A stretch of 64,000 nt of DNA from Anaerovoracaceae bacterium (GCA_045604305.1 JAZUNV010000064.1:893-64892), one strand, 5' to 3'; shown: positions 1 to 64,000, counted from the stretch's first letter. A program made the numbers and translations. The notes: a model not told the origin generated them from the sequence alone.

Positions 1-1
1 C

Positions 2-1147
2 AAGAGAGACTATTATGAGGTCCTGGGGGTAGGCAAGGACGCCTCAGAAGCAGAGATCAAGAAAGCTTATCACAAGCTCGCCATGAAGTATCACCCGGAT
101 AAAAATCCGGGTGACAAGGCGGCGGAGGAGAAGTTCAAGGAAGCGAATGAGGCTTACGAGATACTCTCAGACCCGGACAAAAAAGATAAATATGACAGAT
201 TCGGCTTTGCAGGCGTAGATCCGAACTTCGGAGCGGGACAGGGCGGCTTCGGCGGCTTTGGAGGCTTCGGCAACTTCGGCGGCGGCATGGGCGGTATGGG
301 CTTTGAAGACATATTCGACATGTTCGGCGGCATGGGCGGCATGGGCGGCAGACGCAGATCTAAATCCGGCCCTCAGAAGGGAAGGGATCTGCAGAAGACT
401 GTCACTATCGACTTTACAGATGCTCTCTTCGGCTGCAGCAAGCAGATAGAGATCACCAAAGCCGTAAAGTGCAAGACATGCAGCGGAAGCGGATGCAAGC
501 CGGGTACGCAGAAGAAGACCTGCGACCAGTGCGGAGGCAGCGGACAGATATCACAGGTGAGCAATACACCGTTCGGAAGGTTCCAGAACATAACGACCTG
601 TCCGAAATGCGGAGGCGCCGGACAGATAGTCGAAACTCCGTGTCCTGACTGCGGCGGCTCGGGAATCGTCAAGAAATCCGTCAAGATCAAGGTGGACATC
701 CCTGCGGGCGTCGATACCGACAGCATCGTGACTATCAGAGGCCAGGGCGAGCCGGGAAGGAACGGCGGACCGGACGGCGATCTCTACATCGTAGTCAATG
801 TAAGACCTCACAGCACCTATAAGAGGAGAGGCAACGACCTTTACCTCGACCTGCCGATCACCTTCGATCAGGCGGCGCTGGGTGCCAAGGTACAGGTCCC
901 GGGCTTCGGCGAAAGCTACAGCTATACCATATCACCGGGCACACAGACCGGATCCTCGTTCAGACTCAAGGGCAAGGGAGTCCCTGATGTCAGAACGGGC
1001 AGGAAGGGAGACCTTTACGTCAAGGTGATAGTCGAGGTACCGACGAAGCTGAATCGCAAGGAGAAGAAAGCCATCGAGGAAATGGCGGCAAGTCTCGGAA
1101 GCGATGCTTATCCGAAGAAAGCAAAATTCGACAAGCTTAAGTTCTAG
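2..1147 (+). CDS. dnaJ: Molecular chaperone DnaJ (5' end lies upstream of the window)
   Basis: The frame is open from nt 2 ([10 protein letters not shown]... precedes the first listed Met). It has the J-domain HPD motif ([10 protein letters not shown]), a Gly/Phe-rich linker and four CxxCxGxG zinc-finger repeats ([32 protein letters not shown]). Confidence 0.97.
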
Positions 1148-1230
1148 AACAGACAAAGACGGCGCATCTGATAAGGAGTGAATGTATGAATGTATCTCCG
1201 TGATGCGCCGTTCTGTTACAGGAAGGAGAA

Positions 1231-3540
1231 ATGGACAATAATATGATAGTAATACCTGTATATAACATAATACTGGCTCCGGGGGCCTCGATCTACATGG
1301 GACTTGAACAGATCAGGAAGACCAGCGGGACCAAAGACATAGCGCCGGGTGAGCGTGTCGTGCTCATAGTCGCAAAGGAGAACGAAGCTCTGAAGGATCT
1401 TAAAGCGGACAGCTTCTATCCTATCGGTGTATCCGGCACTATCACTGAAGTGAACAAGCAGGGCTTCGTGCTGCTGCATCTCGGATACAGGGTCGATATA
1501 GAGAACATCGAGATAAGACCTGACCGTACCATCAGTCTTAACATCACGAGGCGCCCGGATATAGAGGATCTGCCTCTTGATGTGGAGAACCGCAAGGTGG
1601 ATGAGCTCATAGATGAGATCAGAGCCTTCGCATCAGGCTTCGAGTGGGCAGATTCGATCGAATACTGGCTCAGGCAGATCAACACCTTGGGCAAGGCTGC
1701 GAGTGCGATGTCGCCGTGGCTCGATGAGACCAACGAGAGGCGTTACGCCATACTGGCTGAGGACAGCATGAAGGAGAGGGCGGAGCTGATAGAGGAGATG
1801 CTCTACGGCTTCCTCGAGGTCGGCCGCATCACCAACGAGGCGATGACTTCTCAGCAGCAGGAGCATCAGCAGATGTACAGAGAGTCTGCGATCAAGAAGC
1901 AGATGGAGCACCTGCAAAGAGAGCTCGATGAGATGCATCCGGAAAACGTCAGCGACCTGCAGATGCTAGAGCAGAAGATAGCCGAGTCCGGTATGAACGA
2001 GACTGCCAGGAAGGAAGCTGACAAGGTCCTGAACAGGCTCAAGCAGGAGGGCGGACAGGGCGCCGAGGCAGGCATGCTCTACGACTACCTGGACTTCGTG
2101 ACAGGACTGTCCTGGAAGAAAGCTGAGCCTCAGCACATCGATCTCGATCAGGCCAGACGCATACTCGACGAGGATCACTACGGACTGGACAAGGTCAAGG
2201 ATCGCATCATACAGCAGATAGCCGTCATGAATCTTAAGAACCGTCAGGCGGGCTCGATATTGCTCTTCGTGGGAGCTCCGGGAACGGGCAAGACAAGCAT
2301 AGGACGCAGCATAGCCAGAGCGCTCGGCCGCGAATATTCGAGGGTGAGCCTGGGCGGCGTGCACGATGAGTCGGATATTCGCGGACATCGCCGCACGTAT
2401 ATCGGGGCGATGCCGGGCAGGATCATGGACGGCATCAGCAAGAGTGGCGTATCCAATCCGGTGATGGTGCTCGATGAGGTGGATAAGCTCTCGGATTCCT
2501 TCCACGGAAGCCCGGCGAGCGCTCTGCTCGAGGTGCTCGACCCTGAGCAGAACAACACCTTCACCGATCACTACATGAACGTGCCGTACGATCTCTCGGA
2601 CGTGATGTTCATCTGTACGGCCAATACGACCGATACCATACCGGAGCCTCTGCTGAACCGCATGGAAGTCATACAGTTCAGCGGCTACACTCCAATCGAA
2701 AAGCTGAGGATAGCAAAAGAGCATCTCGTGCCTAAGTCGATGGAGAGCATGGGCATCATGGCGGACAACATGAGCATAAGCGATGAAGCCATAGAGACCA
2801 TGATCTCCGACTATACGATGGAGGCGGGAGTCAGAGGACTTCGCAAGAAGATCGATTCACTCTGCCGCATATTTGCGGTCAAGGTGGCATCGCATCCTGA
2901 TGAGAAGTTCGAGGTCACCCCGGACGTGGTCCGCGAGGAGATGGAAGGCAGGCCTATAGTACACAGCAAGATCCTGCCTGAGCCAAAAGCGGGAGTCGTC
3001 ACGGGACTTGCGTGGACGCCGGTCGGAGGCGAGATACTCTACATAGAGACCATGTTCACCAAGGGCAAGGGCGAGATCATCATAACCGGCCAGCTGGGCG
3101 ATGTGATGAAGGAATCCGCGCGTATCGCGGTCAGCCTGGTCAAGACCATATTCCCGGACAAGGCGGGGCTCTTCAGCGAGAACGACCTCCACATCCATGT
3201 GCCGGAGGGCGCAGTTCCTAAGGACGGACCATCGGCAGGCATAGCACTGACAACGGCTATATCCTCGCTCGTGACAGGCCACATAGTGGATCCTCACATC
3301 GCGATGACCGGCGAGGTCGCGCTCAGAGGCGCAGTCACACCTATAGGCGGACTGCCTGAGAAGCTGATGGCGGCCGAGCGTGCAGGCATCACGAAGGTGT
3401 TCATCCCTGAGGAGAACGCTTTCGATCTCAAGGACGTGGCTGATGAGGTCAAGGAAAAGATAGAGATCACCACGGTATCCAGAGTCGGCGAGGTGCTGGA
3501 GGCGACAGGCATCCTTACGGCCACCGGCAAACAGGCTTAG
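1231..3540 (+). CDS. lon: ATP-dependent Lon protease (LonA type)
   Basis: 769-aa ORF preceded by GGAAGGAG. It has Walker A GAPGTGKTS and the C-terminal protease motif PKDGPSAG (catalytic Ser). Confidence 0.95.
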   Translation: MDNNMIVIPVYNIILAPGASIYMGLEQIRKTSGTKDIAPGERVVLIVAKENEALKDLKADSFYPIGVSGTITEVNKQGFVLLHLGYRVDIENIEIRPDRTISLNITRRPDIEDLPLDVENRKVDELIDEIRAFASGFEWADSIEYWLRQINTLGKAASAMSPWLDETNERRYAILAEDSMKERAELIEEMLYGFLEVGRITNEAMTSQQQEHQQMYRESAIKKQMEHLQRELDEMHPENVSDLQMLEQKIAESGMNETARKEADKVLNRLKQEGGQGAEAGMLYDYLDFVTGLSWKKAEPQHIDLDQARRILDEDHYGLDKVKDRIIQQIAVMNLKNRQAGSILLFVGAPGTGKTSIGRSIARALGREYSRVSLGGVHDESDIRGHRRTYIGAMPGRIMDGISKSGVSNPVMVLDEVDKLSDSFHGSPASALLEVLDPEQNNTFTDHYMNVPYDLSDVMFICTANTTDTIPEPLLNRMEVIQFSGYTPIEKLRIAKEHLVPKSMESMGIMADNMSISDEAIETMISDYTMEAGVRGLRKKIDSLCRIFAVKVASHPDEKFEVTPDVVREEMEGRPIVHSKILPEPKAGVVTGLAWTPVGGEILYIETMFTKGKGEIIITGQLGDVMKESARIAVSLVKTIFPDKAGLFSENDLHIHVPEGAVPKDGPSAGIALTTAISSLVTGHIVDPHIAMTGEVALRGAVTPIGGLPEKLMAAERAGITKVFIPEENAFDLKDVADEVKEKIEITTVSRVGEVLEATGILTATGKQA

Positions 3541-3620
3541 CCGTTCGACCGGGAGCGACATCCGGTGTCCGTTATCGACATCAGGGTCAAGGCGGTGCTA
3601 AAAAGGACTTTTTGAAAATT

Positions 3621-3669
3621 TTGTACATCAAACGGTCAAAATCGGCCTTTGATGTACAATTTTCTTTTG
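3621..3669 (+). terminator. Rho-independent terminator after lon
   Basis: 12-bp perfect stem TTGTACATCAAA (3621-3632) / TTTGATGTACAA (3648-3659) with a 15-nt loop, followed by TTTTCTTTT. The arms are also copy T of the TGTACAT-N23-ATGTACA dyad family. Confidence 0.7.
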
Positions 3670-3800
3670 TCAGTCTGCGAGCCACAGCGCGATACAGGGA
3701 AGAGACTTAACAATAACACGGTATTTCACGCTTATTGTAAAGAAGAACTGGTGGTGCAATAGGCATCTGATCATCCGCGGCAGATCACAACATCAAAAAA

Positions 3801-3837
3801 TGTACATGAGAGGGCCCATTTCGGGGATCTATGTACA
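3801..3837. repeat. TGTACAT-N23-ATGTACA dyad, copy C1
   Basis: TGTACATGAGAGGGCCCATTTCGGGGATCTATGTACA, flanked by AAAAA and AAAT. The downstream CCGAAAAAACTCCTCT is shared with copy C3 at 58688. Confidence 0.6.
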
Positions 3838-3953
3838 AAATCCGAAAAAACTCCTCTTCTAACGCTCTTTGAGATCGCATCCGGATACGAACAGAATAGC
3901 AGCCGAAACCTTGCTCTAAGGAAAATGGCTGCAACTTGAGACCGAGATAAGGA

Positions 3954-3981
3954 TTAAAAACAGCTGCAAATATGTTAAAAT
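3954..3981 (+). promoter_or_regulatory. Possible sigma-A promoter for the PLP-enzyme gene
   Basis: TTAAAA (3954-3959), 16-nt spacer, then extended -10 TGtTAAAAT (3973-3981). The -35 is weak. Confidence 0.35.
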
Positions 3982-4065
3982 ATGTCTCAGCTGCGAAAGC
4001 ATTATAAGGAATTGGGAACGGTAACTGCACCGGTATTCTGGCCGGTGATCAAACGGAGGGAAATC

Positions 4066-5091
4066 ATGCTGTTCGGACATGACAAGATAGAGATACTGCA
4101 CCTGCCGACGCCTCTTGAGCATCTTAAAAATGTCTCGGAGGATCTCGGTATAAACGTATACTGCAAGAGAGACGATCTTACTAATCTAGCGACGGGAGGC
4201 AACAAGCTCAGGAAGCTCGAGTACTTCCTGAAGGACGCTCTCGATCAGGGTGCGACCATGCTGATCACCGAGGGCGGAGCCCAGACCAATCACGGCAGGC
4301 TGACCGCTGCGGTCGCCTCGAAGTACGGCCTTAAGAGCGCCATCATCACCGCGGATGAGTATCCGGGCGAGATCAGCGCGAACCTCCTGCTCGACGGCAT
4401 GCTTGGCTGCGATGTCCACTTCGTAAAGGACATGGAGAGCGGCAGGCAGAAGGTGATCGACAAATACACAGCTGAAGGCGAAAAGGTATACTACGTGCCT
4501 ATGGGCGGCTCGAACGAGCTCGGCATACTCGGTTATGTAGAGTGCGCGATGGAGCTCGACAGGCAGGCTCGTGAGATGGGCATGGAGGATGCGACGATCT
4601 ACGTTACGATAGGCAGCATGGCTACATACATCGGACTTCTGATCGGACTCAGGGAATGCGGCTCCGGGCTCAGGCTAAAGGGTGTCAACGTGCTGCCATA
4701 CGGCGAAGCCGGATATGAAGAGGCCGAGCTCCGCAGGGCTCTGAACGAGTATTACTATAAGATCAGGAAATTCTACGGCAGAGACTTCGGCATCACGGAT
4801 GATGACTTTGACTTCACCACGGCTTACATACACGGCGCATACAACAACGCCGTTGAGGAAGTACGGGAAGTACTGTACTATCTCGCCCGCAAGGAGGCGA
4901 TCATAATCGATCCTTGCTATACGGGCAAGACCTTCGAGGCCATCGTGGACGGTGCCCGCAGCGGAGCCATTCCAAAGGGCTCGAACGTCATATTCATGCA
5001 TACCGGCGGACTCCCGGGCATCTATACAAAGCATCACAGGGTAGAATTTGAGAGAGAACTCATGCCGTACATGCATATCGAAGATTTCTAA
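4066..5091 (+). CDS. PLP-dependent D-cysteine desulfhydrase / ACC deaminase family protein
   Basis: The GGNKLRKLEY motif (PLP lysine) and overall layout match the family. The start is moved from the listed 3982 to ATG 4066, which follows GGAGGG. Confidence 0.85.
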   Translation: MLFGHDKIEILHLPTPLEHLKNVSEDLGINVYCKRDDLTNLATGGNKLRKLEYFLKDALDQGATMLITEGGAQTNHGRLTAAVASKYGLKSAIITADEYPGEISANLLLDGMLGCDVHFVKDMESGRQKVIDKYTAEGEKVYYVPMGGSNELGILGYVECAMELDRQAREMGMEDATIYVTIGSMATYIGLLIGLRECGSGLRLKGVNVLPYGEAGYEEAELRRALNEYYYKIRKFYGRDFGITDDDFDFTTAYIHGAYNNAVEEVREVLYYLARKEAIIIDPCYTGKTFEAIVDGARSGAIPKGSNVIFMHTGGLPGIYTKHHRVEFERELMPYMHIEDF

Positions 5092-5121
5092 TTTAAAAAA
5101 AGGGACGGAGTAACGGAATAA

Positions 5122-6492
5122 ATGAAAAAAATATCGCTATCGGTAAAACTTCCGCTTTTGTTCACCATCAGCCTGCTCGTCATCATGCTGGTGGTGGTCG
5201 TTGCTGTCCACCAGCGTTTCCAGCAGCGCATGATAGATGAGTATTCGCACATGGCGGAAGGCGTCACCCAGCTGATGGCTGACCGTATCGACGGCGACAA
5301 GGTCGACGAATACATAGAGCAGAACTGCGAGTCGGAAGAATACAGCGACATAAGAGACTATTTCTATACTCTGAAGGAAAACTACCCTGACGTGCTGTAT
5401 CTGTATACGATACGCTGCGAAGAGGACGGTGCTCACGTTGTCTTCGATCTGGACAATGATGAAGTTGAGAACGGTGAGGCATACGATCCCGGTTATGTAT
5501 ACGAGCTTGAGGGTCCTTTTGCGGAGGTGCAGGATAAGATCATGGCCGGAGAGGAGATCCCTGGATATGACGTGCATTCCGCTGAGGACGGTTATCTCTT
5601 CTCATACTGCAGGCCGGTATATGACAGTAAAGGAAACTATGCGTGCAGCACCTGCGTGGATTTCTCCATGGATCACATGTACGAAGAGAATAATGCGTTC
5701 ACGCTGAGGCTGACTCTTGTGATACTTGCTATCGCTGCTATCATCCTCGTGGCGGAAGTAATGGTCGTGAGGCACTGGGTCACCACTCCTATCAATGAAC
5801 TGTCGAAGTGCGCAGAGAAGTTTTCCTATGAAACTGAAGAGGACAGAGGCAACAACATCGACCTGATCGACGATCTTGATATCCGCTCGGAGGATGAGAT
5901 AGGATCTCTCTATCAGCTGCTCCGGTCGATGACAAGGGACAGCTTTATCTCGACCTTCAGGCTCACTCAGGCCAGGCAGGATATCGAGGACAGGGAAGTC
6001 AGGATAAACGAGATAAGCGAGGATGCGTATAGAGATCAGCTGACAAAGGTCGGCACTGCCGCAGCATTCAACAGGGACCTCGCTGATCACGACAAAAGAA
6101 ATGGAGAGTTTCTGGTGGTGATGTTCGATGTCAATGCCCTCAAGCACATCAACGACAATTACGGTCACGGCATGGGCGATGAGTATTTACGCGGATGCTG
6201 CGCCATGATATGCAGCAAGTACAAGCATTCGCCTGTCTACAGGCTGGGCGGCGATGAATTCGTCGTCTTACCGGGAGGCGAGGACTTCGATGAGAAGGAC
6301 TCCCGTATTGAGGAGATCAGGGCTGAATTTGCTGAATCATACGCTAAAACTGATGCGGAGCCTTGGGAGAGGTATTCCGCGGCATGCGGCATGGGCAGAG
6401 GAGAGACCATCTCCGATGCGCTCAAGAAAGCCGACGAGGCCATGTATGAGGATAAGAAGAAGTTCCACATGCTCAGCGGCCACAGGAGATAG
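5122..6492 (+). CDS. Membrane-bound diguanylate cyclase (GGDEF domain)
   Basis: N-terminal TM, an extracytoplasmic region, a second TM (LTLVILAIAAIILVAEVMVV), and a C-terminal GGDEF domain with RLGGDEF. There is no obvious RxxD I-site upstream of it. Confidence 0.9.
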   Translation: MKKISLSVKLPLLFTISLLVIMLVVVVAVHQRFQQRMIDEYSHMAEGVTQLMADRIDGDKVDEYIEQNCESEEYSDIRDYFYTLKENYPDVLYLYTIRCEEDGAHVVFDLDNDEVENGEAYDPGYVYELEGPFAEVQDKIMAGEEIPGYDVHSAEDGYLFSYCRPVYDSKGNYACSTCVDFSMDHMYEENNAFTLRLTLVILAIAAIILVAEVMVVRHWVTTPINELSKCAEKFSYETEEDRGNNIDLIDDLDIRSEDEIGSLYQLLRSMTRDSFISTFRLTQARQDIEDREVRINEISEDAYRDQLTKVGTAAAFNRDLADHDKRNGEFLVVMFDVNALKHINDNYGHGMGDEYLRGCCAMICSKYKHSPVYRLGGDEFVVLPGGEDFDEKDSRIEEIRAEFAESYAKTDAEPWERYSAACGMGRGETISDALKKADEAMYEDKKKFHMLSGHRR

Positions 6493-6501
6493 AAAGGATA
6501 T

Positions 6502-7635
6502 ATGTCAAGAGTAGAGAGAAACGAATCAAATTATCCTGTAAGGACAGGCGGGAACATGCGCAGGAGGAGCTCAGGGAGGAAGACCCCGGGCACCGGCATA
6601 GGCAGGGTGCAGGCGATCGTCGTTGCCGTGCTCCTTATACTTGGTCTGATGGGAATAGTGAAGATAGTCACGTACATCGGCAGCATATCCAGAGTTCACC
6701 TCAGCGATGAGGGGCTCACCCATGACAAGGCCTACGCTGACATGGCGGTCGTGCATGGTATCGACGTCTCCGAATTCCAGAATGAGATCAACTGGAAGAA
6801 GGTGAAATCGAGCGAGGCTGATTTTGTATTCATCCGCGCGGGCTACAGAAGGAGCGAGACGGGAGAGCTTGCTGAGGATGCAAACTTCAAAGAGTTCATG
6901 AAGGGCGCGGAGAAGTCGGGCATCATGGTCGGAGCCTACTTCTTTTCACAGGCTCTCAATGAAAAGGAAGCTGAAGAGGAAGCTGACTACCTGCTCGAGC
7001 TCGTGGAACCTTACGACATAGACATGCCTCTCGTGATAGACTATGAGCTCTTCGAAGGCGGCCGGGTCCAGCAGGCGGTACAGGCGGGCGATATGCCTAA
7101 CGCATCGGACTATCATAATATAGTCATCGCCTTCTGCAACAGGATAGAGGAGGCGGGCTACGAGTCGGCCGTATATGCAAATTATGACATGCTCACCAAC
7201 TACATGGACTCCACTATACTCGACAAGGAAGAGGTGATCTGGGCAGCGCAGTACGGCGGCAGCTGCCACGTCAAGGGCAATTACAGATACTGGCAGTGCG
7301 CCGAGGATGCCGAGTGCGGAGGCGTAGACGGTTTCATAGACCACGATATCTGGTACATAGAGCCGGGCAGGGTATATTCGACCTACGCAAAGGGCAATAA
7401 GGAGCAGACCTCGATAGGCGACTGCAAGGTAAAGCTCGACAAATCGAGCTATAAGCTCCACAACCACAGGGCGAAGCCAAAGGTCCAGGTCACATACGAG
7501 GGCCGCAGGCTCAGGAAGGGCAGCAATTACGAGCTGTCATTCGTCCGCAACACAACGAAGGGGACCGGCTACGCGATCATCCGCGGAGTCAGCAATTACA
7601 AGGACTGGATAGCCGTGCCATTCGAAATAGATTGA
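6502..7635 (+). CDS. GH25-family muramidase (lysozyme) with N-terminal membrane anchor
   Basis: GIDVSEFQNEINWKKV...DFVFIRAGYR is a typical GH25 N-terminal signature. There is a hydrophobic anchor IVVAVLLILGLMGIV. Confidence 0.8.
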   Translation: MSRVERNESNYPVRTGGNMRRRSSGRKTPGTGIGRVQAIVVAVLLILGLMGIVKIVTYIGSISRVHLSDEGLTHDKAYADMAVVHGIDVSEFQNEINWKKVKSSEADFVFIRAGYRRSETGELAEDANFKEFMKGAEKSGIMVGAYFFSQALNEKEAEEEADYLLELVEPYDIDMPLVIDYELFEGGRVQQAVQAGDMPNASDYHNIVIAFCNRIEEAGYESAVYANYDMLTNYMDSTILDKEEVIWAAQYGGSCHVKGNYRYWQCAEDAECGGVDGFIDHDIWYIEPGRVYSTYAKGNKEQTSIGDCKVKLDKSSYKLHNHRAKPKVQVTYEGRRLRKGSNYELSFVRNTTKGTGYAIIRGVSNYKDWIAVPFEID

Positions 7636-7661
7636 TATCAAAACAGGTGAGGGCAACGAAC

Positions 7662-8420
7662 ATGAAATTTATCAGCTGGAACGTAAACGGCTTCAGGGCC
7701 GTGCTCAACAAGGGATTCGAAGACATCTTCAGGGATCTCGATGCGGACTTCTTCTGTCTGCAGGAGACCAAGATGCAGGAGGGGCAGGCGAACTTCCATC
7801 CGGAAGACTACTTAGAATATTATAACTGCGCCGAGAAGAAGGGCTACTCAGGTACCGCGATCTTCGTAAAGAAGTCAGTGGGCGAGCCGCTGTCTGTCGC
7901 GTATGGTATCAAAGGTGAGCACGACGATGAAGGCAGAGTCATCACCCTCGAGTATCCGGACTTCTACCTGATATGCTGCTACGTGCCTAATGCACAGGAC
8001 GGGCTCAAGAGGATAGATTACAGATGCGAGTTCGAGGACGCGATGAGAGCGTACATGTCAGAGCTTGACCAGAAGAAGCCTGTCATATACTGCGGAGACC
8101 TCAACGTAGCTCACAACGAGATCGACCTCAAGAACCCGGGACCTAACAGAGGCAACGCCGGCTTCTCGGATGAGGAACGCGGCAAGATGACAGAGCTTCT
8201 GGGCGCAGGCTTTACGGACAGCTTCCGCTACCTGTATCCGGAGACCGTCACATACTCCTGGTGGTCATACAGGATGAAGGCCAGGGAGAGGAATGCGGGG
8301 TGGAGGATCGATTACTTCATCATCTCCGACAGGCTGAGAGACAAGGTCAAAGAGGCCGCGATACTGAACGATATTTACGGAAGCGATCACTGTCCGGTAG
8401 AACTGGATATCGAATTTTAG
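7662..8420 (+). CDS. xth: Exodeoxyribonuclease III / AP endonuclease
   Basis: MKFISWNVNGFRA, LQETK and the C-terminal SDHCPV motif. The start is set at ATG 7662, after AGGTGAGGG. Confidence 0.93.
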   Translation: MKFISWNVNGFRAVLNKGFEDIFRDLDADFFCLQETKMQEGQANFHPEDYLEYYNCAEKKGYSGTAIFVKKSVGEPLSVAYGIKGEHDDEGRVITLEYPDFYLICCYVPNAQDGLKRIDYRCEFEDAMRAYMSELDQKKPVIYCGDLNVAHNEIDLKNPGPNRGNAGFSDEERGKMTELLGAGFTDSFRYLYPETVTYSWWSYRMKARERNAGWRIDYFIISDRLRDKVKEAAILNDIYGSDHCPVELDIEF

Positions 8421-8800
8421 GGCTTATCGAGGAGTCTAGCAGCGGGACTGGAATTGAAAGCCGGTGAACATGTCGTGAGCGAATGAGGCGGCTCTCCGGT
8501 ATTACACTACAAGTCGACGAACACCCGGCCATCTCGCTTCGACGGGCTCCCTCGCCGAGAGTGTCAGGCTCGTCGACTTTGCCTCTTGGAGAACCTAGTC
8601 TGACGCTTCGCTTGCGTCGACCGGGTCTTGTCCAATAATGCTATCTCCAGATAATACGGCGTTGCCGTAAGGACGAAAGCATTGACCTCCGTCGGCAGGC
8701 TCCTTCGGTAGATGCCAATCGCCTGCAGTCTTCTCGCGACACTCTTAGCGGCTCCTCCACAGTCTCATCTCGATGGACCGGCTGTTCGCTGATAAGTTAC
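8421..8800. other. ORF-poor, GC-rich, hairpin-rich intergenic segment (candidate structured RNA or decayed element)
   Basis: About 380 nt between xth and the rpsT promoter with no convincing ORF on either strand. Pairings seen: long-range AAGTCGACGA (8511-8520) / TCGTCGACTT (8570-8579), plus hairpins GACGC/GCGTC (8602-8618) and TACGGC/GCCGTA (8655-8669). It contains 32-nt box A. Confidence 0.3.
8456..8487. repeat. 32-nt box, copy A
   Basis: GAAAGCCGGTGAACATGTCGTGAGCGAATGAG matches 45701-45732 at 31 of 32 positions. Confidence 0.9.
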
Positions 8801-8853
8801 AAAATCACTGAAAATCTTGATGACTAATGTTCTTCTGACTAATGAAAAAACAC

Positions 8854-8882
8854 TTGTATTCTACTGAGCGGTATCGTATAAT
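8854..8882 (+). promoter_or_regulatory. Sigma-A type promoter of rpsT
   Basis: TTGTAT (8854-8859), 17-nt spacer, TATAAT (8877-8882), about 50 nt upstream of the rpsT start. Confidence 0.6.
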
Positions 8883-8930
8883 ACCCGTTGCGAATTAATG
8901 CATTATTAATGAAAGTGGGGTAAATAACTA

Positions 8931-9200
8931 ATGGCAAACATTAAATCCGCAAAGAAAAGAATCCGCGTAATCGACAAGAAGACAGCTCGCAACATCAGAG
9001 TCAAGAACCACGTAAAGGAAGCAGAGAAGGCATTCCTCGCTGCAGTTGAAGCTGGCAACAAGGAAGAGGCTCAGAAGGCATTCCAGCACGCAGAGAAGAA
9101 GCTGATGCAGGCATCCGCAAAGGGTACCTTCCACAAGAACACTGTCTCCCGTAAGATCGGCAGATTCCAGAGAAAACTTAACGCGCTCGACGCCAAGTAA
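8931..9200 (+). CDS. rpsT: 30S ribosomal protein S20
   Basis: 89 aa. MANIKSAKKRIRV... is the typical S20 N-terminus, and the protein is basic and helical. Confidence 0.97.
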   Translation: MANIKSAKKRIRVIDKKTARNIRVKNHVKEAEKAFLAAVEAGNKEEAQKAFQHAEKKLMQASAKGTFHKNTVSRKIGRFQRKLNALDAK

Positions 9201-9240
9201 TTCTCACCCGTCCCCACAGCGTATAAGTTAAATGCGCATA

Positions 9241-9269
9241 CAACCGGAGTGTCTCCCGGTTGTTTTTTT
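9241..9269 (+). terminator. Rho-independent terminator after rpsT
   Basis: Stem CAACCGG (9241-9247) / CCGGTTG (9256-9262), followed by TTTTTTT. Confidence 0.7.
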
Positions 9270-9342
9270 GCGCCTCAAAAACCTTGCCGGGAAATACCGT
9301 ATTTCTGATACAATAGAGATGATATGTAAGGAGTTTCTGACT

Positions 9343-9828
9343 ATGACGATAAGAACCGCAACGCTCGAGGACCTTGAGGCAATCGTCAAAATGGAATACG
9401 AGTGTTTTCCTGAAACTGATGCGGTGCCTGCATCGGTTCTTGAAGACTGGATCCGGATCTTTCCCGGACATTTCTGGCTCATGCTGGACGGCGACAGGAT
9501 AGTATCGTTTGTTGACGGCTTTACTACCGATGAGCCGGACATCCTGGACGAGATGTACGAGAGGGCCGAACTGCATAATGAAGACGGACGCTGGCAGATG
9601 CTGTTCGGTGTTGTTACGGTCCCTGAATACAGGGGGCGCGGCTGTGCCGGCGAATTGATACGGCATGCCATAGACGATGCAAGGCGCTCAGGACGCGCAG
9701 GGCTCGTGCTGGCGTGTAAGGACAGGTATATCGGCTATTATGAAGAGTTCGGTTTTGTGAATGAAGGGATAAGTGATAAGTCATTTCATGGAGGCTCCAG
9801 ATGGAACCAGATGAGACTTTCACTGTAA
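9343..9828 (+). CDS. GNAT-family N-acetyltransferase
   Basis: The start is at ATG 9343, after TAAGGAG. The acetyl-CoA motif is EYRGRGCAGELI. The listed longer ORF (9232) overlaps the rpsT terminator. Confidence 0.85.
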   Translation: MTIRTATLEDLEAIVKMEYECFPETDAVPASVLEDWIRIFPGHFWLMLDGDRIVSFVDGFTTDEPDILDEMYERAELHNEDGRWQMLFGVVTVPEYRGRGCAGELIRHAIDDARRSGRAGLVLACKDRYIGYYEEFGFVNEGISDKSFHGGSRWNQMRLSL

Positions 9829-9871
9829 CAGCGAGATACGATATAGATGTTTACGGACTAGGGGGAATCGA

Positions 9872-11848
9872 ATGAGATCCTGTACAGGGAAAATACTTAA
9901 AGTAGATCTGACCGCGGGGACTACTGCGGTCGAAAAAATAGCTGACGAAGTATATGAGTCAGTACTTTCAGGCAAAGGACTTGGCGCATGGTATCTGTAC
10001 AAAAACATACCTGCAGGCGCTGATCCTCTCGGACCTGACAATATCCTGGGATTCTGCTCGGGAGCGCTTACCGGCACGGGTGCTTTCATGACGGGCAGAT
10101 TTACTGTTGTGTGCAAAAGCCCTCTTACGGGAGGCTGGGGAGACGCCAACTGCGGAGGAGTCTTTTCGCCTGCGATAAAGCAGTGCGGTTATGATGCCAT
10201 ATTCATAAGCGGCGTATCCGAAAGGCCTGTATATCTTTATTGCGACAACAAAGGAGCCGAGATAAGAGATGCTTCTGAATACTGGGGCCTGGATGCTGTA
10301 GAGGCAGAGAACAGACTGCTTGCCGAAAACAGCGGAGGCAAGAAGCCCCGTATAGCCGTGATCGGTCAGGCGGGCGAGAACCTGTCCCTGATCGCGGGTA
10401 TATGCAATGAAGGCGGCAGGATAGCCGGAAGAAGCGGTGTCGGAGCTGTAATGGGCAGCAAGAAGCTCAAGGCGGTCGTTCTCGCGGGCAGCAAAGCCAT
10501 GCCATGCGCGGACCCCGCTGCAGTAAAGGCTCTGTCGAAACAGCTCGGCAGCAAGATCAATAAGATGTGGATCCCTAAAGGACTGGGAGGCGGCATTGGC
10601 CTGATGGGGATAGGCATGGGTTCGAGTCCGTACGTTCTGCCTCTGGACGGATCCATGACTGCATATCTCTTCCGTGAATGGGGAACTCCTTCAAATACTC
10701 CTCTTGGCATAACCAGCGGCGACGGGCCTCTCAAAAACTGGAGCGCCGGTCCGGCCGAAGTAAAAGGTCTGCGCCTCGCTCTGGACTATAACCCGGAGAA
10801 GATAAACAAAATCGAGGAAGCGAAGTATCACTGCTACTCGTGTCCTCTCGGCTGTGGCGGACGACTTGATATATCAGGCGTGAAATACAGCGAATACTAC
10901 AAGACTCACAAGCCTGAATATGAAACGCTGCAGGCCTTCGGTCCTCTCTGTGTCAACCGCAACATGGATTCAGTGCTGTACATGAACGAGCTCCTGAACA
11001 GAGCCGGTATGGACTCCATTTCCGCCGGAAACACTGTCGCGTGGGCCATAGAGTGCTATGAGAACGGTATACTCACAAAGGAGCAGACGGACGGACTCGA
11101 ACTCAGCTGGGGCAACTTTGAGGCCGAGATCGAGCTGATCCGGAAGATGAAAGCCCGGGAAGGTTTCGGAAACGACCTTGCTGATGGTGTGAAGCGCGCT
11201 TCAGAGAAATACGGGGGGAAGGAATACGCCATGCACATCGGCGGACAGGAACCGGGCATGCACGATACCAGGAACGACCCGCAGCTCGGCATACACATGG
11301 TCGCTGAGCCTGCTCCGGGAAAGCACACGATCGGCATGTCCCTCCAGTACGGCGCGATGTCACTGTGCGATATCTGCAGCTGGGCCCCTCCGGCAAGCTT
11401 CCATCCTAAAGCGGATGACCTTGAAGCTACTGAGACGCTGGCTCTCATATCCAAGGCGAACGCCTGCTACTCGATGCTCATCGACGGCATGGGCAGCTGT
11501 TACTATGCCGAGATAATGGGCGTACACATGTACAAGGCAATCGAGTATATAAACGCGGCTGCCGGCTGGGACTACGACGGCGACCATTACATGGAGATAG
11601 GAGAGCGTATACAGACCATAAGGCAGATGTTCAATGTAAAGCACGGCTATGAACCGGCTGAGGTAAAGCTTCCGAAGCGCATGCAGGGGAAACCGCCCCT
11701 TAAGACCGGGCCGCTGAAAGGGGTCACTCTGAAAAACGACGAGCAGGTCGCGATGCACTGGAAGGCCTTCGGCTGGGACGAAAAGACCGGACATCCGCTT
11801 CCTGAGACCATAGAAAAACTTGGGATAAACAGACTACTGGAGATGTAA
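9872..11848 (+). CDS. Aldehyde:ferredoxin oxidoreductase family (tungsten pyranopterin enzyme), copy 1
   Basis: 658 aa. AOR N-terminus GKILKVDLT...GKGLGAWYLY, the Fe-S ligand region CYSCPLGCG, and AOR-family length. Confidence 0.92.
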   Translation: MRSCTGKILKVDLTAGTTAVEKIADEVYESVLSGKGLGAWYLYKNIPAGADPLGPDNILGFCSGALTGTGAFMTGRFTVVCKSPLTGGWGDANCGGVFSPAIKQCGYDAIFISGVSERPVYLYCDNKGAEIRDASEYWGLDAVEAENRLLAENSGGKKPRIAVIGQAGENLSLIAGICNEGGRIAGRSGVGAVMGSKKLKAVVLAGSKAMPCADPAAVKALSKQLGSKINKMWIPKGLGGGIGLMGIGMGSSPYVLPLDGSMTAYLFREWGTPSNTPLGITSGDGPLKNWSAGPAEVKGLRLALDYNPEKINKIEEAKYHCYSCPLGCGGRLDISGVKYSEYYKTHKPEYETLQAFGPLCVNRNMDSVLYMNELLNRAGMDSISAGNTVAWAIECYENGILTKEQTDGLELSWGNFEAEIELIRKMKAREGFGNDLADGVKRASEKYGGKEYAMHIGGQEPGMHDTRNDPQLGIHMVAEPAPGKHTIGMSLQYGAMSLCDICSWAPPASFHPKADDLEATETLALISKANACYSMLIDGMGSCYYAEIMGVHMYKAIEYINAAAGWDYDGDHYMEIGERIQTIRQMFNVKHGYEPAEVKLPKRMQGKPPLKTGPLKGVTLKNDEQVAMHWKAFGWDEKTGHPLPETIEKLGINRLLEM

Positions 11849-11849
11849 G

Positions 11850-12083
11850 ATGGCGAATGCAAAAAAGATACCGAGCTTTCATTATGAGAACTGCGTGAGC
11901 TGCAGCATCTGCGTGCAGGGATGCCCGACGGGGGCTATCGACCTTACGCGCCCGGGCAAGAGCGGCAGGTACAGAAACCTCTTTCCCAAGCTTGTGAACG
12001 ACAGATGCATAGGCTGCGCTTTATGCGCCAGAAACTGCCCGATGGACTGCATAAACATGCAGGCTGTATATGAGGCAGAATAG
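11850..12083 (+). CDS. 2x[4Fe-4S] ferredoxin
   Basis: 77 aa with two CxxCxxCxxxCP motifs (CVSCSICVQGCP, CIGCALCARNCP). Confidence 0.92.
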   Translation: MANAKKIPSFHYENCVSCSICVQGCPTGAIDLTRPGKSGRYRNLFPKLVNDRCIGCALCARNCPMDCINMQAVYEAE

Positions 12084-12123
12084 AGAAGATGATATGAGCT
12101 GGTAAAGGTGAAGGGGACGAAAA

Positions 12124-12357
12124 GTGAGAGTGAAGATATTCCCGCCGATCGGCTGCGACAGGAGCGCGCTGGACGAGAGATCGTGGGCAGAGATGCCTGA
12201 GGGCAGCACGGTAGGCGACGTGCTGAAGCTCATAAAATGCAGCCCCGTCAGAGCAAAGATACTGCTTGTCAGCGTGAACGGCGAGCGGGCGAAGCTCGGA
12301 AGGGTGCTTCATGACGGAGACGTTGTAGGTTTCTTTTCGCCTGTCTCCGGAGGATAG
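12124..12357 (+). CDS. MoaD/ThiS-family sulfur-carrier-like protein (C-terminal GG), copy 1
   Basis: 77 aa with a GTG start. It ends ...DGDVVGFFSPVSGG, which is the size and tail expected of a beta-grasp carrier. Confidence 0.8.
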   Translation: MRVKIFPPIGCDRSALDERSWAEMPEGSTVGDVLKLIKCSPVRAKILLVSVNGERAKLGRVLHDGDVVGFFSPVSGG

Positions 12358-12361
12358 GGTA

Positions 12362-12589
12362 ATGGGATGTAAAAAGTATGATGAAGTCTGGGCCCTGGAG
12401 ACAGACCGTGTAAAATCGTTTTTTGATGAGTCCCGAAGCGGGCATGGATGCGATGTTGCTGTCATAGCGATGCCGGACAGAAGCATCGGAACGATGAGCG
12501 TGCCGCAGACGAGGATAATTATTAACGGAGAAGGAGCTGATGAACTTCACAGGAGATTCTGCCTGAAGTTCATGACTGCAGGAGGTTAA
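12362..12589 (+). CDS. Hypothetical 75-aa protein ending in Gly-Gly
   Basis: ATG follows GGAGGATAGGGTA. It is tightly packed between the MoaD-like and CooC-like genes and ends ...CLKFMTAGG. I recognise no family. Confidence 0.6.
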   Translation: MGCKKYDEVWALETDRVKSFFDESRSGHGCDVAVIAMPDRSIGTMSVPQTRIIINGEGADELHRRFCLKFMTAGG

Positions 12590-12592
12590 ACG

Positions 12593-13333
12593 ATGAAGGT
12601 ATTACTGTGCGGAAAGGGCGGCTGCGGCAAGAGCACCGTTGCGTCCCTTCTTGCCGGGGCATATGCGGCCGGAGGAAAGAATGTACTGGTAGTTGACTGC
12701 GATGAGTCGAATTACGGTCTCCACAGACAGCTTGGCCTTGAACTGCCGGAAGATTTCACACATTATTTCGGAGGCAAGAAGGGGGCGTATAAGGAACTCG
12801 ACAGCAAGGGCAGAGTCTTTGATAAGAAATGGACACTTGATGATGTCCCTTCGGAATATACGAGCCAAAAGGATGGGATAAGGCTCATCGCTGTCGGCAA
12901 GATATCCGAGGCGGGCGAGGGCTGTGCATGCGGTATAGGCTTTCTTGCAAAGGAATTCCTGAACAACCTTGAGACTGGCGATAACGACATCGTCATAGTC
13001 GATACGGAGGCAGGGGTGGAACACTTCGGGAGGGGAGTGGATGAGTTTGCCGATGCCATCATAATGGTGGTCGATCCTTCATACGAGTCCATACATCTGT
13101 CCGGGAAGGTGTGCGACATGTGCCGTACGTTCGGCAAGCCGGTATACATAGTCATCAACAAAGCTGATGAAGCTCAGGAAAAACTGATAAGAGAGACTAT
13201 ACGGGACAGAGACGCTGTCATAGCGGCGATACGTCCCGACGCCGACATCATGGAGGCCGGTCTGAAGGGAGAGCCTCTTACTGCAGATATCCCTGAGATC
13301 GGCGTTATTGCGGATAAACTGGGAAAGGCCTGA
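12593..13333 (+). CDS. CooC/MinD-family P-loop NTPase (metallocentre maturation-type)
   Basis: Deviant Walker A CGKGGCGKST at the N-terminus, the Cys-x-Cys motif GEGCACG, and 246 aa. Confidence 0.85.
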   Translation: MKVLLCGKGGCGKSTVASLLAGAYAAGGKNVLVVDCDESNYGLHRQLGLELPEDFTHYFGGKKGAYKELDSKGRVFDKKWTLDDVPSEYTSQKDGIRLIAVGKISEAGEGCACGIGFLAKEFLNNLETGDNDIVIVDTEAGVEHFGRGVDEFADAIIMVVDPSYESIHLSGKVCDMCRTFGKPVYIVINKADEAQEKLIRETIRDRDAVIAAIRPDADIMEAGLKGEPLTADIPEIGVIADKLGKA

Positions 13334-13479
13334 CGGCTGAATGGAATGAAGAACATTACAACAGCCCGGTCAAGGCTAAGCTTCTGCTGGTGAGCGTGAA
13401 CGGCGAGAGGGCAAAGCTGAATAAAGAGCTGCACGACGGCGATGTAGTGGGATTCTTTTCACCGGTGTCCGGCGGCTGA
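13318..13479 (+). pseudogene. Start-less MoaD/ThiS C-terminal half (truncated paralog, or -1 frameshift extension of the CooC-like gene)
   Basis: It encodes ...SPVKAKLLLVSVNGERAKLNKELHDGDVVGFFSPVSGG*, matching the C-terminus of the 12124-12357 product at 33 of 38 residues. There is no ATG or RBS, and the frame is closed upstream by TAA 13315-13317. Confidence 0.7.
13321..13327 (+). promoter_or_regulatory. Candidate -1 ribosomal frameshift heptamer G_GGA_AAG
   Basis: In the zero frame of the CooC-like gene the sequence reads ctG GGA AAG gcc TGA. This is the X_XXY_YYZ pattern, and the -1 frame is open from 13318 to 13479. Confidence 0.4.
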
Positions 13480-13496
13480 AACAGGACAGGACAGCG

Positions 13497-13525
13497 AGGC
13501 GGTCTGACGGGACCGCCTTGTTTTA
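13497..13525 (+). terminator. Rho-independent terminator of the AOR-1 operon
   Basis: Stem AGGCGGTC (13497-13504) / GACCGCCT (13511-13518), followed by TGTTTTA. Confidence 0.7.
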
Positions 13526-13536
13526 TCCTCAATGCA

Positions 13537-13559
13537 TATTATTCCATTATGGAATAATA
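13537..13559. promoter_or_regulatory. Perfect 10-3-10 palindrome, candidate operator upstream of the FIST-AOR-2 operon
   Basis: TATTATTCCA tta TGGAATAATA, about 100 nt upstream of the FIST gene start. A further ATTCCAT half-site lies near 13603. Confidence 0.5.
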
Positions 13560-13662
13560 GATAGGCCGAGGTCTCTGAAGTGTGCAGACGATGAGTGATA
13601 AAATTCCATTGTATGTATCTGACTGATACGAAGTTCATTGTTTGTCTGAAAGGAGGCACGAT

Positions 13663-14823
13663 ATGATCAGATCAAAAGTTGGTACAAGCAAGCTCGCCGA
13701 TGCATTCGCAGCAGGCAGGGAAGCCGCTCTTGCAGCATGTGTTGAAGGCGCCAAGGTCGCATTCGTATACTGCAGCTGCGCATATGACGTTGCAGAGGTG
13801 GTAAAGGGCGTAAAGGATGCTCTTCCGGGCGTTCCTGTACTCGGCAACACATCGTTCACAGGCGTCATCACTGCTGACGGCTTTGTCGGCGGAGATGATC
13901 CGTTCGCAGGCGTTATGACACTTGCAGGCGACGACCTCGCAGTAGGCATCGCAGGAGCAGAGAGAAAGGACGCATGTCCGTGTGAGGACGGCGCAGTTCT
14001 CGCAAAAGCTGCAATGGAAGCAGCCGGCAAGACATGTGCACCTGATGCCATCTACATGGCAGCATCCCCTGCAGAGGAGGAATACTGGCTCAAGGGCATC
14101 AGCTCGGTGATCGGCAGAGTGCCTTTCTTCGGAGGAAGTGCTGCTGACAACGCCATCGCGGGCGAGTGGAAACTCTACGCGGATGATCTGCTCTTCGCTG
14201 ACGGCTGCATCACAGCATTCTTCTGGGGCGTCGGCATTACAAATGTATTCACGGGCGCATACAGGGAGACAGAAGACTTCGGCGTCATCACAAAGATCAA
14301 CGGCATCAGATGCCTCGCAGAGATCGACGGAGTACCGGCTGCTCAGAAGTTCCTCGAGTGGAGGAAGGACCTCAAGCCTGAGGACATCGAAGGCGGCAAT
14401 CTCCTCGTTACGACGATCACATCGCCTCTTGGCATCAAGGACCGCCTCGGCGACCTTATCGCCATCAGACACCCTATGAACGGCAATGATGACGGTTCCT
14501 TCGCTGTAGGCGCCAACCTTGCTGAGAAGACATGCGTCATCAGGATGGAAGCTACAGTAGACGAGCTCATAGATTCGGTAGGAAAGACTCTTGATGAGCT
14601 GTTAGAGAAGGCTCCTCAGAAGCCTGCAGCTCTGCACCTCGTACACTGCGGCGGACGCCGTGCCGGCATAGGCGACAGGATCGGCGAAGTAGCTGACGCG
14701 GTAAAGGCTAAGGCCGGAGACATCCCGTTCATCGTTGAGTTCACATTCGGTGAGTACGGATTCGTTTCGGATTCCAACAACACGATCGGCGGACTGATGC
14801 TCTCGTTCACAGCTCTTTACTAA
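13663..14823 (+). CDS. FIST N + FIST C domain protein (stand-alone)
   Basis: The start is at ATG 13663, after AAAGGAGG. The roughly 387-aa two-lobed layout, with GNTSFTGVIT... and ...FGEYGF motifs, is typical of FIST proteins. Confidence 0.75.
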   Translation: MIRSKVGTSKLADAFAAGREAALAACVEGAKVAFVYCSCAYDVAEVVKGVKDALPGVPVLGNTSFTGVITADGFVGGDDPFAGVMTLAGDDLAVGIAGAERKDACPCEDGAVLAKAAMEAAGKTCAPDAIYMAASPAEEEYWLKGISSVIGRVPFFGGSAADNAIAGEWKLYADDLLFADGCITAFFWGVGITNVFTGAYRETEDFGVITKINGIRCLAEIDGVPAAQKFLEWRKDLKPEDIEGGNLLVTTITSPLGIKDRLGDLIAIRHPMNGNDDGSFAVGANLAEKTCVIRMEATVDELIDSVGKTLDELLEKAPQKPAALHLVHCGGRRAGIGDRIGEVADAVKAKAGDIPFIVEFTFGEYGFVSDSNNTIGGLMLSFTALY

Positions 14824-14844
14824 TATCCGGGAAGGAGAATGATT

Positions 14845-16701
14845 ATGAACGGTTACTGGAAAAAACTCTGCAGAGTAGACCTTACTGAAAAAAAGTGGAC
14901 TGCAGAGGATATAGATGAGAAGACTCTGGATCTTCTGATGGGAGGCACGGCTCTCGGAGCCAAGATCCTCCTCGAGGAGACTCCGGCAAAGGTGGATCCG
15001 CTCTCGCCTGAGAACAAGATCGTATTTGCCATCGGCTGCTTGCAGGCATGTCCTAACGCGCCGGGCAATGCCAAGTGGAGCGTTATAACAAAGAGCCCTC
15101 TTACAGGCTCTGTAGCTGACTCCGCGGGTACGGGCGCATGGGCTCCTGCATTCAAGAAGTGCGGTTACGATGCTCTTGTCATCGAAGGAAAGGCTGACAA
15201 GCCGACATGGATCTACATCACTGATGACGGAGTGGAGTTCCGCGATGCAGCGGATCTGTGGGGACTGGACAGCGTAGACACATCACTCAAGATCAAGGAG
15301 ATCCTCGGAGACAAGAGGATAAATGCTCTCAACATCGGTACAGCCGGTGAGATCATGAATCCTATCGCGAACATCACCTGCGACGGACACTCCTTCGCCG
15401 GAAGAGGCGGCACGGGAGCAGTCATGGGTTCCAAGAACCTCAAGGCTATTGCCGCATGGGGCACACAGCAGTGCGAGATCGCAGATCTTGAGGGTGCAAA
15501 GGAATTCGCAAAGGAAGTATTCAGAAACCTGCATGAGGCGACCAAGGATGTTGAAGGAACTCCTTCGGTAATGGTAGGCATGGAGGAGATAGGAGACTCA
15601 CCGATCCGTTACTGGAGAGGAGATGTATGGCATAAGGGAGCCGAGATGATCGGAACACCGAGATACACCAAGTTCCTCAATGTAAAGCCTCTGCCTTGCC
15701 TCAACTGCCCGATCGGATGCCACAGACACATCGACATAGAGCTGTCTGACGGCGGACGCCTGGTAGGCAACGGTCCTGAGTATGAGACCCTCGGAACCAT
15801 GGGCTCCGGTCTTTGCATAGACGATCTCGAGGCCATCTCGCTTGCGAACGACATGGCCAACAGAGCGGGCGTTGACACGATCTCGCTCGGATCCTATGTT
15901 GGATTCCTGATCGAGTGCTACGAATCCTCGCTCATCACTGCTGAGGAGATCGGCATCGTTCCTAAGTTCGGCGACAAGGAGACTCTGCTCTTCCTCTGCG
16001 ACAAGCTGATAAAGAACGAGGGGATCGGAAAGATCTTCAAGAAGGGAATCCGCGGCGCGGCTGCCGAGATAGGCGGAGACGCTGCAGACTTCACGGTGGA
16101 AGTAAAGAACATGGATCTTCCGGCACACGACCCGAGAGCTGTATTCGCGAACTATCCGAATTATGCGACCACACCTCGCGGCGCATGCCACGAGAGAGGT
16201 GACACGCAGGCCATCGCTACAGGCCTTGTGTATCCTGAGGTAGGTCTCGAGGAGACACCGGACAGATTTTCTGTCGAGCAGGCTCCTGAGATCGCAGTGA
16301 TCTCCCAGGACGGAGCACTGATGTTCAACTGCCTCACTATATGCAAGTTCATGGTCAAGTTCGCCGGCATGACTATCTCAGAGCTGTGCCACGAGCTTGA
16401 GCTGATACTCGGCAGGGACGTCGATCCGTATGAACTCTTTAAGGTAGGTGCACGCTCGCAGAACCTGCAGAGACTCCTGAACGTACGTGACGGGATGGAC
16501 AGAAAGGACGACACGGCTCCTAAGAAGTTGTTCATACCGGCTGCCACGGGATCCCGCGCGTTCAAGGCTCCTACACACGAGGAGTTCGACTGGATGATGG
16601 ACGAGTACTACAGGCTGAGAGGCTGGGATGAGAATGGTATCCCTAAGGCCGAGACGCTTGAGGAGCTCGGACTCGGCGACTTCGTGAAGTATCTGCCGTA
16701 A
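14845..16701 (+). CDS. Aldehyde:ferredoxin oxidoreductase family (tungsten pyranopterin enzyme), copy 2
   Basis: AOR N-terminus KKLCRVDLT..., Fe-S region CLNCPIGCH. The start is set at ATG 14845, 7 nt after GAAGGAG. Confidence 0.92.
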   Translation: MNGYWKKLCRVDLTEKKWTAEDIDEKTLDLLMGGTALGAKILLEETPAKVDPLSPENKIVFAIGCLQACPNAPGNAKWSVITKSPLTGSVADSAGTGAWAPAFKKCGYDALVIEGKADKPTWIYITDDGVEFRDAADLWGLDSVDTSLKIKEILGDKRINALNIGTAGEIMNPIANITCDGHSFAGRGGTGAVMGSKNLKAIAAWGTQQCEIADLEGAKEFAKEVFRNLHEATKDVEGTPSVMVGMEEIGDSPIRYWRGDVWHKGAEMIGTPRYTKFLNVKPLPCLNCPIGCHRHIDIELSDGGRLVGNGPEYETLGTMGSGLCIDDLEAISLANDMANRAGVDTISLGSYVGFLIECYESSLITAEEIGIVPKFGDKETLLFLCDKLIKNEGIGKIFKKGIRGAAAEIGGDAADFTVEVKNMDLPAHDPRAVFANYPNYATTPRGACHERGDTQAIATGLVYPEVGLEETPDRFSVEQAPEIAVISQDGALMFNCLTICKFMVKFAGMTISELCHELELILGRDVDPYELFKVGARSQNLQRLLNVRDGMDRKDDTAPKKLFIPAATGSRAFKAPTHEEFDWMMDEYYRLRGWDENGIPKAETLEELGLGDFVKYLP

Positions 16702-16711
16702 GAGGTCTGCC

Positions 16712-16948
16712 ATGGTAAAGGTAAAATTCTACGGAATAATGAAGCCATACATGCCTGAAACTGAGGAAGACGGCTACTGGCATGCGGACAGGGACGGAAT
16801 GACGGTCGGCCAGATAATGGATGAGACCGGGGCGAGCGAAAAAGATGTAGCTGTGACCATCCTTGTGAACCGCATCAGGAAGACACAGGAGTATGTGCTG
16901 CAGGACGGCGATACTCTGACGGTCATGCCTTTGGTGGCAGGCGGCTAG
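16712..16948 (+). CDS. MoaD/ThiS-family sulfur-carrier-like protein (C-terminal GG), copy 2
   Basis: 78 aa, ending ...DGDTLTVMPLVAGG. Confidence 0.8.
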   Translation: MVKVKFYGIMKPYMPETEEDGYWHADRDGMTVGQIMDETGASEKDVAVTILVNRIRKTQEYVLQDGDTLTVMPLVAGG

Positions 16949-16990
16949 AACTGAATGATCTGTATCGATCGATATTATTGCACCGGGGCG

Positions 16991-17031
16991 TTTACGTCCC
17001 GGTATTTCTGCAATTATAATAAGAATTGCAG
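16991..17031 (+). promoter_or_regulatory. Putative promoter with overlapping 8-bp inverted repeat upstream of lctD
   Basis: TTTACG (16991-16996), 18-nt spacer, TATAAT (17015-17020). The -10 sits between the arms CTGCAATT (17008-17015) and AATTGCAG (17024-17031). Confidence 0.45.
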
Positions 17032-17043
17032 GGAGGAGAATAA

Positions 17044-18456
17044 ATGTACAACGAACTTACAGCTGAAATCATAGAAAAGATACGCAGCGTATCCGATCAC
17101 GTCCTCGAAGGCGAGGACATAAGTCCTGACTATGCAAGGGACGAGATGCCGATCTACGGCACCAGGATGCCTGATCTTGTAGTCCGGCCGCGTTCCACAG
17201 AGGAAGTGGCTGCTGTGATGAAGATATGCTATGACAACGATATCCCGGTGACCCCGAGAGGCGCAGGCACAGGCCTTGCGGGCGGAGCGGTGCCGGTCTT
17301 CGGCGGAGTGGTCATGGATCTGTCAAGGATGAACCGCATCCTTTCGTACGATCTGGAGAACTTCGTCGTGGACATAGAGGCTGGCGTACTTCTCGCCGAC
17401 CTTGCCGCAGACTGTCTGACAAGAGGCATGCTGTATCCGCCTGATCCGGGCGAGAAATACGCATGCGTAGGAGGCAATGTCGCGACTAATGCGGGAGGCA
17501 TGAGGGCTGTCAAGTACGGCACGACCCGCGATTATGTGAGAGCAATGACGGTAGTGCTGCCGAACGGTGAGATAACGCACATGGGTGCAACGGTATCCAA
17601 GACATCATCGGGTTATTCTCTCATGAATCTGATGATAGGCTCAGAGGGGACCCTCGGGATAATCACGGAGCTTACTCTCAGGATCATACCTGCGCCAAAA
17701 GCCTTGGCATCCCTGATAATACCGTTCCGGGATCTCAAGACAGCGCTTGCCACCGTACCGAAATTCAGGATGAACCACATGGATCCGCAGGCGATAGAAT
17801 TCATGGAGCGCGAGATCGTGGTGCTGTCGGAAAGATATGTCGGCAAGGCCGTTTTCCCTCAGGAACTCGGCGATGAACCGATAAACGCATACCTGCTGAT
17901 CACTCTTGACGGCACATCTACTGAAGAGGTGGACAAGCTTATCGAGCAGGCGGCGAACATCGCTCTCGAATCTGACGCCATGGATGTGCTCGTGGCGGAT
18001 ACCAACAACAGGATCAAGGATGCATGGGCTGCCCGCTCTTCGTTCCTTGAAGCCATCATGGAAGAGACGAAGCTTCTTGATGAATGCGATGTGGTGGTGC
18101 CTGTAAACAAGATCGCCGATTACCTTGAATTTGCCAATGAAGAGGCACGCAAATGCGGTATAGAGATCAAGACCTTCGGCCATGCCGGAGACGGGAATCT
18201 CCACATATACCAGTGCTCGAACGACCTCGAAGAGGATGAGTTCAAAAGGCGCGTGGACAGATTCTTCGATATCATATACAAGGAAGCGACGGAATGCGGA
18301 GGGCTCGTTTCGGGCGAGCACGGCATAGGTACCGGCAAGGTAAAGTATCTTGTGGATTCGGTCGGAGAGACAAACATGGAGCTGATGAGGGGCATCAAGA
18401 AGGTCTTCGATCCTAAGATGATACTCAATCCGGGCAAGGTCTGCTATAAGCTGTAG
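17044..18456 (+). CDS. FAD-dependent D-lactate/glycolate dehydrogenase (GlcD/LctD type)
   Basis: 470 aa with FAD-binding PCMH motif PRGAGTGLAGGAVP. It lies directly upstream of etfB-etfA, as in Etf-coupled lactate dehydrogenases. Confidence 0.85.
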   Translation: MYNELTAEIIEKIRSVSDHVLEGEDISPDYARDEMPIYGTRMPDLVVRPRSTEEVAAVMKICYDNDIPVTPRGAGTGLAGGAVPVFGGVVMDLSRMNRILSYDLENFVVDIEAGVLLADLAADCLTRGMLYPPDPGEKYACVGGNVATNAGGMRAVKYGTTRDYVRAMTVVLPNGEITHMGATVSKTSSGYSLMNLMIGSEGTLGIITELTLRIIPAPKALASLIIPFRDLKTALATVPKFRMNHMDPQAIEFMEREIVVLSERYVGKAVFPQELGDEPINAYLLITLDGTSTEEVDKLIEQAANIALESDAMDVLVADTNNRIKDAWAARSSFLEAIMEETKLLDECDVVVPVNKIADYLEFANEEARKCGIEIKTFGHAGDGNLHIYQCSNDLEEDEFKRRVDRFFDIIYKEATECGGLVSGEHGIGTGKVKYLVDSVGETNMELMRGIKKVFDPKMILNPGKVCYKL

Positions 18457-18471
18457 GATCGGAGGTAACTG

Positions 18472-19275
18472 ATGAATATATGTGTATGTATAAAACAGGT
18501 GCCTGATACAAATGAGATCAGGATAGATCCGGAGACCAATACCCTGATAAGGACCGGAGTGCCGAGCATAGTCAATCCATTCGACACCTACGCACTTGAG
18601 GCGGCCGTTCGACTGAAGGAGAAGCTCGGAGGCCGCGTGATAGTAATATCCATGGGACCTCCGCAGGCGTCAGAAGCCGTACGCTCCTGCCTCGCTGTCG
18701 GAGCGGATGAGGGATATCTCGTCTCGGGACGGAAGTTCGGAGGATCGGATACTCTGGCAACCAGCTATATCCTGTCCGAAGCGATAAAGACCGTGGAGAA
18801 GAAGGAAGGTCTGAAATTCGATCTCATACTAGGAGGCAAGCAGGCTGTGGACGGCGACACCGCTCAGGTGGCGCCTGAGATAGCAGAGCATCTGGGGCTT
18901 CCTCAGGTCACATATGCGCTCGGTATCGAAGAGGACGGCGGAGAGCTGCGGATAAAACGAGATTCCGACAGCGGTTACGACATAATCTCGGTAAAACTGC
19001 CGGCTGTCATCACGGTAGTTAGGCTGCCTTACGAGCCGCGCTACCCGAGCATAGGACCGTGGCTTGAATCAAAGAAGCGCACGATACCTGTCCTGACGGA
19101 AGAAGACCTGGATACGGTCGACATAACAAGATGCGGGCTGAACGGTTCACCTACCAAAGTAAAGAGATCGTATACACCGGTGAGAGAAAAGCACGGTACC
19201 ATACTCAGCAAAGTGCCTGCCGACAAGGCTGCTTCTGAGATCGCGGCCATGCTGCGCGCAGACGGGACAGTATAG
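18472..19275 (+). CDS. etfB: Electron transfer flavoprotein beta subunit
   Basis: MNICVCIKQVPD N-terminus, 267 aa. Confidence 0.93.
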   Translation: MNICVCIKQVPDTNEIRIDPETNTLIRTGVPSIVNPFDTYALEAAVRLKEKLGGRVIVISMGPPQASEAVRSCLAVGADEGYLVSGRKFGGSDTLATSYILSEAIKTVEKKEGLKFDLILGGKQAVDGDTAQVAPEIAEHLGLPQVTYALGIEEDGGELRIKRDSDSGYDIISVKLPAVITVVRLPYEPRYPSIGPWLESKKRTIPVLTEEDLDTVDITRCGLNGSPTKVKRSYTPVREKHGTILSKVPADKAASEIAAMLRADGTV

Positions 19276-19284
19276 GAGGCGGCT

Positions 19285-20292
19285 ATGGCAGAACTGAATG
19301 GATATAAGAATATGTGGGTATACATAGAGACTGAGTGCGGCAGGGCAAAGAATGTCGGATACGAACTTCTTAATGTCGCGAGGCCTCTTGCAGATAAAAA
19401 AGGCTGCGAACTCGTTGCCGTCGTCATAGGAAACGATGTCGAAGGCGCAGCGAGGGATGCCATTTGCTACGGAGCGGACAGGGCGATACTGATAGACGGT
19501 CCTGAGTATGAATACTATACGACTGACGCCTTCGTTAACGCACTGGTCGCGATGGTGCGAAAGTATAAACCGGAGACTCTTATGATCGGAGCCACGAACA
19601 ACGGCAGGGACATGGCGCCGCGTGTTTCGTGCCGCATCGGTACAGGCCTTACGGCGGACTGCACCGGTATAGACATAGACGATGAGTCAGGCAACATGGC
19701 CTGGACAAGGCCTACCTTCGGCGGCAACCTCATGGCTGTCATAATGTGTCCGGATCACAGGCCTCAGATGGGGACTGTGCGCCCGGGTGTTTTCAGAAAG
19801 GGCAGATATGACGAGACTCGCAGCGGCGAGATCATACGAGAGGAATTCCATGTCGCTCCTGAAGAGATCAGAACGACGCTCGTCGAAAGAGTGCAGGAAG
19901 TAGCCGGAGCCGTGAACCTCGAGGAAGCCGAAATAATCGTTTCCGGAGGAAGGGGCGTAGGCTCCGCGGACAATTTCAGACAGCTGTACGAGCTCGCCGA
20001 AGTGCTCGGTGCCGAGGTGGGCTGCAGCCGCGCCGTCGTGGATGCGGGCTGGATGCCTCACATACATCAGGTGGGGCAGTCAGGAAAGACGGTTGCACCA
20101 AAGCTATACATAGCAGTGGGCATTTCCGGAGCTATCCAGCATCTTGCGGGAATAGGCGGAGCAGACAAGGTGTTCGCGATCAACAAGGATCCTGAAGCTC
20201 CTATATTCAGCGTGGCTGATTACGGCATCGTCGGCAATCTCAACGATGTGGTCCCTGCGCTGACAGAAGAGTTCAGGAAGCTGAAGAAGTAA
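19285..20292 (+). CDS. etfA: Electron transfer flavoprotein alpha subunit
   Basis: 335 aa with C-terminal FAD motif [13 protein letters not shown]. Confidence 0.93.
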
Positions 20293-20305
20293 CGGGAGAA
20301 GAGAG

Positions 20306-21583
20306 ATGAAGACGGTAGATTTCTTCTACGGACATGGCACTGTGAGTCTTGATGTGCCTGACGATACTCCGGTACTTACGCCGGATACGGACAGCCTGGC
20401 CAGTGACAGGTCGGGCATGGAGATCGTAAGGGAAGCCATGATGCATCCCATAGACAGCCCGCGCCTGTGCGAGCTGGCCAAGGGAAAGCCTGACTGCCTG
20501 ATAATAATCAGCGATCATACGAGACCTGTACCGTCGCAGGATATCCTTCCTGTGATGATAGAGGAGCTCAGGGCGGGAAATCCGGACATAGAGATAAGCT
20601 TCCTGGTCGCCACGGGATTTCACCGCGGCACCACGGCAGAGGAGCTCAGGACCAAGCTTGGTGACGGGCTTTATGAGGAATTCAAGGACAGGATAGCCGT
20701 CCATGACGCACATGATCCTTCGCGCAACGTGAGGATAGGGACTCTGCCATCCGGGCCGGACTGCATAATAGACAGGATGGCTGTCGATGCGTCGCTCGTA
20801 GTGGCTGAGGGCTTCATAGAAGCGCACTTCTTCGCGGGCTTTTCGGGAGGACGCAAATCCATACTCCCGGGTATAGCAGATGCCGTGACGGTGATGGGCA
20901 ATCACTGCTCGAAGTTCATAGACAGTCCGTATGCACGCACAGGGATACTCGACGGGAATCCGATCCATGAGGACATGATCGCAGCTGCACGCATGGCGGA
21001 TCTCGCGTTCATATGCAATGTAGTCATCGACGAGGACAAGAAGACTGTCGCCGCGTTCGCGGGGAACTTTGAGACCGCTCACCGCAGGGGCTGTGATTTC
21101 ATCTCGGAATACATAGCCGTGAAACCTCATCCCGCGGACATAGTGATCACGACAAACGGCGGATATCCTCTGGATCAGAACGCCTATCAGTCTCCGAAGG
21201 GAATGACCGCGGCAGAGGCTACAGTCAATGAAGACGGAGTCATCATAATGCTTTCGAGCTGCAGTGACGGGAACGGGGGAGAGTATTTCTATCACATAAT
21301 CGCTGACGAGCCTACTATCGAGGATGCCTATCAGAAGTTCCTTGCGACGGAGCAGAACGACACTGCTCCTGATCAGTGGTGCTCACAGATCCTGGCCAGG
21401 ATAGTGAGAAAGCACGAAGTCATATTCGTTGCCGAGCCGGATCAACAGGAGATGATAGAGGGACTCAAGATGACATATGCTCCGGATATCCGGACAGCCA
21501 TGGAAATGGCAAGGGCGATAAAGGGAGAGGATGCATCGCTTACGTGTATACCTAACGGCATATCGGTCGTGGTAAGAGACTGA
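20306..21583 (+). CDS. larA: LarA-family nickel-pincer-dependent 2-hydroxyacid racemase/epimerase
   Basis: 425 aa with IISDHTRPVP and GGRKSILPG motifs (the cofactor-tethering Lys region). Confidence 0.8.
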   Translation: MKTVDFFYGHGTVSLDVPDDTPVLTPDTDSLASDRSGMEIVREAMMHPIDSPRLCELAKGKPDCLIIISDHTRPVPSQDILPVMIEELRAGNPDIEISFLVATGFHRGTTAEELRTKLGDGLYEEFKDRIAVHDAHDPSRNVRIGTLPSGPDCIIDRMAVDASLVVAEGFIEAHFFAGFSGGRKSILPGIADAVTVMGNHCSKFIDSPYARTGILDGNPIHEDMIAAARMADLAFICNVVIDEDKKTVAAFAGNFETAHRRGCDFISEYIAVKPHPADIVITTNGGYPLDQNAYQSPKGMTAAEATVNEDGVIIMLSSCSDGNGGEYFYHIIADEPTIEDAYQKFLATEQNDTAPDQWCSQILARIVRKHEVIFVAEPDQQEMIEGLKMTYAPDIRTAMEMARAIKGEDASLTCIPNGISVVVRD

Positions 21584-21595
21584 CATCCATGGATC

Positions 21596-21627
21596 ATCCC
21601 GGGAGATGAGACCCGGGATATTTTTAT
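21596..21627 (+). terminator. Rho-independent terminator after larA
   Basis: Stem ATCCCGGG / CCCGGGAT around the loop AGATGAGA, followed by ATTTTTAT. Confidence 0.75.
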
Positions 21628-21754
21628 TGCTTCATATATGCTTCAATGGAATAAGTCATATATAAAAACAGACTATAAGTTATGATCAAATATGATAAAA
21701 TAATTTCGCAAATACTAATAATGGTTATTTCAAATGGAAAGGGGTAAGTGTAAT

Positions 21755-22618
21755 ATGAAGAAGTTATTGGTATTACTATTGAGTGTGATCATGGTGCTGT
21801 CGTTTGCAGCATGCGGAAGTTCGGACACCACTGAGGAAGAGACGACATCCGCACCTGAGAACGCAAAGGTGATGATGGCTACAACGACGAGCACCGAGGA
21901 CACGGGACTGCTCGACTATCTGCAGCCTCTGTTCAAGGAGGACACCGGCTATGATCTGGAGTGGACTGCTGTAGGTACAGGCGAAGCTCTCAAGATGGGC
22001 GAGGACGGACAGGTAGACGTAGTGCTCGTTCATGCCAAGGCGAGCGAGGAGGAATTCGTTGAGAACGGCTTCGGAGTCGAAAGATTCCCTGTCATGTACA
22101 ACGACTTCGTTATCGTCGGACCGGCTGAGCCTATCGCAAAGACAGATGATGTAGCTGCCACATTCACGACTATCAACGAGCAGCAGCTGCCGTTCGTATC
22201 GCGTGGTGACGACTCCGGTACAGACAAGAAGGAAAAGAAGATCTGGGAAGAGCTCGGCCTCGATCCTGCTGCTAATCCGAACTACATCGAGTCCGGACAG
22301 GGCATGGGCGATACTCTGAACATGGCCAACGAGAAGAACGCATACTGTCTGACTGACCGCGGAACATGGCTCAAGCTGTCAAAGGATTCTGAGAATGAAT
22401 ACGTGCTTGACATCGTATGCGAGGGCGGCAAGCAGCTTCTCAACCAGTACGGTGTGATCGCTGTCAATCCGGAGAAGTACCCTGAGGTGAACAACGAGGG
22501 AGCTAATGCATTCATCGAGTGGATCACTTCCGACAAAGTCCAGAAGCTCATCGGCGAGTACGGAGTTGAGGAATACGGACAGGCACTGTTCACACCGAAT
22601 GCAGGAACAGACAACTAA
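21755..22618 (+). CDS. tupA: Tungstate ABC transporter substrate-binding lipoprotein
   Basis: Lipobox SFAAC and the TupA-type TTTSTEDTGLLDYL motif. The start is at ATG 21755. Confidence 0.85.
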   Translation: MKKLLVLLLSVIMVLSFAACGSSDTTEEETTSAPENAKVMMATTTSTEDTGLLDYLQPLFKEDTGYDLEWTAVGTGEALKMGEDGQVDVVLVHAKASEEEFVENGFGVERFPVMYNDFVIVGPAEPIAKTDDVAATFTTINEQQLPFVSRGDDSGTDKKEKKIWEELGLDPAANPNYIESGQGMGDTLNMANEKNAYCLTDRGTWLKLSKDSENEYVLDIVCEGGKQLLNQYGVIAVNPEKYPEVNNEGANAFIEWITSDKVQKLIGEYGVEEYGQALFTPNAGTDN

Positions 22619-22624
22619 AACAGT

Positions 22625-23308
22625 ATGATCGACTGGCTCAGGGGAGTATTCACCAATCCTAATGTGCTGAGCGCGATCAAGGTCACTTTCGAGATGGCGT
22701 TCGCATCGACCTTCATCTCGGCTGTGATAGGAGTTTCATTCGGACTCTGGCTGCAAAGCCACGAATTTGCGGGTAAGAGAGTCGTTATCCGGATCAACAG
22801 GACGCTCATGGGCGTGCCTCCGGTGGTAATAGGACTTGTTGTTTATCTGCTTACAATGCGCGGAGGGCCGCTTGGCCCTCTCGCGCTTCTGTTTACGGTC
22901 AGAGGCATGATACTCGCGCAGGTACTGATCATAACGCCGATAATAAGCGGCATGGTCTATTCGTATGCGGAGAGTGCCGTGCCGGCGATACGCGCATTTG
23001 CGATCACCATGGGGGCCGACAAGAGGCAGACTGGCCGGCTCATACTGAGCGAACTCAGAAATGAAATATATTTCTGCATTATAACGGGATTCGGCAGAGC
23101 GATAAGCGAGGTCGGTTCCGTCATGCTCGTGGGAGGCAATATCAAGGGGCATACAAGGACGATGACCACCATGATATCACTTCTCAAAAGCCAGGGCATT
23201 TATTCTGAAGGCATAGGCCTGGGTCTGCTGCTGCTGATAATGGCATTCATACTGCAGACGCTTTCAGACCATGTCAGAAAGGAGCAGATCAGGGATGAGA
23301 ATTACTGA
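22625..23308 (+). CDS. tupB: Tungstate ABC transporter permease
   Basis: 227-aa polytopic membrane protein between tupA and the ATPase. Confidence 0.85.
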   Translation: MIDWLRGVFTNPNVLSAIKVTFEMAFASTFISAVIGVSFGLWLQSHEFAGKRVVIRINRTLMGVPPVVIGLVVYLLTMRGGPLGPLALLFTVRGMILAQVLIITPIISGMVYSYAESAVPAIRAFAITMGADKRQTGRLILSELRNEIYFCIITGFGRAISEVGSVMLVGGNIKGHTRTMTTMISLLKSQGIYSEGIGLGLLLLIMAFILQTLSDHVRKEQIRDENY

Positions 23309-23894
23309 GCTCCGGAAAAAAATCGGGAATACGGATATGTATATCCCGGATCTGTATATAGAACACGGAAAGATACACGGGCTTGTGGGCCCGAACGGCT
23401 GCGGCAAGACGACCCTGCTCAAGATAATAATGGGCATCACGCCGCCTGATTTGGGAAGCATAGATTATGAGGGACTGGCGCCGGGCGAGATCACGATGAT
23501 GAGCCAGAGACCTTATCTCATGCATACCAGTGTTTACGATAATATCATCTATCCGCTTAAGATAAGGGGTGAGAAGATAGAAGAGAGCGCCATAGACGCG
23601 CTGCTTGAGAGGGTCGGGCTGATGCCTCAGAAGGATCAGTATGCAGGAAGCCTTTCGAGCGGAGAGAGACAGAAGCTGTCGTTTCTCAGGGCCATAGTGT
23701 TCCGTCCGTCGCTGGTACTGATGGACGAGACACTCTCCAATCTGGATGTCGACAGTGAGAAGCTGTTCAGGGAGATGATAATCGAGCGGCAGAGAGAGGA
23801 CGGATCCACCTGGCTCATAGTCAGCCATCAGTGGGACGAGATGAACTCGCTGTTTGATGAAGTGCATCATATGGGAAAGGGTACTGTGATTTGA
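23295..23894 (+). CDS. tupC: Tungstate ABC transporter ATP-binding protein
   Basis: Walker A GPNGCGKTT and signature LSSGERQK. The start ATG 23295 follows AAAGGAG. Confidence 0.85.
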   Translation: MRITELRKKIGNTDMYIPDLYIEHGKIHGLVGPNGCGKTTLLKIIMGITPPDLGSIDYEGLAPGEITMMSQRPYLMHTSVYDNIIYPLKIRGEKIEESAIDALLERVGLMPQKDQYAGSLSSGERQKLSFLRAIVFRPSLVLMDETLSNLDVDSEKLFREMIIERQREDGSTWLIVSHQWDEMNSLFDEVHHMGKGTVI

Positions 23895-24853
23895 AGGACG
23901 GATTCGGAAGAGAGATAAACTACATGAGGGTGTCTGTCACCGACAGATGCGATCTGCGCTGCAGGTACTGCATGCCCGAGGGCATTGAAAAGGTGCCTAT
24001 GAGCCGCATCCTCACCTACGAGGAGATAGAGCGGATCTGCAGGGTTTCGGCCGGCCTCGGCATAAGCCGGATCAAGATCACCGGAGGCGAACCGCTGGTG
24101 AGGCTCGGCTGCGTCGATCTCATCAGGAAGATCAAGGCGACTGACGGGATAGAGCAGGTGACGATGACCACCAACGGCCAGATACTGGACCGTTATCTGG
24201 ATGAACTCAGGGACGCAGGTATCGACGGCATCAACATAAGCCTGGATACGCTGAAGCCGGACAGGTACAGGTATATTACGGGGAGAGGCGAGCTGGAGAA
24301 GACTCTGAGATCGATAGGGCTCTCTGCGGCGTCGGGCATCAGGACCAAGATCAACTGCCTGCCTCAGTATGATTTCAACCAGGACGAGCTGACAGACATC
24401 GCAGCTCTCGCCTGGGAGAAGAGCATCGATGTGAGGTTTATAGAAATCATGCCGATAGGCATAGGAGATCCCGCAAAGGGCATGTCAAACGAAGATGTGC
24501 TCGCGATCCTCAAAGGGGAGTGGCCTGAGCTGGAGCCTGACGAAAGCGTGCACGGAAACGGTCCGGCGGTATACTACAGAAGGCCGGGCATCCCGGGTGC
24601 GGTCGGACTCATAAGCGCGATGCACGGACCGTTCTGCTCGAGCTGCAACAGGATAAGGCTCACATCGATGGGACAGATCAAACCGTGCCTTTGTTATGAG
24701 GATGAGACGGATATAAAGCCTTATCTGGACGGGAGCGATGAGGAGCTCAGCGAAGCGATAAGGGAAGCTATACTGGCAAAGCCGCAGGCACACTGTTTCG
24801 ACGGAAGCAAGCGCGACATAGAGCCGAGGCTCATGGCGCAGATAGGAGGATAG
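23891..24853 (+). CDS. moaA: GTP 3',8-cyclase (radical SAM)
   Basis: FGREINYMRVSVTDRCDLRCRYCMP (CxxxCxxC). The TTG start overlaps the tupC stop (TTGA). Confidence 0.93.
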   Translation: MKDGFGREINYMRVSVTDRCDLRCRYCMPEGIEKVPMSRILTYEEIERICRVSAGLGISRIKITGGEPLVRLGCVDLIRKIKATDGIEQVTMTTNGQILDRYLDELRDAGIDGINISLDTLKPDRYRYITGRGELEKTLRSIGLSAASGIRTKINCLPQYDFNQDELTDIAALAWEKSIDVRFIEIMPIGIGDPAKGMSNEDVLAILKGEWPELEPDESVHGNGPAVYYRRPGIPGAVGLISAMHGPFCSSCNRIRLTSMGQIKPCLCYEDETDIKPYLDGSDEELSEAIREAILAKPQAHCFDGSKRDIEPRLMAQIGG

Positions 24854-24855
24854 AG

Positions 24856-25824
24856 ATGGGCAGAGTCATAGCTGTATGCACAAGCGAAATAAAAGGCATC
24901 CAGAAGACGGAGGTGCCGGAGGTCAGACTCATCCCGGACTATGGGATAGAGGGCGATGCCCATGCCGGCAAATGGCACAGACAGGTGAGTCTCCTGGGCC
25001 TTGAGAAGATAGAAGCTTTCAGGGAGAAGGGTGCCCAGGTAGACTTCGGTGCCTTCGGTGAGAACGTGATAGTTGAAGGCTTTGACTTCCGCACTCTTCC
25101 TGTGGGCACGAGGTTCCGTTCAGGGGATGTGCTCCTGGAGCTTACCCAGATAGGCAAGGAGTGCCACTCGCACTGCGCGATATATCACCAGGTGGGTGAC
25201 TGCATCATGCCGAGAGAGGGAGTGTTCACCAAGGTCCTTGAGGGCGGGATCCTTAAGGCGGGCGACGAATTCGAGATGATAGAGCCTGCTCCGGACAGAG
25301 CCTTTACCGCTGCGTGGATAACCCTTTCGGACAAGGGCGCCGCGGGAGAGCGCGAGGACAAGAGCGGACCGCTGATCGGAGAGATGCTGACTGAGGCTGG
25401 CTACGATGTGGTCGAAGGATTGCTCCTGCCTGACGGAGTCGATGCTCTCAGGAGACAGCTCATAAGGCTTGCCGACCAGAGGCAGGTCAATGTGATATTC
25501 ACCACGGGCGGCACGGGGTTCTCGGAGAGAGACCTGACACCTGAGGCGACTATCGAGGTATGCGACCGCATGGCTCCGGGAATCGCCGAAGCATTGAGAG
25601 CCTATTCTCTTACCAAGACGCCTCACGCCATGCTCTCAAGAGCGGCGTCGGGCATCAGGAAGAAAACGCTGATAATAAACCTCCCGGGCAGCCCTAAGGC
25701 CGTAAGGGAGAGCCTGGAATATCTGCTGCCGCCGCTCGCGCACGGTCTCGGAGTACTGAGAGGCACAGACGGAGAATGCGGCAGCGGTGATGATCATCAT
25801 CACCACCATCATCATCACCACTGA
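24856..25824 (+). CDS. MOSC domain fused to MogA/MoaB-type molybdopterin adenylyltransferase, with native C-terminal His9
   Basis: The N-terminal half is MOSC-like (IEGDAHAGKWHRQVSLL...). The C-terminal half has TTGGTG and the INLPGSP motifs of MogA/MoaB. The protein ends GSGDDHHHHHHHHH. Confidence 0.85.
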   Translation: MGRVIAVCTSEIKGIQKTEVPEVRLIPDYGIEGDAHAGKWHRQVSLLGLEKIEAFREKGAQVDFGAFGENVIVEGFDFRTLPVGTRFRSGDVLLELTQIGKECHSHCAIYHQVGDCIMPREGVFTKVLEGGILKAGDEFEMIEPAPDRAFTAAWITLSDKGAAGEREDKSGPLIGEMLTEAGYDVVEGLLLPDGVDALRRQLIRLADQRQVNVIFTTGGTGFSERDLTPEATIEVCDRMAPGIAEALRAYSLTKTPHAMLSRAASGIRKKTLIINLPGSPKAVRESLEYLLPPLAHGLGVLRGTDGECGSGDDHHHHHHHHH

Positions 25825-25855
25825 AAAAACATCTGATAATAAAGGAGGTAGTAAA

Positions 25856-26275
25856 ATGAAGTATGCTCTAAGCGCAAGGAACCAGTTCGAAGGAACTGTC
25901 AAAAAGATACAGACAGGTGCTGTAAACGGCATCGTCGTCCTGGACGTTAACGGAGAGGAGATCACCGCAACTATATCGATGGGATCGATCGAGAACCTTG
26001 GCCTTAAGGAAGGCGTGGCTGCCGCAGCAGTCATCAAGGCTACTGACGTTATGGTCGGAAAGGGCACTTTCAAGCTCAGCGCACGCAACCAGTTCCAGGG
26101 CAAGGTAACTGCTGTCGAGGAGGGAGCGGTCAACGCCATCGTAAAGATGGAAGTTCTCGGCGGAAACACGATGACAGCTACGATCTCGATGGGATCGGTA
26201 AAAGAACTCGGACTCGAGCCTGGTGTCGATGCTACGGCAGTCATCAAGGCAACATCCGTAATGATCGGTATCTAG
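25856..26275 (+). CDS. Tandem Mop/TOBE molybdate/tungstate-binding protein
   Basis: Two roughly 68-aa repeats, each starting LSARNQF(E/Q)G. The start ATG 25856 follows AAAGGAGG. Confidence 0.88.
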   Translation: MKYALSARNQFEGTVKKIQTGAVNGIVVLDVNGEEITATISMGSIENLGLKEGVAAAAVIKATDVMVGKGTFKLSARNQFQGKVTAVEEGAVNAIVKMEVLGGNTMTATISMGSVKELGLEPGVDATAVIKATSVMIGI

Positions 26276-26278
26276 GAA

Positions 26279-26752
26279 ATGAGCGAATTCACGCATTTTG
26301 ACGAAAACGGAAACGCATATATGGTGGATGTGAGCGGCAAGGACGTGACTAAGCGGACGGCTGTCGCGACCGGCACCATACATGTGAGCCCGGAGGTAAT
26401 GGATGCCGTGCTCGGCAACAGGATCAAAAAGGGCGACGTGTACACGGTCGCCCAGGTCGCCGGCATCATGGGCACCAAGAAGACATCGGAGCTTATCCCG
26501 ATGTGCCATCCTCTGAGCCTCACGAACGCGAAGGTGACATTTGAGACCGATAAGGACGCAGGCACTATCACTGCGTACTGCACGGCGGTCACGGAGGGAA
26601 AGACCGGCGTTGAGATGGAGGCCCTCACGGGAGTATCTGTGACGCTGCCCACCATCTACGATATGTGCAAGGCCATAGACAAGCGCATGGTCATGAGTGA
26701 TATCCATCTTGTCTCCAAGGAAGGCGGCAAGAGCGGGGAATTTGAGTTCTGA
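26279..26752 (+). CDS. moaC: Cyclic pyranopterin monophosphate synthase
   Basis: 157 aa with MVDVSGKDVTKRTAVA and PMCHPL motifs. Confidence 0.93.
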   Translation: MSEFTHFDENGNAYMVDVSGKDVTKRTAVATGTIHVSPEVMDAVLGNRIKKGDVYTVAQVAGIMGTKKTSELIPMCHPLSLTNAKVTFETDKDAGTITAYCTAVTEGKTGVEMEALTGVSVTLPTIYDMCKAIDKRMVMSDIHLVSKEGGKSGEFEF

Positions 26753-27984
26753 TGAAACTTCTGAATGTGGATACTCTGCAGCAGGCAGAGCAAAAGGTGG
26801 CCCGCGCATGGGAGGAAATCGGGCTGAGGACCGAAAGGCTCAGCATCACTGAGGCCGAGGGGCGCATACTCGCAGAGGATGTGAAAGCGGCCTGCGATGT
26901 ACCAGATTTCCGTAAATCCACTGTGGACGGATATGCGGTAAGGGCGAAGGACACACAGGGTGCCGGAGAGAGCATCCCGTGTTTTCTTGATGTGACCGGA
27001 GAAGTCAGCATCGGGAGCCCTGCATCGGGCACAGTCGGTCCGGGACAGTGCGTATACGTACCGACGGGCGGCATGCTGCCGGACGGTGCGGATGCCATGG
27101 TCATGATAGAGCATGCAGAGTCATTCAGCGCTTCGCAGGTAGCGATATACGATTCCGTGAGCGCCGGACGAAGCGTCATACAGATCGGCGAGGATATAAA
27201 GGCCGGTGAGACGGTCCTGACAAGAGGCACTAAGCTCAGCCCTGCGCATATAGGGGTACTGGCCTCTATAGGCATAATGGAAGCGCCTGTATACGAGATG
27301 CCTTCCATTACCATACTCTCGACCGGAAACGAACTCGTGATGCCGGGCGAACCGAGATCGCCGGGCCAGATATGGGATATAAACACATACGGCATACAGG
27401 CCCAGTGCAGACGGACCGGCCTCAGAGTGATACATACGGATGTGCTTCGCGACGAAGAGCCGGCACTGAGAGCGGCCATCACTGAGGCGATCAGGACGAG
27501 CGACATCGTAGCCGTGAGCGGCGGAAGCAGCCAGGGCAAGCAGGATTTCACGGAGCGTATATTCGATGAGTGCTCGAATGGAGGAGTGTTCACGCACGGT
27601 CTTGCGCTGAAGCCGGGCAAGCCTACCATACTCGGAGTCGACAGCGCCAACAGCACGCTCCTGGTCGGACTGCCGGGACATCCGATGGCAGCCATGGTGG
27701 TATTCGATCTGCTCGTTCTCGGGACTCTCAGGAAGATTATGGGGGTGCCGGAGGAGAGAAAGCTGAGAGCTCGCATGGAAGTCAATGTCGCGGGAGGCGG
27801 AGGCCGATCGGTCTGCCAGATGGTCCGCCTGATCCCGCAGGAGGGAGACTTCTTCACGGCGAGGCCTCTGCTCGGCAAATCCGGTCTCATGACAGTGCTT
27901 GCCGCTGCAGACGGATACGTGATGATAGACGCGGACAAAGAGGGACTGAAGAAGGGAGAGACGGTGGAAGTGACACCGCTGTAG
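26752..27984 (+). CDS. moeA: Molybdopterin molybdenum/tungsten transferase MoeA
   Basis: 410 aa with STVDGYAV and LKPGKPT motifs. The start overlaps the moaC stop (TGATG). Confidence 0.9.
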   Translation: MKLLNVDTLQQAEQKVARAWEEIGLRTERLSITEAEGRILAEDVKAACDVPDFRKSTVDGYAVRAKDTQGAGESIPCFLDVTGEVSIGSPASGTVGPGQCVYVPTGGMLPDGADAMVMIEHAESFSASQVAIYDSVSAGRSVIQIGEDIKAGETVLTRGTKLSPAHIGVLASIGIMEAPVYEMPSITILSTGNELVMPGEPRSPGQIWDINTYGIQAQCRRTGLRVIHTDVLRDEEPALRAAITEAIRTSDIVAVSGGSSQGKQDFTERIFDECSNGGVFTHGLALKPGKPTILGVDSANSTLLVGLPGHPMAAMVVFDLLVLGTLRKIMGVPEERKLRARMEVNVAGGGGRSVCQMVRLIPQEGDFFTARPLLGKSGLMTVLAAADGYVMIDADKEGLKKGETVEVTPL

Positions 27985-27989
27985 GAACG

Positions 27990-29957
27990 ATGGCAAAGAG
28001 AAATCTGTACCTTGAAACCATACCTGTAGAGGAAGCCGTTGAGAAGTACTCGGCGGCCATGAAGACTCTTCTGAAGCCGTCATTTGAAAAGATCGCGGTG
28101 ACAGAGTCTCTGCACCGCATAACCAAAGAGGCGATATTTGCAAGATACAGCTCGCCTCTTTTCAATGCGAGCGCCATGGACGGAATCGCAGTCATAGCCT
28201 CGCATACCGACGGAGCCAGTGAGACGGAGCCTGTCATCCTGAGCGAGGGAGAGGACTTCATCGTCGTGGATACGGGCGATCCCATACATGCGCCTTATGA
28301 CGCAGTGATCATGGCGGAGGATGTCGTTGAGCTTGACGCCCCGGAAGGCGAGCCGGCTAAGGTGAGCATAATAGCAAGCGCGGCTCCGTGGCAGCACATA
28401 CGACCTGTAGGCGAGGACATAGTGGCCGGCGAGATGATACTGCCGGGCCGCCATGAGATACGCGCGATAGACATTGGAGTGCTCCTGTCCGCCGGGATCA
28501 CGGAGATCGATGTGTTCAGAAAGCCGAGGGTCGCGATATTCCCGACAGGCGATGAGATAGTCGAGGCTGAGGACCTCGCGTCGGGCGACGAGAGGGCGCA
28601 TGTACTGATAGAGAAGGGAGCCATCATCGAGTCGAACTCGAGGATGTTCGAAAACATGGTCACGGAAGCCGGAGGTACAGGCGTCCGCTTTGAGACACTC
28701 AAAGACGACTACGAGACCATCAAGAAGGCCGTGGCAGACGCTGCTTCTGAGTATGACATGGTCATCATAAACGCGGGCTCGTCGGCAGGACGCGATGACT
28801 ATACGGTGCATGTGCTGAGAGAGCTCGGCACCGTCCACGTACACGGCGTCGCGATCAAGCCGGGCAAGCCTGTTATACTCGCTGAGGTGAACGGCAAGCC
28901 TGTCATAGGGCTTCCGGGTTACCCTGTGAGCGCATACATCAGCTTCGATCTTTTCGCACGGCCTGTGATCGAGACATTAAGCGGCGTGCGCGGAGCATCT
29001 ACAAGATCCGCGGAGGCGGTCATATCAAGGAGACTCGTGAGCGGCCTCAGGCACAGGGAATACGTGAGAGTAAAGGTCGGCGACGTGGGCGGACGCCTCG
29101 TTGCGGCTCCTCTTGCGCGCGGCGCGGGCGCAGCGATGTCGCTGGTCAGAGCCGACGGGTTCTGCGTTATCCCACTCAGGAGTGAGGGCGTGGAAGCCGG
29201 AGATACGGTGCAGGTGGAGCTCTATCGTCCGATGGAGGAGGTGAGCCATACGGCCGTGGCCATAGGAAGCCACGATCTCATACTCGACGTGATAGCCGAC
29301 ATGATGCCTGACATGCACCCGGGAGAGTTCCTCTCGAGCACTCATGTGGGAAGCATGGGCGGCCTCATGGCCCTCAGGAGAGGAGAGTGCCACATAGTGC
29401 CTACGCACCTGCTCGATGAGAAGTCCGGCGAATACAACATCCCTATACTGAGGAGTATGTTCGGAAGCGGCATAGTGCTCGTAAAGGGAGTAGGACGCAC
29501 ACAGGGCATCATGGTCAAGAAGGGGAACCCACTCGGCATCAAAGGCCTTGAGGATCTTGCCGCAGGGGAAGGAAAGCCACACCTACGCTTCGTCAACAGG
29601 CAGCGCGGCGCGGGCACGAGAGTGCTCTTCGACTATCTGCTGAAGAAGCTCGGCATAGACCCTGCTGATATAGACGGCTACGAACGCGAAGCCACGACGC
29701 ACATGGCTGTGGCTGTTGCGGTCGCATCCGACAGCTGCGATGCCGGTCTCGGCATACTGTCTGCGGCTAAGGCGATGGATCTCGATTTCATCACCCTCGC
29801 CGACGAGGAGTACGACTTCGCGATACCGGAGGAGCACATGGAGCTTCCGCACGTACAGGCCTTCCTGTCGGTGCTCAGAAGCGATGAGTTCAGGGGTCGC
29901 ACGGAGAAGCTCGGAGGCTACACCTTCGCAAGGACAGGCGAGGAGATACGAATATAA
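27990..29957 (+). CDS. MoeA fused to a C-terminal periplasmic-binding-protein-like (oxyanion-binding type) domain
   Basis: The start is at ATG 27990 (MAKRNLYLE...). It has MoeA motifs SAMDGIAV and IKPGKPV, plus a roughly 240-aa C-terminal PBP-like extension. The listed start at 27570 would overlap moeA by 400 nt in an Arg/Gly-rich junk frame. Confidence 0.85.
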   Translation: MAKRNLYLETIPVEEAVEKYSAAMKTLLKPSFEKIAVTESLHRITKEAIFARYSSPLFNASAMDGIAVIASHTDGASETEPVILSEGEDFIVVDTGDPIHAPYDAVIMAEDVVELDAPEGEPAKVSIIASAAPWQHIRPVGEDIVAGEMILPGRHEIRAIDIGVLLSAGITEIDVFRKPRVAIFPTGDEIVEAEDLASGDERAHVLIEKGAIIESNSRMFENMVTEAGGTGVRFETLKDDYETIKKAVADAASEYDMVIINAGSSAGRDDYTVHVLRELGTVHVHGVAIKPGKPVILAEVNGKPVIGLPGYPVSAYISFDLFARPVIETLSGVRGASTRSAEAVISRRLVSGLRHREYVRVKVGDVGGRLVAAPLARGAGAAMSLVRADGFCVIPLRSEGVEAGDTVQVELYRPMEEVSHTAVAIGSHDLILDVIADMMPDMHPGEFLSSTHVGSMGGLMALRRGECHIVPTHLLDEKSGEYNIPILRSMFGSGIVLVKGVGRTQGIMVKKGNPLGIKGLEDLAAGEGKPHLRFVNRQRGAGTRVLFDYLLKKLGIDPADIDGYEREATTHMAVAVAVASDSCDAGLGILSAAKAMDLDFITLADEEYDFAIPEEHMELPHVQAFLSVLRSDEFRGRTEKLGGYTFARTGEEIRI

Positions 29958-30153
29958 CAGACGCCGGATGTCCCCGCCTCAACGAAGTAGGCGGCGGGTT
30001 CCATTTTCGACCGTCGGTGGCGGGTATCAATCCCCGACCGACGCTCTCAGGAGCTGAAGCTCCCGGCGCCTGTTGACGGCGTCGCTCGCTCCAATCAAGC
30101 GAGCTTGTTGGAGCTTTGCTCCTGGTTGAATCAGGAATGGAGGAACATTGGAA

Positions 30154-30336
30154 ATGAAGAAATTAGCAGTTTGTGCATTACTCGCCGCCGCATCGATCGG
30201 ATCGATAAGGAGTCTCAGAAAGAACGGACTTCCTATCCCGGGGAATCTGACCATGCATCTCCCGGTCAAATTCAGGTATGACTTCTGGGATGTTTTCACT
30301 AAAGGGATCGAAGTCGCAGAGGGATTTACCAAGTAA
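30154..30336 (+). CDS. Possible small secreted protein (60 aa)
   Basis: ATG follows GGAGG. The N-terminus is hydrophobic (KKLAVCALLAAASIG). I recognise no homology. Confidence 0.3.
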   Translation: MKKLAVCALLAAASIGSIRSLRKNGLPIPGNLTMHLPVKFRYDFWDVFTKGIEVAEGFTK

Positions 30337-30443
30337 AAAGCGCCTTGCTGAGCCTGCAAAAAACGCTGTGTTACGTTTTTGTACGCCCCATATGATATCT
30401 TATTTTTAATACAGTGCATCTGTGAGATATTGTGAGGGGTAAA

Positions 30444-30806
30444 ATGAGCATAACAGTTACATTACCGAAAGAAAGAGAAGAAGTGCTGGATGAGCTCACT
30501 GAATACTACAGGTACGATTCAGTCGACCGGTATGTAAGTGACCTCATCCTTTATGATGTGCGGACAGAGCAGCTGAAGATGAACAAGCAGCTTCTCTCAA
30601 AGAAGTTCAGGGAGGAGATAAGGCGGAGAGAGCAGGCTGAGAACGAAAAGCTCAGGGCTGAAACAGAGTGCTCCTTTTGCGGCGGAGAGTATTCGCCTGC
30701 GACTCCGCGGGGGCTGTTCAAGGGAAAGACTATTGATATCTGCACCAACTGTCTGACTAAGTTCGTGGTCCTCCTTGAGGAGAACGATCTGGCCCAGATC
30801 GAGTGA
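30444..30806 (+). CDS. Hypothetical protein with C-terminal ClpX-type C4 zinc finger
   Basis: CSFCGG...x17...ICTNC resembles the ClpX N-terminal zinc-binding module. The start ATG 30444 follows GAGGGG. Confidence 0.6.
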   Translation: MSITVTLPKEREEVLDELTEYYRYDSVDRYVSDLILYDVRTEQLKMNKQLLSKKFREEIRRREQAENEKLRAETECSFCGGEYSPATPRGLFKGKTIDICTNCLTKFVVLLEENDLAQIE

Positions 30807-30850
30807 GAGTTTTGGTCTCCGCTCAGCTGTAAATGTGATATCATATCTGC

Positions 30851-31873
30851 ATGGACAGATTATTGATCATGATCCCGGCTGCAGCCTGGTGGCTGCTGCT
30901 GGCTATTTCAGTAAATAAGGACAGGAGCAGGTACCGCAACTGTTACCTGCTTTTCTTTGCTCTGGCGACGACTGCGCTGGGCCTGACCTTCTTTACGGGA
31001 GATCATCAGGATGAGGTGCTGTATGTCATGTTCCTGCTGACACTGATCGCGCTGCTGATAGTTCCGTTCGTCCTGATAGCGAACGGTGTGCTGATGATAA
31101 AGAGGGAGGGGCGCAGCCTCGCCAACCTGCTGTCGCTCGTTTTCGGCATAGTGATAGCCTTTGGCGAGATCGCGGCATTCATATACGCTGCCAGAGACTT
31201 CTTCTTCAAGAGTGAAATGATAGGCGAGAGGGCATATGCAGACATCAACCTGGTGAGCGCCGTCATAAGCGTCTCGGTCATATACATATCGATCTCTTTC
31301 CTGGTCTTCATGTTTTACTGCGTCTTCCTGATGATAATACCGCGCAAGAGGGATTTCGACTACGTGATAATCCACGGCGCGGGTCTGCTCGACGGCGACA
31401 AAGTGTCGAAGCTGCTGGCTGACCGCCTGGATAAAGCGATCGAGATATACCGCAAGGATCCGACGCCTCCGGTACTGATCCCCTCCGGCGGCAAGGGCAG
31501 CGATGAGACCGTATCCGAAGCGAGAGCTATGGCCGACTATCTTATTGAGAAAGGGATACCTGAGGACAGGATAATGCTCGAGGACGGCTCCACCAATACA
31601 CTTCAGAATCTTGAGAATTCAAAAGCTCTGATCGACAAGGCCGGCGGAGGCCGCTACATAGCGCTCGTCACCAGCAATTATCATGTCTACAGGGCGCTGA
31701 GGTACTGCAGGAAGATAGGACTCAAATGCACAGGCATAGGTAGTCATGTTGCCCTCTACTACTGGCCGAGCGCTCTGATACGCGAATACATAGCCATCCG
31801 CATGGAATTCAAGCATCTGGTTCTCTTCCTCATAGGATGGGCACTGTGCGTATCCATTTGCTTTTTGAACTGA
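30851..31873 (+). CDS. DUF218 (YdcF/ElyC/SanA-like) membrane protein
   Basis: Four or five N-terminal TM helices, then the DUF218 core IIHGAGLLDG...LIPSGGKGSDE...STNTLQN. Confidence 0.8.
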   Translation: MDRLLIMIPAAAWWLLLAISVNKDRSRYRNCYLLFFALATTALGLTFFTGDHQDEVLYVMFLLTLIALLIVPFVLIANGVLMIKREGRSLANLLSLVFGIVIAFGEIAAFIYAARDFFFKSEMIGERAYADINLVSAVISVSVIYISISFLVFMFYCVFLMIIPRKRDFDYVIIHGAGLLDGDKVSKLLADRLDKAIEIYRKDPTPPVLIPSGGKGSDETVSEARAMADYLIEKGIPEDRIMLEDGSTNTLQNLENSKALIDKAGGGRYIALVTSNYHVYRALRYCRKIGLKCTGIGSHVALYYWPSALIREYIAIRMEFKHLVLFLIGWALCVSICFLN

Positions 31874-31961
31874 CAGACGCTGCGATGCTGGAAATCGCGG
31901 CGTTTTATGATACAATAAATAAGTTAAAGACAATACCTTTATGAAAGGACGGAAAGTATAA

Positions 31962-32420
31962 ATGAAAAAGAAACTGATGATAGTAACTCTTGCTGTGCTT
32001 ACTGTGCTCATGCTCGCGGCATGCGGCAAGGACGACGGCGATACCTTTACTACGCTCAATCAGGACATCGCAGAGGACGGGAAGTCCTGCACCGTGGAAG
32101 CCAAGGATGCCGGCGAGGGAGATTATACGGTCTCCGGCAGTCTGATCGTTGAGGAAGGCCAGAAGCTGCAGATCGTCTCCGATATCGAAGGCGACGGCAC
32201 GATCACGCTCGAGTTCAGCACGAATGAGGAGCTTGACTCCCTTGACGGGGATGCGTCCGGCGACGAGCTCAAGGATGCTGCGGAAAATTATCAGCCTGTA
32301 CTTACCGTGAAAGGCGCCGGAAGCGAGATAGGCGAATATGAGATCGCTCCGGGAGAGTACTATGTGAAAGCCACAGCGAACAAGGGATGCACAGGCACTG
32401 TAAAGGTGACAGTGGAGTAA
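31962..32420 (+). CDS. Lipoprotein, function unknown
   Basis: Signal peptide with lipobox LAAC, followed by an acidic 130-aa mature part. Confidence 0.75.
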   Translation: MKKKLMIVTLAVLTVLMLAACGKDDGDTFTTLNQDIAEDGKSCTVEAKDAGEGDYTVSGSLIVEEGQKLQIVSDIEGDGTITLEFSTNEELDSLDGDASGDELKDAAENYQPVLTVKGAGSEIGEYEIAPGEYYVKATANKGCTGTVKVTVE

Positions 32421-32424
32421 GCCT

Positions 32425-33444
32425 ATGATATCGATGGAATGCGATTACATAGCGGGTGCTCATCCCGATATATTGAAGGCTCTCGAAAGAACCAATATGG
32501 AGCACCTTCCGGGCTACGGCACGGATCACTATACGGAGAGCGCAAAGGATAAGATCCGCAGGGCCTGCGGCGCTGATGTGGAGGTCGAATTCCTCATCGG
32601 AGGGACGCAGACCAACGCTGCGGTGATCGGGATCATGCTCAGGGACTACGAAGGCGTGATCGCTGCTGATACCGGCCATATCAGTGTGCACGAGTCGGGA
32701 GCGATCGAATCAGGCGGTCACAAGGTCCTCACACTCGAGGGACATCAGGGCAAGCTGGACGCGGGTTCAGTCAGAGCATTCATGGAGAGCTTCTACTCCA
32801 ACCCTAGCCACGAGCACATGGTCTTCCCGGGTATGGTATACATATCCCATCCGACCGAACTCGGTACCCTCTATAAGAAGGCCGAGCTCGAAGCTCTCGC
32901 CGGTGTCTGCCATGACTACGGCATCCCGCTATATCTTGACGGAGCCAGGCTCGGATACGGACTTGAGAGCCGTGAGAGCGACATGACGCTCGGGGACATA
33001 GCGCGCATATGCGATGTCTTCTACATAGGAGGCACCAAGGTAGGCGCACTCTGCGGAGAGGCGGTCGTGTTCAGCAGGGACTGCATGCCGGAGCACTTCA
33101 TGACGTCGATCAAGAAGCGCGGAGCACTGCTCGCAAAGGGCAGGCTGCTCGGCATACAGTTCGATACTCTCTTTACAGACGACCTCTATTTCAGGATCAG
33201 CAGGCATGCCATAGACAAGGCAGAAGAGCTCAAAGCTCTGATCAGGGAGAAGGGCTGGGAGTTCTATCTCGATTCGCCGACCAACCAGCAGTTCGTGCTC
33301 TTCGACGAGCCGACCATGGACAGGGTCAGGCAGAAGATAGGCTTCGACATCTGGGACAGATACGACGACAACAGATGGATAGTGAGGTTCACGACCTCGT
33401 GGTCCACGACGGACGAGGAGCTGCAGACACTGAAGGAACTATAG
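32425..33444 (+). CDS. Low-specificity threonine aldolase / beta-eliminating lyase family (PLP)
   Basis: 339 aa. The layout GGTQTN...YISHPTE..GGTKVGA (Lys) is typical of the family. Confidence 0.8.
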   Translation: MISMECDYIAGAHPDILKALERTNMEHLPGYGTDHYTESAKDKIRRACGADVEVEFLIGGTQTNAAVIGIMLRDYEGVIAADTGHISVHESGAIESGGHKVLTLEGHQGKLDAGSVRAFMESFYSNPSHEHMVFPGMVYISHPTELGTLYKKAELEALAGVCHDYGIPLYLDGARLGYGLESRESDMTLGDIARICDVFYIGGTKVGALCGEAVVFSRDCMPEHFMTSIKKRGALLAKGRLLGIQFDTLFTDDLYFRISRHAIDKAEELKALIREKGWEFYLDSPTNQQFVLFDEPTMDRVRQKIGFDIWDRYDDNRWIVRFTTSWSTTDEELQTLKEL

Positions 33445-33543
33445 GGACTTCTGAAAACTTAGAGACCTCGGAATACAATGCTGTCATCCCGAGCGAAGCG
33501 AGGGATCTCACTGAACGGACACGATGACAGAAAGGAACGGGAA

Positions 33544-35253
33544 ATGGGTGTAAAGACTAACTGGTACAAGGAAGCTGTCGTATATCAGATATATCCGCTC
33601 AGCTTCAAGGATTCCGACAACGACGGCTTCGGCGATATACGCGGTATCATCTCGAAGCTCGACTACATCAGGGAGCTCGGGGCGACGGCCGTATGGTTCT
33701 CGCCTCTTTATGACTCGCCGTGGAAGGACTACGGCTACGACATAGCCGACTATAAGTCCATACATCCGAAGTTCGGCACCATGGCGGATTTCGAGGAGCT
33801 CGTGGCTGAGTGCCATAAGAGGGATCTCAAGGTGATCATGGATGCGGTCTTCAACCACACCAGCGATCAGCACGAATGGTTCAAGGCTGCACTCGCTGAC
33901 AAGGATTCACCGTACAGGGACTACTATATCTTCAGGAAAGGACGCGACGGCAAGAACGGAGAGCTGCTGCCGCCGACCAACTGGACCTCGGCGTTCACGG
34001 GACCGGCATGGAAGCGCATAGACGGAACGGATGAGTTCTATCTGCATCTCTTCGCGCCGGAGCAGCCTGATCTCAACTGGGAGAATCCTGCGGTGAGAGA
34101 AGAGATCGTGGGCGTGCTCAGATTCTGGCTCGACAAGGGCGTGGACGGATTCAGGTTCGACGTCTTCAACATGATGTCCAAGGTGTATCCTCTTCAGGAC
34201 GACAACCATAGGACGCACTTCCAGAAGGGCACTCAGTTCTACGTGGACGGACCGCGCATGCACGAGTTCCTGAACGAGCTCAATGAAAAGGCGCTCTCGC
34301 TCTATGACACATATACCGTAGGAGAATCCTACACGCCGGATGAGGAGCATGCGCTCAGATACGTGAACGAAGAATCCGGAGAGCTCGACAGTATATTCCA
34401 CTTCGAGCACCTCAATGCAGATAATATGCTCGGTCTCAAGATGATACCGAAGCCGTTCGACCTCAGGCAGTTCAAACGCGGACTGATAGAGCCTCAGCTG
34501 CGCTATCACGGCAGGGGCTGGAACACCCTCGTGCTCGAAAACCACGACCAGGCCAGGAGCGTGAGCCGTTTCGGCATCAACACGAAGAAGTTCAGATATG
34601 AGGCGGCGACCTTCCTGGCGATGATCACCTTCTTTGGCTGGGGAACTCCGTTCATCTACCAGGGTGAGGAGATCGGTATGACCAACACGCACTTCAGGAG
34701 CATGGATGATCTCAGGGATCCGGCATCGTTCTTCACCTTCGACAAAGCGAAGGACCTGCACATTCCGGAGCGGGCCGCATTCAGGATGATGAGGGGCGCG
34801 TTCAGAGACAATGCGCGTACGCCTATGCAGTGGGATTCCTCCGACAATGCAGGCTTCAACGAAGGAGCGGAGCCGTGGCAGCGCGTGAATCCTGACTATA
34901 AGGAGATCAACGTCGAAGCGGACCTGGCTTCGGAGAAGTCGATATACCGCTTCTATCAGAAGGTGCTTGAGCTCAGGAAGAGTGAGCCGGCACTGCTCAA
35001 CGGCAAGACGATAGAGTACTATCCGGATGACAGGCAGATCATCGCATACAGCAGATGTCATGAGGGAAGGCGATTCCTCGTGGTCGGCAACTTCTCGAAT
35101 GTAAGAGCGGACTTCATAATGCCGGGCGATTTCGAGCTCGATGAGCTCAGCATCCGCATGACCAACCAGGATCGCACGGATGCCGGGATAGAGGAGATAA
35201 TGCAGATGAAGCCGTACGAGGCTATCCTCTTCGAGGAGAAGAAGCAGCAGTAA
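33544..35253 (+). CDS. GH13 alpha-glucosidase / oligo-1,6-glucosidase
   Basis: Conserved GH13 regions DAVFNHTS, GFRFDV, GEEIGM and ENHDQ. The start ATG 33544 gives MGVKTNWYKEAVVYQIYP. Confidence 0.92.
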   Translation: MGVKTNWYKEAVVYQIYPLSFKDSDNDGFGDIRGIISKLDYIRELGATAVWFSPLYDSPWKDYGYDIADYKSIHPKFGTMADFEELVAECHKRDLKVIMDAVFNHTSDQHEWFKAALADKDSPYRDYYIFRKGRDGKNGELLPPTNWTSAFTGPAWKRIDGTDEFYLHLFAPEQPDLNWENPAVREEIVGVLRFWLDKGVDGFRFDVFNMMSKVYPLQDDNHRTHFQKGTQFYVDGPRMHEFLNELNEKALSLYDTYTVGESYTPDEEHALRYVNEESGELDSIFHFEHLNADNMLGLKMIPKPFDLRQFKRGLIEPQLRYHGRGWNTLVLENHDQARSVSRFGINTKKFRYEAATFLAMITFFGWGTPFIYQGEEIGMTNTHFRSMDDLRDPASFFTFDKAKDLHIPERAAFRMMRGAFRDNARTPMQWDSSDNAGFNEGAEPWQRVNPDYKEINVEADLASEKSIYRFYQKVLELRKSEPALLNGKTIEYYPDDRQIIAYSRCHEGRRFLVVGNFSNVRADFIMPGDFELDELSIRMTNQDRTDAGIEEIMQMKPYEAILFEEKKQQ

Positions 35254-35261
35254 AAAATAAA

Positions 35262-35307
35262 CGACAGCCGTATATTCCGGTGCATATACCGGTACGGCTG
35301 TCTTTTT
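35262..35307. terminator. Bidirectional terminator between the glucosidase and the convergent XRE gene
   Basis: Stem GACAGCCGTA (35262-35271) / TACGGCTGTC (35292-35301), with an A-run upstream and a T-run downstream. Confidence 0.75.
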
Positions 35308-35337
35308 ATGCGCTCATTTCAGGTGAAACGGAAGGAT

Positions 35338-35625
35338 CTACTTCGGAAAGCTGCCCTTCTCTTCGGTAAGGCCGCAGATGTAGTTCATGTCCACATCATA
35401 AAACTTCGCGAGCGATATGAGGATCTCCACCGGCACTCGCACATTGCCGAGCTCATACTCCGCATATGCCCGCTGGCTCACCATCAGGTGCTCAGCGACT
35501 CTGGTCTGCGAAAGGCCTTCATCCTCTCTGAGCTCCCTGATCCTCCTTGCGGATGCAGGCAGCTCTCGTTCTTCCATGCTTATTTTTTTGCGCCTTTTTT
35601 CCATCCTTTTTCCGTCGTTCACCAT
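35338..35625 (-). CDS. XRE-family helix-turn-helix transcriptional regulator
   Basis: IRELREDEGLSQTRVAEHLMVSQRAYAEYELG is a typical HTH_XRE. Confidence 0.85.
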   Translation of the reverse strand: MVNDGKRMEKRRKKISMEERELPASARRIRELREDEGLSQTRVAEHLMVSQRAYAEYELGNVRVPVEILISLAKFYDVDMNYICGLTEEKGSFPK

Positions 35626-35680
35626 TCTGTGCAGTTTGTCTGATTTATTTTACACCATTTCTACACATAAAAGTGCTTGA

Positions 35681-35705
35681 ACTTTAGCGTAATATACGCT
35701 AAAGT
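35681..35705. promoter_or_regulatory. Perfect 11-3-11 palindrome, candidate operator between the XRE gene and the response regulator
   Basis: ACTTTAGCGTA ata TACGCTAAAGT in the divergent intergenic region. Confidence 0.5.
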
Positions 35706-35749
35706 ATAGGAACCTAGAAGTTATTCTTCTAAAAACACAGGAGAGGACG

Positions 35750-36562
35750 ATGAAGTTTCTGATAGTAGATGACGAGCAGGGAGCGCGTGAAGACCTGATG
35801 CGCGCTGTCTGCAATGTGACCGGTCCGGCAGAGATCGTCATGGCGAAGACTGCTGCCGAAGCACTGGAGCATGCGGGGAGGACCGTCTTTGATGCTATCT
35901 TTCTGGACATAAATCTCCCGGACATGGACGGACTGATCACCGCCCGGGAGATGACTGCGATACATCCCGGCACTAACATCATAATCCAGACCGCGGATCC
36001 GAAATTCGCTCTAGAGGCTTACGGCCTGTATGTCTGTGACTACATCCTCAAGCCTGTGAGTGAGAAGGATATCAGGAGGGCGCTTGAGCATCTGCGTTGG
36101 CCTGTCAGTGAAGCTCTTCCCAAGCTCGAAGTGCACTGCTTCGGCCGATTCGAGGTCTTCTGGAACGGAAGGCCCCTGAAGTTCGGCAGGAACGGAAGCA
36201 AGGAGCTGCTGGCATATCTGATAGACCACAGAGGTGAGCTGGTAAGCATGGATGAGATTGCGTATGCGCTGTGCGAGGATATCGGGGATGTGACGAGAGC
36301 AAAGATCCACATAAGGGTCTTCCTCTGCGACCTGAACCATACCCTGGACCGCATAGGCATGGGAGAAGTGCTTGTCAGGAAGCGCGGTGAGGCGGCGATA
36401 TGTCGTGACATGGTCGACTGCGACTACTACAGGCTGCTGGACGGAGAGCCCGAGGCGTCAAGGAGATTCAGGGGCGAATACATGACACAGTACAGCTGGG
36501 CGGAATATACCGAAGGGGAGTTATGGTTCGAGAGGCCGCTGTCGGGTCTGTGCATGGCCTGA
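35750..36562 (+). CDS. Orphan response regulator: receiver domain plus SARP/OmpR-like winged helix
   Basis: The receiver has FLIVDDE...DAIFLDINLPDMDG...KP. The C-terminus LEVHCFGRFEVFWNGRPLKF...SKELLAYLI is typical of SARP-type DNA-binding domains. There is no adjacent kinase. Confidence 0.85.
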   Translation: MKFLIVDDEQGAREDLMRAVCNVTGPAEIVMAKTAAEALEHAGRTVFDAIFLDINLPDMDGLITAREMTAIHPGTNIIIQTADPKFALEAYGLYVCDYILKPVSEKDIRRALEHLRWPVSEALPKLEVHCFGRFEVFWNGRPLKFGRNGSKELLAYLIDHRGELVSMDEIAYALCEDIGDVTRAKIHIRVFLCDLNHTLDRIGMGEVLVRKRGEAAICRDMVDCDYYRLLDGEPEASRRFRGEYMTQYSWAEYTEGELWFERPLSGLCMA

Positions 36563-36638
36563 GAGTGACTGCGGCTGATGGCCGCGGCATATCACGCATC
36601 AATAAGACACACTTCAATCAGACAGAAAGGAAAAAGTT

Positions 36639-38195
36639 ATGACAAAGAAGAAAAAAGCAGCATTGGCAGTTGCGGCAGCGGCGGTGCTTGCCCTCGGGGG
36701 CACGCTTGCATGGCTCTCGTCCGCCGACGGAGCGGTCACAAATGAATGGGATGCAAACAGAGTCCGGGTCGAACTGACAGAGACAGGAGTCGATGAGAAC
36801 GGTGTAAATGACAGCTTCAGCATCGTACCGGGAACGGAGCAGACAAAGGATCCTAAGATCAGCGCCACAGCAGACATCCCGGCGTACGTATATGCGATCG
36901 TAAAGGATAACACTCACGGACTAGTGGAGTATGAGATCGATCTCTACGATGAAGATACAAATCCGGATGGATGGAAACCGATAGCAGACCTCAGCCTGCT
37001 GACAGGGGCGGTGTCTGCTCTGGATAAGGATGGCAACGAGATCAGCATCGACCCGTCGGAGGACGGAGTGAGCGTGTACTACAGAGAGGTCGCAGGCTCG
37101 AATGCTGATCATGAGCACGGGCCGTGGTCTGTGCTGAAGGGCGACAAGGTCAGCTACAGCGGTTCTCTGACCAACGAGGACATGTACGGTGAGGACGGTG
37201 AGCCTCTGTACGACGACATCTCTCTCGTGTTCAGCGCATATGCAGTACAGAAGGAGCCGTTCAACTCTCCTGAGAATGCATGGAACGGTGCGCCTGCTCA
37301 GGTGACTGCCATCGATCTGGGAGATCCTGTCGAGCTCGAGCCAGGCGCTCAGACCAGACTGACTGCTGCAGTGAGTCCGGAGAGCGCTCCGGATAAGAGC
37401 GTCACGTGGTCAAGCAGCGACGAGTCAGTGGCGACAGTAGACAGCGAGGGCAACGTAACGGCGGTCAGCACCGGCAAGGCGGTGATAACGGCGACGGCAG
37501 CCGACGGAAGCGGAGTCAGCGGGACCTGCTCTGTCAGCGTGGTGAGCTTCGGATATGCAGTCCAGCTGCACTCGACGGACAATGGGACCATTACATTCTG
37601 GCCGGCGATGGGGGTGAATGCCGTAAATGAAGGCATAGACCACGGCGGCGAGGATGATCCTCACGACGGGAAGTGCATCCATGACAGCGATGTCACATGG
37701 AGCTACATAAAGCAGCATCCGGAAGAATTTCAGGATTGCGTAGGGAATCTCTGCACCAGGAAGCTGGAATTAAACTCAAGACGCTTCTCAAATGATGCGA
37801 TCATGACAACTGGAGATGGAGGAGGCATGCTTTACGACGGACTGAGTTCGGATCAGAGGAAATGGGACAGCAGCGGCAGGAATGACGTTGAGACACCGAG
37901 CTACAATCAAACTTTGACCAAGATCAGAAGTAACATGGTCAACGGACCGGAAGGATCGACGTTCTTTCTTCTTAGTGAAGATGAGTTGACATCGTCTACA
38001 TCTATTAATGGAGACAGGGTAGTATACAAAAATGACAGATCAACTAATAATTGGTGGCTGGCGGACAGAGTCACTACCGGCGATGACCCTCTGAATGGCG
38101 CCTGCAGGGTCAGCGGCTCCGGCGTCATCGAAAACAGCTGTCTTTCGTGGGTCGGCGGAGATGAGACTGGCATCGCTCCGGGCTTCAGATACTAG
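36639..38195 (+). CDS. Secreted protein: SipW-type signal peptide, TasA/camelysin-like N-terminal module, Big_2 domain, uncharacterised C-terminal module
   Basis: Signal KKKKAALAVAAAAVLALGGTLAWLSS...TNEW resembles the SipW-cognate class. The Big_2 segment is LTAAVSPESAPDKSVTWSSSDESVATVDSEGNVTAVSTGKAVITA. Confidence 0.85.
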   Translation: MTKKKKAALAVAAAAVLALGGTLAWLSSADGAVTNEWDANRVRVELTETGVDENGVNDSFSIVPGTEQTKDPKISATADIPAYVYAIVKDNTHGLVEYEIDLYDEDTNPDGWKPIADLSLLTGAVSALDKDGNEISIDPSEDGVSVYYREVAGSNADHEHGPWSVLKGDKVSYSGSLTNEDMYGEDGEPLYDDISLVFSAYAVQKEPFNSPENAWNGAPAQVTAIDLGDPVELEPGAQTRLTAAVSPESAPDKSVTWSSSDESVATVDSEGNVTAVSTGKAVITATAADGSGVSGTCSVSVVSFGYAVQLHSTDNGTITFWPAMGVNAVNEGIDHGGEDDPHDGKCIHDSDVTWSYIKQHPEEFQDCVGNLCTRKLELNSRRFSNDAIMTTGDGGGMLYDGLSSDQRKWDSSGRNDVETPSYNQTLTKIRSNMVNGPEGSTFFLLSEDELTSSTSINGDRVVYKNDRSTNNWWLADRVTTGDDPLNGACRVSGSGVIENSCLSWVGGDETGIAPGFRY

Positions 38196-38203
38196 AACTT
38201 ATC

Positions 38204-40423
38204 ATGAACTCAGCATTGAAGATAGCAGCGTTCCTGTTGTCCCTGGCAGTCATCGCAGTATCGGGAACCGGGCTTACGAATGCCTGGCTCATCAGCAGGA
38301 CGGAACCGGCGGACAACAGCTTTATCAGCGGCATCGAGCCATACGGCAGCCTGACTGTGAGCAAGACGGTGGAGCATCCGCTCGGCAGTGATTACATCAT
38401 ACCGGAAAGCATGCGCTTCTCATTCGAGGTCGATCTCGGGACGGGATGCGCGGGCAGGCGCTTTGGCTCTTACAGCTGCGATGAGAGGGGCATCATCGAT
38501 ATTGAAGTGCCTGCGGACGGGAGCGCTGTTATAGACGGGATACCGGTATCGGCGGGGACGGTCACGGTGAGCGAGAAGGATATCCCGGCAGGCTTCACGC
38601 CGGAGGGCGGAGCTTCGAAGGAGATCAGGATATCACAGGCGGAGGATGTGCGCGCTGATTTCGTGAACGTCTATTCTCCGGAGCCGGCGGACAACAGTCT
38701 GAGCGTTATGGTCACCAAGACACTCGAAGGCCGCGCTTGGAAAGACAGTGATGAGTTCATATTCATTTTGGAAGAGCTAAAAGACGGCGAATGGAGGCGG
38801 ATCTCGGAGGGGTCTGCCTCCAGGAACCGCAGGACGGTTGACTTCGGTGCGGCGATGCGAGGGCTGGTCTTCTCCGAAGCCGGGACGTATAAGTTCCGCG
38901 TGAAAGAAGACGAAGGCTCAGCCGGCGGAGTGACTTATGACAGGGCTGTCAGGTACTTCGATGTGATCGTGGCCGATGATGATATGGACGGAAGTCTTGA
39001 GATAAAAAGTCCGGAGATGATAGAGATGGGATTTACGAACAGCTACGCTCCGCATGGATCCGCGGCTGTGGATATAGATATCGTCAAGGAGATGAGCGAT
39101 ACATCAGGGCAGGACAGAGGGCCGGAGGGCTTTCGCTTCGGCCTGTATGAGGGCGACCGGCTGATCGCTGCATCGGATGAAACCTCGGCAGCCGGTATGG
39201 CGGTGATCAGACAGGTATTCACACCTGAGGATATCGGGACTTACCATCGGACGCTCAGGGAGATAGATGCCGGGGATCCCGGGGTCGCGTACGATACGAG
39301 GGAGTACGAGCTCGGCATCACTGTAGCTGACAATGGTGACGGGAGCGTTAGTGCCTTCATCTATGATCTGGATAATGATCGCAGTGAGAGCAGTGGGATC
39401 CCGCCCGGGGTGACGGGCAGCTATGAGGCGGAGTTCGCCAACACATATGATCTCGTGGATGCATCCCTGACGATAAGAGGCGTCAAGAGGCTCGAAGGCA
39501 GGAAGCTCAGGGCAGGAGAGTTCAGGTTTGAGCTGTATGAGACGGGGCCGGGCTATGACAGCGCAGAAGGGGCTGCGGCGGCGACTGCAGTGAATGCGGA
39601 TGACGGCAGCTTCGGCTTTGACCTTACATACGGCAGAGCCGGCACATACCATTACGTGATAAAGGAGGACGCGAGCGCCCTTCCGGGCGGGGTCATCTGT
39701 GACAGTTCGGAGTATCACGTAAGGGTCGATGTGACCGATGCGGGAGGCACCCTGAAAGCAGAGCCTGCGGTGACGGATGCCGAAGGACATGAGAGAGATA
39801 TCGTGTTCACCAACAGGTATTCTCCAAAGCCTTCGGTACTGATACTGCAGGGCTTGAAGGTCCTTAAAGGGAGGGCTCTCAGGGAAGGTGAATTCAGCTT
39901 CGCCCTTTACCGGACAGACAGGCTGTTCCGCAGGGAGGAGCTCGTTTGCGAGACCTCCAATAACAGCGACGGCTCCTTCAGCTTCGGAGAGCTGTGCCTT
40001 GATGAAGAGGGCAGGTATTACTTCATTGTAAGGGAGCTTGCAGGCAGCCCGGACGGAGACATCAGCTATGACAGCAGCGTTTATCACATCACTGCCGAAG
40101 TCAGCGATGACGGGGAAGGCTCTCTTGTGACAGAGTATGAGATCTCGGAGCTTTGCGGCGGGACTGAGAGGAGCGCTGAGGAGATAAGGTTTACAAATAC
40201 GTATCTCGGACCGGATCAGGGCGGAAATGGCCGCGGCAGGGACGCAGGCAAAAATGATGTCAGTGGATCCGGAGACGCTAATGCGGCAAGGACAGGAGAT
40301 CAGGCAGTGCTGATCGTGTGGATGATCATCATGGTGGTATCCGCCGTATGTCTGGCCGCAGCACTGAGGCGTGCAGTAAGGAGAAGAAATGACAGGACGA
40401 CAGATGATGGCAAGGATGATTGA
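38204..40423 (+). CDS. Pilin-like surface protein: SipW-type signal, CnaB-like domain, about five Spy0128/FctA-type repeats, LPXTG-like AARTG plus TM plus basic tail
   Basis: Signal ...VSGTGLTNAWLISRTEPADNSF. Repeat modules end in VNVYSP, FTNSYAP, FANTYDL, FTNRYSP and FTNTYLG, with the internal pattern GEFxFxLY...DGSFxF...GxYxYxIxE. The tail is AARTGDQAVLIVWMIIMVVSAVCLAAALRRAVRRR. Confidence 0.85.
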   Translation: MNSALKIAAFLLSLAVIAVSGTGLTNAWLISRTEPADNSFISGIEPYGSLTVSKTVEHPLGSDYIIPESMRFSFEVDLGTGCAGRRFGSYSCDERGIIDIEVPADGSAVIDGIPVSAGTVTVSEKDIPAGFTPEGGASKEIRISQAEDVRADFVNVYSPEPADNSLSVMVTKTLEGRAWKDSDEFIFILEELKDGEWRRISEGSASRNRRTVDFGAAMRGLVFSEAGTYKFRVKEDEGSAGGVTYDRAVRYFDVIVADDDMDGSLEIKSPEMIEMGFTNSYAPHGSAAVDIDIVKEMSDTSGQDRGPEGFRFGLYEGDRLIAASDETSAAGMAVIRQVFTPEDIGTYHRTLREIDAGDPGVAYDTREYELGITVADNGDGSVSAFIYDLDNDRSESSGIPPGVTGSYEAEFANTYDLVDASLTIRGVKRLEGRKLRAGEFRFELYETGPGYDSAEGAAAATAVNADDGSFGFDLTYGRAGTYHYVIKEDASALPGGVICDSSEYHVRVDVTDAGGTLKAEPAVTDAEGHERDIVFTNRYSPKPSVLILQGLKVLKGRALREGEFSFALYRTDRLFRREELVCETSNNSDGSFSFGELCLDEEGRYYFIVRELAGSPDGDISYDSSVYHITAEVSDDGEGSLVTEYEISELCGGTERSAEEIRFTNTYLGPDQGGNGRGRDAGKNDVSGSGDANAARTGDQAVLIVWMIIMVVSAVCLAAALRRAVRRRNDRTTDDGKDD

Positions 40424-41357
40424 CATATTGACCTGGGCCGCAGTCGGCATAGCAGTGCTCGCTGCGGTCCTGCTCGGAGGCGTAAGACTTGTGGGCTTCA
40501 CCCCTTACGCAGTATCCACGGGATCCATGGAGCCGGCCTGCCACGTAGGAAGCGTGGTTTATGTCAGGCACGTCGATGCGAAAGAACTCGAAAAGGGAGA
40601 CGTGATCACCTTCAGGCTCGGTGGAGATGCACTTGCAACGCACAGGATAGTGGAGATCATCCGGGATGATGAGGGACTGTGCTTCCGGACCAAAGGCGAT
40701 GCCAACGATGCGGCCGATGCATCTTTAGTTGAAGCGGACAGGGTAGTTGGCAGAGTATGCTTCGACATCCCTTATCTGGGATACTGCGCAGCGTACCTGG
40801 GATCTCTCAGAGGCGTCGGTGCATGGCTGAGGGCTGGGGGCGGCTCGGCAGCCAACCTCTTCGACCCGGCAGAGACGGATATCGGGATGGTAGAGACGGA
40901 TACCGGGATCGACGGAGATGACGATGACAGGACGAATTCCTACGAGATCGTGCCCGGGGGAGAGCAGGATCATATAACGAAGGATCCTGCGGTCACGATA
41001 CCGGCCGGCAGCACGGACTGCTGGGTCTTCGTAAAGATCGAGGAGACAGAAGGCTTCGCTGACCTCATGTACTATGAGATCGCTGAGGGATGGACAAAGC
41101 TCGACTGCGAAGATAAGGTCTATTACCGGACGAGCGGGAGGAACCGTGCGCCCAGGAGATACAGCGTCCTGAAGGACGACAGGGTAAAGCTGAGAAAGAC
41201 TGTGACAAGGAGCCGGATCAATTCGCTGGAGAAGGGTACCTGTCCCGGGCTCAGGATCACAGCCTTTTCCGTGCAGTATGCGGCCTTCGGGAATGCTCGG
41301 GAAGCGTGGGCAGAAGCCGGCAAAGGAGCACTTGAGGTAAAGTGTTCCTTGACGTGA
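40389..41357 (+). CDS. sipW: Signal peptidase I, SipW (archaeal/ER) type, fused to a C-terminal TasA-like module
   Basis: Peptidase motifs STGSMEP, ATHRIVEI and KGDAND. Residues about 150-322 align with the N-terminal module of the 36639 product (SxxIVPGxEQ..KDP, VYYR, SVLKxDxV, A(F/Y)(S/A)VQ, EAW). The start follows TAAGGAG and overlaps the end of the upstream gene. Confidence 0.85.
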   Translation: MTGRQMMARMIDILTWAAVGIAVLAAVLLGGVRLVGFTPYAVSTGSMEPACHVGSVVYVRHVDAKELEKGDVITFRLGGDALATHRIVEIIRDDEGLCFRTKGDANDAADASLVEADRVVGRVCFDIPYLGYCAAYLGSLRGVGAWLRAGGGSAANLFDPAETDIGMVETDTGIDGDDDDRTNSYEIVPGGEQDHITKDPAVTIPAGSTDCWVFVKIEETEGFADLMYYEIAEGWTKLDCEDKVYYRTSGRNRAPRRYSVLKDDRVKLRKTVTRSRINSLEKGTCPGLRITAFSVQYAAFGNAREAWAEAGKGALEVKCSLT

Positions 41358-41362
41358 ACTGC

Positions 41363-41567
41363 AGCAGCGATAAGCCCTGAGGCGAGAGTCCTCGAAAGGC
41401 CGAAGCACAAGCCGTTCCGTCGTCCCTCCATGGGACTCCGGGAATTCCGCTCCCTCGGCAGGCTCCGGGAGCTCCAGTTCCCGGAGCTCCTTTCGTTGTC
41501 GGTACGCCGTCACGGTGTGCTTCTGACCTTTCTTGCGGGAGTTCTCGCCTCAGGGCTTATCGCTGCT
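41363..41567. repeat. 205-bp imperfect palindromic element with 25-bp perfect terminal inverted repeats
   Basis: AGCAGCGATAAGCCCTGAGGCGAGA (41363-41387) is the exact reverse complement of 41543-41567. Nested pairings are GAAAGG/CCTTTC, GAAGCACA (41402-41409) / TGTGCTTC (41516-41523), and the central hairpin GCTCCGGGA (41462-41470) / TCCCGGAGC (41479-41487). Confidence 0.9.
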
Positions 41568-41664
41568 TCCTTATGACAACAGAAAAGCCGTTAGCCCTTT
41601 TTTTATTGTCCGGAAGGATATACAATTATCGTGTACGAAAACGATAAGGAAGAGAGGGATCATT

Positions 41665-42840
41665 ATGGAGATAATGGAATATTTTACACCTACTCATGTA
41701 TATTTCGGCAGAGGGGCTGAGGACAAGCTGGCTGATGCGCTCAGCGAGTTCGGAGCGACTAAGGTGCTGATCCACTTCGGGTCGGGCTCGGTCAGGAAGA
41801 GCGGACTTCTGGACAGAGTCGAGGCTCAGCTGAAGGACGCAGGCATAGGCTTCGTCGAACTCGGCGGAGTAGTGCCGAATCCGAGAGTGTCGCTGGTAAG
41901 GAAGGGCATCGAGCTCTACAAGAGCGAAGGCTGCGACTTCATACTTTCGGTCGGCGGAGGCTCGGTTCTCGACAGCTGTAAGGCGATCGGATACGGCGTC
42001 TACGGCGGCGGAGATGTCTGGGACTTCTACTGCGGCAAGCGCAAGGTGACAGGCACTGCGCCTGTCGGATGCATACTGACTCTGTCAGCCACGGGATCGG
42101 AGATGAGCGACTCATCAGTCATCACCAATGATGAGACAGATCCGACATATAAGAGGGGCGTCAATACCGATTTCGGCAGAGTGAAATTCGCGCTGCTCGA
42201 TCCGATGCTTACTGCAACCGTATCGAAATACCAGACTGCATGCGGAGCTACGGACATCATGATGCATACGCTCGAGAGATACTTCCACGAGGGATATGCT
42301 CTCGACTTCACGGACGAGCTTTCGTTCACTCTCCTCAGAGAGGTGATGAAGTGGGCTCCTGTGGCTCTCGAAAAACCTGATGACTACGATGCAAGAGCCA
42401 ATCTCATGTGGTGCGGCTCGCTCTCGCACAACGGACTCATGGCGGCCGGCAATTCGACAAAGGGAGACTGGGCCTGCCATCAGATAGAGCACGAGCTATC
42501 AGCGGAGTACGATGTGGCTCACGGAGCCGGTCTGGCAGCGATTTGGGCTTCATGGGCGAGGTACTGCCTGGATGTCGACAGAACCAGATTCGTCAAGCTT
42601 GGCGAGGGAGTGTTCGGGGAGAGCGATCCGGAGAAGGCGATAGCAAAGTTCGAGGACTTCTTCCGTTCAATCGGCATGCCGACGGATATCAAAGGCCTTG
42701 GCCTTGACTTCGACGAGGCGGCCTGCAGGACGGCAGCTCTGGGAGTTACCTTCCAGGATGCGAGGACGATTGGCAACTTCAAGGTGCTGAACACCGAAGA
42801 CATCTTCAATATCTACATGATGGCATCCGGACTCAGATAG
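41665..42840 (+). CDS. Iron-containing (group III) alcohol dehydrogenase, butanol dehydrogenase/YqhD-like
   Basis: The GGGSVLDSCKAI motif, His-rich metal site region (HTLERYFH, HQIEH, HGAGLA) and about 391 aa from ATG 41665. Confidence 0.88.
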   Translation: MEIMEYFTPTHVYFGRGAEDKLADALSEFGATKVLIHFGSGSVRKSGLLDRVEAQLKDAGIGFVELGGVVPNPRVSLVRKGIELYKSEGCDFILSVGGGSVLDSCKAIGYGVYGGGDVWDFYCGKRKVTGTAPVGCILTLSATGSEMSDSSVITNDETDPTYKRGVNTDFGRVKFALLDPMLTATVSKYQTACGATDIMMHTLERYFHEGYALDFTDELSFTLLREVMKWAPVALEKPDDYDARANLMWCGSLSHNGLMAAGNSTKGDWACHQIEHELSAEYDVAHGAGLAAIWASWARYCLDVDRTRFVKLGEGVFGESDPEKAIAKFEDFFRSIGMPTDIKGLGLDFDEAACRTAALGVTFQDARTIGNFKVLNTEDIFNIYMMASGLR

Positions 42841-42841
42841 C

Positions 42842-43216
42842 ATGGACGGCAGATTCGGTATCAACATGAAGAAGTACTGCCGCAGTCACGAAGAGGCGAT
42901 GCTGGATGCGCTCGGCAGGGGCGATGAAGTCACGGAGGAGCTGCTGAAGCGTCATCTGGAGAAGCTCAGATGGATACAGCACGAAAGGCTCATCCATCTC
43001 ATCGTTACGCTCATGGTGGTGATCACAGAGCTGGTCACGCTGTGCGTGGTGATCTTTTATGACGGATACGGGCTCGCTCCGGCGGTGATAATGCTGGGCC
43101 TGGCGATACTGCTGGGGTTCTACTTTTATCATTACTTCTTCCTGGAGAATACCGTCCAGAGATGGTATCTGATAGCCGACGAGATGCAGAGCGTAATAGA
43201 CGAAAGGACGAGGTGA
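42842..43216 (+). CDS. Hypothetical membrane protein (2 TM)
   Basis: Two hydrophobic helices (LIVTLMVVITELVTLCVVIF, VIMLGLAILLGFYFYHYFF). No family recognised, and the start is uncertain. Confidence 0.5.
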   Translation: MDGRFGINMKKYCRSHEEAMLDALGRGDEVTEELLKRHLEKLRWIQHERLIHLIVTLMVVITELVTLCVVIFYDGYGLAPAVIMLGLAILLGFYFYHYFFLENTVQRWYLIADEMQSVIDERTR

Positions 43217-43221
43217 CCGAC

Positions 43222-43956
43222 ATGGATGAAAAGATTCTGGAACTAAAGAAGATAATAGACGAAAGCCGCAATATCGTGTTCTTCGGAGGCGCGGGAGTGT
43301 CGACTGAGAGCGGCATACCTGACTTCAGAAGCGCGAGCGGCCTGTACAATCAGGATCTGGGCAGGACCGTATCGCCTGAGGAGATGATATCCCACACATT
43401 TTACGTGAAGCATCCGGACCAGTTCTTTGAGTTCTACAGAGACAAGCTGATCTATGCGGACGCGCAGCCTAACTACTGCCACAAGGCTCTGGCCGAGCTC
43501 GAGAAGCAGGGCAAGGTCAAAGCCATAGTCACTCAGAACATCGACGGCCTCCACCAGAAGGCGGGAAGCAAGACTGTGTGGGAGCTCCACGGATCGACTC
43601 TGAGGAACTACTGCGAGAACTGCCACGCATACTACGGGCTCGATAAGGTGCTCGAGACTGACGGTGTACCTGTGTGCGACAAGTGCGGCGGCAGGGTCAA
43701 GCCGGACGTGGTGCTTTACGAGGAGGGCCTCGATGACAGGGTCGTAAGCGGCGCGATCGATTCCATCTCCGCAGCCGACACCCTCATAGTCGGCGGCACT
43801 ACTCTGATAGTGTATCCGGCGGCCGGACTGATCCACTACTTCCACGGCAAGAAGCTGGTTCTCATCAACATGAGCGCGACCAGTGCCGACAGCGGAGCTG
43901 ATCTCGTGATACGCGAGCCTATCGGAGAAGTATTCAAACAGGTGATGGGCTGGTAG
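43222..43956 (+). CDS. cobB: NAD-dependent protein deacylase (Sir2 family)
   Basis: GAGVSTESGIPDFRS, TQNIDGLH, and a Zn ribbon CENC...CDKCGG. Confidence 0.9.
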   Translation: MDEKILELKKIIDESRNIVFFGGAGVSTESGIPDFRSASGLYNQDLGRTVSPEEMISHTFYVKHPDQFFEFYRDKLIYADAQPNYCHKALAELEKQGKVKAIVTQNIDGLHQKAGSKTVWELHGSTLRNYCENCHAYYGLDKVLETDGVPVCDKCGGRVKPDVVLYEEGLDDRVVSGAIDSISAADTLIVGGTTLIVYPAAGLIHYFHGKKLVLINMSATSADSGADLVIREPIGEVFKQVMGW

Positions 43957-43985
43957 AGGCTATTTGATATAACGGGATGATGCGG

Positions 43986-44020
43986 CGGGTATTATTGAAT
44001 TTATCAATAATACCCGTTTT
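43986..44020 (+). terminator. Rho-independent terminator after the Sir2 gene
   Basis: 13-bp stem CGGGTATTATTGA / TCAATAATACCCG, followed by TTTT. Confidence 0.8.
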
Positions 44021-44076
44021 AAAAAGAGAGTATATTTGTTGTGTAAACAAATTCAGATTTATTGGAGGTATTTATT

Positions 44077-44652
44077 ATGAGAATAGATGCAGGCGGCAAG
44101 CAGTGCCCTATCCCGGTTATCATGGCAAAGAAGGAACTCGAAGCAGGCGAGCAGGATGTTGAGATCATCGTTGACGGCCCTACACAGGTAGGCAACCTGA
44201 CAAGACTCGGTGACGCACTCGGCAGACCGGCTACAAGTGAGCCATGCGGCGACAAGTTCCTCGTAAAGTTCGCTAACGGCGAGACTAAGATGGGAGCTAC
44301 AGTAGCAGAGGCAGGCACATATGCCGTATTCTTCAACAAGGATTCGATCGGGACCAACGAGGGCGAACTCGGACAGAACCTCGCCAAGATGGCTATCTTC
44401 ACACTCAGCGAGTCCGACAATATCCCTTCGTACGTTCTCTTCATGAACGAGGGAGTCAAGCTCGTAACAGGAGTTGAGCCGCAGATCGTTGAGAACCTCA
44501 ACACACTTATCGAAAAGGGCACACAGGTCCTCGTATGCGGAACATGCCTGAACTTCTACGGCCTCAAGGACGATCTTAAGGTCGGCACAGTCAGCAACAT
44601 GTACGACATCCTCGGCGCAATGCAGGAGGTCAGCAAGGTAATAAAGCTGTAA
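44077..44652 (+). CDS. yedF: YedF-type selenium/sulfur metabolism protein (TusA-like N domain plus DsrE-like C domain)
   Basis: GKQCPIPV (the TusA CPxP motif) and a C-terminal VLVCGTCLNFYG region. The start ATG 44077 follows GGAGG. Confidence 0.8.
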   Translation: MRIDAGGKQCPIPVIMAKKELEAGEQDVEIIVDGPTQVGNLTRLGDALGRPATSEPCGDKFLVKFANGETKMGATVAEAGTYAVFFNKDSIGTNEGELGQNLAKMAIFTLSESDNIPSYVLFMNEGVKLVTGVEPQIVENLNTLIEKGTQVLVCGTCLNFYGLKDDLKVGTVSNMYDILGAMQEVSKVIKL

Positions 44653-44681
44653 TCTCTTCGTAGTAGACAAAAAACTATAAG

Positions 44682-44709
44682 AGCAGGCTCATATAAGGCC
44701 TGCTTTTAT
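44682..44709 (+). terminator. Rho-independent terminator after yedF
   Basis: Stem AGCAGGC (44682-44688) / GCCTGCT (44698-44704), followed by TTTAT. Confidence 0.6.
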
Positions 44710-44777
44710 GTTAAAATCATTTAGTTGTTAATGCTGAGTCCATCCGTAAACGGATCAGGGAGATACAGACAAAGGAT

Positions 44778-45050
44778 ATGGAAGAATACTATCTGCTTAC
44801 TTTTGAGTCTACGCACGCCGCTATCTCGACTGAGAAGCTGCTGAAGCCTGCGGACGTCAGGATAATGCCCGTTCCGAGATTCCTCTCGGCCAGCTGTGGC
44901 ATTTCCATACGCATAAGACCGGACAGGCGCGCGGAAGCCGAAGAGATATTCAGAGATGAGAGCAAGCTTGCTCCGGATGAGTTCGCGTATTATCACGTGC
45001 AGATAGAGAAAGCTACAAAAGAAGTGAATTGCGAAAGGATAGAGATGTAA
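44778..45050 (+). CDS. DUF3343 (putative Se/S carrier-like) protein
   Basis: 90 aa. YLLTFESTHAAISTEKLLK...MPVPRFLSASCGISIR is typical of the family that accompanies yedF. Confidence 0.75.
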   Translation: MEEYYLLTFESTHAAISTEKLLKPADVRIMPVPRFLSASCGISIRIRPDRRAEAEEIFRDESKLAPDEFAYYHVQIEKATKEVNCERIEM

Positions 45051-45682
45051 TGCTTATATTTGATCTTGACGGTACACTGTGGGATTCATCGGAAGTGGTC
45101 TCGGAATCATGGAACATGGTCATCGAGGAGGTTGTCGGTCCGGGCAAGGGACTGTCTCCCGCTGCCATAGCAGCCAATATGGGCAAGACCATGGACGAGA
45201 TAGCTGATACTCATTTCAGCTATCTGTCAAAGGAAGAGAGAGACTCGCTCGCCCGTAAGTGCGAGAAGTTCGAGAATGAGTACCTCATGGACCACCACGG
45301 AAAGCTGTATGACGGAGTCAGGGAAGTGCTCGGGGAGCTCGCGGACCGCGGAGCGCAGATGAGCATAGTCAGCAACTGTCAGAAGGACTACGTGAAGACC
45401 TTCATAGAGTCGATGGACATGTCGAAGTACTTTGTCGATTACGAAGAGTGGGGACGTACAGGTCTCCTTAAGGCTGACAACATACGGCTCGTGATGGAGA
45501 GGAACGGAGTCGACAAGGCCATATACATTGGCGACATACAGAAGGATTCGGACGCCGCTCACAAGGCGGGCGTACCGTGCATATATGCGGCTTACGGCTT
45601 CGGCGAGATCAAAGATGCCGTTGCCAAAATCGACAGCTTCCGCGAGCTGCCTGCGGTATTGGAAAGACTGGGATATCTGTAG
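45050..45682 (+). CDS. HAD-superfamily hydrolase (phosphoglycolate phosphatase-like)
   Basis: MLIFDLDGTLWDS (DxDGT motif I) and late motif GDIQKD. The ATG overlaps the preceding stop (ATGTAATG). Confidence 0.85.
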   Translation: MLIFDLDGTLWDSSEVVSESWNMVIEEVVGPGKGLSPAAIAANMGKTMDEIADTHFSYLSKEERDSLARKCEKFENEYLMDHHGKLYDGVREVLGELADRGAQMSIVSNCQKDYVKTFIESMDMSKYFVDYEEWGRTGLLKADNIRLVMERNGVDKAIYIGDIQKDSDAAHKAGVPCIYAAYGFGEIKDAVAKIDSFRELPAVLERLGYL

Positions 45683-45700
45683 ATCAACGTTGGTAAGACC

Positions 45701-45732
45701 GAAAGCCGGCGAACATGTCGTGAGCGAATGAG
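45701..45732. repeat. 32-nt box, copy B
   Basis: GAAAGCCGGCGAACATGTCGTGAGCGAATGAG matches 8456-8487 at 31 of 32 positions. It starts 19 nt after the HAD stop codon. Confidence 0.9.
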
Positions 45733-45970
45733 CGGAGTATCAATGTTCCGATACACTTCACAGGCTGACATAGTATCGGCCTATAGCTCAAAAGAATCTT
45801 ATCGAATGCTTATTAGCGATAATGAGGGAGGGAGCATGTGAGGGGGCTCGCCCGGACCGCGCAGGACTGTGCCCGCGCCATCAAAAGTGCAGCAAGCGGA
45901 GCATGTGTGGCGGCTCTTTGAGGAGGCAGGGCATCTGTCCTCGTGACCAAATTACGAAAGGTATTGCACT

Positions 45971-47305
45971 ATGAAACTCGACAACAAACGGACGGTCCTG
46001 GTAGGACTCGCCTTCCTGTCGATCTGCGCATTCTGGCAGATGTACGACAGCGTGATCCCTCTGATACTGACCAAGACATTCCACCTGCACGAGACCTTCT
46101 CGGGCGCCGTGATGGCGGCCGACAACGTACTGGCGCTCTTCCTGCTGCCGTTCTTCGGCATGCTTTCGGACAGGACGACCGCAAAGACAGGGAAGAGGAC
46201 TCCGTACATAGTGCTAGGCACGGCGGCGGCGGTCATACTCATGAACGCACTGCCGCTGATAGATAATTCATATTTTGCAGAACCTTCGGCTGCCAAGATG
46301 GTCGCCTTTGTGCTGGTGCTGGGACTGCTGCTCATCGCTATGGGCGTGTACAGATCACCGGCGGTGGCCCTGATGCCTGATGTCACGCCAAAGCCGCTCC
46401 GCTCGCGCGGCAACGCCATCATCAACCTGATGGGCGCGATCGGCGGTATCATCTACCTGGCTGTGGCCGCGGTGATGTATCCGAACTCCAAGGTGCTGGG
46501 ACTCGACCATGTCAACTACCAGCCGCTCTTCATAGTGGTCGGAGCCATCATGGCGGTATCCGTGCTGGTGATGAGGCTGACGATCAACGAGCCGAAGCTG
46601 GCTGAGGAGAACCGCAGACTCGAGGCGGAGCACTCTGAGTGGAACCTCGCCGAGGATGACGGATCCGGCAATGAGGTCCTGCCGCCTGATGTAAGGAAGA
46701 GCCTGTATTTCCTGCTCGCATCGATCGCCCTGTGGTTCATAGGCTACAGCGGCATCACGACGTGGTTCACCACGTACGTGGACAAGGTGATGGGCCAGGG
46801 TCTCGGAGGGGCATCGACCTGCCTCCTGATCGCGACCGGCGGAGCCATCATCTCATACATACCTATCGGAAGCCTCGCTCATAAGGTGGGCCGCAGGAAG
46901 ACCATAATGATCGGCATACTGCTGCTGGCTGCATGCTTTGCGGCCGGATTCTTCCTGACCACGACCTTCAGCGAGATCAATGCGATCATGTTCATCGTAT
47001 TCGCCCTGGTAGGATTCGCATGGGCGGCGATCAACGTCAACTCGCTGCCTATGGTCGTCGAGATGTGCAGGGGCTCCGACATCGGCAAGTTCACCGGCTA
47101 TTACTACACCGCGTCGATGGCGGCCCAGGTGGTGACGCCTATACTCGCGGGTTTCCTGATGAGAAATATAAGCTACAAGGTGCTCTTCCCGTACGCTGCG
47201 ATATTCGTGCTGCTGAGCTTCGTGACGATGCTCATGGTGAAGCACGGAGACGCTGCGCCTGAGGTCAAACACGGGCTTGAAGCATTTGAGGATATGGAAG
47301 ACTGA
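45971..47305 (+). CDS. MFS transporter
   Basis: 444 aa with about 12 TM helices, a central charged loop and a GMLSDRT motif. Confidence 0.85.
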   Translation: MKLDNKRTVLVGLAFLSICAFWQMYDSVIPLILTKTFHLHETFSGAVMAADNVLALFLLPFFGMLSDRTTAKTGKRTPYIVLGTAAAVILMNALPLIDNSYFAEPSAAKMVAFVLVLGLLLIAMGVYRSPAVALMPDVTPKPLRSRGNAIINLMGAIGGIIYLAVAAVMYPNSKVLGLDHVNYQPLFIVVGAIMAVSVLVMRLTINEPKLAEENRRLEAEHSEWNLAEDDGSGNEVLPPDVRKSLYFLLASIALWFIGYSGITTWFTTYVDKVMGQGLGGASTCLLIATGGAIISYIPIGSLAHKVGRRKTIMIGILLLAACFAAGFFLTTTFSEINAIMFIVFALVGFAWAAINVNSLPMVVEMCRGSDIGKFTGYYYTASMAAQVVTPILAGFLMRNISYKVLFPYAAIFVLLSFVTMLMVKHGDAAPEVKHGLEAFEDMED

Positions 47306-48105
47306 TGGATAAGAAGACAAGAGAGAGACTCGGCCTGGCCGACAGATACGCGCACAGAGGCTATCACGACAAACCTCAGATACCTGAGAACTCGATGGCG
47401 GCTTTCAGGCGCTCTGTAGAATTCGGCCTGCCGACGGAGATAGACGTACACCTGATAGCCGACGGCTCGCTGGTAGTGTTCCACGACGAGGAACTCGAGC
47501 GCGAGACCGGTGTGAAGGGTATCATAGAGGACTACGACATCAGCAATCTGAGGAAGCTCAGGCTCGAGGAGACGGACGAGATGATCCCGACCTTCGACGA
47601 AGTGCTGGACCTCTTTGAGGACACGGGACTTCCGCTTCTCATAGAGCTCAAGGTGAACCGCGGCAATTATAAGGCGCTCAGCAGGGCGGTAGCGGAGAGG
47701 CTCGACTCCTACAAGGGACCCTTCGCCGTACAGAGCTTCGACCCGAGGGTGCTGATGGAGTTCCGCAGGATCAGACCGCAGTTCGTAAGAGGCCAGCTGG
47801 CCAAGAACTTCTACAGGAGTCCGGAGGGGCTCCCGTTCTATCAGGTGGCGGCTCTGACTAATCTGATGTTCAACATGCTGGTGAAGCCGGATTTCATATC
47901 ATATAAGTTCCTCGACAGGGACAACAGAGCATTGAGGAGGTCCATAGACCGGAAGGGCATGACTGAAGCGTCGTGGACGATCAGGTCAGCGAAGGCCTAC
48001 AGAGCGGCTGAGAAGGCGGGGTGCATCCCTATCTTCGAGAGAATAGAGCCGGATGAACTGGAGAAGCTGATAAAGGGTGATGATAAGGAGAAGAGACATG
48101 ACTGA
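47305..48105 (+). CDS. Glycerophosphodiester phosphodiesterase family protein
   Basis: AHRGYHDKPQIPENSMAAF and EIDVHL motifs. Confidence 0.88.
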   Translation: MDKKTRERLGLADRYAHRGYHDKPQIPENSMAAFRRSVEFGLPTEIDVHLIADGSLVVFHDEELERETGVKGIIEDYDISNLRKLRLEETDEMIPTFDEVLDLFEDTGLPLLIELKVNRGNYKALSRAVAERLDSYKGPFAVQSFDPRVLMEFRRIRPQFVRGQLAKNFYRSPEGLPFYQVAALTNLMFNMLVKPDFISYKFLDRDNRALRRSIDRKGMTEASWTIRSAKAYRAAEKAGCIPIFERIEPDELEKLIKGDDKEKRHD

Positions 48106-48283
48106 CAGGAAGATGAAGAAGATGATAAAGAGAGACAGGCGGCGCAGAAGAGCTCAGGGGATAGGCGCTCTTGCCGGCACGCTGACTTCGTTTGCCATAA
48201 TCGGACTGCTTTACGGCGGCGAGATGAAGGAGGATGCGAAGAAAGCGAAGAAAGAGATAAAAGCGAAGCTGGGCCTCGAATAG
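48098..48283 (+). CDS. Small single-pass membrane protein (61 aa)
   Basis: ATG 48098 follows AAGGAG and overlaps the GDPD stop. The protein has a basic N-terminus, one TM (IGALAGTLTSFAIIGLLYGG) and a Lys-rich tail. Confidence 0.5.
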   Translation: MTDRKMKKMIKRDRRRRRAQGIGALAGTLTSFAIIGLLYGGEMKEDAKKAKKEIKAKLGLE

Positions 48284-48295
48284 AAAGGTTAGAAT

Positions 48296-49153
48296 ATGAG
48301 AAACAAGAGAAGAGATGGAGTAAGAGTAAGGGGACTGGACGGATTCCACAACATCCTCCCTTATGTGATGCCAAAGAGGACCGAGGCTGAGGTCTCGATG
48401 ACAGAGCAGTTCGACGTCACGGACCTGGTGAAGTACATGGCGGAGAGGAATGAAGAGGAAGGGACCAACATCAAGATCTTCCATGCGATATGCACCGCTG
48501 TCGCCAGGACTATCTATCACAGACCCAAGCTCAACTGGTTCATCTCCGGAAGGACGTTCTATGAGAGAAAGGACATAACGCTCTCGTTCGTGGTCAAGCA
48601 GAAGTTCGAGGATGCTGCGGATGAGACTCTGATGTTCCTCAAGGTCGATCCGGACATGGATCTCGACAGGATATCAAAGCTCATACTCGGTGACGTCGCC
48701 AGGGTCAGGGAGGAGAAGAGCAATGACCTCGACAAGCTGATGAACTTCGTCGGAAGCCTTCCGAGACCTGTGCTCGAAGTGTTCTTCGGTTCACTGAGGG
48801 TGCTCGAATATCACGGGATCATGCCAAAGGGCCTCACGGCAGGCGATCCGAACTACTCGACATGCCTGCTGGCCAATCTCGGTTCGATAGGCGCAGATTC
48901 CTGCTACCATCATCTCAACAATTACGGCACCTGCTCGTTCATGGTGACCATCGGCACGCTCCACAAGGAGCAGAAGCTCATGTATGACGGTACGTGGCAG
49001 GAGAGAGACGTGATCGACTGCACCTTCACTCTCGACGAGAGACTGTCCGACGGCTTCTACAACGCAAAGTCGCTGAGGATAGCCAGGTACCTGCTCGAGC
49101 ATCCGCTCGCGCTTGAGGAAGAGATAAGAAAACCCGTGCCGGTGGAGCTGTAA
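48296..49153 (+). CDS. Stand-alone 2-oxoacid dehydrogenase acyltransferase (E2 catalytic / CAT-like) domain protein
   Basis: 285 aa. The C-terminal DERLSDG corresponds to the DHRxxDG catalytic motif of the family. Confidence 0.7.
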   Translation: MRNKRRDGVRVRGLDGFHNILPYVMPKRTEAEVSMTEQFDVTDLVKYMAERNEEEGTNIKIFHAICTAVARTIYHRPKLNWFISGRTFYERKDITLSFVVKQKFEDAADETLMFLKVDPDMDLDRISKLILGDVARVREEKSNDLDKLMNFVGSLPRPVLEVFFGSLRVLEYHGIMPKGLTAGDPNYSTCLLANLGSIGADSCYHHLNNYGTCSFMVTIGTLHKEQKLMYDGTWQERDVIDCTFTLDERLSDGFYNAKSLRIARYLLEHPLALEEEIRKPVPVEL

Positions 49154-49194
49154 GGCGCAGGAAAAGGCCGGAGTCTGATCCGGAGGGAGCTGTG

Positions 49195-49731
49195 ATGAAG
49201 AACATACTTGCAGTCTCACACTGCATACTCAACAACGCGTCGAAGGTCGCTCAGGATGAGTCCGGGCTCGCGGAAGAATACAAGCAAAGGGACAGGCTCA
49301 TCTCCGCCGTGATGGATAAGGGCGTGCAGCTGATACAGCTCCCATGCCCCGAGTTCATGGTGTACGGAGCGAAGAGATGGGGCCATGTCAAAGACCAGTT
49401 CGACAATCCTTTCTACAGGAGTGAATGCCGCAGGCTGCTCGAGCCTGTGCTGATGCAGCTCAGGGAGTACTCGAACTGCCCGGAACGCTTCAGGATCCTT
49501 GGAGTGGTCTCCGTAGAGGGAAGTCCTTCCTGCGGTGCGAAGCTGACCTGCAGAGGCGACTGGGGCGGAGAGCTGTGCGATGGAAATGCTGCAGAGCTGA
49601 TCTCCTCCGTCAGAACGGAGGAGGCGCCGGGAGTGTTCATCGAGGAGCTGTCGGCCATGATGGACTCGTGCGGCCTGGACATAGCTCTGATGAGCATATC
49701 TGAGGCTGCAGACATGATCGAAAAGCTATAG
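49195..49731 (+). CDS. Cys-rich hypothetical protein, possibly DUF523/TudS-like Fe-S protein
   Basis: AVSHCILN, LPCPEF and EGSPSCG resemble the three Cys motifs of DUF523 proteins. The assignment is tentative. Confidence 0.45.
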   Translation: MKNILAVSHCILNNASKVAQDESGLAEEYKQRDRLISAVMDKGVQLIQLPCPEFMVYGAKRWGHVKDQFDNPFYRSECRRLLEPVLMQLREYSNCPERFRILGVVSVEGSPSCGAKLTCRGDWGGELCDGNAAELISSVRTEEAPGVFIEELSAMMDSCGLDIALMSISEAADMIEKL

Positions 49732-49768
49732 CGAAAGGACTATTCAACATAACTAAGGAGAGATCTAA

Positions 49769-50344
49769 ATGAGAAAGACCAGCACATATGCACTGGCGTT
49801 CTGTGGTATCTGTATCGCAATGAACATAGTACTCGGGGTCATCACATCCGCGCTCGGCATCCCGCTGTATCTCGATACGCTCGGGACCATGCTGTCTGCG
49901 GCGGTGCTCGGCCCGGTGCCGGGCATGATCGTGGGCTCGATGTCCAACATCATAACCGGACTTATCTACAGCGTTTCCGACATCCCGTTCTTTATCGTCA
50001 ACCTGGCAGTCGGACTTATCACGGGCATCGTGGTGAAGAAGTGGAAGCTCAGCATCGTTACGGCCCTCATACTGGGCCTGGTTCTCGCGGTCGTATGCCC
50101 TGCCATCGGAACGCCTATCGGGCTTTACGTATACGGAGGCTTCAACGGATCATTCTCCGATGTGCTCGTAATGGCTCTCGTCGAAGGCGGCAGGACCATC
50201 TTCCAGGCTTCCTTCCTGAGGAACATAGCATCCAACCTGATCGACAAGATCGGAACTGCGCTCATCGCATGGCTGATGCTCAAGGCGATCTCGCCGAGGT
50301 TCTTCGACAACTTCGGCAAGGAAAAGGATGCCATCGTCAAATAG
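49769..50344 (+). CDS. ECF transporter S (substrate-capture) component
   Basis: 191-aa six-helix membrane protein directly upstream of ecfA-ecfA-ecfT. Confidence 0.8.
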   Translation: MRKTSTYALAFCGICIAMNIVLGVITSALGIPLYLDTLGTMLSAAVLGPVPGMIVGSMSNIITGLIYSVSDIPFFIVNLAVGLITGIVVKKWKLSIVTALILGLVLAVVCPAIGTPIGLYVYGGFNGSFSDVLVMALVEGGRTIFQASFLRNIASNLIDKIGTALIAWLMLKAISPRFFDNFGKEKDAIVK

Positions 50345-50366
50345 TCGGGATGTTTACTGCATAAGC

Positions 50367-52127
50367 ATGATACTGACAGACAGGATAAAATACCAATACG
50401 ACGTATGGAAGGGGGACATCAAGGCTAAGAAGACGGCGCTCGACGGCGTCAGCATTGAAGTGAAGTCGGGCGAATTCCTTGTCATACTGGGAGGCAATGG
50501 TTCGGGCAAGACTACGCTCGCCAGGCATCTTAACGTGCTGCTCCTTCCGGACGAAGGCACAGTCCGGGTGGAGGGCATGGATACACGCGACGAGACGCAT
50601 CTGTGGGATATAAGGTCTGCTGTCGGCATGGTGTTCCAGAACCCGGACAACCAGATCATAGGGACCAGCGTTGAGGAGGATGTCGCGTTCGGACCCGAGA
50701 ACAGGAACCTGGAGTCTTCAGTTATACAGGATATAGTGACCAACAGCCTCAGCGCTGTTGATTTACTTTCGAGGAGGAAGTCCTCGCCTCACCGGCTTTC
50801 CGGAGGCCAGAAGCAGAGGGTCGCGGTGGCGGGAGTGCTCGCAGATGACCCCCGCTGCATGGTCTTTGACGAGGCCACATCCATGCTCGATCCGATATCG
50901 CGCCGGGAATTCATGGAAGTCGTCCGGAAGCTGCATGCTGAGGGCAGGACCGTAGTGCTGATCACTCACCACAGCGATGAGGCCCTCTCTGCCGACAGGA
51001 TCGCAGTGATGGACAAGGGGCGCGTCGCCGCTGAAGGAACTCCTGAGGAGATCTTTGCAGACGGAGAGCTTCTCAGCAGCGCAGGTCTGAACATCCCTCC
51101 TCTGACGGAGCTCGGATATGCTCTCAGGAAGAGGGGCGTGATCGAAAGCTCTCCGGTGCTCGACAGATCCGCTCTGATCGCAGAGCTGATAGCAAAGAGC
51201 GGGACCTCTGAGCCGCTGCCACACAAGCCGGAGCGCAGGGCGGATGCGCGTCCGGCGGGAGAGATCGTGCTCTCCGTGAGGGATGTGGAATACACCTATG
51301 AGAAGGGAACTGCCAACGAGTACAATGCCCTGAAGGGCGTGTCGTTTGAGCTGCGCGAGGGCGAGTGCGTCGGACTGGTCGGATCATCCGGCGCCGGCAA
51401 GAGCACTCTCATGAAGCATCTGAACGGACTTCTCAAGGCTGATAAAGGAGACGTGCTGTACAGAGGAGAGAGCATTTACAGAAAGGGCTACAAGCTGAGC
51501 GAGCTGAGAAAGTCCGTGGGTCTGGTATTCCAGAACTCGGAGAACCAGCTCTTCTGCAAGACGGTGCTCGATGACGTGAAGTTCGGGCCTCTCAGGATCG
51601 GTATGAGCGAGGCTGAGGCGACTAAGGCTGCTAAGGAGAGCCTTGCTCTCATGGACATAGATGAGGAATGCTTCGATGTGAGCCCGCAGGACCTCTCCGG
51701 CGGACAGAAGAGGAGAGTAGCCATCGCAGGGATAATCGCGATGGAGCCTGCTGTGCTCGTGCTTGACGAGCCGGCGGCGGGACTCGATTTCGGCACTAAG
51801 GAGAAGATGTTCTCCGTCATCGATGATGTGCGCCGCGAAAGAGGAGTGTCGGTCGTCCTCGTATCGCACGAGATGGAGGACATCGCGAAGCACTCGGATC
51901 GTGTGATGGTGCTCTCGGAAGGCAGGATGGAAATGACCGGGACGCCAAAGGAGGTCTTCTCTCAGGTGGAGAGGGTCAGGAGGCTCGGTGCGGATGTGCC
52001 GGAGATAACCGGTATCATGTATGAACTCAGGAACGGAGGAGTGGCTCTTGACGGACTCGAAACGGATACAGAGGCGGCTGCCGATGCGATAGCCGCTGCC
52101 TGCGGAAGGGAGGTGAGCGTCCGGTGA
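50367..52127 (+). CDS. ecfA: Fused ECF transporter ATPases (EcfA1-EcfA2)
   Basis: Two ABC cassettes: Walker A GGNGSGKTT and GSSGAGKST, signatures LSGGQKQR and LSGGQKRR. The start is at ATG 50367. Confidence 0.9.
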   Translation: MILTDRIKYQYDVWKGDIKAKKTALDGVSIEVKSGEFLVILGGNGSGKTTLARHLNVLLLPDEGTVRVEGMDTRDETHLWDIRSAVGMVFQNPDNQIIGTSVEEDVAFGPENRNLESSVIQDIVTNSLSAVDLLSRRKSSPHRLSGGQKQRVAVAGVLADDPRCMVFDEATSMLDPISRREFMEVVRKLHAEGRTVVLITHHSDEALSADRIAVMDKGRVAAEGTPEEIFADGELLSSAGLNIPPLTELGYALRKRGVIESSPVLDRSALIAELIAKSGTSEPLPHKPERRADARPAGEIVLSVRDVEYTYEKGTANEYNALKGVSFELREGECVGLVGSSGAGKSTLMKHLNGLLKADKGDVLYRGESIYRKGYKLSELRKSVGLVFQNSENQLFCKTVLDDVKFGPLRIGMSEAEATKAAKESLALMDIDEECFDVSPQDLSGGQKRRVAIAGIIAMEPAVLVLDEPAAGLDFGTKEKMFSVIDDVRRERGVSVVLVSHEMEDIAKHSDRVMVLSEGRMEMTGTPKEVFSQVERVRRLGADVPEITGIMYELRNGGVALDGLETDTEAAADAIAAACGREVSVR

Positions 52128-52927
52128 GAAATATCACGATAGGACAGTACTATCCTGTGGATTCCGTGATCCACCGGCTTGATCCGAGGACCAAACTGAT
52201 GGGCGCGCTGCTTTATATCGTGGCGCTCTTCCTGGTCAGGGATCCGCGCTGGTACCTGCTCTTCCTCGCTGTCACGCTGACAGAGTACCGCATGGCAAAG
52301 GTGCCTTTCGGATACTTCCTGAAGGGACTCAGGGGCATAATCATACTGCTGCTGTTCACCTTCTTCTTCCGTGCGGTGGCTACGGAGGGAGAGGTCATAG
52401 TGAGCTTCTGGAGATTTGAGCTGACAAGGGAGGGCCTTGTCCTGGCAGCGCGGCTCACGTCCAGGATCGCACTGATGGTGACTGAGGCATCACTGCTGGG
52501 CTATACGACTACGCCCAAGGAGCTCGCTGAAGGCATGGCAAAGGCGCTGAGCCCGCTCAGCAGGATCGGTCTGAAGGTCGAGGAGCTTTCGATCATGATC
52601 ATGATAGCCTTCCGCTTCATACCGGTGATGCTCGAGGAAGCCAACAATCTCATGGATGCGCAGGCGTCAAGAGGGGTGGAATTCGAGAACTGCTCGGTAT
52701 TCACCAAGACTAAGAACGTGTTCTCACTGCTGATGCCGCTCTTCGTCAATTCGATCGAGAGGTCTGCCGACCTCGCCATGGCGATGGAGGCCAGAGGATA
52801 TTCGGGAGAGGGAGAGAGATCGAGGATGTATCCGCTGGTGTATGGTAAATACGATGCGGCGGGTTATATATCCAGCATCGTGCTGCTCGCGCTCGCCGTT
52901 GCAGCCAGGATAGCCGGGATACTTTAG
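52124..52927 (+). CDS. ecfT: ECF transporter transmembrane component
   Basis: 267 aa with the C-terminal ARG motifs (AMEARGY) typical of EcfT. The GTG start overlaps the ecfA stop. Confidence 0.9.
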   Translation: MRNITIGQYYPVDSVIHRLDPRTKLMGALLYIVALFLVRDPRWYLLFLAVTLTEYRMAKVPFGYFLKGLRGIIILLLFTFFFRAVATEGEVIVSFWRFELTREGLVLAARLTSRIALMVTEASLLGYTTTPKELAEGMAKALSPLSRIGLKVEELSIMIMIAFRFIPVMLEEANNLMDAQASRGVEFENCSVFTKTKNVFSLLMPLFVNSIERSADLAMAMEARGYSGEGERSRMYPLVYGKYDAAGYISSIVLLALAVAARIAGIL

Positions 52928-52962
52928 GAAAAAGAGCTTTCTGAATGCCGGAGAGATCGGTA

Positions 52963-54201
52963 ATGACACAGATGAAATTAGACAGGAAATTCTGGATAGC
53001 GATGCTCGTGTTCGGTCTGATGGGGCAGATCGCATGGGTGGTCGAGAACATGTACTTCAACGTGTTCATATATAAGATGTTCCATGCGTCGGCTGCTGAC
53101 ATCTCAGCCATGGTGATGGCGAGCGCGGTGACAGCGGCTGTCACTACCATAGTGATGGGTGCCGTATCCGACAGGGTCGGCAGACGGAAGGCCTTCATGA
53201 GCGTCGGCTATATCATATGGGGCATCAGCATCATAAGCTTTGCGTACATAAAGAGCATAATGCTCACGATAGTCATGGACTGCGTTATGACCTACTTCGG
53301 GTCCACTGCAAACGACGCAGCATATAACGCATGGCTGACCGACAGGGGCGATTCCACTAACCGCGGCAGGATAGAAGGCGTCAATTCGATGATGCCTCTC
53401 ATCGCCATACTGGTGGTCTTCGGCGGCTTCATGAGCTTCAACCTCGACACTCACGAGGCGTGGACGACGATATACTACATCATCGGTATAACCACGACCC
53501 TGATAGGTGTGGCCGGATGGTTCCTGATAGAGGAGTCACCGGAGCTGAAACCGGTGGAGGAGAGCCTCGGAGCTATACTTGCGTACAGCTTCAGGCCGTC
53601 GGTCGCAAGGGAAAACAAAACGCTGTATCTGGCGCTTCTCAACTTCGCGGTATTCGGTACATCGATACAGGTATTCATGCCGTACCTCCTGATATACTAT
53701 GAGAAGACCCTCGGCATGGACAATTACGTTCTCATATTCGCCCCTGCGATACTGCTGGCTGCAGTCATAACAGTCTTCTACGGCAGACTGTATGACAATT
53801 ATGGCTTTATGAGGAGCATAATGCCGGTATGTGCTATGCTCGCAGGCGGCTATGCATTGCTTTACTTTACGCGCACGACGATGCCCGTATTTGCCGGCTC
53901 GCTTCTGATGATGGCGGGCTATCTGACGGGGATGTCGGTATTCGGCGCCATGATAAGAGACAATATACCGGAGGGCAGGGCCGGCCAGTTCCAGGGAGTA
54001 AGGATAATCGGCCAGGTGTTCATACCGGGCCTTATCGGTCCGGCGATAGGAGCATGGGTCCTGCGTGACGCGGAGATGATAACAAACGGCGACGGTACGG
54101 AGTCCTTCCTGCCTGACGCCGGCATCTGGGCGGCTGCGGCGGCAGTACTGGCGGTGCTGGTCGTAACGCTGCTGCTGACTATGAGGAAAAGGGGAGAATA
54201 A
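52963..54201 (+). CDS. MFS transporter
   Basis: About 12 TM helices and a VSDRVGRRK motif. The start is probably ATG 52963, after GGAGAG (the listed start is 52945). Confidence 0.85.
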   Translation: MTQMKLDRKFWIAMLVFGLMGQIAWVVENMYFNVFIYKMFHASAADISAMVMASAVTAAVTTIVMGAVSDRVGRRKAFMSVGYIIWGISIISFAYIKSIMLTIVMDCVMTYFGSTANDAAYNAWLTDRGDSTNRGRIEGVNSMMPLIAILVVFGGFMSFNLDTHEAWTTIYYIIGITTTLIGVAGWFLIEESPELKPVEESLGAILAYSFRPSVARENKTLYLALLNFAVFGTSIQVFMPYLLIYYEKTLGMDNYVLIFAPAILLAAVITVFYGRLYDNYGFMRSIMPVCAMLAGGYALLYFTRTTMPVFAGSLLMMAGYLTGMSVFGAMIRDNIPEGRAGQFQGVRIIGQVFIPGLIGPAIGAWVLRDAEMITNGDGTESFLPDAGIWAAAAAVLAVLVVTLLLTMRKRGE

Positions 54202-56543
54202 TGGCGGGACCGGGACGCATGGGGCCGATGCGCTTCCTCACTGAGGAAGAGAAACAGAACATGCCTAAAGTGACAAAGGCGCTGCTTGTCAGGATCATGA
54301 GTTATCTCAAACCGTACTGGCTGCAGTTTGTATTTGTCTTTGCTGCCATACTTATATCTGCGACGATAGGTCTCTTCCCGTCCATCATCACCGGGCGCAT
54401 AGTCGACGAGGCTCTCGTCGGCAAGGACATGGAGCTCCTGATCAAACTCCTTCTGATGGCTTTCGCCGCGCTGACGGTGAGCCAGCTCGTGGGAATGCTA
54501 GAGAACTACATCAACGCATGGATCTCGCAGCGTATCATATACGACATGCGCAATCAGATGTACAGGCATCTGCAGTTCATGCCGCACTCCTTCTTTACGA
54601 CTGAGAAGCAGGGCGACATCATCACGCGCATGAATACTGATATTAGCGGGGTCAGCTCTGTCATAAGCGGCACTCTGTCGAGCATAGTCAGCAATATAGC
54701 GACCGTGGTCACGACGCTGATCGCGCTCTTCAGCATGAGCGTACCGCTGGCCGTAGTAGGCATCGCGGTGATACCGCTTCTCATACTTCCGACCAGAACG
54801 GCCGGCCGCACGCGCTGGAAGTACCTGACAGAGAGCCAGGCCAAGAGTGACGAACTCAACCAGAAGATAGACGAGACTCTGTCGGTGAGCGGCTCGATGC
54901 TCGTCAAGATATTTACCCGTGAGCAGAAGGAATACGATGACTTCACGAGGATCAACAGAGAAGTGACCGACCTCAATCTCAAGGAGCAGAGATCGGGCCA
55001 GCTCTTCCGCGTGGTGATGGGCATGTTCAGACAGATCGGACCGCTGCTGATATACTTTGCCGGCGGCTGGTTCATCATCAGGAAGATCGATCCTACTCTG
55101 ACTGTCGGTATCATTACGGCGACGGTAGCTCTGATCAACAGGCTGTACATGCCTGTCGAGCAGCTGCTCAATCTCTCAGTGGATTTCACAAGATCGCTGG
55201 CCCTCTTCACCCGCATATTCGATTACTTCGACAGAGAGAATACCATCACTTCGCCGGAGAACGGACTGAAGCCTGATGTGGATAACAAACCGATCAGCTA
55301 CGAGCACGTGGCTTTCAGCTACAATCCCGAGAATCCTATACTCACCGACGTGAACTTCGAGGTGCCGGGCGGCAGCATGTACGCTATAGTCGGTCCGTCG
55401 GGTTCGGGCAAGTCGACGGTGGTCAATCTCATACCGAGGCTCTATGACGTATGCGGCGGCAGTGTAAAGATCGCCGGAGTCGACGTCCGTGACTTCGACC
55501 TGACATATTTGAGAGAGCAGATAGGCGTCGTGACCCAGGAGTCATATCTCTTCAACGGCACGATACTCGAGAACCTCAGGTATGCCAAGGACGATGCGAC
55601 GATGGCCGAGATAGAGGAAGCCTGCCGCATAGCTAATATACACGACTTCATAGTCAGCCAGCCTGACGGCTACGATACGGAGGTCGGAAACCGCGGGCTC
55701 AAGCTCTCCGGCGGCGAGAAGCAAAGGCTCTCGCTCGCGAGGGTGATACTCAAGGATCCTAAGATTCTCATACTCGATGAGGCGACTTCAGCTCTCGATT
55801 CCATATCAGAGAATTCGATACAGGATGCCCTCGAGCAGATGATGGTGGGACGCACCAGCATAGTGATAGCACACAGACTGTCGACGATATTGAAGGCTGA
55901 CTGTATATTGGTAGTAAAGGACGGCGTCATAGCCGAACAGGGAACGCACGAGGAGCTGCTTGCCATGGAAGGTACATACAAAGAACTGTACGAGACACAG
56001 TTCCGTCAGGCTATAGAGAGTGAAAGCTTCAGGAAGGCGGACAGCAGTGACATACCCGCCATCGAGAAGATATACGACCATTCCCACGATGCAGAGGAAG
56101 AGGGCAAGACGACTACCGGCTGGCAGAGGGGCATATACCCTACGCTGCACACGGCAGAGGACTCGCTGGCGCGCGGGGACATGTACGTTGCCGAGATAGA
56201 CGGCAAGGTCGTGGCGACCGGTATCATCAACAAGATACAGGTCGATGTCTACGCGGATTGCGACTGGAAGTACAAGGCGCCTGACGACAAGGTGGCCGTG
56301 CTGCATACACTGGCTGTAGATCCTGATGCGAGAGGCATGGGGCTCGGCCCAAGATTCGTGGAGTTCTATGAGCAGCTCGCAAGGGAGAAGGGCTGCGAGG
56401 TGCTGAGGATCGACACCAACGCGAAGAACACAAAAGCGCGCAGGATGTATGAGAGGCTCGGATACATAGAGACAGATATAATCCCGACTGTTTTCAACGG
56501 GATAAAGGGCGTCGATCTGGTATTGATGGAAAAGAAGCTGTAG
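54201..56543 (+). CDS. ABC exporter (TMD plus NBD half-transporter) fused to a C-terminal GNAT acetyltransferase domain
   Basis: Six-helix TMD, Walker A GPSGSGKST and signature LSGGEKQR. From about nt 56031 there is a 170-aa GNAT domain with LAVDPDARGMGLG and ARRMYERLGY. Confidence 0.88.
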   Translation: MAGPGRMGPMRFLTEEEKQNMPKVTKALLVRIMSYLKPYWLQFVFVFAAILISATIGLFPSIITGRIVDEALVGKDMELLIKLLLMAFAALTVSQLVGMLENYINAWISQRIIYDMRNQMYRHLQFMPHSFFTTEKQGDIITRMNTDISGVSSVISGTLSSIVSNIATVVTTLIALFSMSVPLAVVGIAVIPLLILPTRTAGRTRWKYLTESQAKSDELNQKIDETLSVSGSMLVKIFTREQKEYDDFTRINREVTDLNLKEQRSGQLFRVVMGMFRQIGPLLIYFAGGWFIIRKIDPTLTVGIITATVALINRLYMPVEQLLNLSVDFTRSLALFTRIFDYFDRENTITSPENGLKPDVDNKPISYEHVAFSYNPENPILTDVNFEVPGGSMYAIVGPSGSGKSTVVNLIPRLYDVCGGSVKIAGVDVRDFDLTYLREQIGVVTQESYLFNGTILENLRYAKDDATMAEIEEACRIANIHDFIVSQPDGYDTEVGNRGLKLSGGEKQRLSLARVILKDPKILILDEATSALDSISENSIQDALEQMMVGRTSIVIAHRLSTILKADCILVVKDGVIAEQGTHEELLAMEGTYKELYETQFRQAIESESFRKADSSDIPAIEKIYDHSHDAEEEGKTTTGWQRGIYPTLHTAEDSLARGDMYVAEIDGKVVATGIINKIQVDVYADCDWKYKAPDDKVAVLHTLAVDPDARGMGLGPRFVEFYEQLAREKGCEVLRIDTNAKNTKARRMYERLGYIETDIIPTVFNGIKGVDLVLMEKKL

Positions 56544-56566
56544 ATCAAGGGGCATATGATCGATCA

Positions 56567-57916
56567 ATGAGTCAGATAAGCATTTTTGAAACAGAGAATA
56601 ACAGCAGCCAGCCGCTGGCCGCGAGGATGCGCCCAAGGGACCTTGATGAGTTCGTCGGCCAGCAGCATCTCGTGGGCGAAGGAAAGGTGCTGCGAAATCT
56701 CATAGACCGCGACAGCGTGACCTCCATGATATTCTGGGGACCGCCGGGAGTAGGCAAGACCACTCTCGCTCAGATAATCGCGGCAAGGACGGATGCGCAG
56801 TTCATCACTTTCAGTGCGGTCACGAGCGGCATCAAGGACATCAAGACCGTGATGCAGCAGGCTGACAAAATGACCGCCATAGGGGCGCGTACCATAGTTT
56901 TTGTAGACGAGATACACCGCTTCAACAAGGCGCAGCAGGATGCCTTTCTGCCTTTCGTCGAGAAGGGCAGCATCATACTGATCGGAGCGACGACCGAGAA
57001 TCCTTCGTTTGAGGTGAACGGGGCTTTGCTTTCAAGGTGTAAGGTCTTCGTGCTGCAGCAGCTTACGGCTGATGACATTGCAGAGCTTATCAGAAATGCC
57101 GTTAAGGATCCGCGGGGATTCGGTGATCAGGACCTGCACATCTCCGACGATGTGATAAGCGCGCTGGCATCCTTTGCCAACGGCGATGCGAGGACGGCGC
57201 TGTCGACTCTCGAGATGATGGTGCTCAATGCCGACCATTCGAAGGATCCGGAGGACGGGCACGAGATCATTACCGTGACCACTGAAGATTTCGAGCAGTG
57301 CACTTCGAGGAAGTCCCTGCTCTATGACAAGCAGGGAGAGGAGCATTATAATCTCATATCCGCCCTGCATAAATCGATGCGGAATTCGGATGCGGACGCG
57401 GCCGTGTACTGGCTGGCGCGCATGCTGGAATCGGGAGAGGATCCGATGTACATAGCGCGGCGCGTCACCAGATTCGCTGCGGAGGATGTCGGCCTCGCCG
57501 ATCCGAGAGCCCTCGAGCTCTCGGTCGCGGCATTCCAGGCCTGCCACCTGATCGGAATGCCGGAGTGCAGCGTGCACCTCACCGAGGCCGTCATCTACAA
57601 TGCTCTCGCGCCTAAGTCCAACGCGATGGAGGTCGCGTACATCCAGGCTGCGCGGGATGCCAACGAGCACATAGCAGAGCCTGTGCCTCTACATATCAGG
57701 AATGCTCCGACGAAGCTCATGAAGGAGCTCGACTACGGCAAAGGCTATGTGTACGCCCACGATACCGAGGACAAGATCGCGGACATGGAGTGCCTGCCTG
57801 ACAATCTCAGAGGCAGGGAGTACTATCATCCGGGCAATCAGGGCTTCGAGCCGAGATTCAAAGAGCGCTACGAAGCGATCAAAAAGTGGCGCGAAGACCA
57901 AAAGAAGAAGAAATGA
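56567..57916 (+). CDS. rarA: Replication-associated recombination protein A (AAA+)
   Basis: GPPGVGKTT and VFVDEIHRFNK, with a MgsA/RarA C-terminal domain. Confidence 0.93.
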   Translation: MSQISIFETENNSSQPLAARMRPRDLDEFVGQQHLVGEGKVLRNLIDRDSVTSMIFWGPPGVGKTTLAQIIAARTDAQFITFSAVTSGIKDIKTVMQQADKMTAIGARTIVFVDEIHRFNKAQQDAFLPFVEKGSIILIGATTENPSFEVNGALLSRCKVFVLQQLTADDIAELIRNAVKDPRGFGDQDLHISDDVISALASFANGDARTALSTLEMMVLNADHSKDPEDGHEIITVTTEDFEQCTSRKSLLYDKQGEEHYNLISALHKSMRNSDADAAVYWLARMLESGEDPMYIARRVTRFAAEDVGLADPRALELSVAAFQACHLIGMPECSVHLTEAVIYNALAPKSNAMEVAYIQAARDANEHIAEPVPLHIRNAPTKLMKELDYGKGYVYAHDTEDKIADMECLPDNLRGREYYHPGNQGFEPRFKERYEAIKKWREDQKKKK

Positions 57917-57923
57917 CCGAAAG

Positions 57924-58066
57924 CATAGACGTGACGTTCGGCTATGACGACGATGAAGAAGTAATGGTCAAGGTTCGGTAGTCAGGGTTTCCTTCTGAAA
58001 CAAAAAGCCGGAAGTGACTGGTGAGTTCGCTTCCGGCTTTTCAGTTTTTGATTTAGACAGCCTCGG
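57924..58066 (+). repeat. Direct repeat, left copy (orphan 3' gene fragment plus terminator)
   Basis: It matches 61768-61910. The first 101 nt differ at 3 positions. It encodes ...IDVTFGYDDDEEVMVKVR* with no gene body upstream, since the rarA stop is at 57916. Confidence 0.9.
58003..58049 (+). terminator. Rho-independent terminator (inside the left repeat; would serve rarA)
   Basis: Stem GCCGGAAG (58007-58014) / CTTCCGGC (58030-58037), followed by TTTTCAGTTTTT. Confidence 0.7.
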
Positions 58067-58204
58067 TTTTATGTTTTTCGAATAAAAAACCTTATCTTGC
58101 AATCCGACAGCTGGAGGTCTTGCCGGGTATCCTGTGAGGGCCTGCCCTTTTGTTATTTGTGGCAAATTCCATCCTTCTGGCTATTTACAACTCCTGTCTT
58201 TTAC

Positions 58205-58296
58205 TTATCCGGCAACAGACCAATCCCTGTTTTGTTATCCGGCAACACCGGTTTTATATCCGGCAACTACTAGGCTCTTCTTTGTTATCCGGCAGC
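58205..58296 (+). repeat. Four iteron-like direct repeats TTATCCGGCAAC
   Basis: Copies at 58205-58216, 58235-58246, 58256-58267 (ATATCCGGCAAC) and 58285-58296 (TTATCCGGCAGC). Each is preceded by a T-run, and starts are spaced 30, 21 and 29 nt apart. Confidence 0.85.
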
Positions 58297-58342
58297 TACC
58301 AGTATCTTTGCGTATAAGACGTCACTCTGTTTTACTTTGCTG

Positions 58343-58392
58343 CCTGGCCCCCGTCCCGTCTTGTGATGTTACCTGGCACCGTCCCGTCTTGT
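58343..58392 (+). repeat. Two direct repeats CCTGGC-N-CCGTCCCGTCTTGT
   Basis: CCGTCCCGTCTTGT is exact at 58351-58364 and 58379-58392. Both copies are preceded by CCTGGC. Confidence 0.85.
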
Positions 58393-58444
58393 TATGCTGC
58401 CTGACATCGATTCACCTCTTCCGCAGAGGAGTTTCTCAAAAAAA

Positions 58445-58481
58445 TGTACATGAAATGGACAAAATCACGATTCTATGTACA
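58445..58481. repeat. TGTACAT-N23-ATGTACA dyad, copy C2
   Basis: TGTACATGAAATGGACAAAATCACGATTCTATGTACA, flanked by AAAAA and AAAT. Confidence 0.6.
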
Positions 58482-58687
58482 AAATCTTCCCTTCTCTTTC
58501 AACTGCTTCTCACATTCAAAGACTACAATGACATCACTCATCTTCAGTGATCAGACTGCTAAATGGAGATGGAGGCTGAAACCCTTGAAAATACTGACGT
58601 TCAGCAGGTCGGTAAAATGACGGGAATCAGCAGTTATTTATTGAGGAGAACGGAGCTTGCAATATATGCGAGCTGCGACTGGAAAAA

Positions 58688-58723
58688 TGTACATAAAAGG
58701 GCAAAAAATCGAAAATATGTACA
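58688..58723. repeat. TGTACAT-N22-ATGTACA dyad, copy C3
   Basis: TGTACATAAAAGGGCAAAAAATCGAAAATATGTACA, followed by AAATGTTCCGAAACTCCTCT (shared with C1). Confidence 0.6.
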
Positions 58724-58792
58724 AAATGTTCCGAAACTCCTCTCCGGGAACCTCGCAGAAATGAAAGCAAGTTAAGTAACAGGGGGCTGAGA

Positions 58793-59584
58793 ATGATTTA
58801 CAGAGATGAATTTGAGAGAATAGCGGCGGAATTAGTGAAGAGGAAACAATTTCTTGAAAGCGAACTTAAGGATCTCCCGGATGGCGAATTGTATGCTCGT
58901 CGAGCGGATAGCTCGCTTTGCTGCTACAGACGTTTTCCGAAGTCGGGAAACCGGAAAAAGGAACGCAGAGTCGGTATCGGGAAGGAACCTGAGATGGTTA
59001 GTGCTTTGGTAAGGAAGAAGTATGTAACTGAAGCCCTGAGCCGTATCGAAGACGACATAGCGGCATCGGAGTCTCTGCTGAAGACCTATGTGCCTTTTGA
59101 TGAAAACAGCGTGATGGATGACTTCATCGGCAAGTATCCTGAACTTGCTGACTGCATATTCTATGGTGCTGAAGACTATGATGAGTGGGCGGGTTCATAT
59201 ACGCCGCAGAGTGACTTCTATGCTGAAGGCCTGACATCAACTGCCTCAGACGGGACAGCCAGAAGATCCTTGGGTGAGATCCTGATAGGAACCAAGCTCA
59301 GGCAATATAATATTCCGTACAGGTATGAGGCGCCGGTCCACCCGGATCTCCGTTGGGTCCCGGACTTCACTATCATGAGACCAAGAGACTGGAAGAAGTT
59401 TTACTGGGAGCACTTCGGCAAAGTAAGCGATCTTAAATATATGCGCCACAACATCGCTAAGATAGAAGACTACGCGAGCGTGGGTATTGTGCCATGGGAC
59501 AATCTGATCATCACATACAGCAGGGAAGATGGCGGAATAAATGAGAAGCTCATCGATGCCATGATACAGGCATGGTTGCTATGA
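58793..59584 (+). CDS. Hypothetical protein with C-terminal PD-(D/E)XK nuclease-like motifs
   Basis: 263 aa. ATG follows AGGGGG. The N-terminal half is predicted coiled or helical. The C-terminal half has SLGEILIG...YRYE...VPDFTI...YWEHFGK (an E...PD...E.K arrangement). Confidence 0.6.
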   Translation: MIYRDEFERIAAELVKRKQFLESELKDLPDGELYARRADSSLCCYRRFPKSGNRKKERRVGIGKEPEMVSALVRKKYVTEALSRIEDDIAASESLLKTYVPFDENSVMDDFIGKYPELADCIFYGAEDYDEWAGSYTPQSDFYAEGLTSTASDGTARRSLGEILIGTKLRQYNIPYRYEAPVHPDLRWVPDFTIMRPRDWKKFYWEHFGKVSDLKYMRHNIAKIEDYASVGIVPWDNLIITYSREDGGINEKLIDAMIQAWLL

Positions 59585-59617
59585 AAGATCCGTCTCGCAC
59601 ATGATGACTGATAATTC

Positions 59618-59646
59618 TTCAGATTTGAGCTCATGTAGTGTATAAT
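59618..59646 (+). promoter_or_regulatory. Sigma-A type promoter for the 717-aa secreted protein gene
   Basis: TTCAGA (59618-59623), 17-nt spacer, TATAAT (59641-59646). Confidence 0.5.
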
Positions 59647-59725
59647 CGAATCAACAGAGACGGCTGTCATCATGAGCGCTGCTCGGATGAAGCGATCAAG
59701 CCGATGTGGCTCGCGAGGAAAAATC

Positions 59726-61825
59726 ATGCTAAGAAGAATAAGAAGTGTTCTGACGATACTGATAATGGCTGTGATGATCGCAACTTCGTTTGGGGTCGTT
59801 GCTGCGCCGGAGGTAGATGCTGCATCCGGTCTGCCAAAGGTATCGTCTTTAAGTGCGTCCGCCGGTGAGGATTCGGTCACGCTGTCGTGGGCGAAGCTGG
59901 GGAAGAAGCAGCTGAAGAAGGTAAAGGGGATCGCTATATTCAGGGACGGAGATCTGATAGGGACGGTCGGTAAGAAAGCAACTTCATTTACCGATTCGGG
60001 CCTCTGGGCCGGAACTGATTACTCGTATTCCGTGAAGACATACAAGGCCACAAATAAAAAGGAGTGGTTCAACAAGCAGACTCAGAGATGGCAGAAGAAG
60101 AAACCTGCAAAGAAGTGGAGAGGCAAGTCTCGAAAGGCATGTAAATACAGTGGCGGCACGGATATCGATGTTGTGACGACTGAGGGTGCAGCACAAAGCG
60201 GCAGCGATGATGCGCAGGGCGGAACAACCGGCAGCACCGGTAATAAAACACAACATATCAGTTGCAACGGGAATCATACATTAACGATCGGGCAGAAGTA
60301 CAATTTGGGAGGAAGTGCCAGCAGCGGGCTTCCTGTAACATATATGTCTCAGGATCCTTCTGTCGCTATCGTCAACGAAAGCGGTGTGGTGACAGCTGTC
60401 TCGGCCGGGAGGACTGTCGTTTACATCAGGCAGGCCGGGAACGAGATTTACACACCTGTCGAGACGTATGCAACTATCACGGTCAAAGGAAATCAGGATC
60501 AGGATCCGGGAACGAACCCCGGCCCTGGAACTGATCCCGGATCCGGAACTGATCCGAACCCGGGCTCGGACCCTGTTGTTGTGACGGATCCTTTTACGGT
60601 CAATATCCCATCAAATATGAAGTTTGATTACAACGGATGGAATGTTATCACATTAAATCAGGGTGAAGTAAAGATCCCTGTTACGGTGCCTAAGCATGTA
60701 GCCAGGATCGACTGGACTGAAACAAATGCGGGCCTGGCGCAGTCAAAGGATACTATTACGCATAGAACGGCTGATAACGGCAAGGAACTCTACCTGACTG
60801 CAAACGACACGCTGAGCGATAGGAGCGCTTTCGGTCAGTTGAGATACACCGGGACGTTGGTAATGGAGGACGGATATCAGTATTATGATAAAAACGGCGA
60901 TGGAACTGTTGATGAAGGAGACAGAAGGGTAAGTTTCGTAATAGTAAATACAATATATCCTGTCAGTGGCAAGACTGCGGACAACATCCATTACGTCTAT
61001 GATTTCAAGGATATGCAGCCGGTAGTCGCCAGGAATGGTCTGAAAGAGTATGGGATGACTCGGGTTGTCGAGCTTAAAGCTGAAAATCTGCCTGACGGCT
61101 CGCATGTCAACATTGACATTGGCGAACTAAATGCAGACAGCGGATTTGAGACGCAGTTACTGTTCCCTACTATGAGCGATGCAACTACAAGGAATGGCCT
61201 GGAACTGGTAACGCCGCAGGCTAACTGGGAATGCATGGTGTTCAGATCAAAGTCATTGGCATTAGTGCTTCTTCAGACCGGCTCCTTTACAATGAAATAT
61301 CCAAGCGGGAGAAAGATAACCTTTAAGATCAGCGGAAGAAATCCGGAAACGCTTGAGCGATATAACAAGATAAAGAACATAGGAAACCAGTGCATTTCTT
61401 CAACCGAGCTTGAAACGATAAGGAAATGCATTAGATACAGTCTGCTGAACTACACTTACTCTGCGACGGTACAGGATATGCACGGAAGGCAAATGGGAGA
61501 TTGTATATCAAGCAACTCGTATTTTGTTGAAGTTCTGAGATATTGCGGGATCAGGGCATCCCTGAGATTCTCCGGCCCTGAAAAAGGCGAAAACAGTAAC
61601 CATTATAATATAGCGGTGATACTGAAAGACGGTACGAAATATGTCGTGGACTGTACACCGGTGACCCCATCCTGGTATAAAAATGCTACATATGAATGGG
61701 ATTCGTATGAGAGTTTTGAGCATGATGATCGGCTTATTACGTGGGACAAGTATTCTAAGAACTTTATCATAGACATGACGTTCGGCTATGATGACGATGA
61801 AGAAGTAATGATCAAGGTTCGGTAG
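59726..61825 (+). CDS. Secreted multidomain protein: signal peptide, FN3-like, Big_2, Pro/Gly-rich linker, C-terminal transglutaminase-like Cys protease fold
   Basis: The start ATG 59726 gives MLRRIRSVLTILIMAVMIATSFGVVAAPEVDA. The Big_2 segment is VTYMSQDPSVAIVNESGVVTAVSAGRTVVYI. The linker is DPGTNPGPGTDPGSGTDPNPGSDP. The putative Cys-His-Asp set is GDCISSNSYF...NHYNIAVIL...VVDCT. Confidence 0.8.
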   Translation: MLRRIRSVLTILIMAVMIATSFGVVAAPEVDAASGLPKVSSLSASAGEDSVTLSWAKLGKKQLKKVKGIAIFRDGDLIGTVGKKATSFTDSGLWAGTDYSYSVKTYKATNKKEWFNKQTQRWQKKKPAKKWRGKSRKACKYSGGTDIDVVTTEGAAQSGSDDAQGGTTGSTGNKTQHISCNGNHTLTIGQKYNLGGSASSGLPVTYMSQDPSVAIVNESGVVTAVSAGRTVVYIRQAGNEIYTPVETYATITVKGNQDQDPGTNPGPGTDPGSGTDPNPGSDPVVVTDPFTVNIPSNMKFDYNGWNVITLNQGEVKIPVTVPKHVARIDWTETNAGLAQSKDTITHRTADNGKELYLTANDTLSDRSAFGQLRYTGTLVMEDGYQYYDKNGDGTVDEGDRRVSFVIVNTIYPVSGKTADNIHYVYDFKDMQPVVARNGLKEYGMTRVVELKAENLPDGSHVNIDIGELNADSGFETQLLFPTMSDATTRNGLELVTPQANWECMVFRSKSLALVLLQTGSFTMKYPSGRKITFKISGRNPETLERYNKIKNIGNQCISSTELETIRKCIRYSLLNYTYSATVQDMHGRQMGDCISSNSYFVEVLRYCGIRASLRFSGPEKGENSNHYNIAVILKDGTKYVVDCTPVTPSWYKNATYEWDSYESFEHDDRLITWDKYSKNFIIDMTFGYDDDEEVMIKVR

Positions 61826-61910
61826 TCAGGGTTTCCTTCTGAAACAAAAAGCCGGAAGTGACTGGTGATCAGTTCACTTCCGGCTTTTCAGTTTTGATTC
61901 AGACGGCCCG
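61768..61910 (+). repeat. Direct repeat, right copy (true 3' end of the 717-aa gene plus terminator)
   Basis: It matches 57924-58066 and encodes ...IDMTFGYDDDEEVMIKVR*. Confidence 0.9.
61847..61895. terminator. Bidirectional terminator between the secreted-protein gene and deoD
   Basis: 11-bp stem GCCGGAAGTGA (61851-61861) / TCACTTCCGGC (61874-61884), flanked by A- and T-runs. Confidence 0.75.
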
Positions 61911-61935
61911 GCGCGTGGCATGTGCCGCGTGACGC

Positions 61936-62643
61936 TTATGCGATCTCGAGGGCGATCTCCATCATCTTGGTAAATGAGTTCTGGCGCTCCTCAGCCGATA
62001 CGTTCTCCTCAGGATAGTTGAAGGAATCGGATACCGTGCAGATGCAGAGGGCGTTCTTGCCCAGTCTTGCAGCGTTGCAGTAGAGGGCTGCGGATTCCAT
62101 CTCGATGCCGAGGACTCCCATCTTGGCCCATTCCAGTCCTGAGTTCGCATCATCATAGAATACGTCCGATGAGAATATGTTGCCGACCTTGAACTTCACT
62201 CCCGCGGCCCTGGTCGCAGCGACAGCCTTCTCGAGCAGCTCGTACGAAGCTATAGGAGCGTATGTGCCGGGCAGCCTGTACTGGATGGCGAAATTGCCGT
62301 CGGTGCAGGCGGCCTGAGCGATGATGATGTCGCGGACATGGAGCTCAGGGTCTATCGATCCGCAGGATCCGATCCTTATGATGTTCTTTACATCATAGAA
62401 AGAGAAGAGCTCATACGAGTAGATGCCTATCGCAGGCTGGCCCATTCCGGATGCCATGACCGAGACTCTCTTGCCCTTATACGTCCCTGTGTACCCCTGG
62501 ACGCCGCGTACGTTGTTGACGAGCACAGGGTTCTCGAAGAATGTCTCTGCGATGAATTTGCTGCGGAGAGGATCTCCCGGCATGAGAACGGTATCAGCGA
62601 AATCGCCTGCTTTTGCATTTATGTGAGGAGTTGGGATTGACAT
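61936..62643 (-). CDS. deoD: Purine nucleoside phosphorylase DeoD type
   Basis: 235 aa with MSIPTPHINAKAGDFADTVLMPGDPLR and SGMGQPAIGIYSYEL. Confidence 0.95.
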   Translation of the reverse strand: MSIPTPHINAKAGDFADTVLMPGDPLRSKFIAETFFENPVLVNNVRGVQGYTGTYKGKRVSVMASGMGQPAIGIYSYELFSFYDVKNIIRIGSCGSIDPELHVRDIIIAQAACTDGNFAIQYRLPGTYAPIASYELLEKAVAATRAAGVKFKVGNIFSSDVFYDDANSGLEWAKMGVLGIEMESAALYCNAARLGKNALCICTVSDSFNYPEENVSAEERQNSFTKMMEIALEIA

Positions 62644-62828
62644 GATTTGACTCCTTTCGTCTTAGGAAATGATAGCTTTGTCCATACACTCAAGATTTTA
62701 CCATATCCCGCGTCTAAAAGTACCCCTAAAATTAGGTGCTTTTTGATGACACGGCTCGTCATCCTGTGATATAATTTTCGGGCTGATGCAATGGCGTCGG
62801 CATACAGAAAATAAAAGGAAATCAAGGA

Positions 62829-64000
62829 ATGAAAGACATTGAAATCAAAGAACTGTTCCGTAACACTGCGGAGTACGCGGACAGGGAAGTATTCGTCCAC
62901 GGATGGGTCAGGGGAAACCGCGGCAACAACCAGATCGGATTCCTCCAGATCAACGACGGCAGCTTCTTCACATCGCTCCAGGTCGTATACGAGGCAGACA
63001 AGCTCGACAATTTCCAGGAGGTATCACATTACCGCCTGAGTTCGGGAGTAGAGGTAAGGGGCAAGCTGGTGCTCACACCGGATGCAAAGCAGCCGTTTGA
63101 GGTAAAGGCTGAGGAGGTCAGGCTCCTGGCCGACTCCGACGCAGACTATCCTCTCCAGAAGAAGCGCCACACCATGGAGTTCCTGAGAGAGATAGCTCAC
63201 CTGAGACCGAGGAGCAATACATTCTCCGCAGTGTTCAGGGTAAGAAGTGTCGCAGCCTATGCGATTCACAAATTCTTCCAGGAGAAGGACTTCATCTATG
63301 TACACTCGCCTGAGATCACATGCAGCGACGCTGAAGGCGCCGGCGAGATGTTCCAGGTGACGACACTCGATCTCGACAACCTGCCGAGAGACGAGGAGGG
63401 CAACATCGACTACAGCAAGGACTTCTTCGGCAAGAAGGCCAACCTGACGGTATCCGGCCAGCTTGAAGGAGAGATCATGGCGCTGGCGTTCCGCAACATC
63501 TACACCTTCGGACCGACGTTCAGGGCTGAGAACTCCAACACGGCGCGTCACGCATCCGAGTTCTGGATGATGGAGCCTGAGATGGCCTTCTGCGATCTCG
63601 AAGGCAACATGGACCTCGCTGAGGAGATGATCAAGTACATCATCTCATACGTCATGGAGCACTGTCCTGAGGAGATGGAGTTCTTCAACAGCTTCATCGA
63701 CAAGGAGCTCCTCGACAGACTCAACCACATCGTGAATTCCGACTTCGCGAGGATCACCTACACTGAGGCTGTCGACATACTGCAGAAGTCAGGCAAGAAG
63801 TTCGAATATCCGGTCGAGTGGGGACTCGAGCTCCAGACAGAGCACGAGAGATACCTCACAGACGAAGTCTTCAAAAAGCCGATGTTCGTCATCAACTATC
63901 CTAAGGACTGCAAGGCCTTCTACATGAGGCTCAACGATGACGGCAAGACAGTAGCGGCGATGGACATGCTCGTACCGGGAGTAGGCGAGATCATCGGCGG
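62829..64000 (+). CDS. asnS: Asparagine--tRNA ligase (3' end beyond the window)
   Basis: My own translation from ATG 62829 gives [10 protein letters not shown]...[23 protein letters not shown]...[24 protein letters not shown] (class II motif 2 region). The frame stays open to nt 64000. It is absent from the ORF track because there is no stop in the window. Confidence 0.93.

Follow-up and report, generated by a model that had tools for sequence, protein, structure and literature searches.

[quoted passage not shown] SipW is there an unfused enzyme with two membrane helices, and a separate protein, TapA, nucleates or anchors the fibre. The sipW-bsaA-bsaB-bsaC operon of Clostridium perfringens (TIGR04090) likewise has a dedicated SipW and TasA-like subunits, which form membrane-anchored oligomers (PMC11580942). 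BsaA undergoes N-terminal donor-strand exchange, with V33, N35 and F37 on the exchanged strand, and its N35-E56-K74 triad forms an Asn-Lys isopeptide lock catalysed by the glutamate (PMC11580942). TasA lacks such an Asn/Glu/Lys triad (PMC11580942), which sets it apart from the family of the subunit domain described below, where an Asn, a Glu and a Lys are invariant.

Here we analyse a 64-kb stretch of DNA from an Anaerovoracaceae bacterium (the window), in which a SipW enzyme and a subunit domain share one reading frame. The host was taken to be an uncultured, gut-type member of the Clostridia, probably Lachnospiraceae-like. A fusion of SipW with a subunit of the kind that it normally cuts offers an unusual natural experiment on the processing and anchoring of these fibres. 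The fused gene sits within a SipW-dependent surface-fibre operon, the parts of which are as follows.

35750..36562, + strand: response regulator, 270 aa (receiver domain PF00072, E=4e-18; uncharacterised C-terminal part)
36639..38195, + strand: 518-aa secreted protein with SipW-type signal peptide GGTLA/WL and donor motif V-T-N35-E-W
38204..40423, + strand: 739-aa pilin-like protein with SipW-type signal peptide GLTNA/WL and donor motif A-D-N-S-F
40378..40383, + strand: strong Shine-Dalgarno sequence AAGGAG, 5 nt before the ATG of the fused gene, as read from the sequence
40389..41357, + strand: fused gene sipW::tasA-like, 322 aa plus stop (ORF call, profiles, BLASTP, alignment)
41461..41488, + strand: GC-rich hairpin of 12 pairs with a weak T-run, about 100 nt past the stop of the fused gene

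The response regulator is the first gene of the conserved cluster, also precedes the operon in an orthologous locus (L002), and possibly controls it. The hairpin is a possible operon terminator; sites found by consensus scan were no commoner than in shuffled sequence. The 518-aa protein consists of a TasA/BsaA-like module (residues ~20-215), a Big_2 domain (E=4e-19) and an uncharacterised C-terminal domain of ~220 aa; it matches the family C-domain profile at E=2e-27 and TIGR04090 weakly, and is presumed to be a SipW substrate and a fibre or adhesin component. The 739-aa protein, also a presumed SipW substrate, has four Spy0128/FctA isopeptide domains (PF12892 in 4 stretches, E=4e-60; TIGR03786 match) and a C-terminus resembling a sorting signal, with NAARTGD, a hydrophobic helix and an Arg-rich tail. 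It has no TasA-like acceptor module and did not match the C-domain profile. When a family profile of signal peptide plus donor strand was run against 440 ORFs of the window, it matched the 518-aa (E=4e-8) and 739-aa (E=1.7e-5) proteins. The start of the fused gene overlaps the 739-aa gene by 35 nt. The window has no second SipW gene and no second module of the small-subunit type.

The fusion of sipW with a subunit is a real, conserved gene. A reading of the DNA from sequence only had proposed it and advised checking for a frameshift or missed stop near the junction; the comparison with orthologs gave no support to an artefact and bore out the fusion of the enzyme with a substrate-type domain. 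Three fused orthologs (P0001, P0002 and P0003), 94%, 88% and 71% identical to the window ORF, come from three different sequencing runs and assemblies, all with the same operon context. All four sequences read through the junction in frame, with synonymous differences, and in-frame indels lie elsewhere. In the four orthologs, both alternative frames across the junction are interrupted by stop codons and show no vestige of a membrane helix. Purifying selection acts on both halves of the protein: dN/dS is 0.13-0.17 for the SipW half, 0.29-0.40 for the junction and 0.13-0.28 for the subunit domain, the last with dS as high as about 1.2-1.7.

The opposite view, that the ORF is an assembly or frameshift error or a decaying pseudogene in which a recent deletion inactivated the subunit, draws on the apparent SipW-subunit fusions elsewhere, which are errors. 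P0004 was rejected as a true fusion, as it shows a 1-nt deletion in an A-run relative to the two-gene loci L085 and L086. P0145 and P0244, in which SipW runs into the start of the next gene, are likely errors too, and P0145 has a garbled stretch inside its SipW domain. However, the junction shared by four independent assemblies, the low dN/dS of the fused domain and the retention of all but two family-invariant residues effectively refute an artefact or pseudogene, to which we assign a very small probability.

The fused form is very rare. None of the 85 SipW genes in 80 species-representative loci is fused, and 62 of these 85 ORFs are directly followed by a subunit gene. Among top matches from 1.8 billion proteins, only one 50%-identity cluster matched both halves. 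In line with the earlier remark that no enzyme-substrate fusion of this kind was known, we found no published description of a SipW-subunit fusion in the searchable literature. The fused protein is laid out as follows.

40389..40493, + strand: cytoplasmic N-terminus (R4, R9) and single transmembrane anchor (residues ~11-35), predicted from hydropathy and aligned with helix 1 of canonical SipW
40494..40811, + strand: SipW catalytic domain, residues 36-141 (TIGR02228, invariant alignment columns, dN/dS)
40524-40526, 40641-40643 and 40698-40700, + strand: predicted catalytic Ser46, His85 and Asp104, in motifs GSMEP, THR and GDAND
40815..40829, + strand: putative SipW cleavage-site motif V143-G-A145/W146-L147 (P3-P1/P1'-P2'), from the family alignment and four orthologs
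40848..40862, + strand: donor-strand-like motif A154-A-N156-L-F158 (family consensus V-x-N-T-F)
40863..41324, + strand: TasA/BsaA-like beta-rich subunit domain, residues ~159-312 (profile search, AF2, dN/dS)
40893-40895 and 40980-40982, + strand: family-invariant E169 and K198 (in KDP)

By profile and motif, residues ~19-141 are assigned to ER/archaeal-type signal peptidase I of the SipW type, in peptidase family S26, as had been recognised from the motifs GSMEP, THR and GDAND. TIGR02228 matches residues about 19-141 with 91.8 bits (cut-off 51.85), PF10502 scores 28.5 against a cut-off of 22.9 and PF00717 matches weakly, while the B. subtilis SipW equivalog NF046067, at 101 bits, stays below its cut-off of 190. 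S46, H85 and D104 align with canonical SipW homologs and are invariant in the four fused orthologs; we take them to be catalytic by analogy with B. subtilis SipW. The cognate signal peptides (TIGR04088-like) on two adjacent genes provide the context for the predicted SipW cleavage.

The second membrane helix of SipW is missing from the fused protein. The 19-residue Kyte-Doolittle mean exceeds 1.4 only at centres 15-33 and reaches at most 0.91 around residues 120-175, whereas the canonical SipW P0010 has its second hydrophobic segment at centres 150-159. The catalytic domain ends in IPYLGYCAAYLGSLRG; at this point canonical enzymes read IPYLGYVANYIQNPPG and then enter the second helix. The Q-x-P-P-G motif that precedes this helix in canonical SipW is lost. 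In alignment A1, VGAWLRAGGGSAANLF stands in place of the canonical helix TYAAISAGAILLLLVF and lines up with the stretch that comes after the hydrophobic core in signal peptides of the substrates. The join is exact, with ...IPYLGYxxxYxxxxxG running straight into the substrate-family pattern (G)xxA/WLxxxxxxxNxF (the slash marks the cleavage site). This corrects the sequence-only reading: the ORF does not run on after a second hydrophobic segment, and no C-terminal helix of the peptidase can double as a signal peptide, as this helix is absent and the signal peptide of the subunit has likewise lost its hydrophobic core. Export of the fused domain must therefore rely on the N-terminal anchor of SipW.

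The extension itself shares ancestry with the module at the N-terminus of the 518-aa protein, as had been proposed (BLASTP E=2e-8, 28% identity, query 142-307, subject 21-215). At least 6,166 relatives of the fused domain came up in a profile search, almost all of them standalone proteins of 175-220 aa (top scores 217-251 bits); over 6,000 standalone relatives carry SipW-type signal peptides. Identity to this standalone family is 35-45%. Residues 142-322 searched directly against Pfam and NCBIfam gave no match at E up to 10. Of 123 aligned family members, 84 match PF12389, 74 TIGR04088, 31 TIGR04090 and 19 the TasA profile NF046066; the first three profiles mostly span the signal peptide and first strand, which are missing or altered in the fusion. 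Through these intermediates, the fused domain is placed by sequence in the TasA/BsaA/camelysin superfamily.

Kept family-invariant positions are A145, N156, F158, E169, P189, K198, P200, W235 and Q296; N156, E169 and K198 are invariant in all 123 family sequences and in the four fused orthologs. The family thus has invariant Asn, Glu and Lys at positions comparable to N35, E56 and K74 of BsaA, a correspondence judged from motif context and position only, with an Asn-to-Glu spacing of 13 here and 21 in BsaA. AF2 predicts a beta-rich subunit domain (pTM 0.75, pLDDT 70.7; core pLDDT 70-95), with residues 142-163 disordered in this monomer. The full-length model has low confidence (pLDDT 58.7, junction <50) and is silent on whether the junction docks in the active site. 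With the subunit domain as query, the best Foldseek match, the TasA-like archaeal pilin AbpA (7UEG), is not significant (E=0.019, TM 0.30), and a profile search against PDB sequences gave no match.

The junction retains features of a SipW substrate around the putative cleavage site and lacks those before it. The cleavage-like motif seen there earlier holds up: Ala at -1 is invariant in the 123 family members, Trp and Leu after the site reach 87% and 93% conservation among 118 standalone members, and Asn and Phe of the donor motif are invariant across the family. Among the four fused orthologs, the codons of VGAWL and AANLF vary only synonymously and those on either side change the amino acid, though blocks of six and five residues in four related sequences make for weak statistics. 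The pattern AW[LI]-x(6-10)-N-x-[FW], noticed earlier in a narrower form (AWL, 7-9 residues, N-x-[FW]) as common to the junction and both upstream proteins, occurs exactly three times in the 62,961 residues of the window's six-frame ORFs, once in each of the three operon proteins. The subunit domain nevertheless has no signal peptide of its own with a charged start and hydrophobic core; the SipW domain directly precedes the cleavage motif. Matched to the family profile of signal peptide plus donor strand, the junction by itself reaches only 3.3 bits. Its cleavage/donor segment differs from the family at 7 of the 13 conserved positions (T143V, T151G, V154A, T157L, T159D, G161A and L167M).

In our best explanation, which could equally well prove right or wrong, the fused subunit of this fibre operon would be cut off at the junction and then polymerise. 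The fusion would have arisen by an in-frame deletion that took the second helix and cytoplasmic tail of SipW, probably one intervening small-subunit gene, and, from a small subunit of the BsaA/TasA type, the signal peptide's N-terminal and hydrophobic portions. In 32 of the best 40 matches, the fused domain resembles the second small subunit, the Asn/Glu/Lys-bearing type, of operons in which the genes are unfused. Two antiparallel membrane passes would have been lost together, so that topology would be preserved: in the resulting type II membrane protein, the active SipW domain and, after it, the subunit domain would both lie outside the membrane. The peptidase's own anchor would export the fused subunit, and V-G-A/W-L would be presented at about the height above the membrane of a normal preprotein cleavage site. 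The SipW domain would cut the signal peptides of the 518- and 739-aa proteins, and a SipW domain, its own or a neighbour's, would cut the junction, freeing a 177-residue subunit whose new N-terminus (W146...A-A-N-L-F) would serve as donor strand. The freed subunit would join the 518- and 739-aa proteins through donor-strand exchange, and an Asn-Lys isopeptide bond (N156, E169 and K198) may then lock it, as described for BsaA.

The cognate signal peptides and donor strands on both upstream proteins count in favour of this explanation. Type I signal peptidases normally need a hydrophobic core to present the cleavage site, and its absence at the junction counts against cleavage. A 1:1 ratio of enzyme to subunit, also counted against the explanation, is odd for the subunit of a polymer shaft.

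These two points would fit a permanent anchor or primer, in which the junction would stay uncut and the subunit domain, tethered by SipW's single helix, would form the base of the structure or the site where it starts. Without a hydrophobic core before the motif the junction is a poor classical substrate, and the 1:1 ratio is easier to reconcile with an anchor than with the subunit of a shaft. Furthermore, the acceptor side (E169, K198, KDP, W235 and Q296) is better kept than the donor and cleavage side, with 40/58 conserved columns retained in the core vs 6/13, and the operon has shrunk to two large proteins with donor strands, the window encoding no standalone small subunit. A separate anchor or nucleator, as TapA is in B. 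subtilis, gives such a role a precedent. Either the empty acceptor groove would capture the donor strand of the 518- or 739-aa protein as soon as SipW has exposed it, or the tethered donor strand would enter the groove of the 518-aa protein; the isopeptide lock would make the attachment covalent, coupling processing and assembly on one polypeptide. However, an uncut anchor would not obviously need the cleavage residues V-G-A/W-L, which are kept together with the invariant Ala at -1, and the 739-aa protein has its own C-terminal anchor, so that some chain topologies would be tethered at both ends. We regard an uncut anchor as credible, if appreciably short of an even prospect.

The divergence of the donor segment from the family consensus, despite purifying selection on the domain, could also mean that the domain joins no fibre at all and, as a docking or chaperone-like module, engages transiently with the donor strands of the two upstream proteins (518 and 739 aa), recruiting substrates to SipW or preventing premature assembly, comparable to TapA or to strand complementation by chaperones. 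A signal-peptidase-like helper of pilus assembly is known in SipA/LepA of Streptococcus pyogenes. Strand-complementing helpers exist in TasA systems (PMC10151520). Unlike a transient chaperone, however, the domain retains N156, E169 and K198, the residues of covalent, irreversible capture, making this role improbable.

Cutting and anchoring meet in a broader proposal, tentative and a little below even: the fused protein may be a self-contained processing-and-assembly machine, which either cuts itself, in cis or between neighbours, with no hydrophobic core, or stays intact and becomes isopeptide-linked to the fibre. If it cuts itself, the type I signal peptidase family would gain its first self-processing fusion of enzyme and substrate; if intact and linked, a signal peptidase would itself be the membrane anchor of a surface filament.

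Precedent for self- or trans-processing comes from LexA, UmuD and lambda CI, members of family S24 in the same clan (SF) as S26, which carry enzyme and own cleavage site on one polypeptide and are cleaved intramolecularly (LexA) or intermolecularly (UmuD). They differ from the fused protein in being cytoplasmic regulators with a Ser-Lys dyad, a site N-terminal to the catalytic domain and no role in secretion. In the FCT pilus loci of S. pyogenes, SipA/LepA is a signal-peptidase homolog that shares an operon with Spy0128/FctA-type pilins and is needed for their assembly; it is of the LepB type, lacks the catalytic residues and is not fused to a pilin, and polymerisation there is the work of a sortase. 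The C. perfringens system has its genes separate, and the fused domain falls below the TIGR04090 threshold. Close relatives are unfused operons of Lachnospiraceae/Oscillospiraceae (e.g. L009 of Acetatifactor sp. and L076 of a Lachnospiraceae MAG), where SipW keeps its second helix and each subunit its own signal peptide, both lost from the fused gene. Their gene order is sipW, small subunit 1, small subunit 2, a ~560-aa protein and the FctA protein, whereas in the window the 518-aa and 739-aa genes precede the fused gene. Nevertheless, their SipW belongs to the same subfamily (48-52% identity), their small subunits and the fused domain make up one family (36-45% identity), they encode a homolog of the 739-aa FctA-rich protein (383-406 bits), and every component carries the same signal-peptide/donor-strand motif, as here.

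The 322-codon ORF at 40389-41357 (+), in which the sequence-only reading saw a SipW signal peptidase continued into a copy of its own substrate domain, is present as that reading gave it, and the sipW-subunit fusion it encodes is a real gene. Its start overlaps the 3' end of the preceding gene by 35 nt. The features on which the argument relies are these:

40378-40383 (+): Shine-Dalgarno sequence AAGGAG, strong, 5 nt 5' of the fused-gene ATG
38204-40423: 739-aa secreted protein, with a signal peptide, the donor strand A-D-N-S-F and four Spy0128/FctA isopeptide domains
Same operon, 5' of the fused gene: 518-aa secreted protein, with a cognate signal peptide, the donor strand V-T-N35-E-W, a TasA-like acceptor module, Big_2 and an unknown C-terminal domain

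Full-length orthologs were recovered from three separate sequencing runs (P0001, P0002 and P0003, at 94%, 88% and 71% identity), and the gene order on their contigs (response regulator, 518-aa gene, 739-aa gene, fused gene, iron-type alcohol dehydrogenase) is that of the window. The junction is in frame in all four sequences, which differ there by synonymous substitutions, and the remaining two frames across it are interrupted by stops and show no trace of a membrane helix. A frameshift or missed stop at 40800-40870 is thus ruled out, and the earlier claim of a fusion is borne out by a frame common to four assemblies. By the Nei-Gojobori method, dN/dS is 0.13-0.17 in the SipW half and 0.13-0.28 in the subunit domain, indicating that selection maintains both halves in the fused state; at the junction it is 0.29-0.40 for pairs with enough substitutions (dS up to about 1-1.7). 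Synonymous divergence along the gene is a mosaic. Between the window and P0001, dS is 0.02 in the SipW half and 0.18 in the subunit half, and between the window and P0002 it is 0.41 and 0.21, respectively, which suggests recombination between strains within the fused gene.

The archaeal/ER-type signal peptidase I model TIGR02228 covers residues about 19-141 with 91.8 bits (cut-off 51.85); against the Bacillus SipW equivalog NF046067 they score 101 bits, under its cut-off of 190. The catalytic-motif residues are in place (S46 in GSMEP, H85 in THR and D104 in GDAND). The enzyme had been described as a complete SipW; its peptidase domain is indeed intact, but hydropathy and A1, an alignment of fused, canonical SipW and substrate sequences, show that the second hydrophobic segment is absent. 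In a 19-residue Kyte-Doolittle scan the fused protein has a single hydrophobic segment (centres 15-33), and the mean over residues 120-175 never rises above 0.91, leaving no second segment there; the canonical unfused SipW used for comparison, P0010, has one at centres 150-159. The proposal that the C-terminal TM helix of the peptidase doubles as the signal peptide of the fused subunit therefore falls, as that helix does not exist in this protein.

What the fused proteins have instead is visible in A1. They track canonical SipW through IPYLGYxxxYxxxxxG and then switch to the part of a substrate signal peptide that lies past the hydrophobic core, the switch point reading (G)VGA/WLRAGGGSAANLF in the fused proteins versus GGTLA/WLTDTTDTVQNTF. 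Also missing is the Q-x-P-P-G motif, which 192-226 of 234 canonical enzymes have ahead of the second helix. Among the orthologs, V-G-A/W-L and A-A-N-L-F undergo synonymous change only, while flanking codons change the amino acid. The linker after IPYLGY is about 2 SD more hydrophobic than in canonical enzymes, but since 12 of the 234 equal it, it was not taken as evidence of a "pseudo hydrophobic core". A full-length AF2 model from a 10-sequence alignment reached a pLDDT of 58.7 and left the junction unmodelled; a composite MAFFT alignment for the full-length model was discarded, as it placed subunit sequences over the SipW half.

The C-terminal 180 residues, which have no direct match in Pfam or NCBIfam, align with residues 21-215 of the 518-aa protein (BLASTP E=2e-8), so that the motif-by-motif likeness noted between the two from sequence alone reflects true homology. 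Searching with a profile of the domain yielded at least 6,166 relatives (90% clustering); the best 120 are nearly all standalone proteins of 175-252 aa, and one relative carries the name "SipW-dependent-type signal peptide-containing protein". Among 123 aligned members, 84 match PF12389 (camelysin/TasA), 74 match TIGR04088 (SipW-cognate signal peptide), 31 match TIGR04090 (BsaA family) and 19 match the TasA model. A145 (cleavage position -1), N156, E169, P189, K198, P200, W235 and Q296 are invariant in all 123 sequences. The fused domain retains 9 of the 11 positions that are invariant in 118 standalone family members, and its donor and cleavage segment is changed at 7 of 13 family-conserved positions. 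An AF2 model of the domain from the 123-sequence alignment is beta-rich (pTM 0.75), and its first 22 residues are disordered, in line with a donor strand that has no partner. The best Foldseek match in the PDB was the TasA-like archaeal pilin AbpA (7UEG), which was not significant (E=0.019, TM 0.30), and the family profile had no match among PDB sequences at E up to 10.

The origin of the fusion can be approached through its nearest unfused relatives, L009 (Acetatifactor sp.) and L076 (a Lachnospiraceae MAG), whose operons run sipW, small subunit 1, small subunit 2, a ~560-aa donor-strand protein and a homolog of the 739-aa protein. In 32 of 40 best matches the fused domain is most like the second small subunit of such operons. 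From these alignments we infer that one in-frame deletion took the second helix and cytoplasmic tail of SipW, the intergenic content and, from the subunit signal peptide, its charged and hydrophobic parts; given the likeness to the second subunit, the deletion probably took the first subunit gene as well, or else a rearrangement came earlier. The lost helices would have formed a pair running outside to inside and inside to outside, so that the downstream domain would still lie outside. A type II membrane protein is the expected product, its catalytic and subunit domains both extracytoplasmic, and the fusion would represent a clean case of topology preserved by deletion of an antiparallel membrane-helix pair. 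In the unfused operons of L009 (9920-16461) and L076 (2-6531), and in L018 and L022, up to seven or eight successive proteins carry the identical type of SipW signal peptide and donor-strand motif, and the TasA-like module is present in some of them and absent from others. These series suggest that gut Clostridia make elaborate heteropolymeric fibres.

Within the 64-kb window the fused gene is the sole SipW and the sole small-subunit-type module. The pattern AW[LI]-x(6-10)-N-x-[FW], a form of the one pointed out earlier as common to the three operon proteins, occurs three times in the 62,961 residues of the window's six-frame ORFs, and all three occurrences are in these proteins. The 739-aa protein has a donor strand and lacks an acceptor module, so it can occupy only one end of a donor-strand chain. 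Its C-terminus (about 40270-40420) is sorting-signal-like, with the unusual motif NAARTGD, a hydrophobic helix and the Arg-rich tail RRAVRRR; no sortase gene was seen beside the operon.

Our favoured reading, held at about even confidence, is that the junction is cut at V-G-A/W-L and the subunit freed. The end points of the deletion are where both lost helices would reach the outer membrane surface, so the cleavage motif would leave the membrane at roughly the height usual for a preprotein, and the covalent tether could stand in for the hydrophobic core by concentrating the substrate at the enzyme. Moreover, the shaft is presumed to be built from subunits of this small type, which would have to be free. 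Two points speak against cleavage: a hydrophobic core is normally required by type I signal peptidases, and the donor and cleavage segment departs from its family at the 7 positions mentioned above. In the main rival reading, which is possible but less probable, the domain stays tethered and forms a base or primer at the membrane, capturing a neighbour's donor strand freshly exposed by SipW and locking it covalently; the 1:1 ratio of enzyme to subunit is more in keeping with such an anchor than with a shaft subunit.

The flanks of the operon hold two further features. A small XRE-type HTH protein is encoded at 35338-35625 (-), divergent from the response-regulator gene at 35750-36562 (+) that heads the cluster, and both genes are kept in the ortholog locus L002, so they may regulate the operon. 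Between the fused gene and the alcohol dehydrogenase gene lies a 308-nt spacer with a 36-nt inverted repeat, 86% complementary (arms 41363-41398 and 41532-41567, 133 nt between), which encloses a GC-rich hairpin at 41462-41487. The arm sequence occurs nowhere else in the window, and the spacer has no match in Rfam. As the orthologous spacer in L003 measures just 72 nt, the repeat could represent a MITE-like insertion or a structured RNA.

The fusion is rare. In 80 loci from species-representative genomes we counted 85 sipW ORFs and 209 TasA-like ORFs; a subunit gene lies directly 3' of sipW in 62 of the 85, and none of the 85 is fused. When a two-domain profile was run against 1.84 billion representative proteins, one cluster (P0002) among the best 150 matches covered both halves; fusions of independent origin may exist among more distant proteins. 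Scans of GTDB gave no match with exact peptides and, with the ortholog alignment, unfused relatives only (identity 58% or less), and JGI metagenome scans for the clade-specific motifs YLGYCAAY.. and DCWVFV.IEET gave none. Window proteins looked up by exact sequence had no record either. No description of a SipW-subunit fusion was found in the searchable literature.

The remaining long SipW homologs that we inspected (302-473 aa) retain the second helix, and what follows it is a cytoplasmic tail of low complexity in place of a subunit domain. In many homologs of 320-470 aa (P0166, P0167, P0186, P0191, P0192, P0200, P0222, P0229, P0247, P0252 and others) this tail is a long, prion-like extension made up of Q/Y/G/P-rich repeats such as QQYPQGYAQQ. 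One apparent fusion of SipW with a full preprotein (P0004, 386 aa, from one Logan contig) was rejected: relative to the near-identical contigs L085 and L086, in which the two genes are separate (174 and 185 aa), it lacks 1 nt of an A-run, a deletion that carries its frame past the sipW stop and on into the next gene. This case advises caution over apparent fusions in the sipW-subunit gene pair. P0145 and P0244, in which SipW runs into the start of the next gene, were also set aside, as they appear error-ridden or truncated. P0136 (174 aa) joins the SipW N-terminal domain to the last ~45 subunit residues (…TITVTAYAVQKDGF…) and would be a different deletion or a chimera of the pair, of uncertain reliability. 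P0023 (389 aa, JGI) apparently carries two SipW-type peptidase domains in tandem within a single ORF, and each has its own membrane segment and GSM(E/A)P, THR and GDAN motifs.

Fibres of the SipW-dependent TasA/BsaA kind occur widely among Firmicutes and archaea, and the fusion touches two questions about them, namely how SipW recognizes special signal peptides and how the fibres stay on the cell. It reduces the substrate to a cleavage motif and donor strand covalently tied to the enzyme. It thus provides a direct test of SipW-type cleavage without a membrane-embedded hydrophobic core, a candidate peptidase-borne fibre anchor, and a minimal three-protein system for heteropolymer assembly, donor-strand exchange and isopeptide locking. 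General importance is limited, as the fusion was found in four assemblies only; specialist interest is moderate to good, because SipW substrate recognition and fibre anchoring become directly testable.

[quoted passage not shown] The V-x-N-T-F of the fused domain's family, together with its invariant Glu (LTET) and Lys (KDP), fits this description, and the possible equivalence of these Asn, Glu and Lys residues to N35, E56 and K74 is a lead. If the fused domain does remain tethered, it would offer an explanation for the membrane anchoring of BsaA-type fibres. The fusion is a new architecture within the known SipW/TasA-BsaA system, not a new kind of system.
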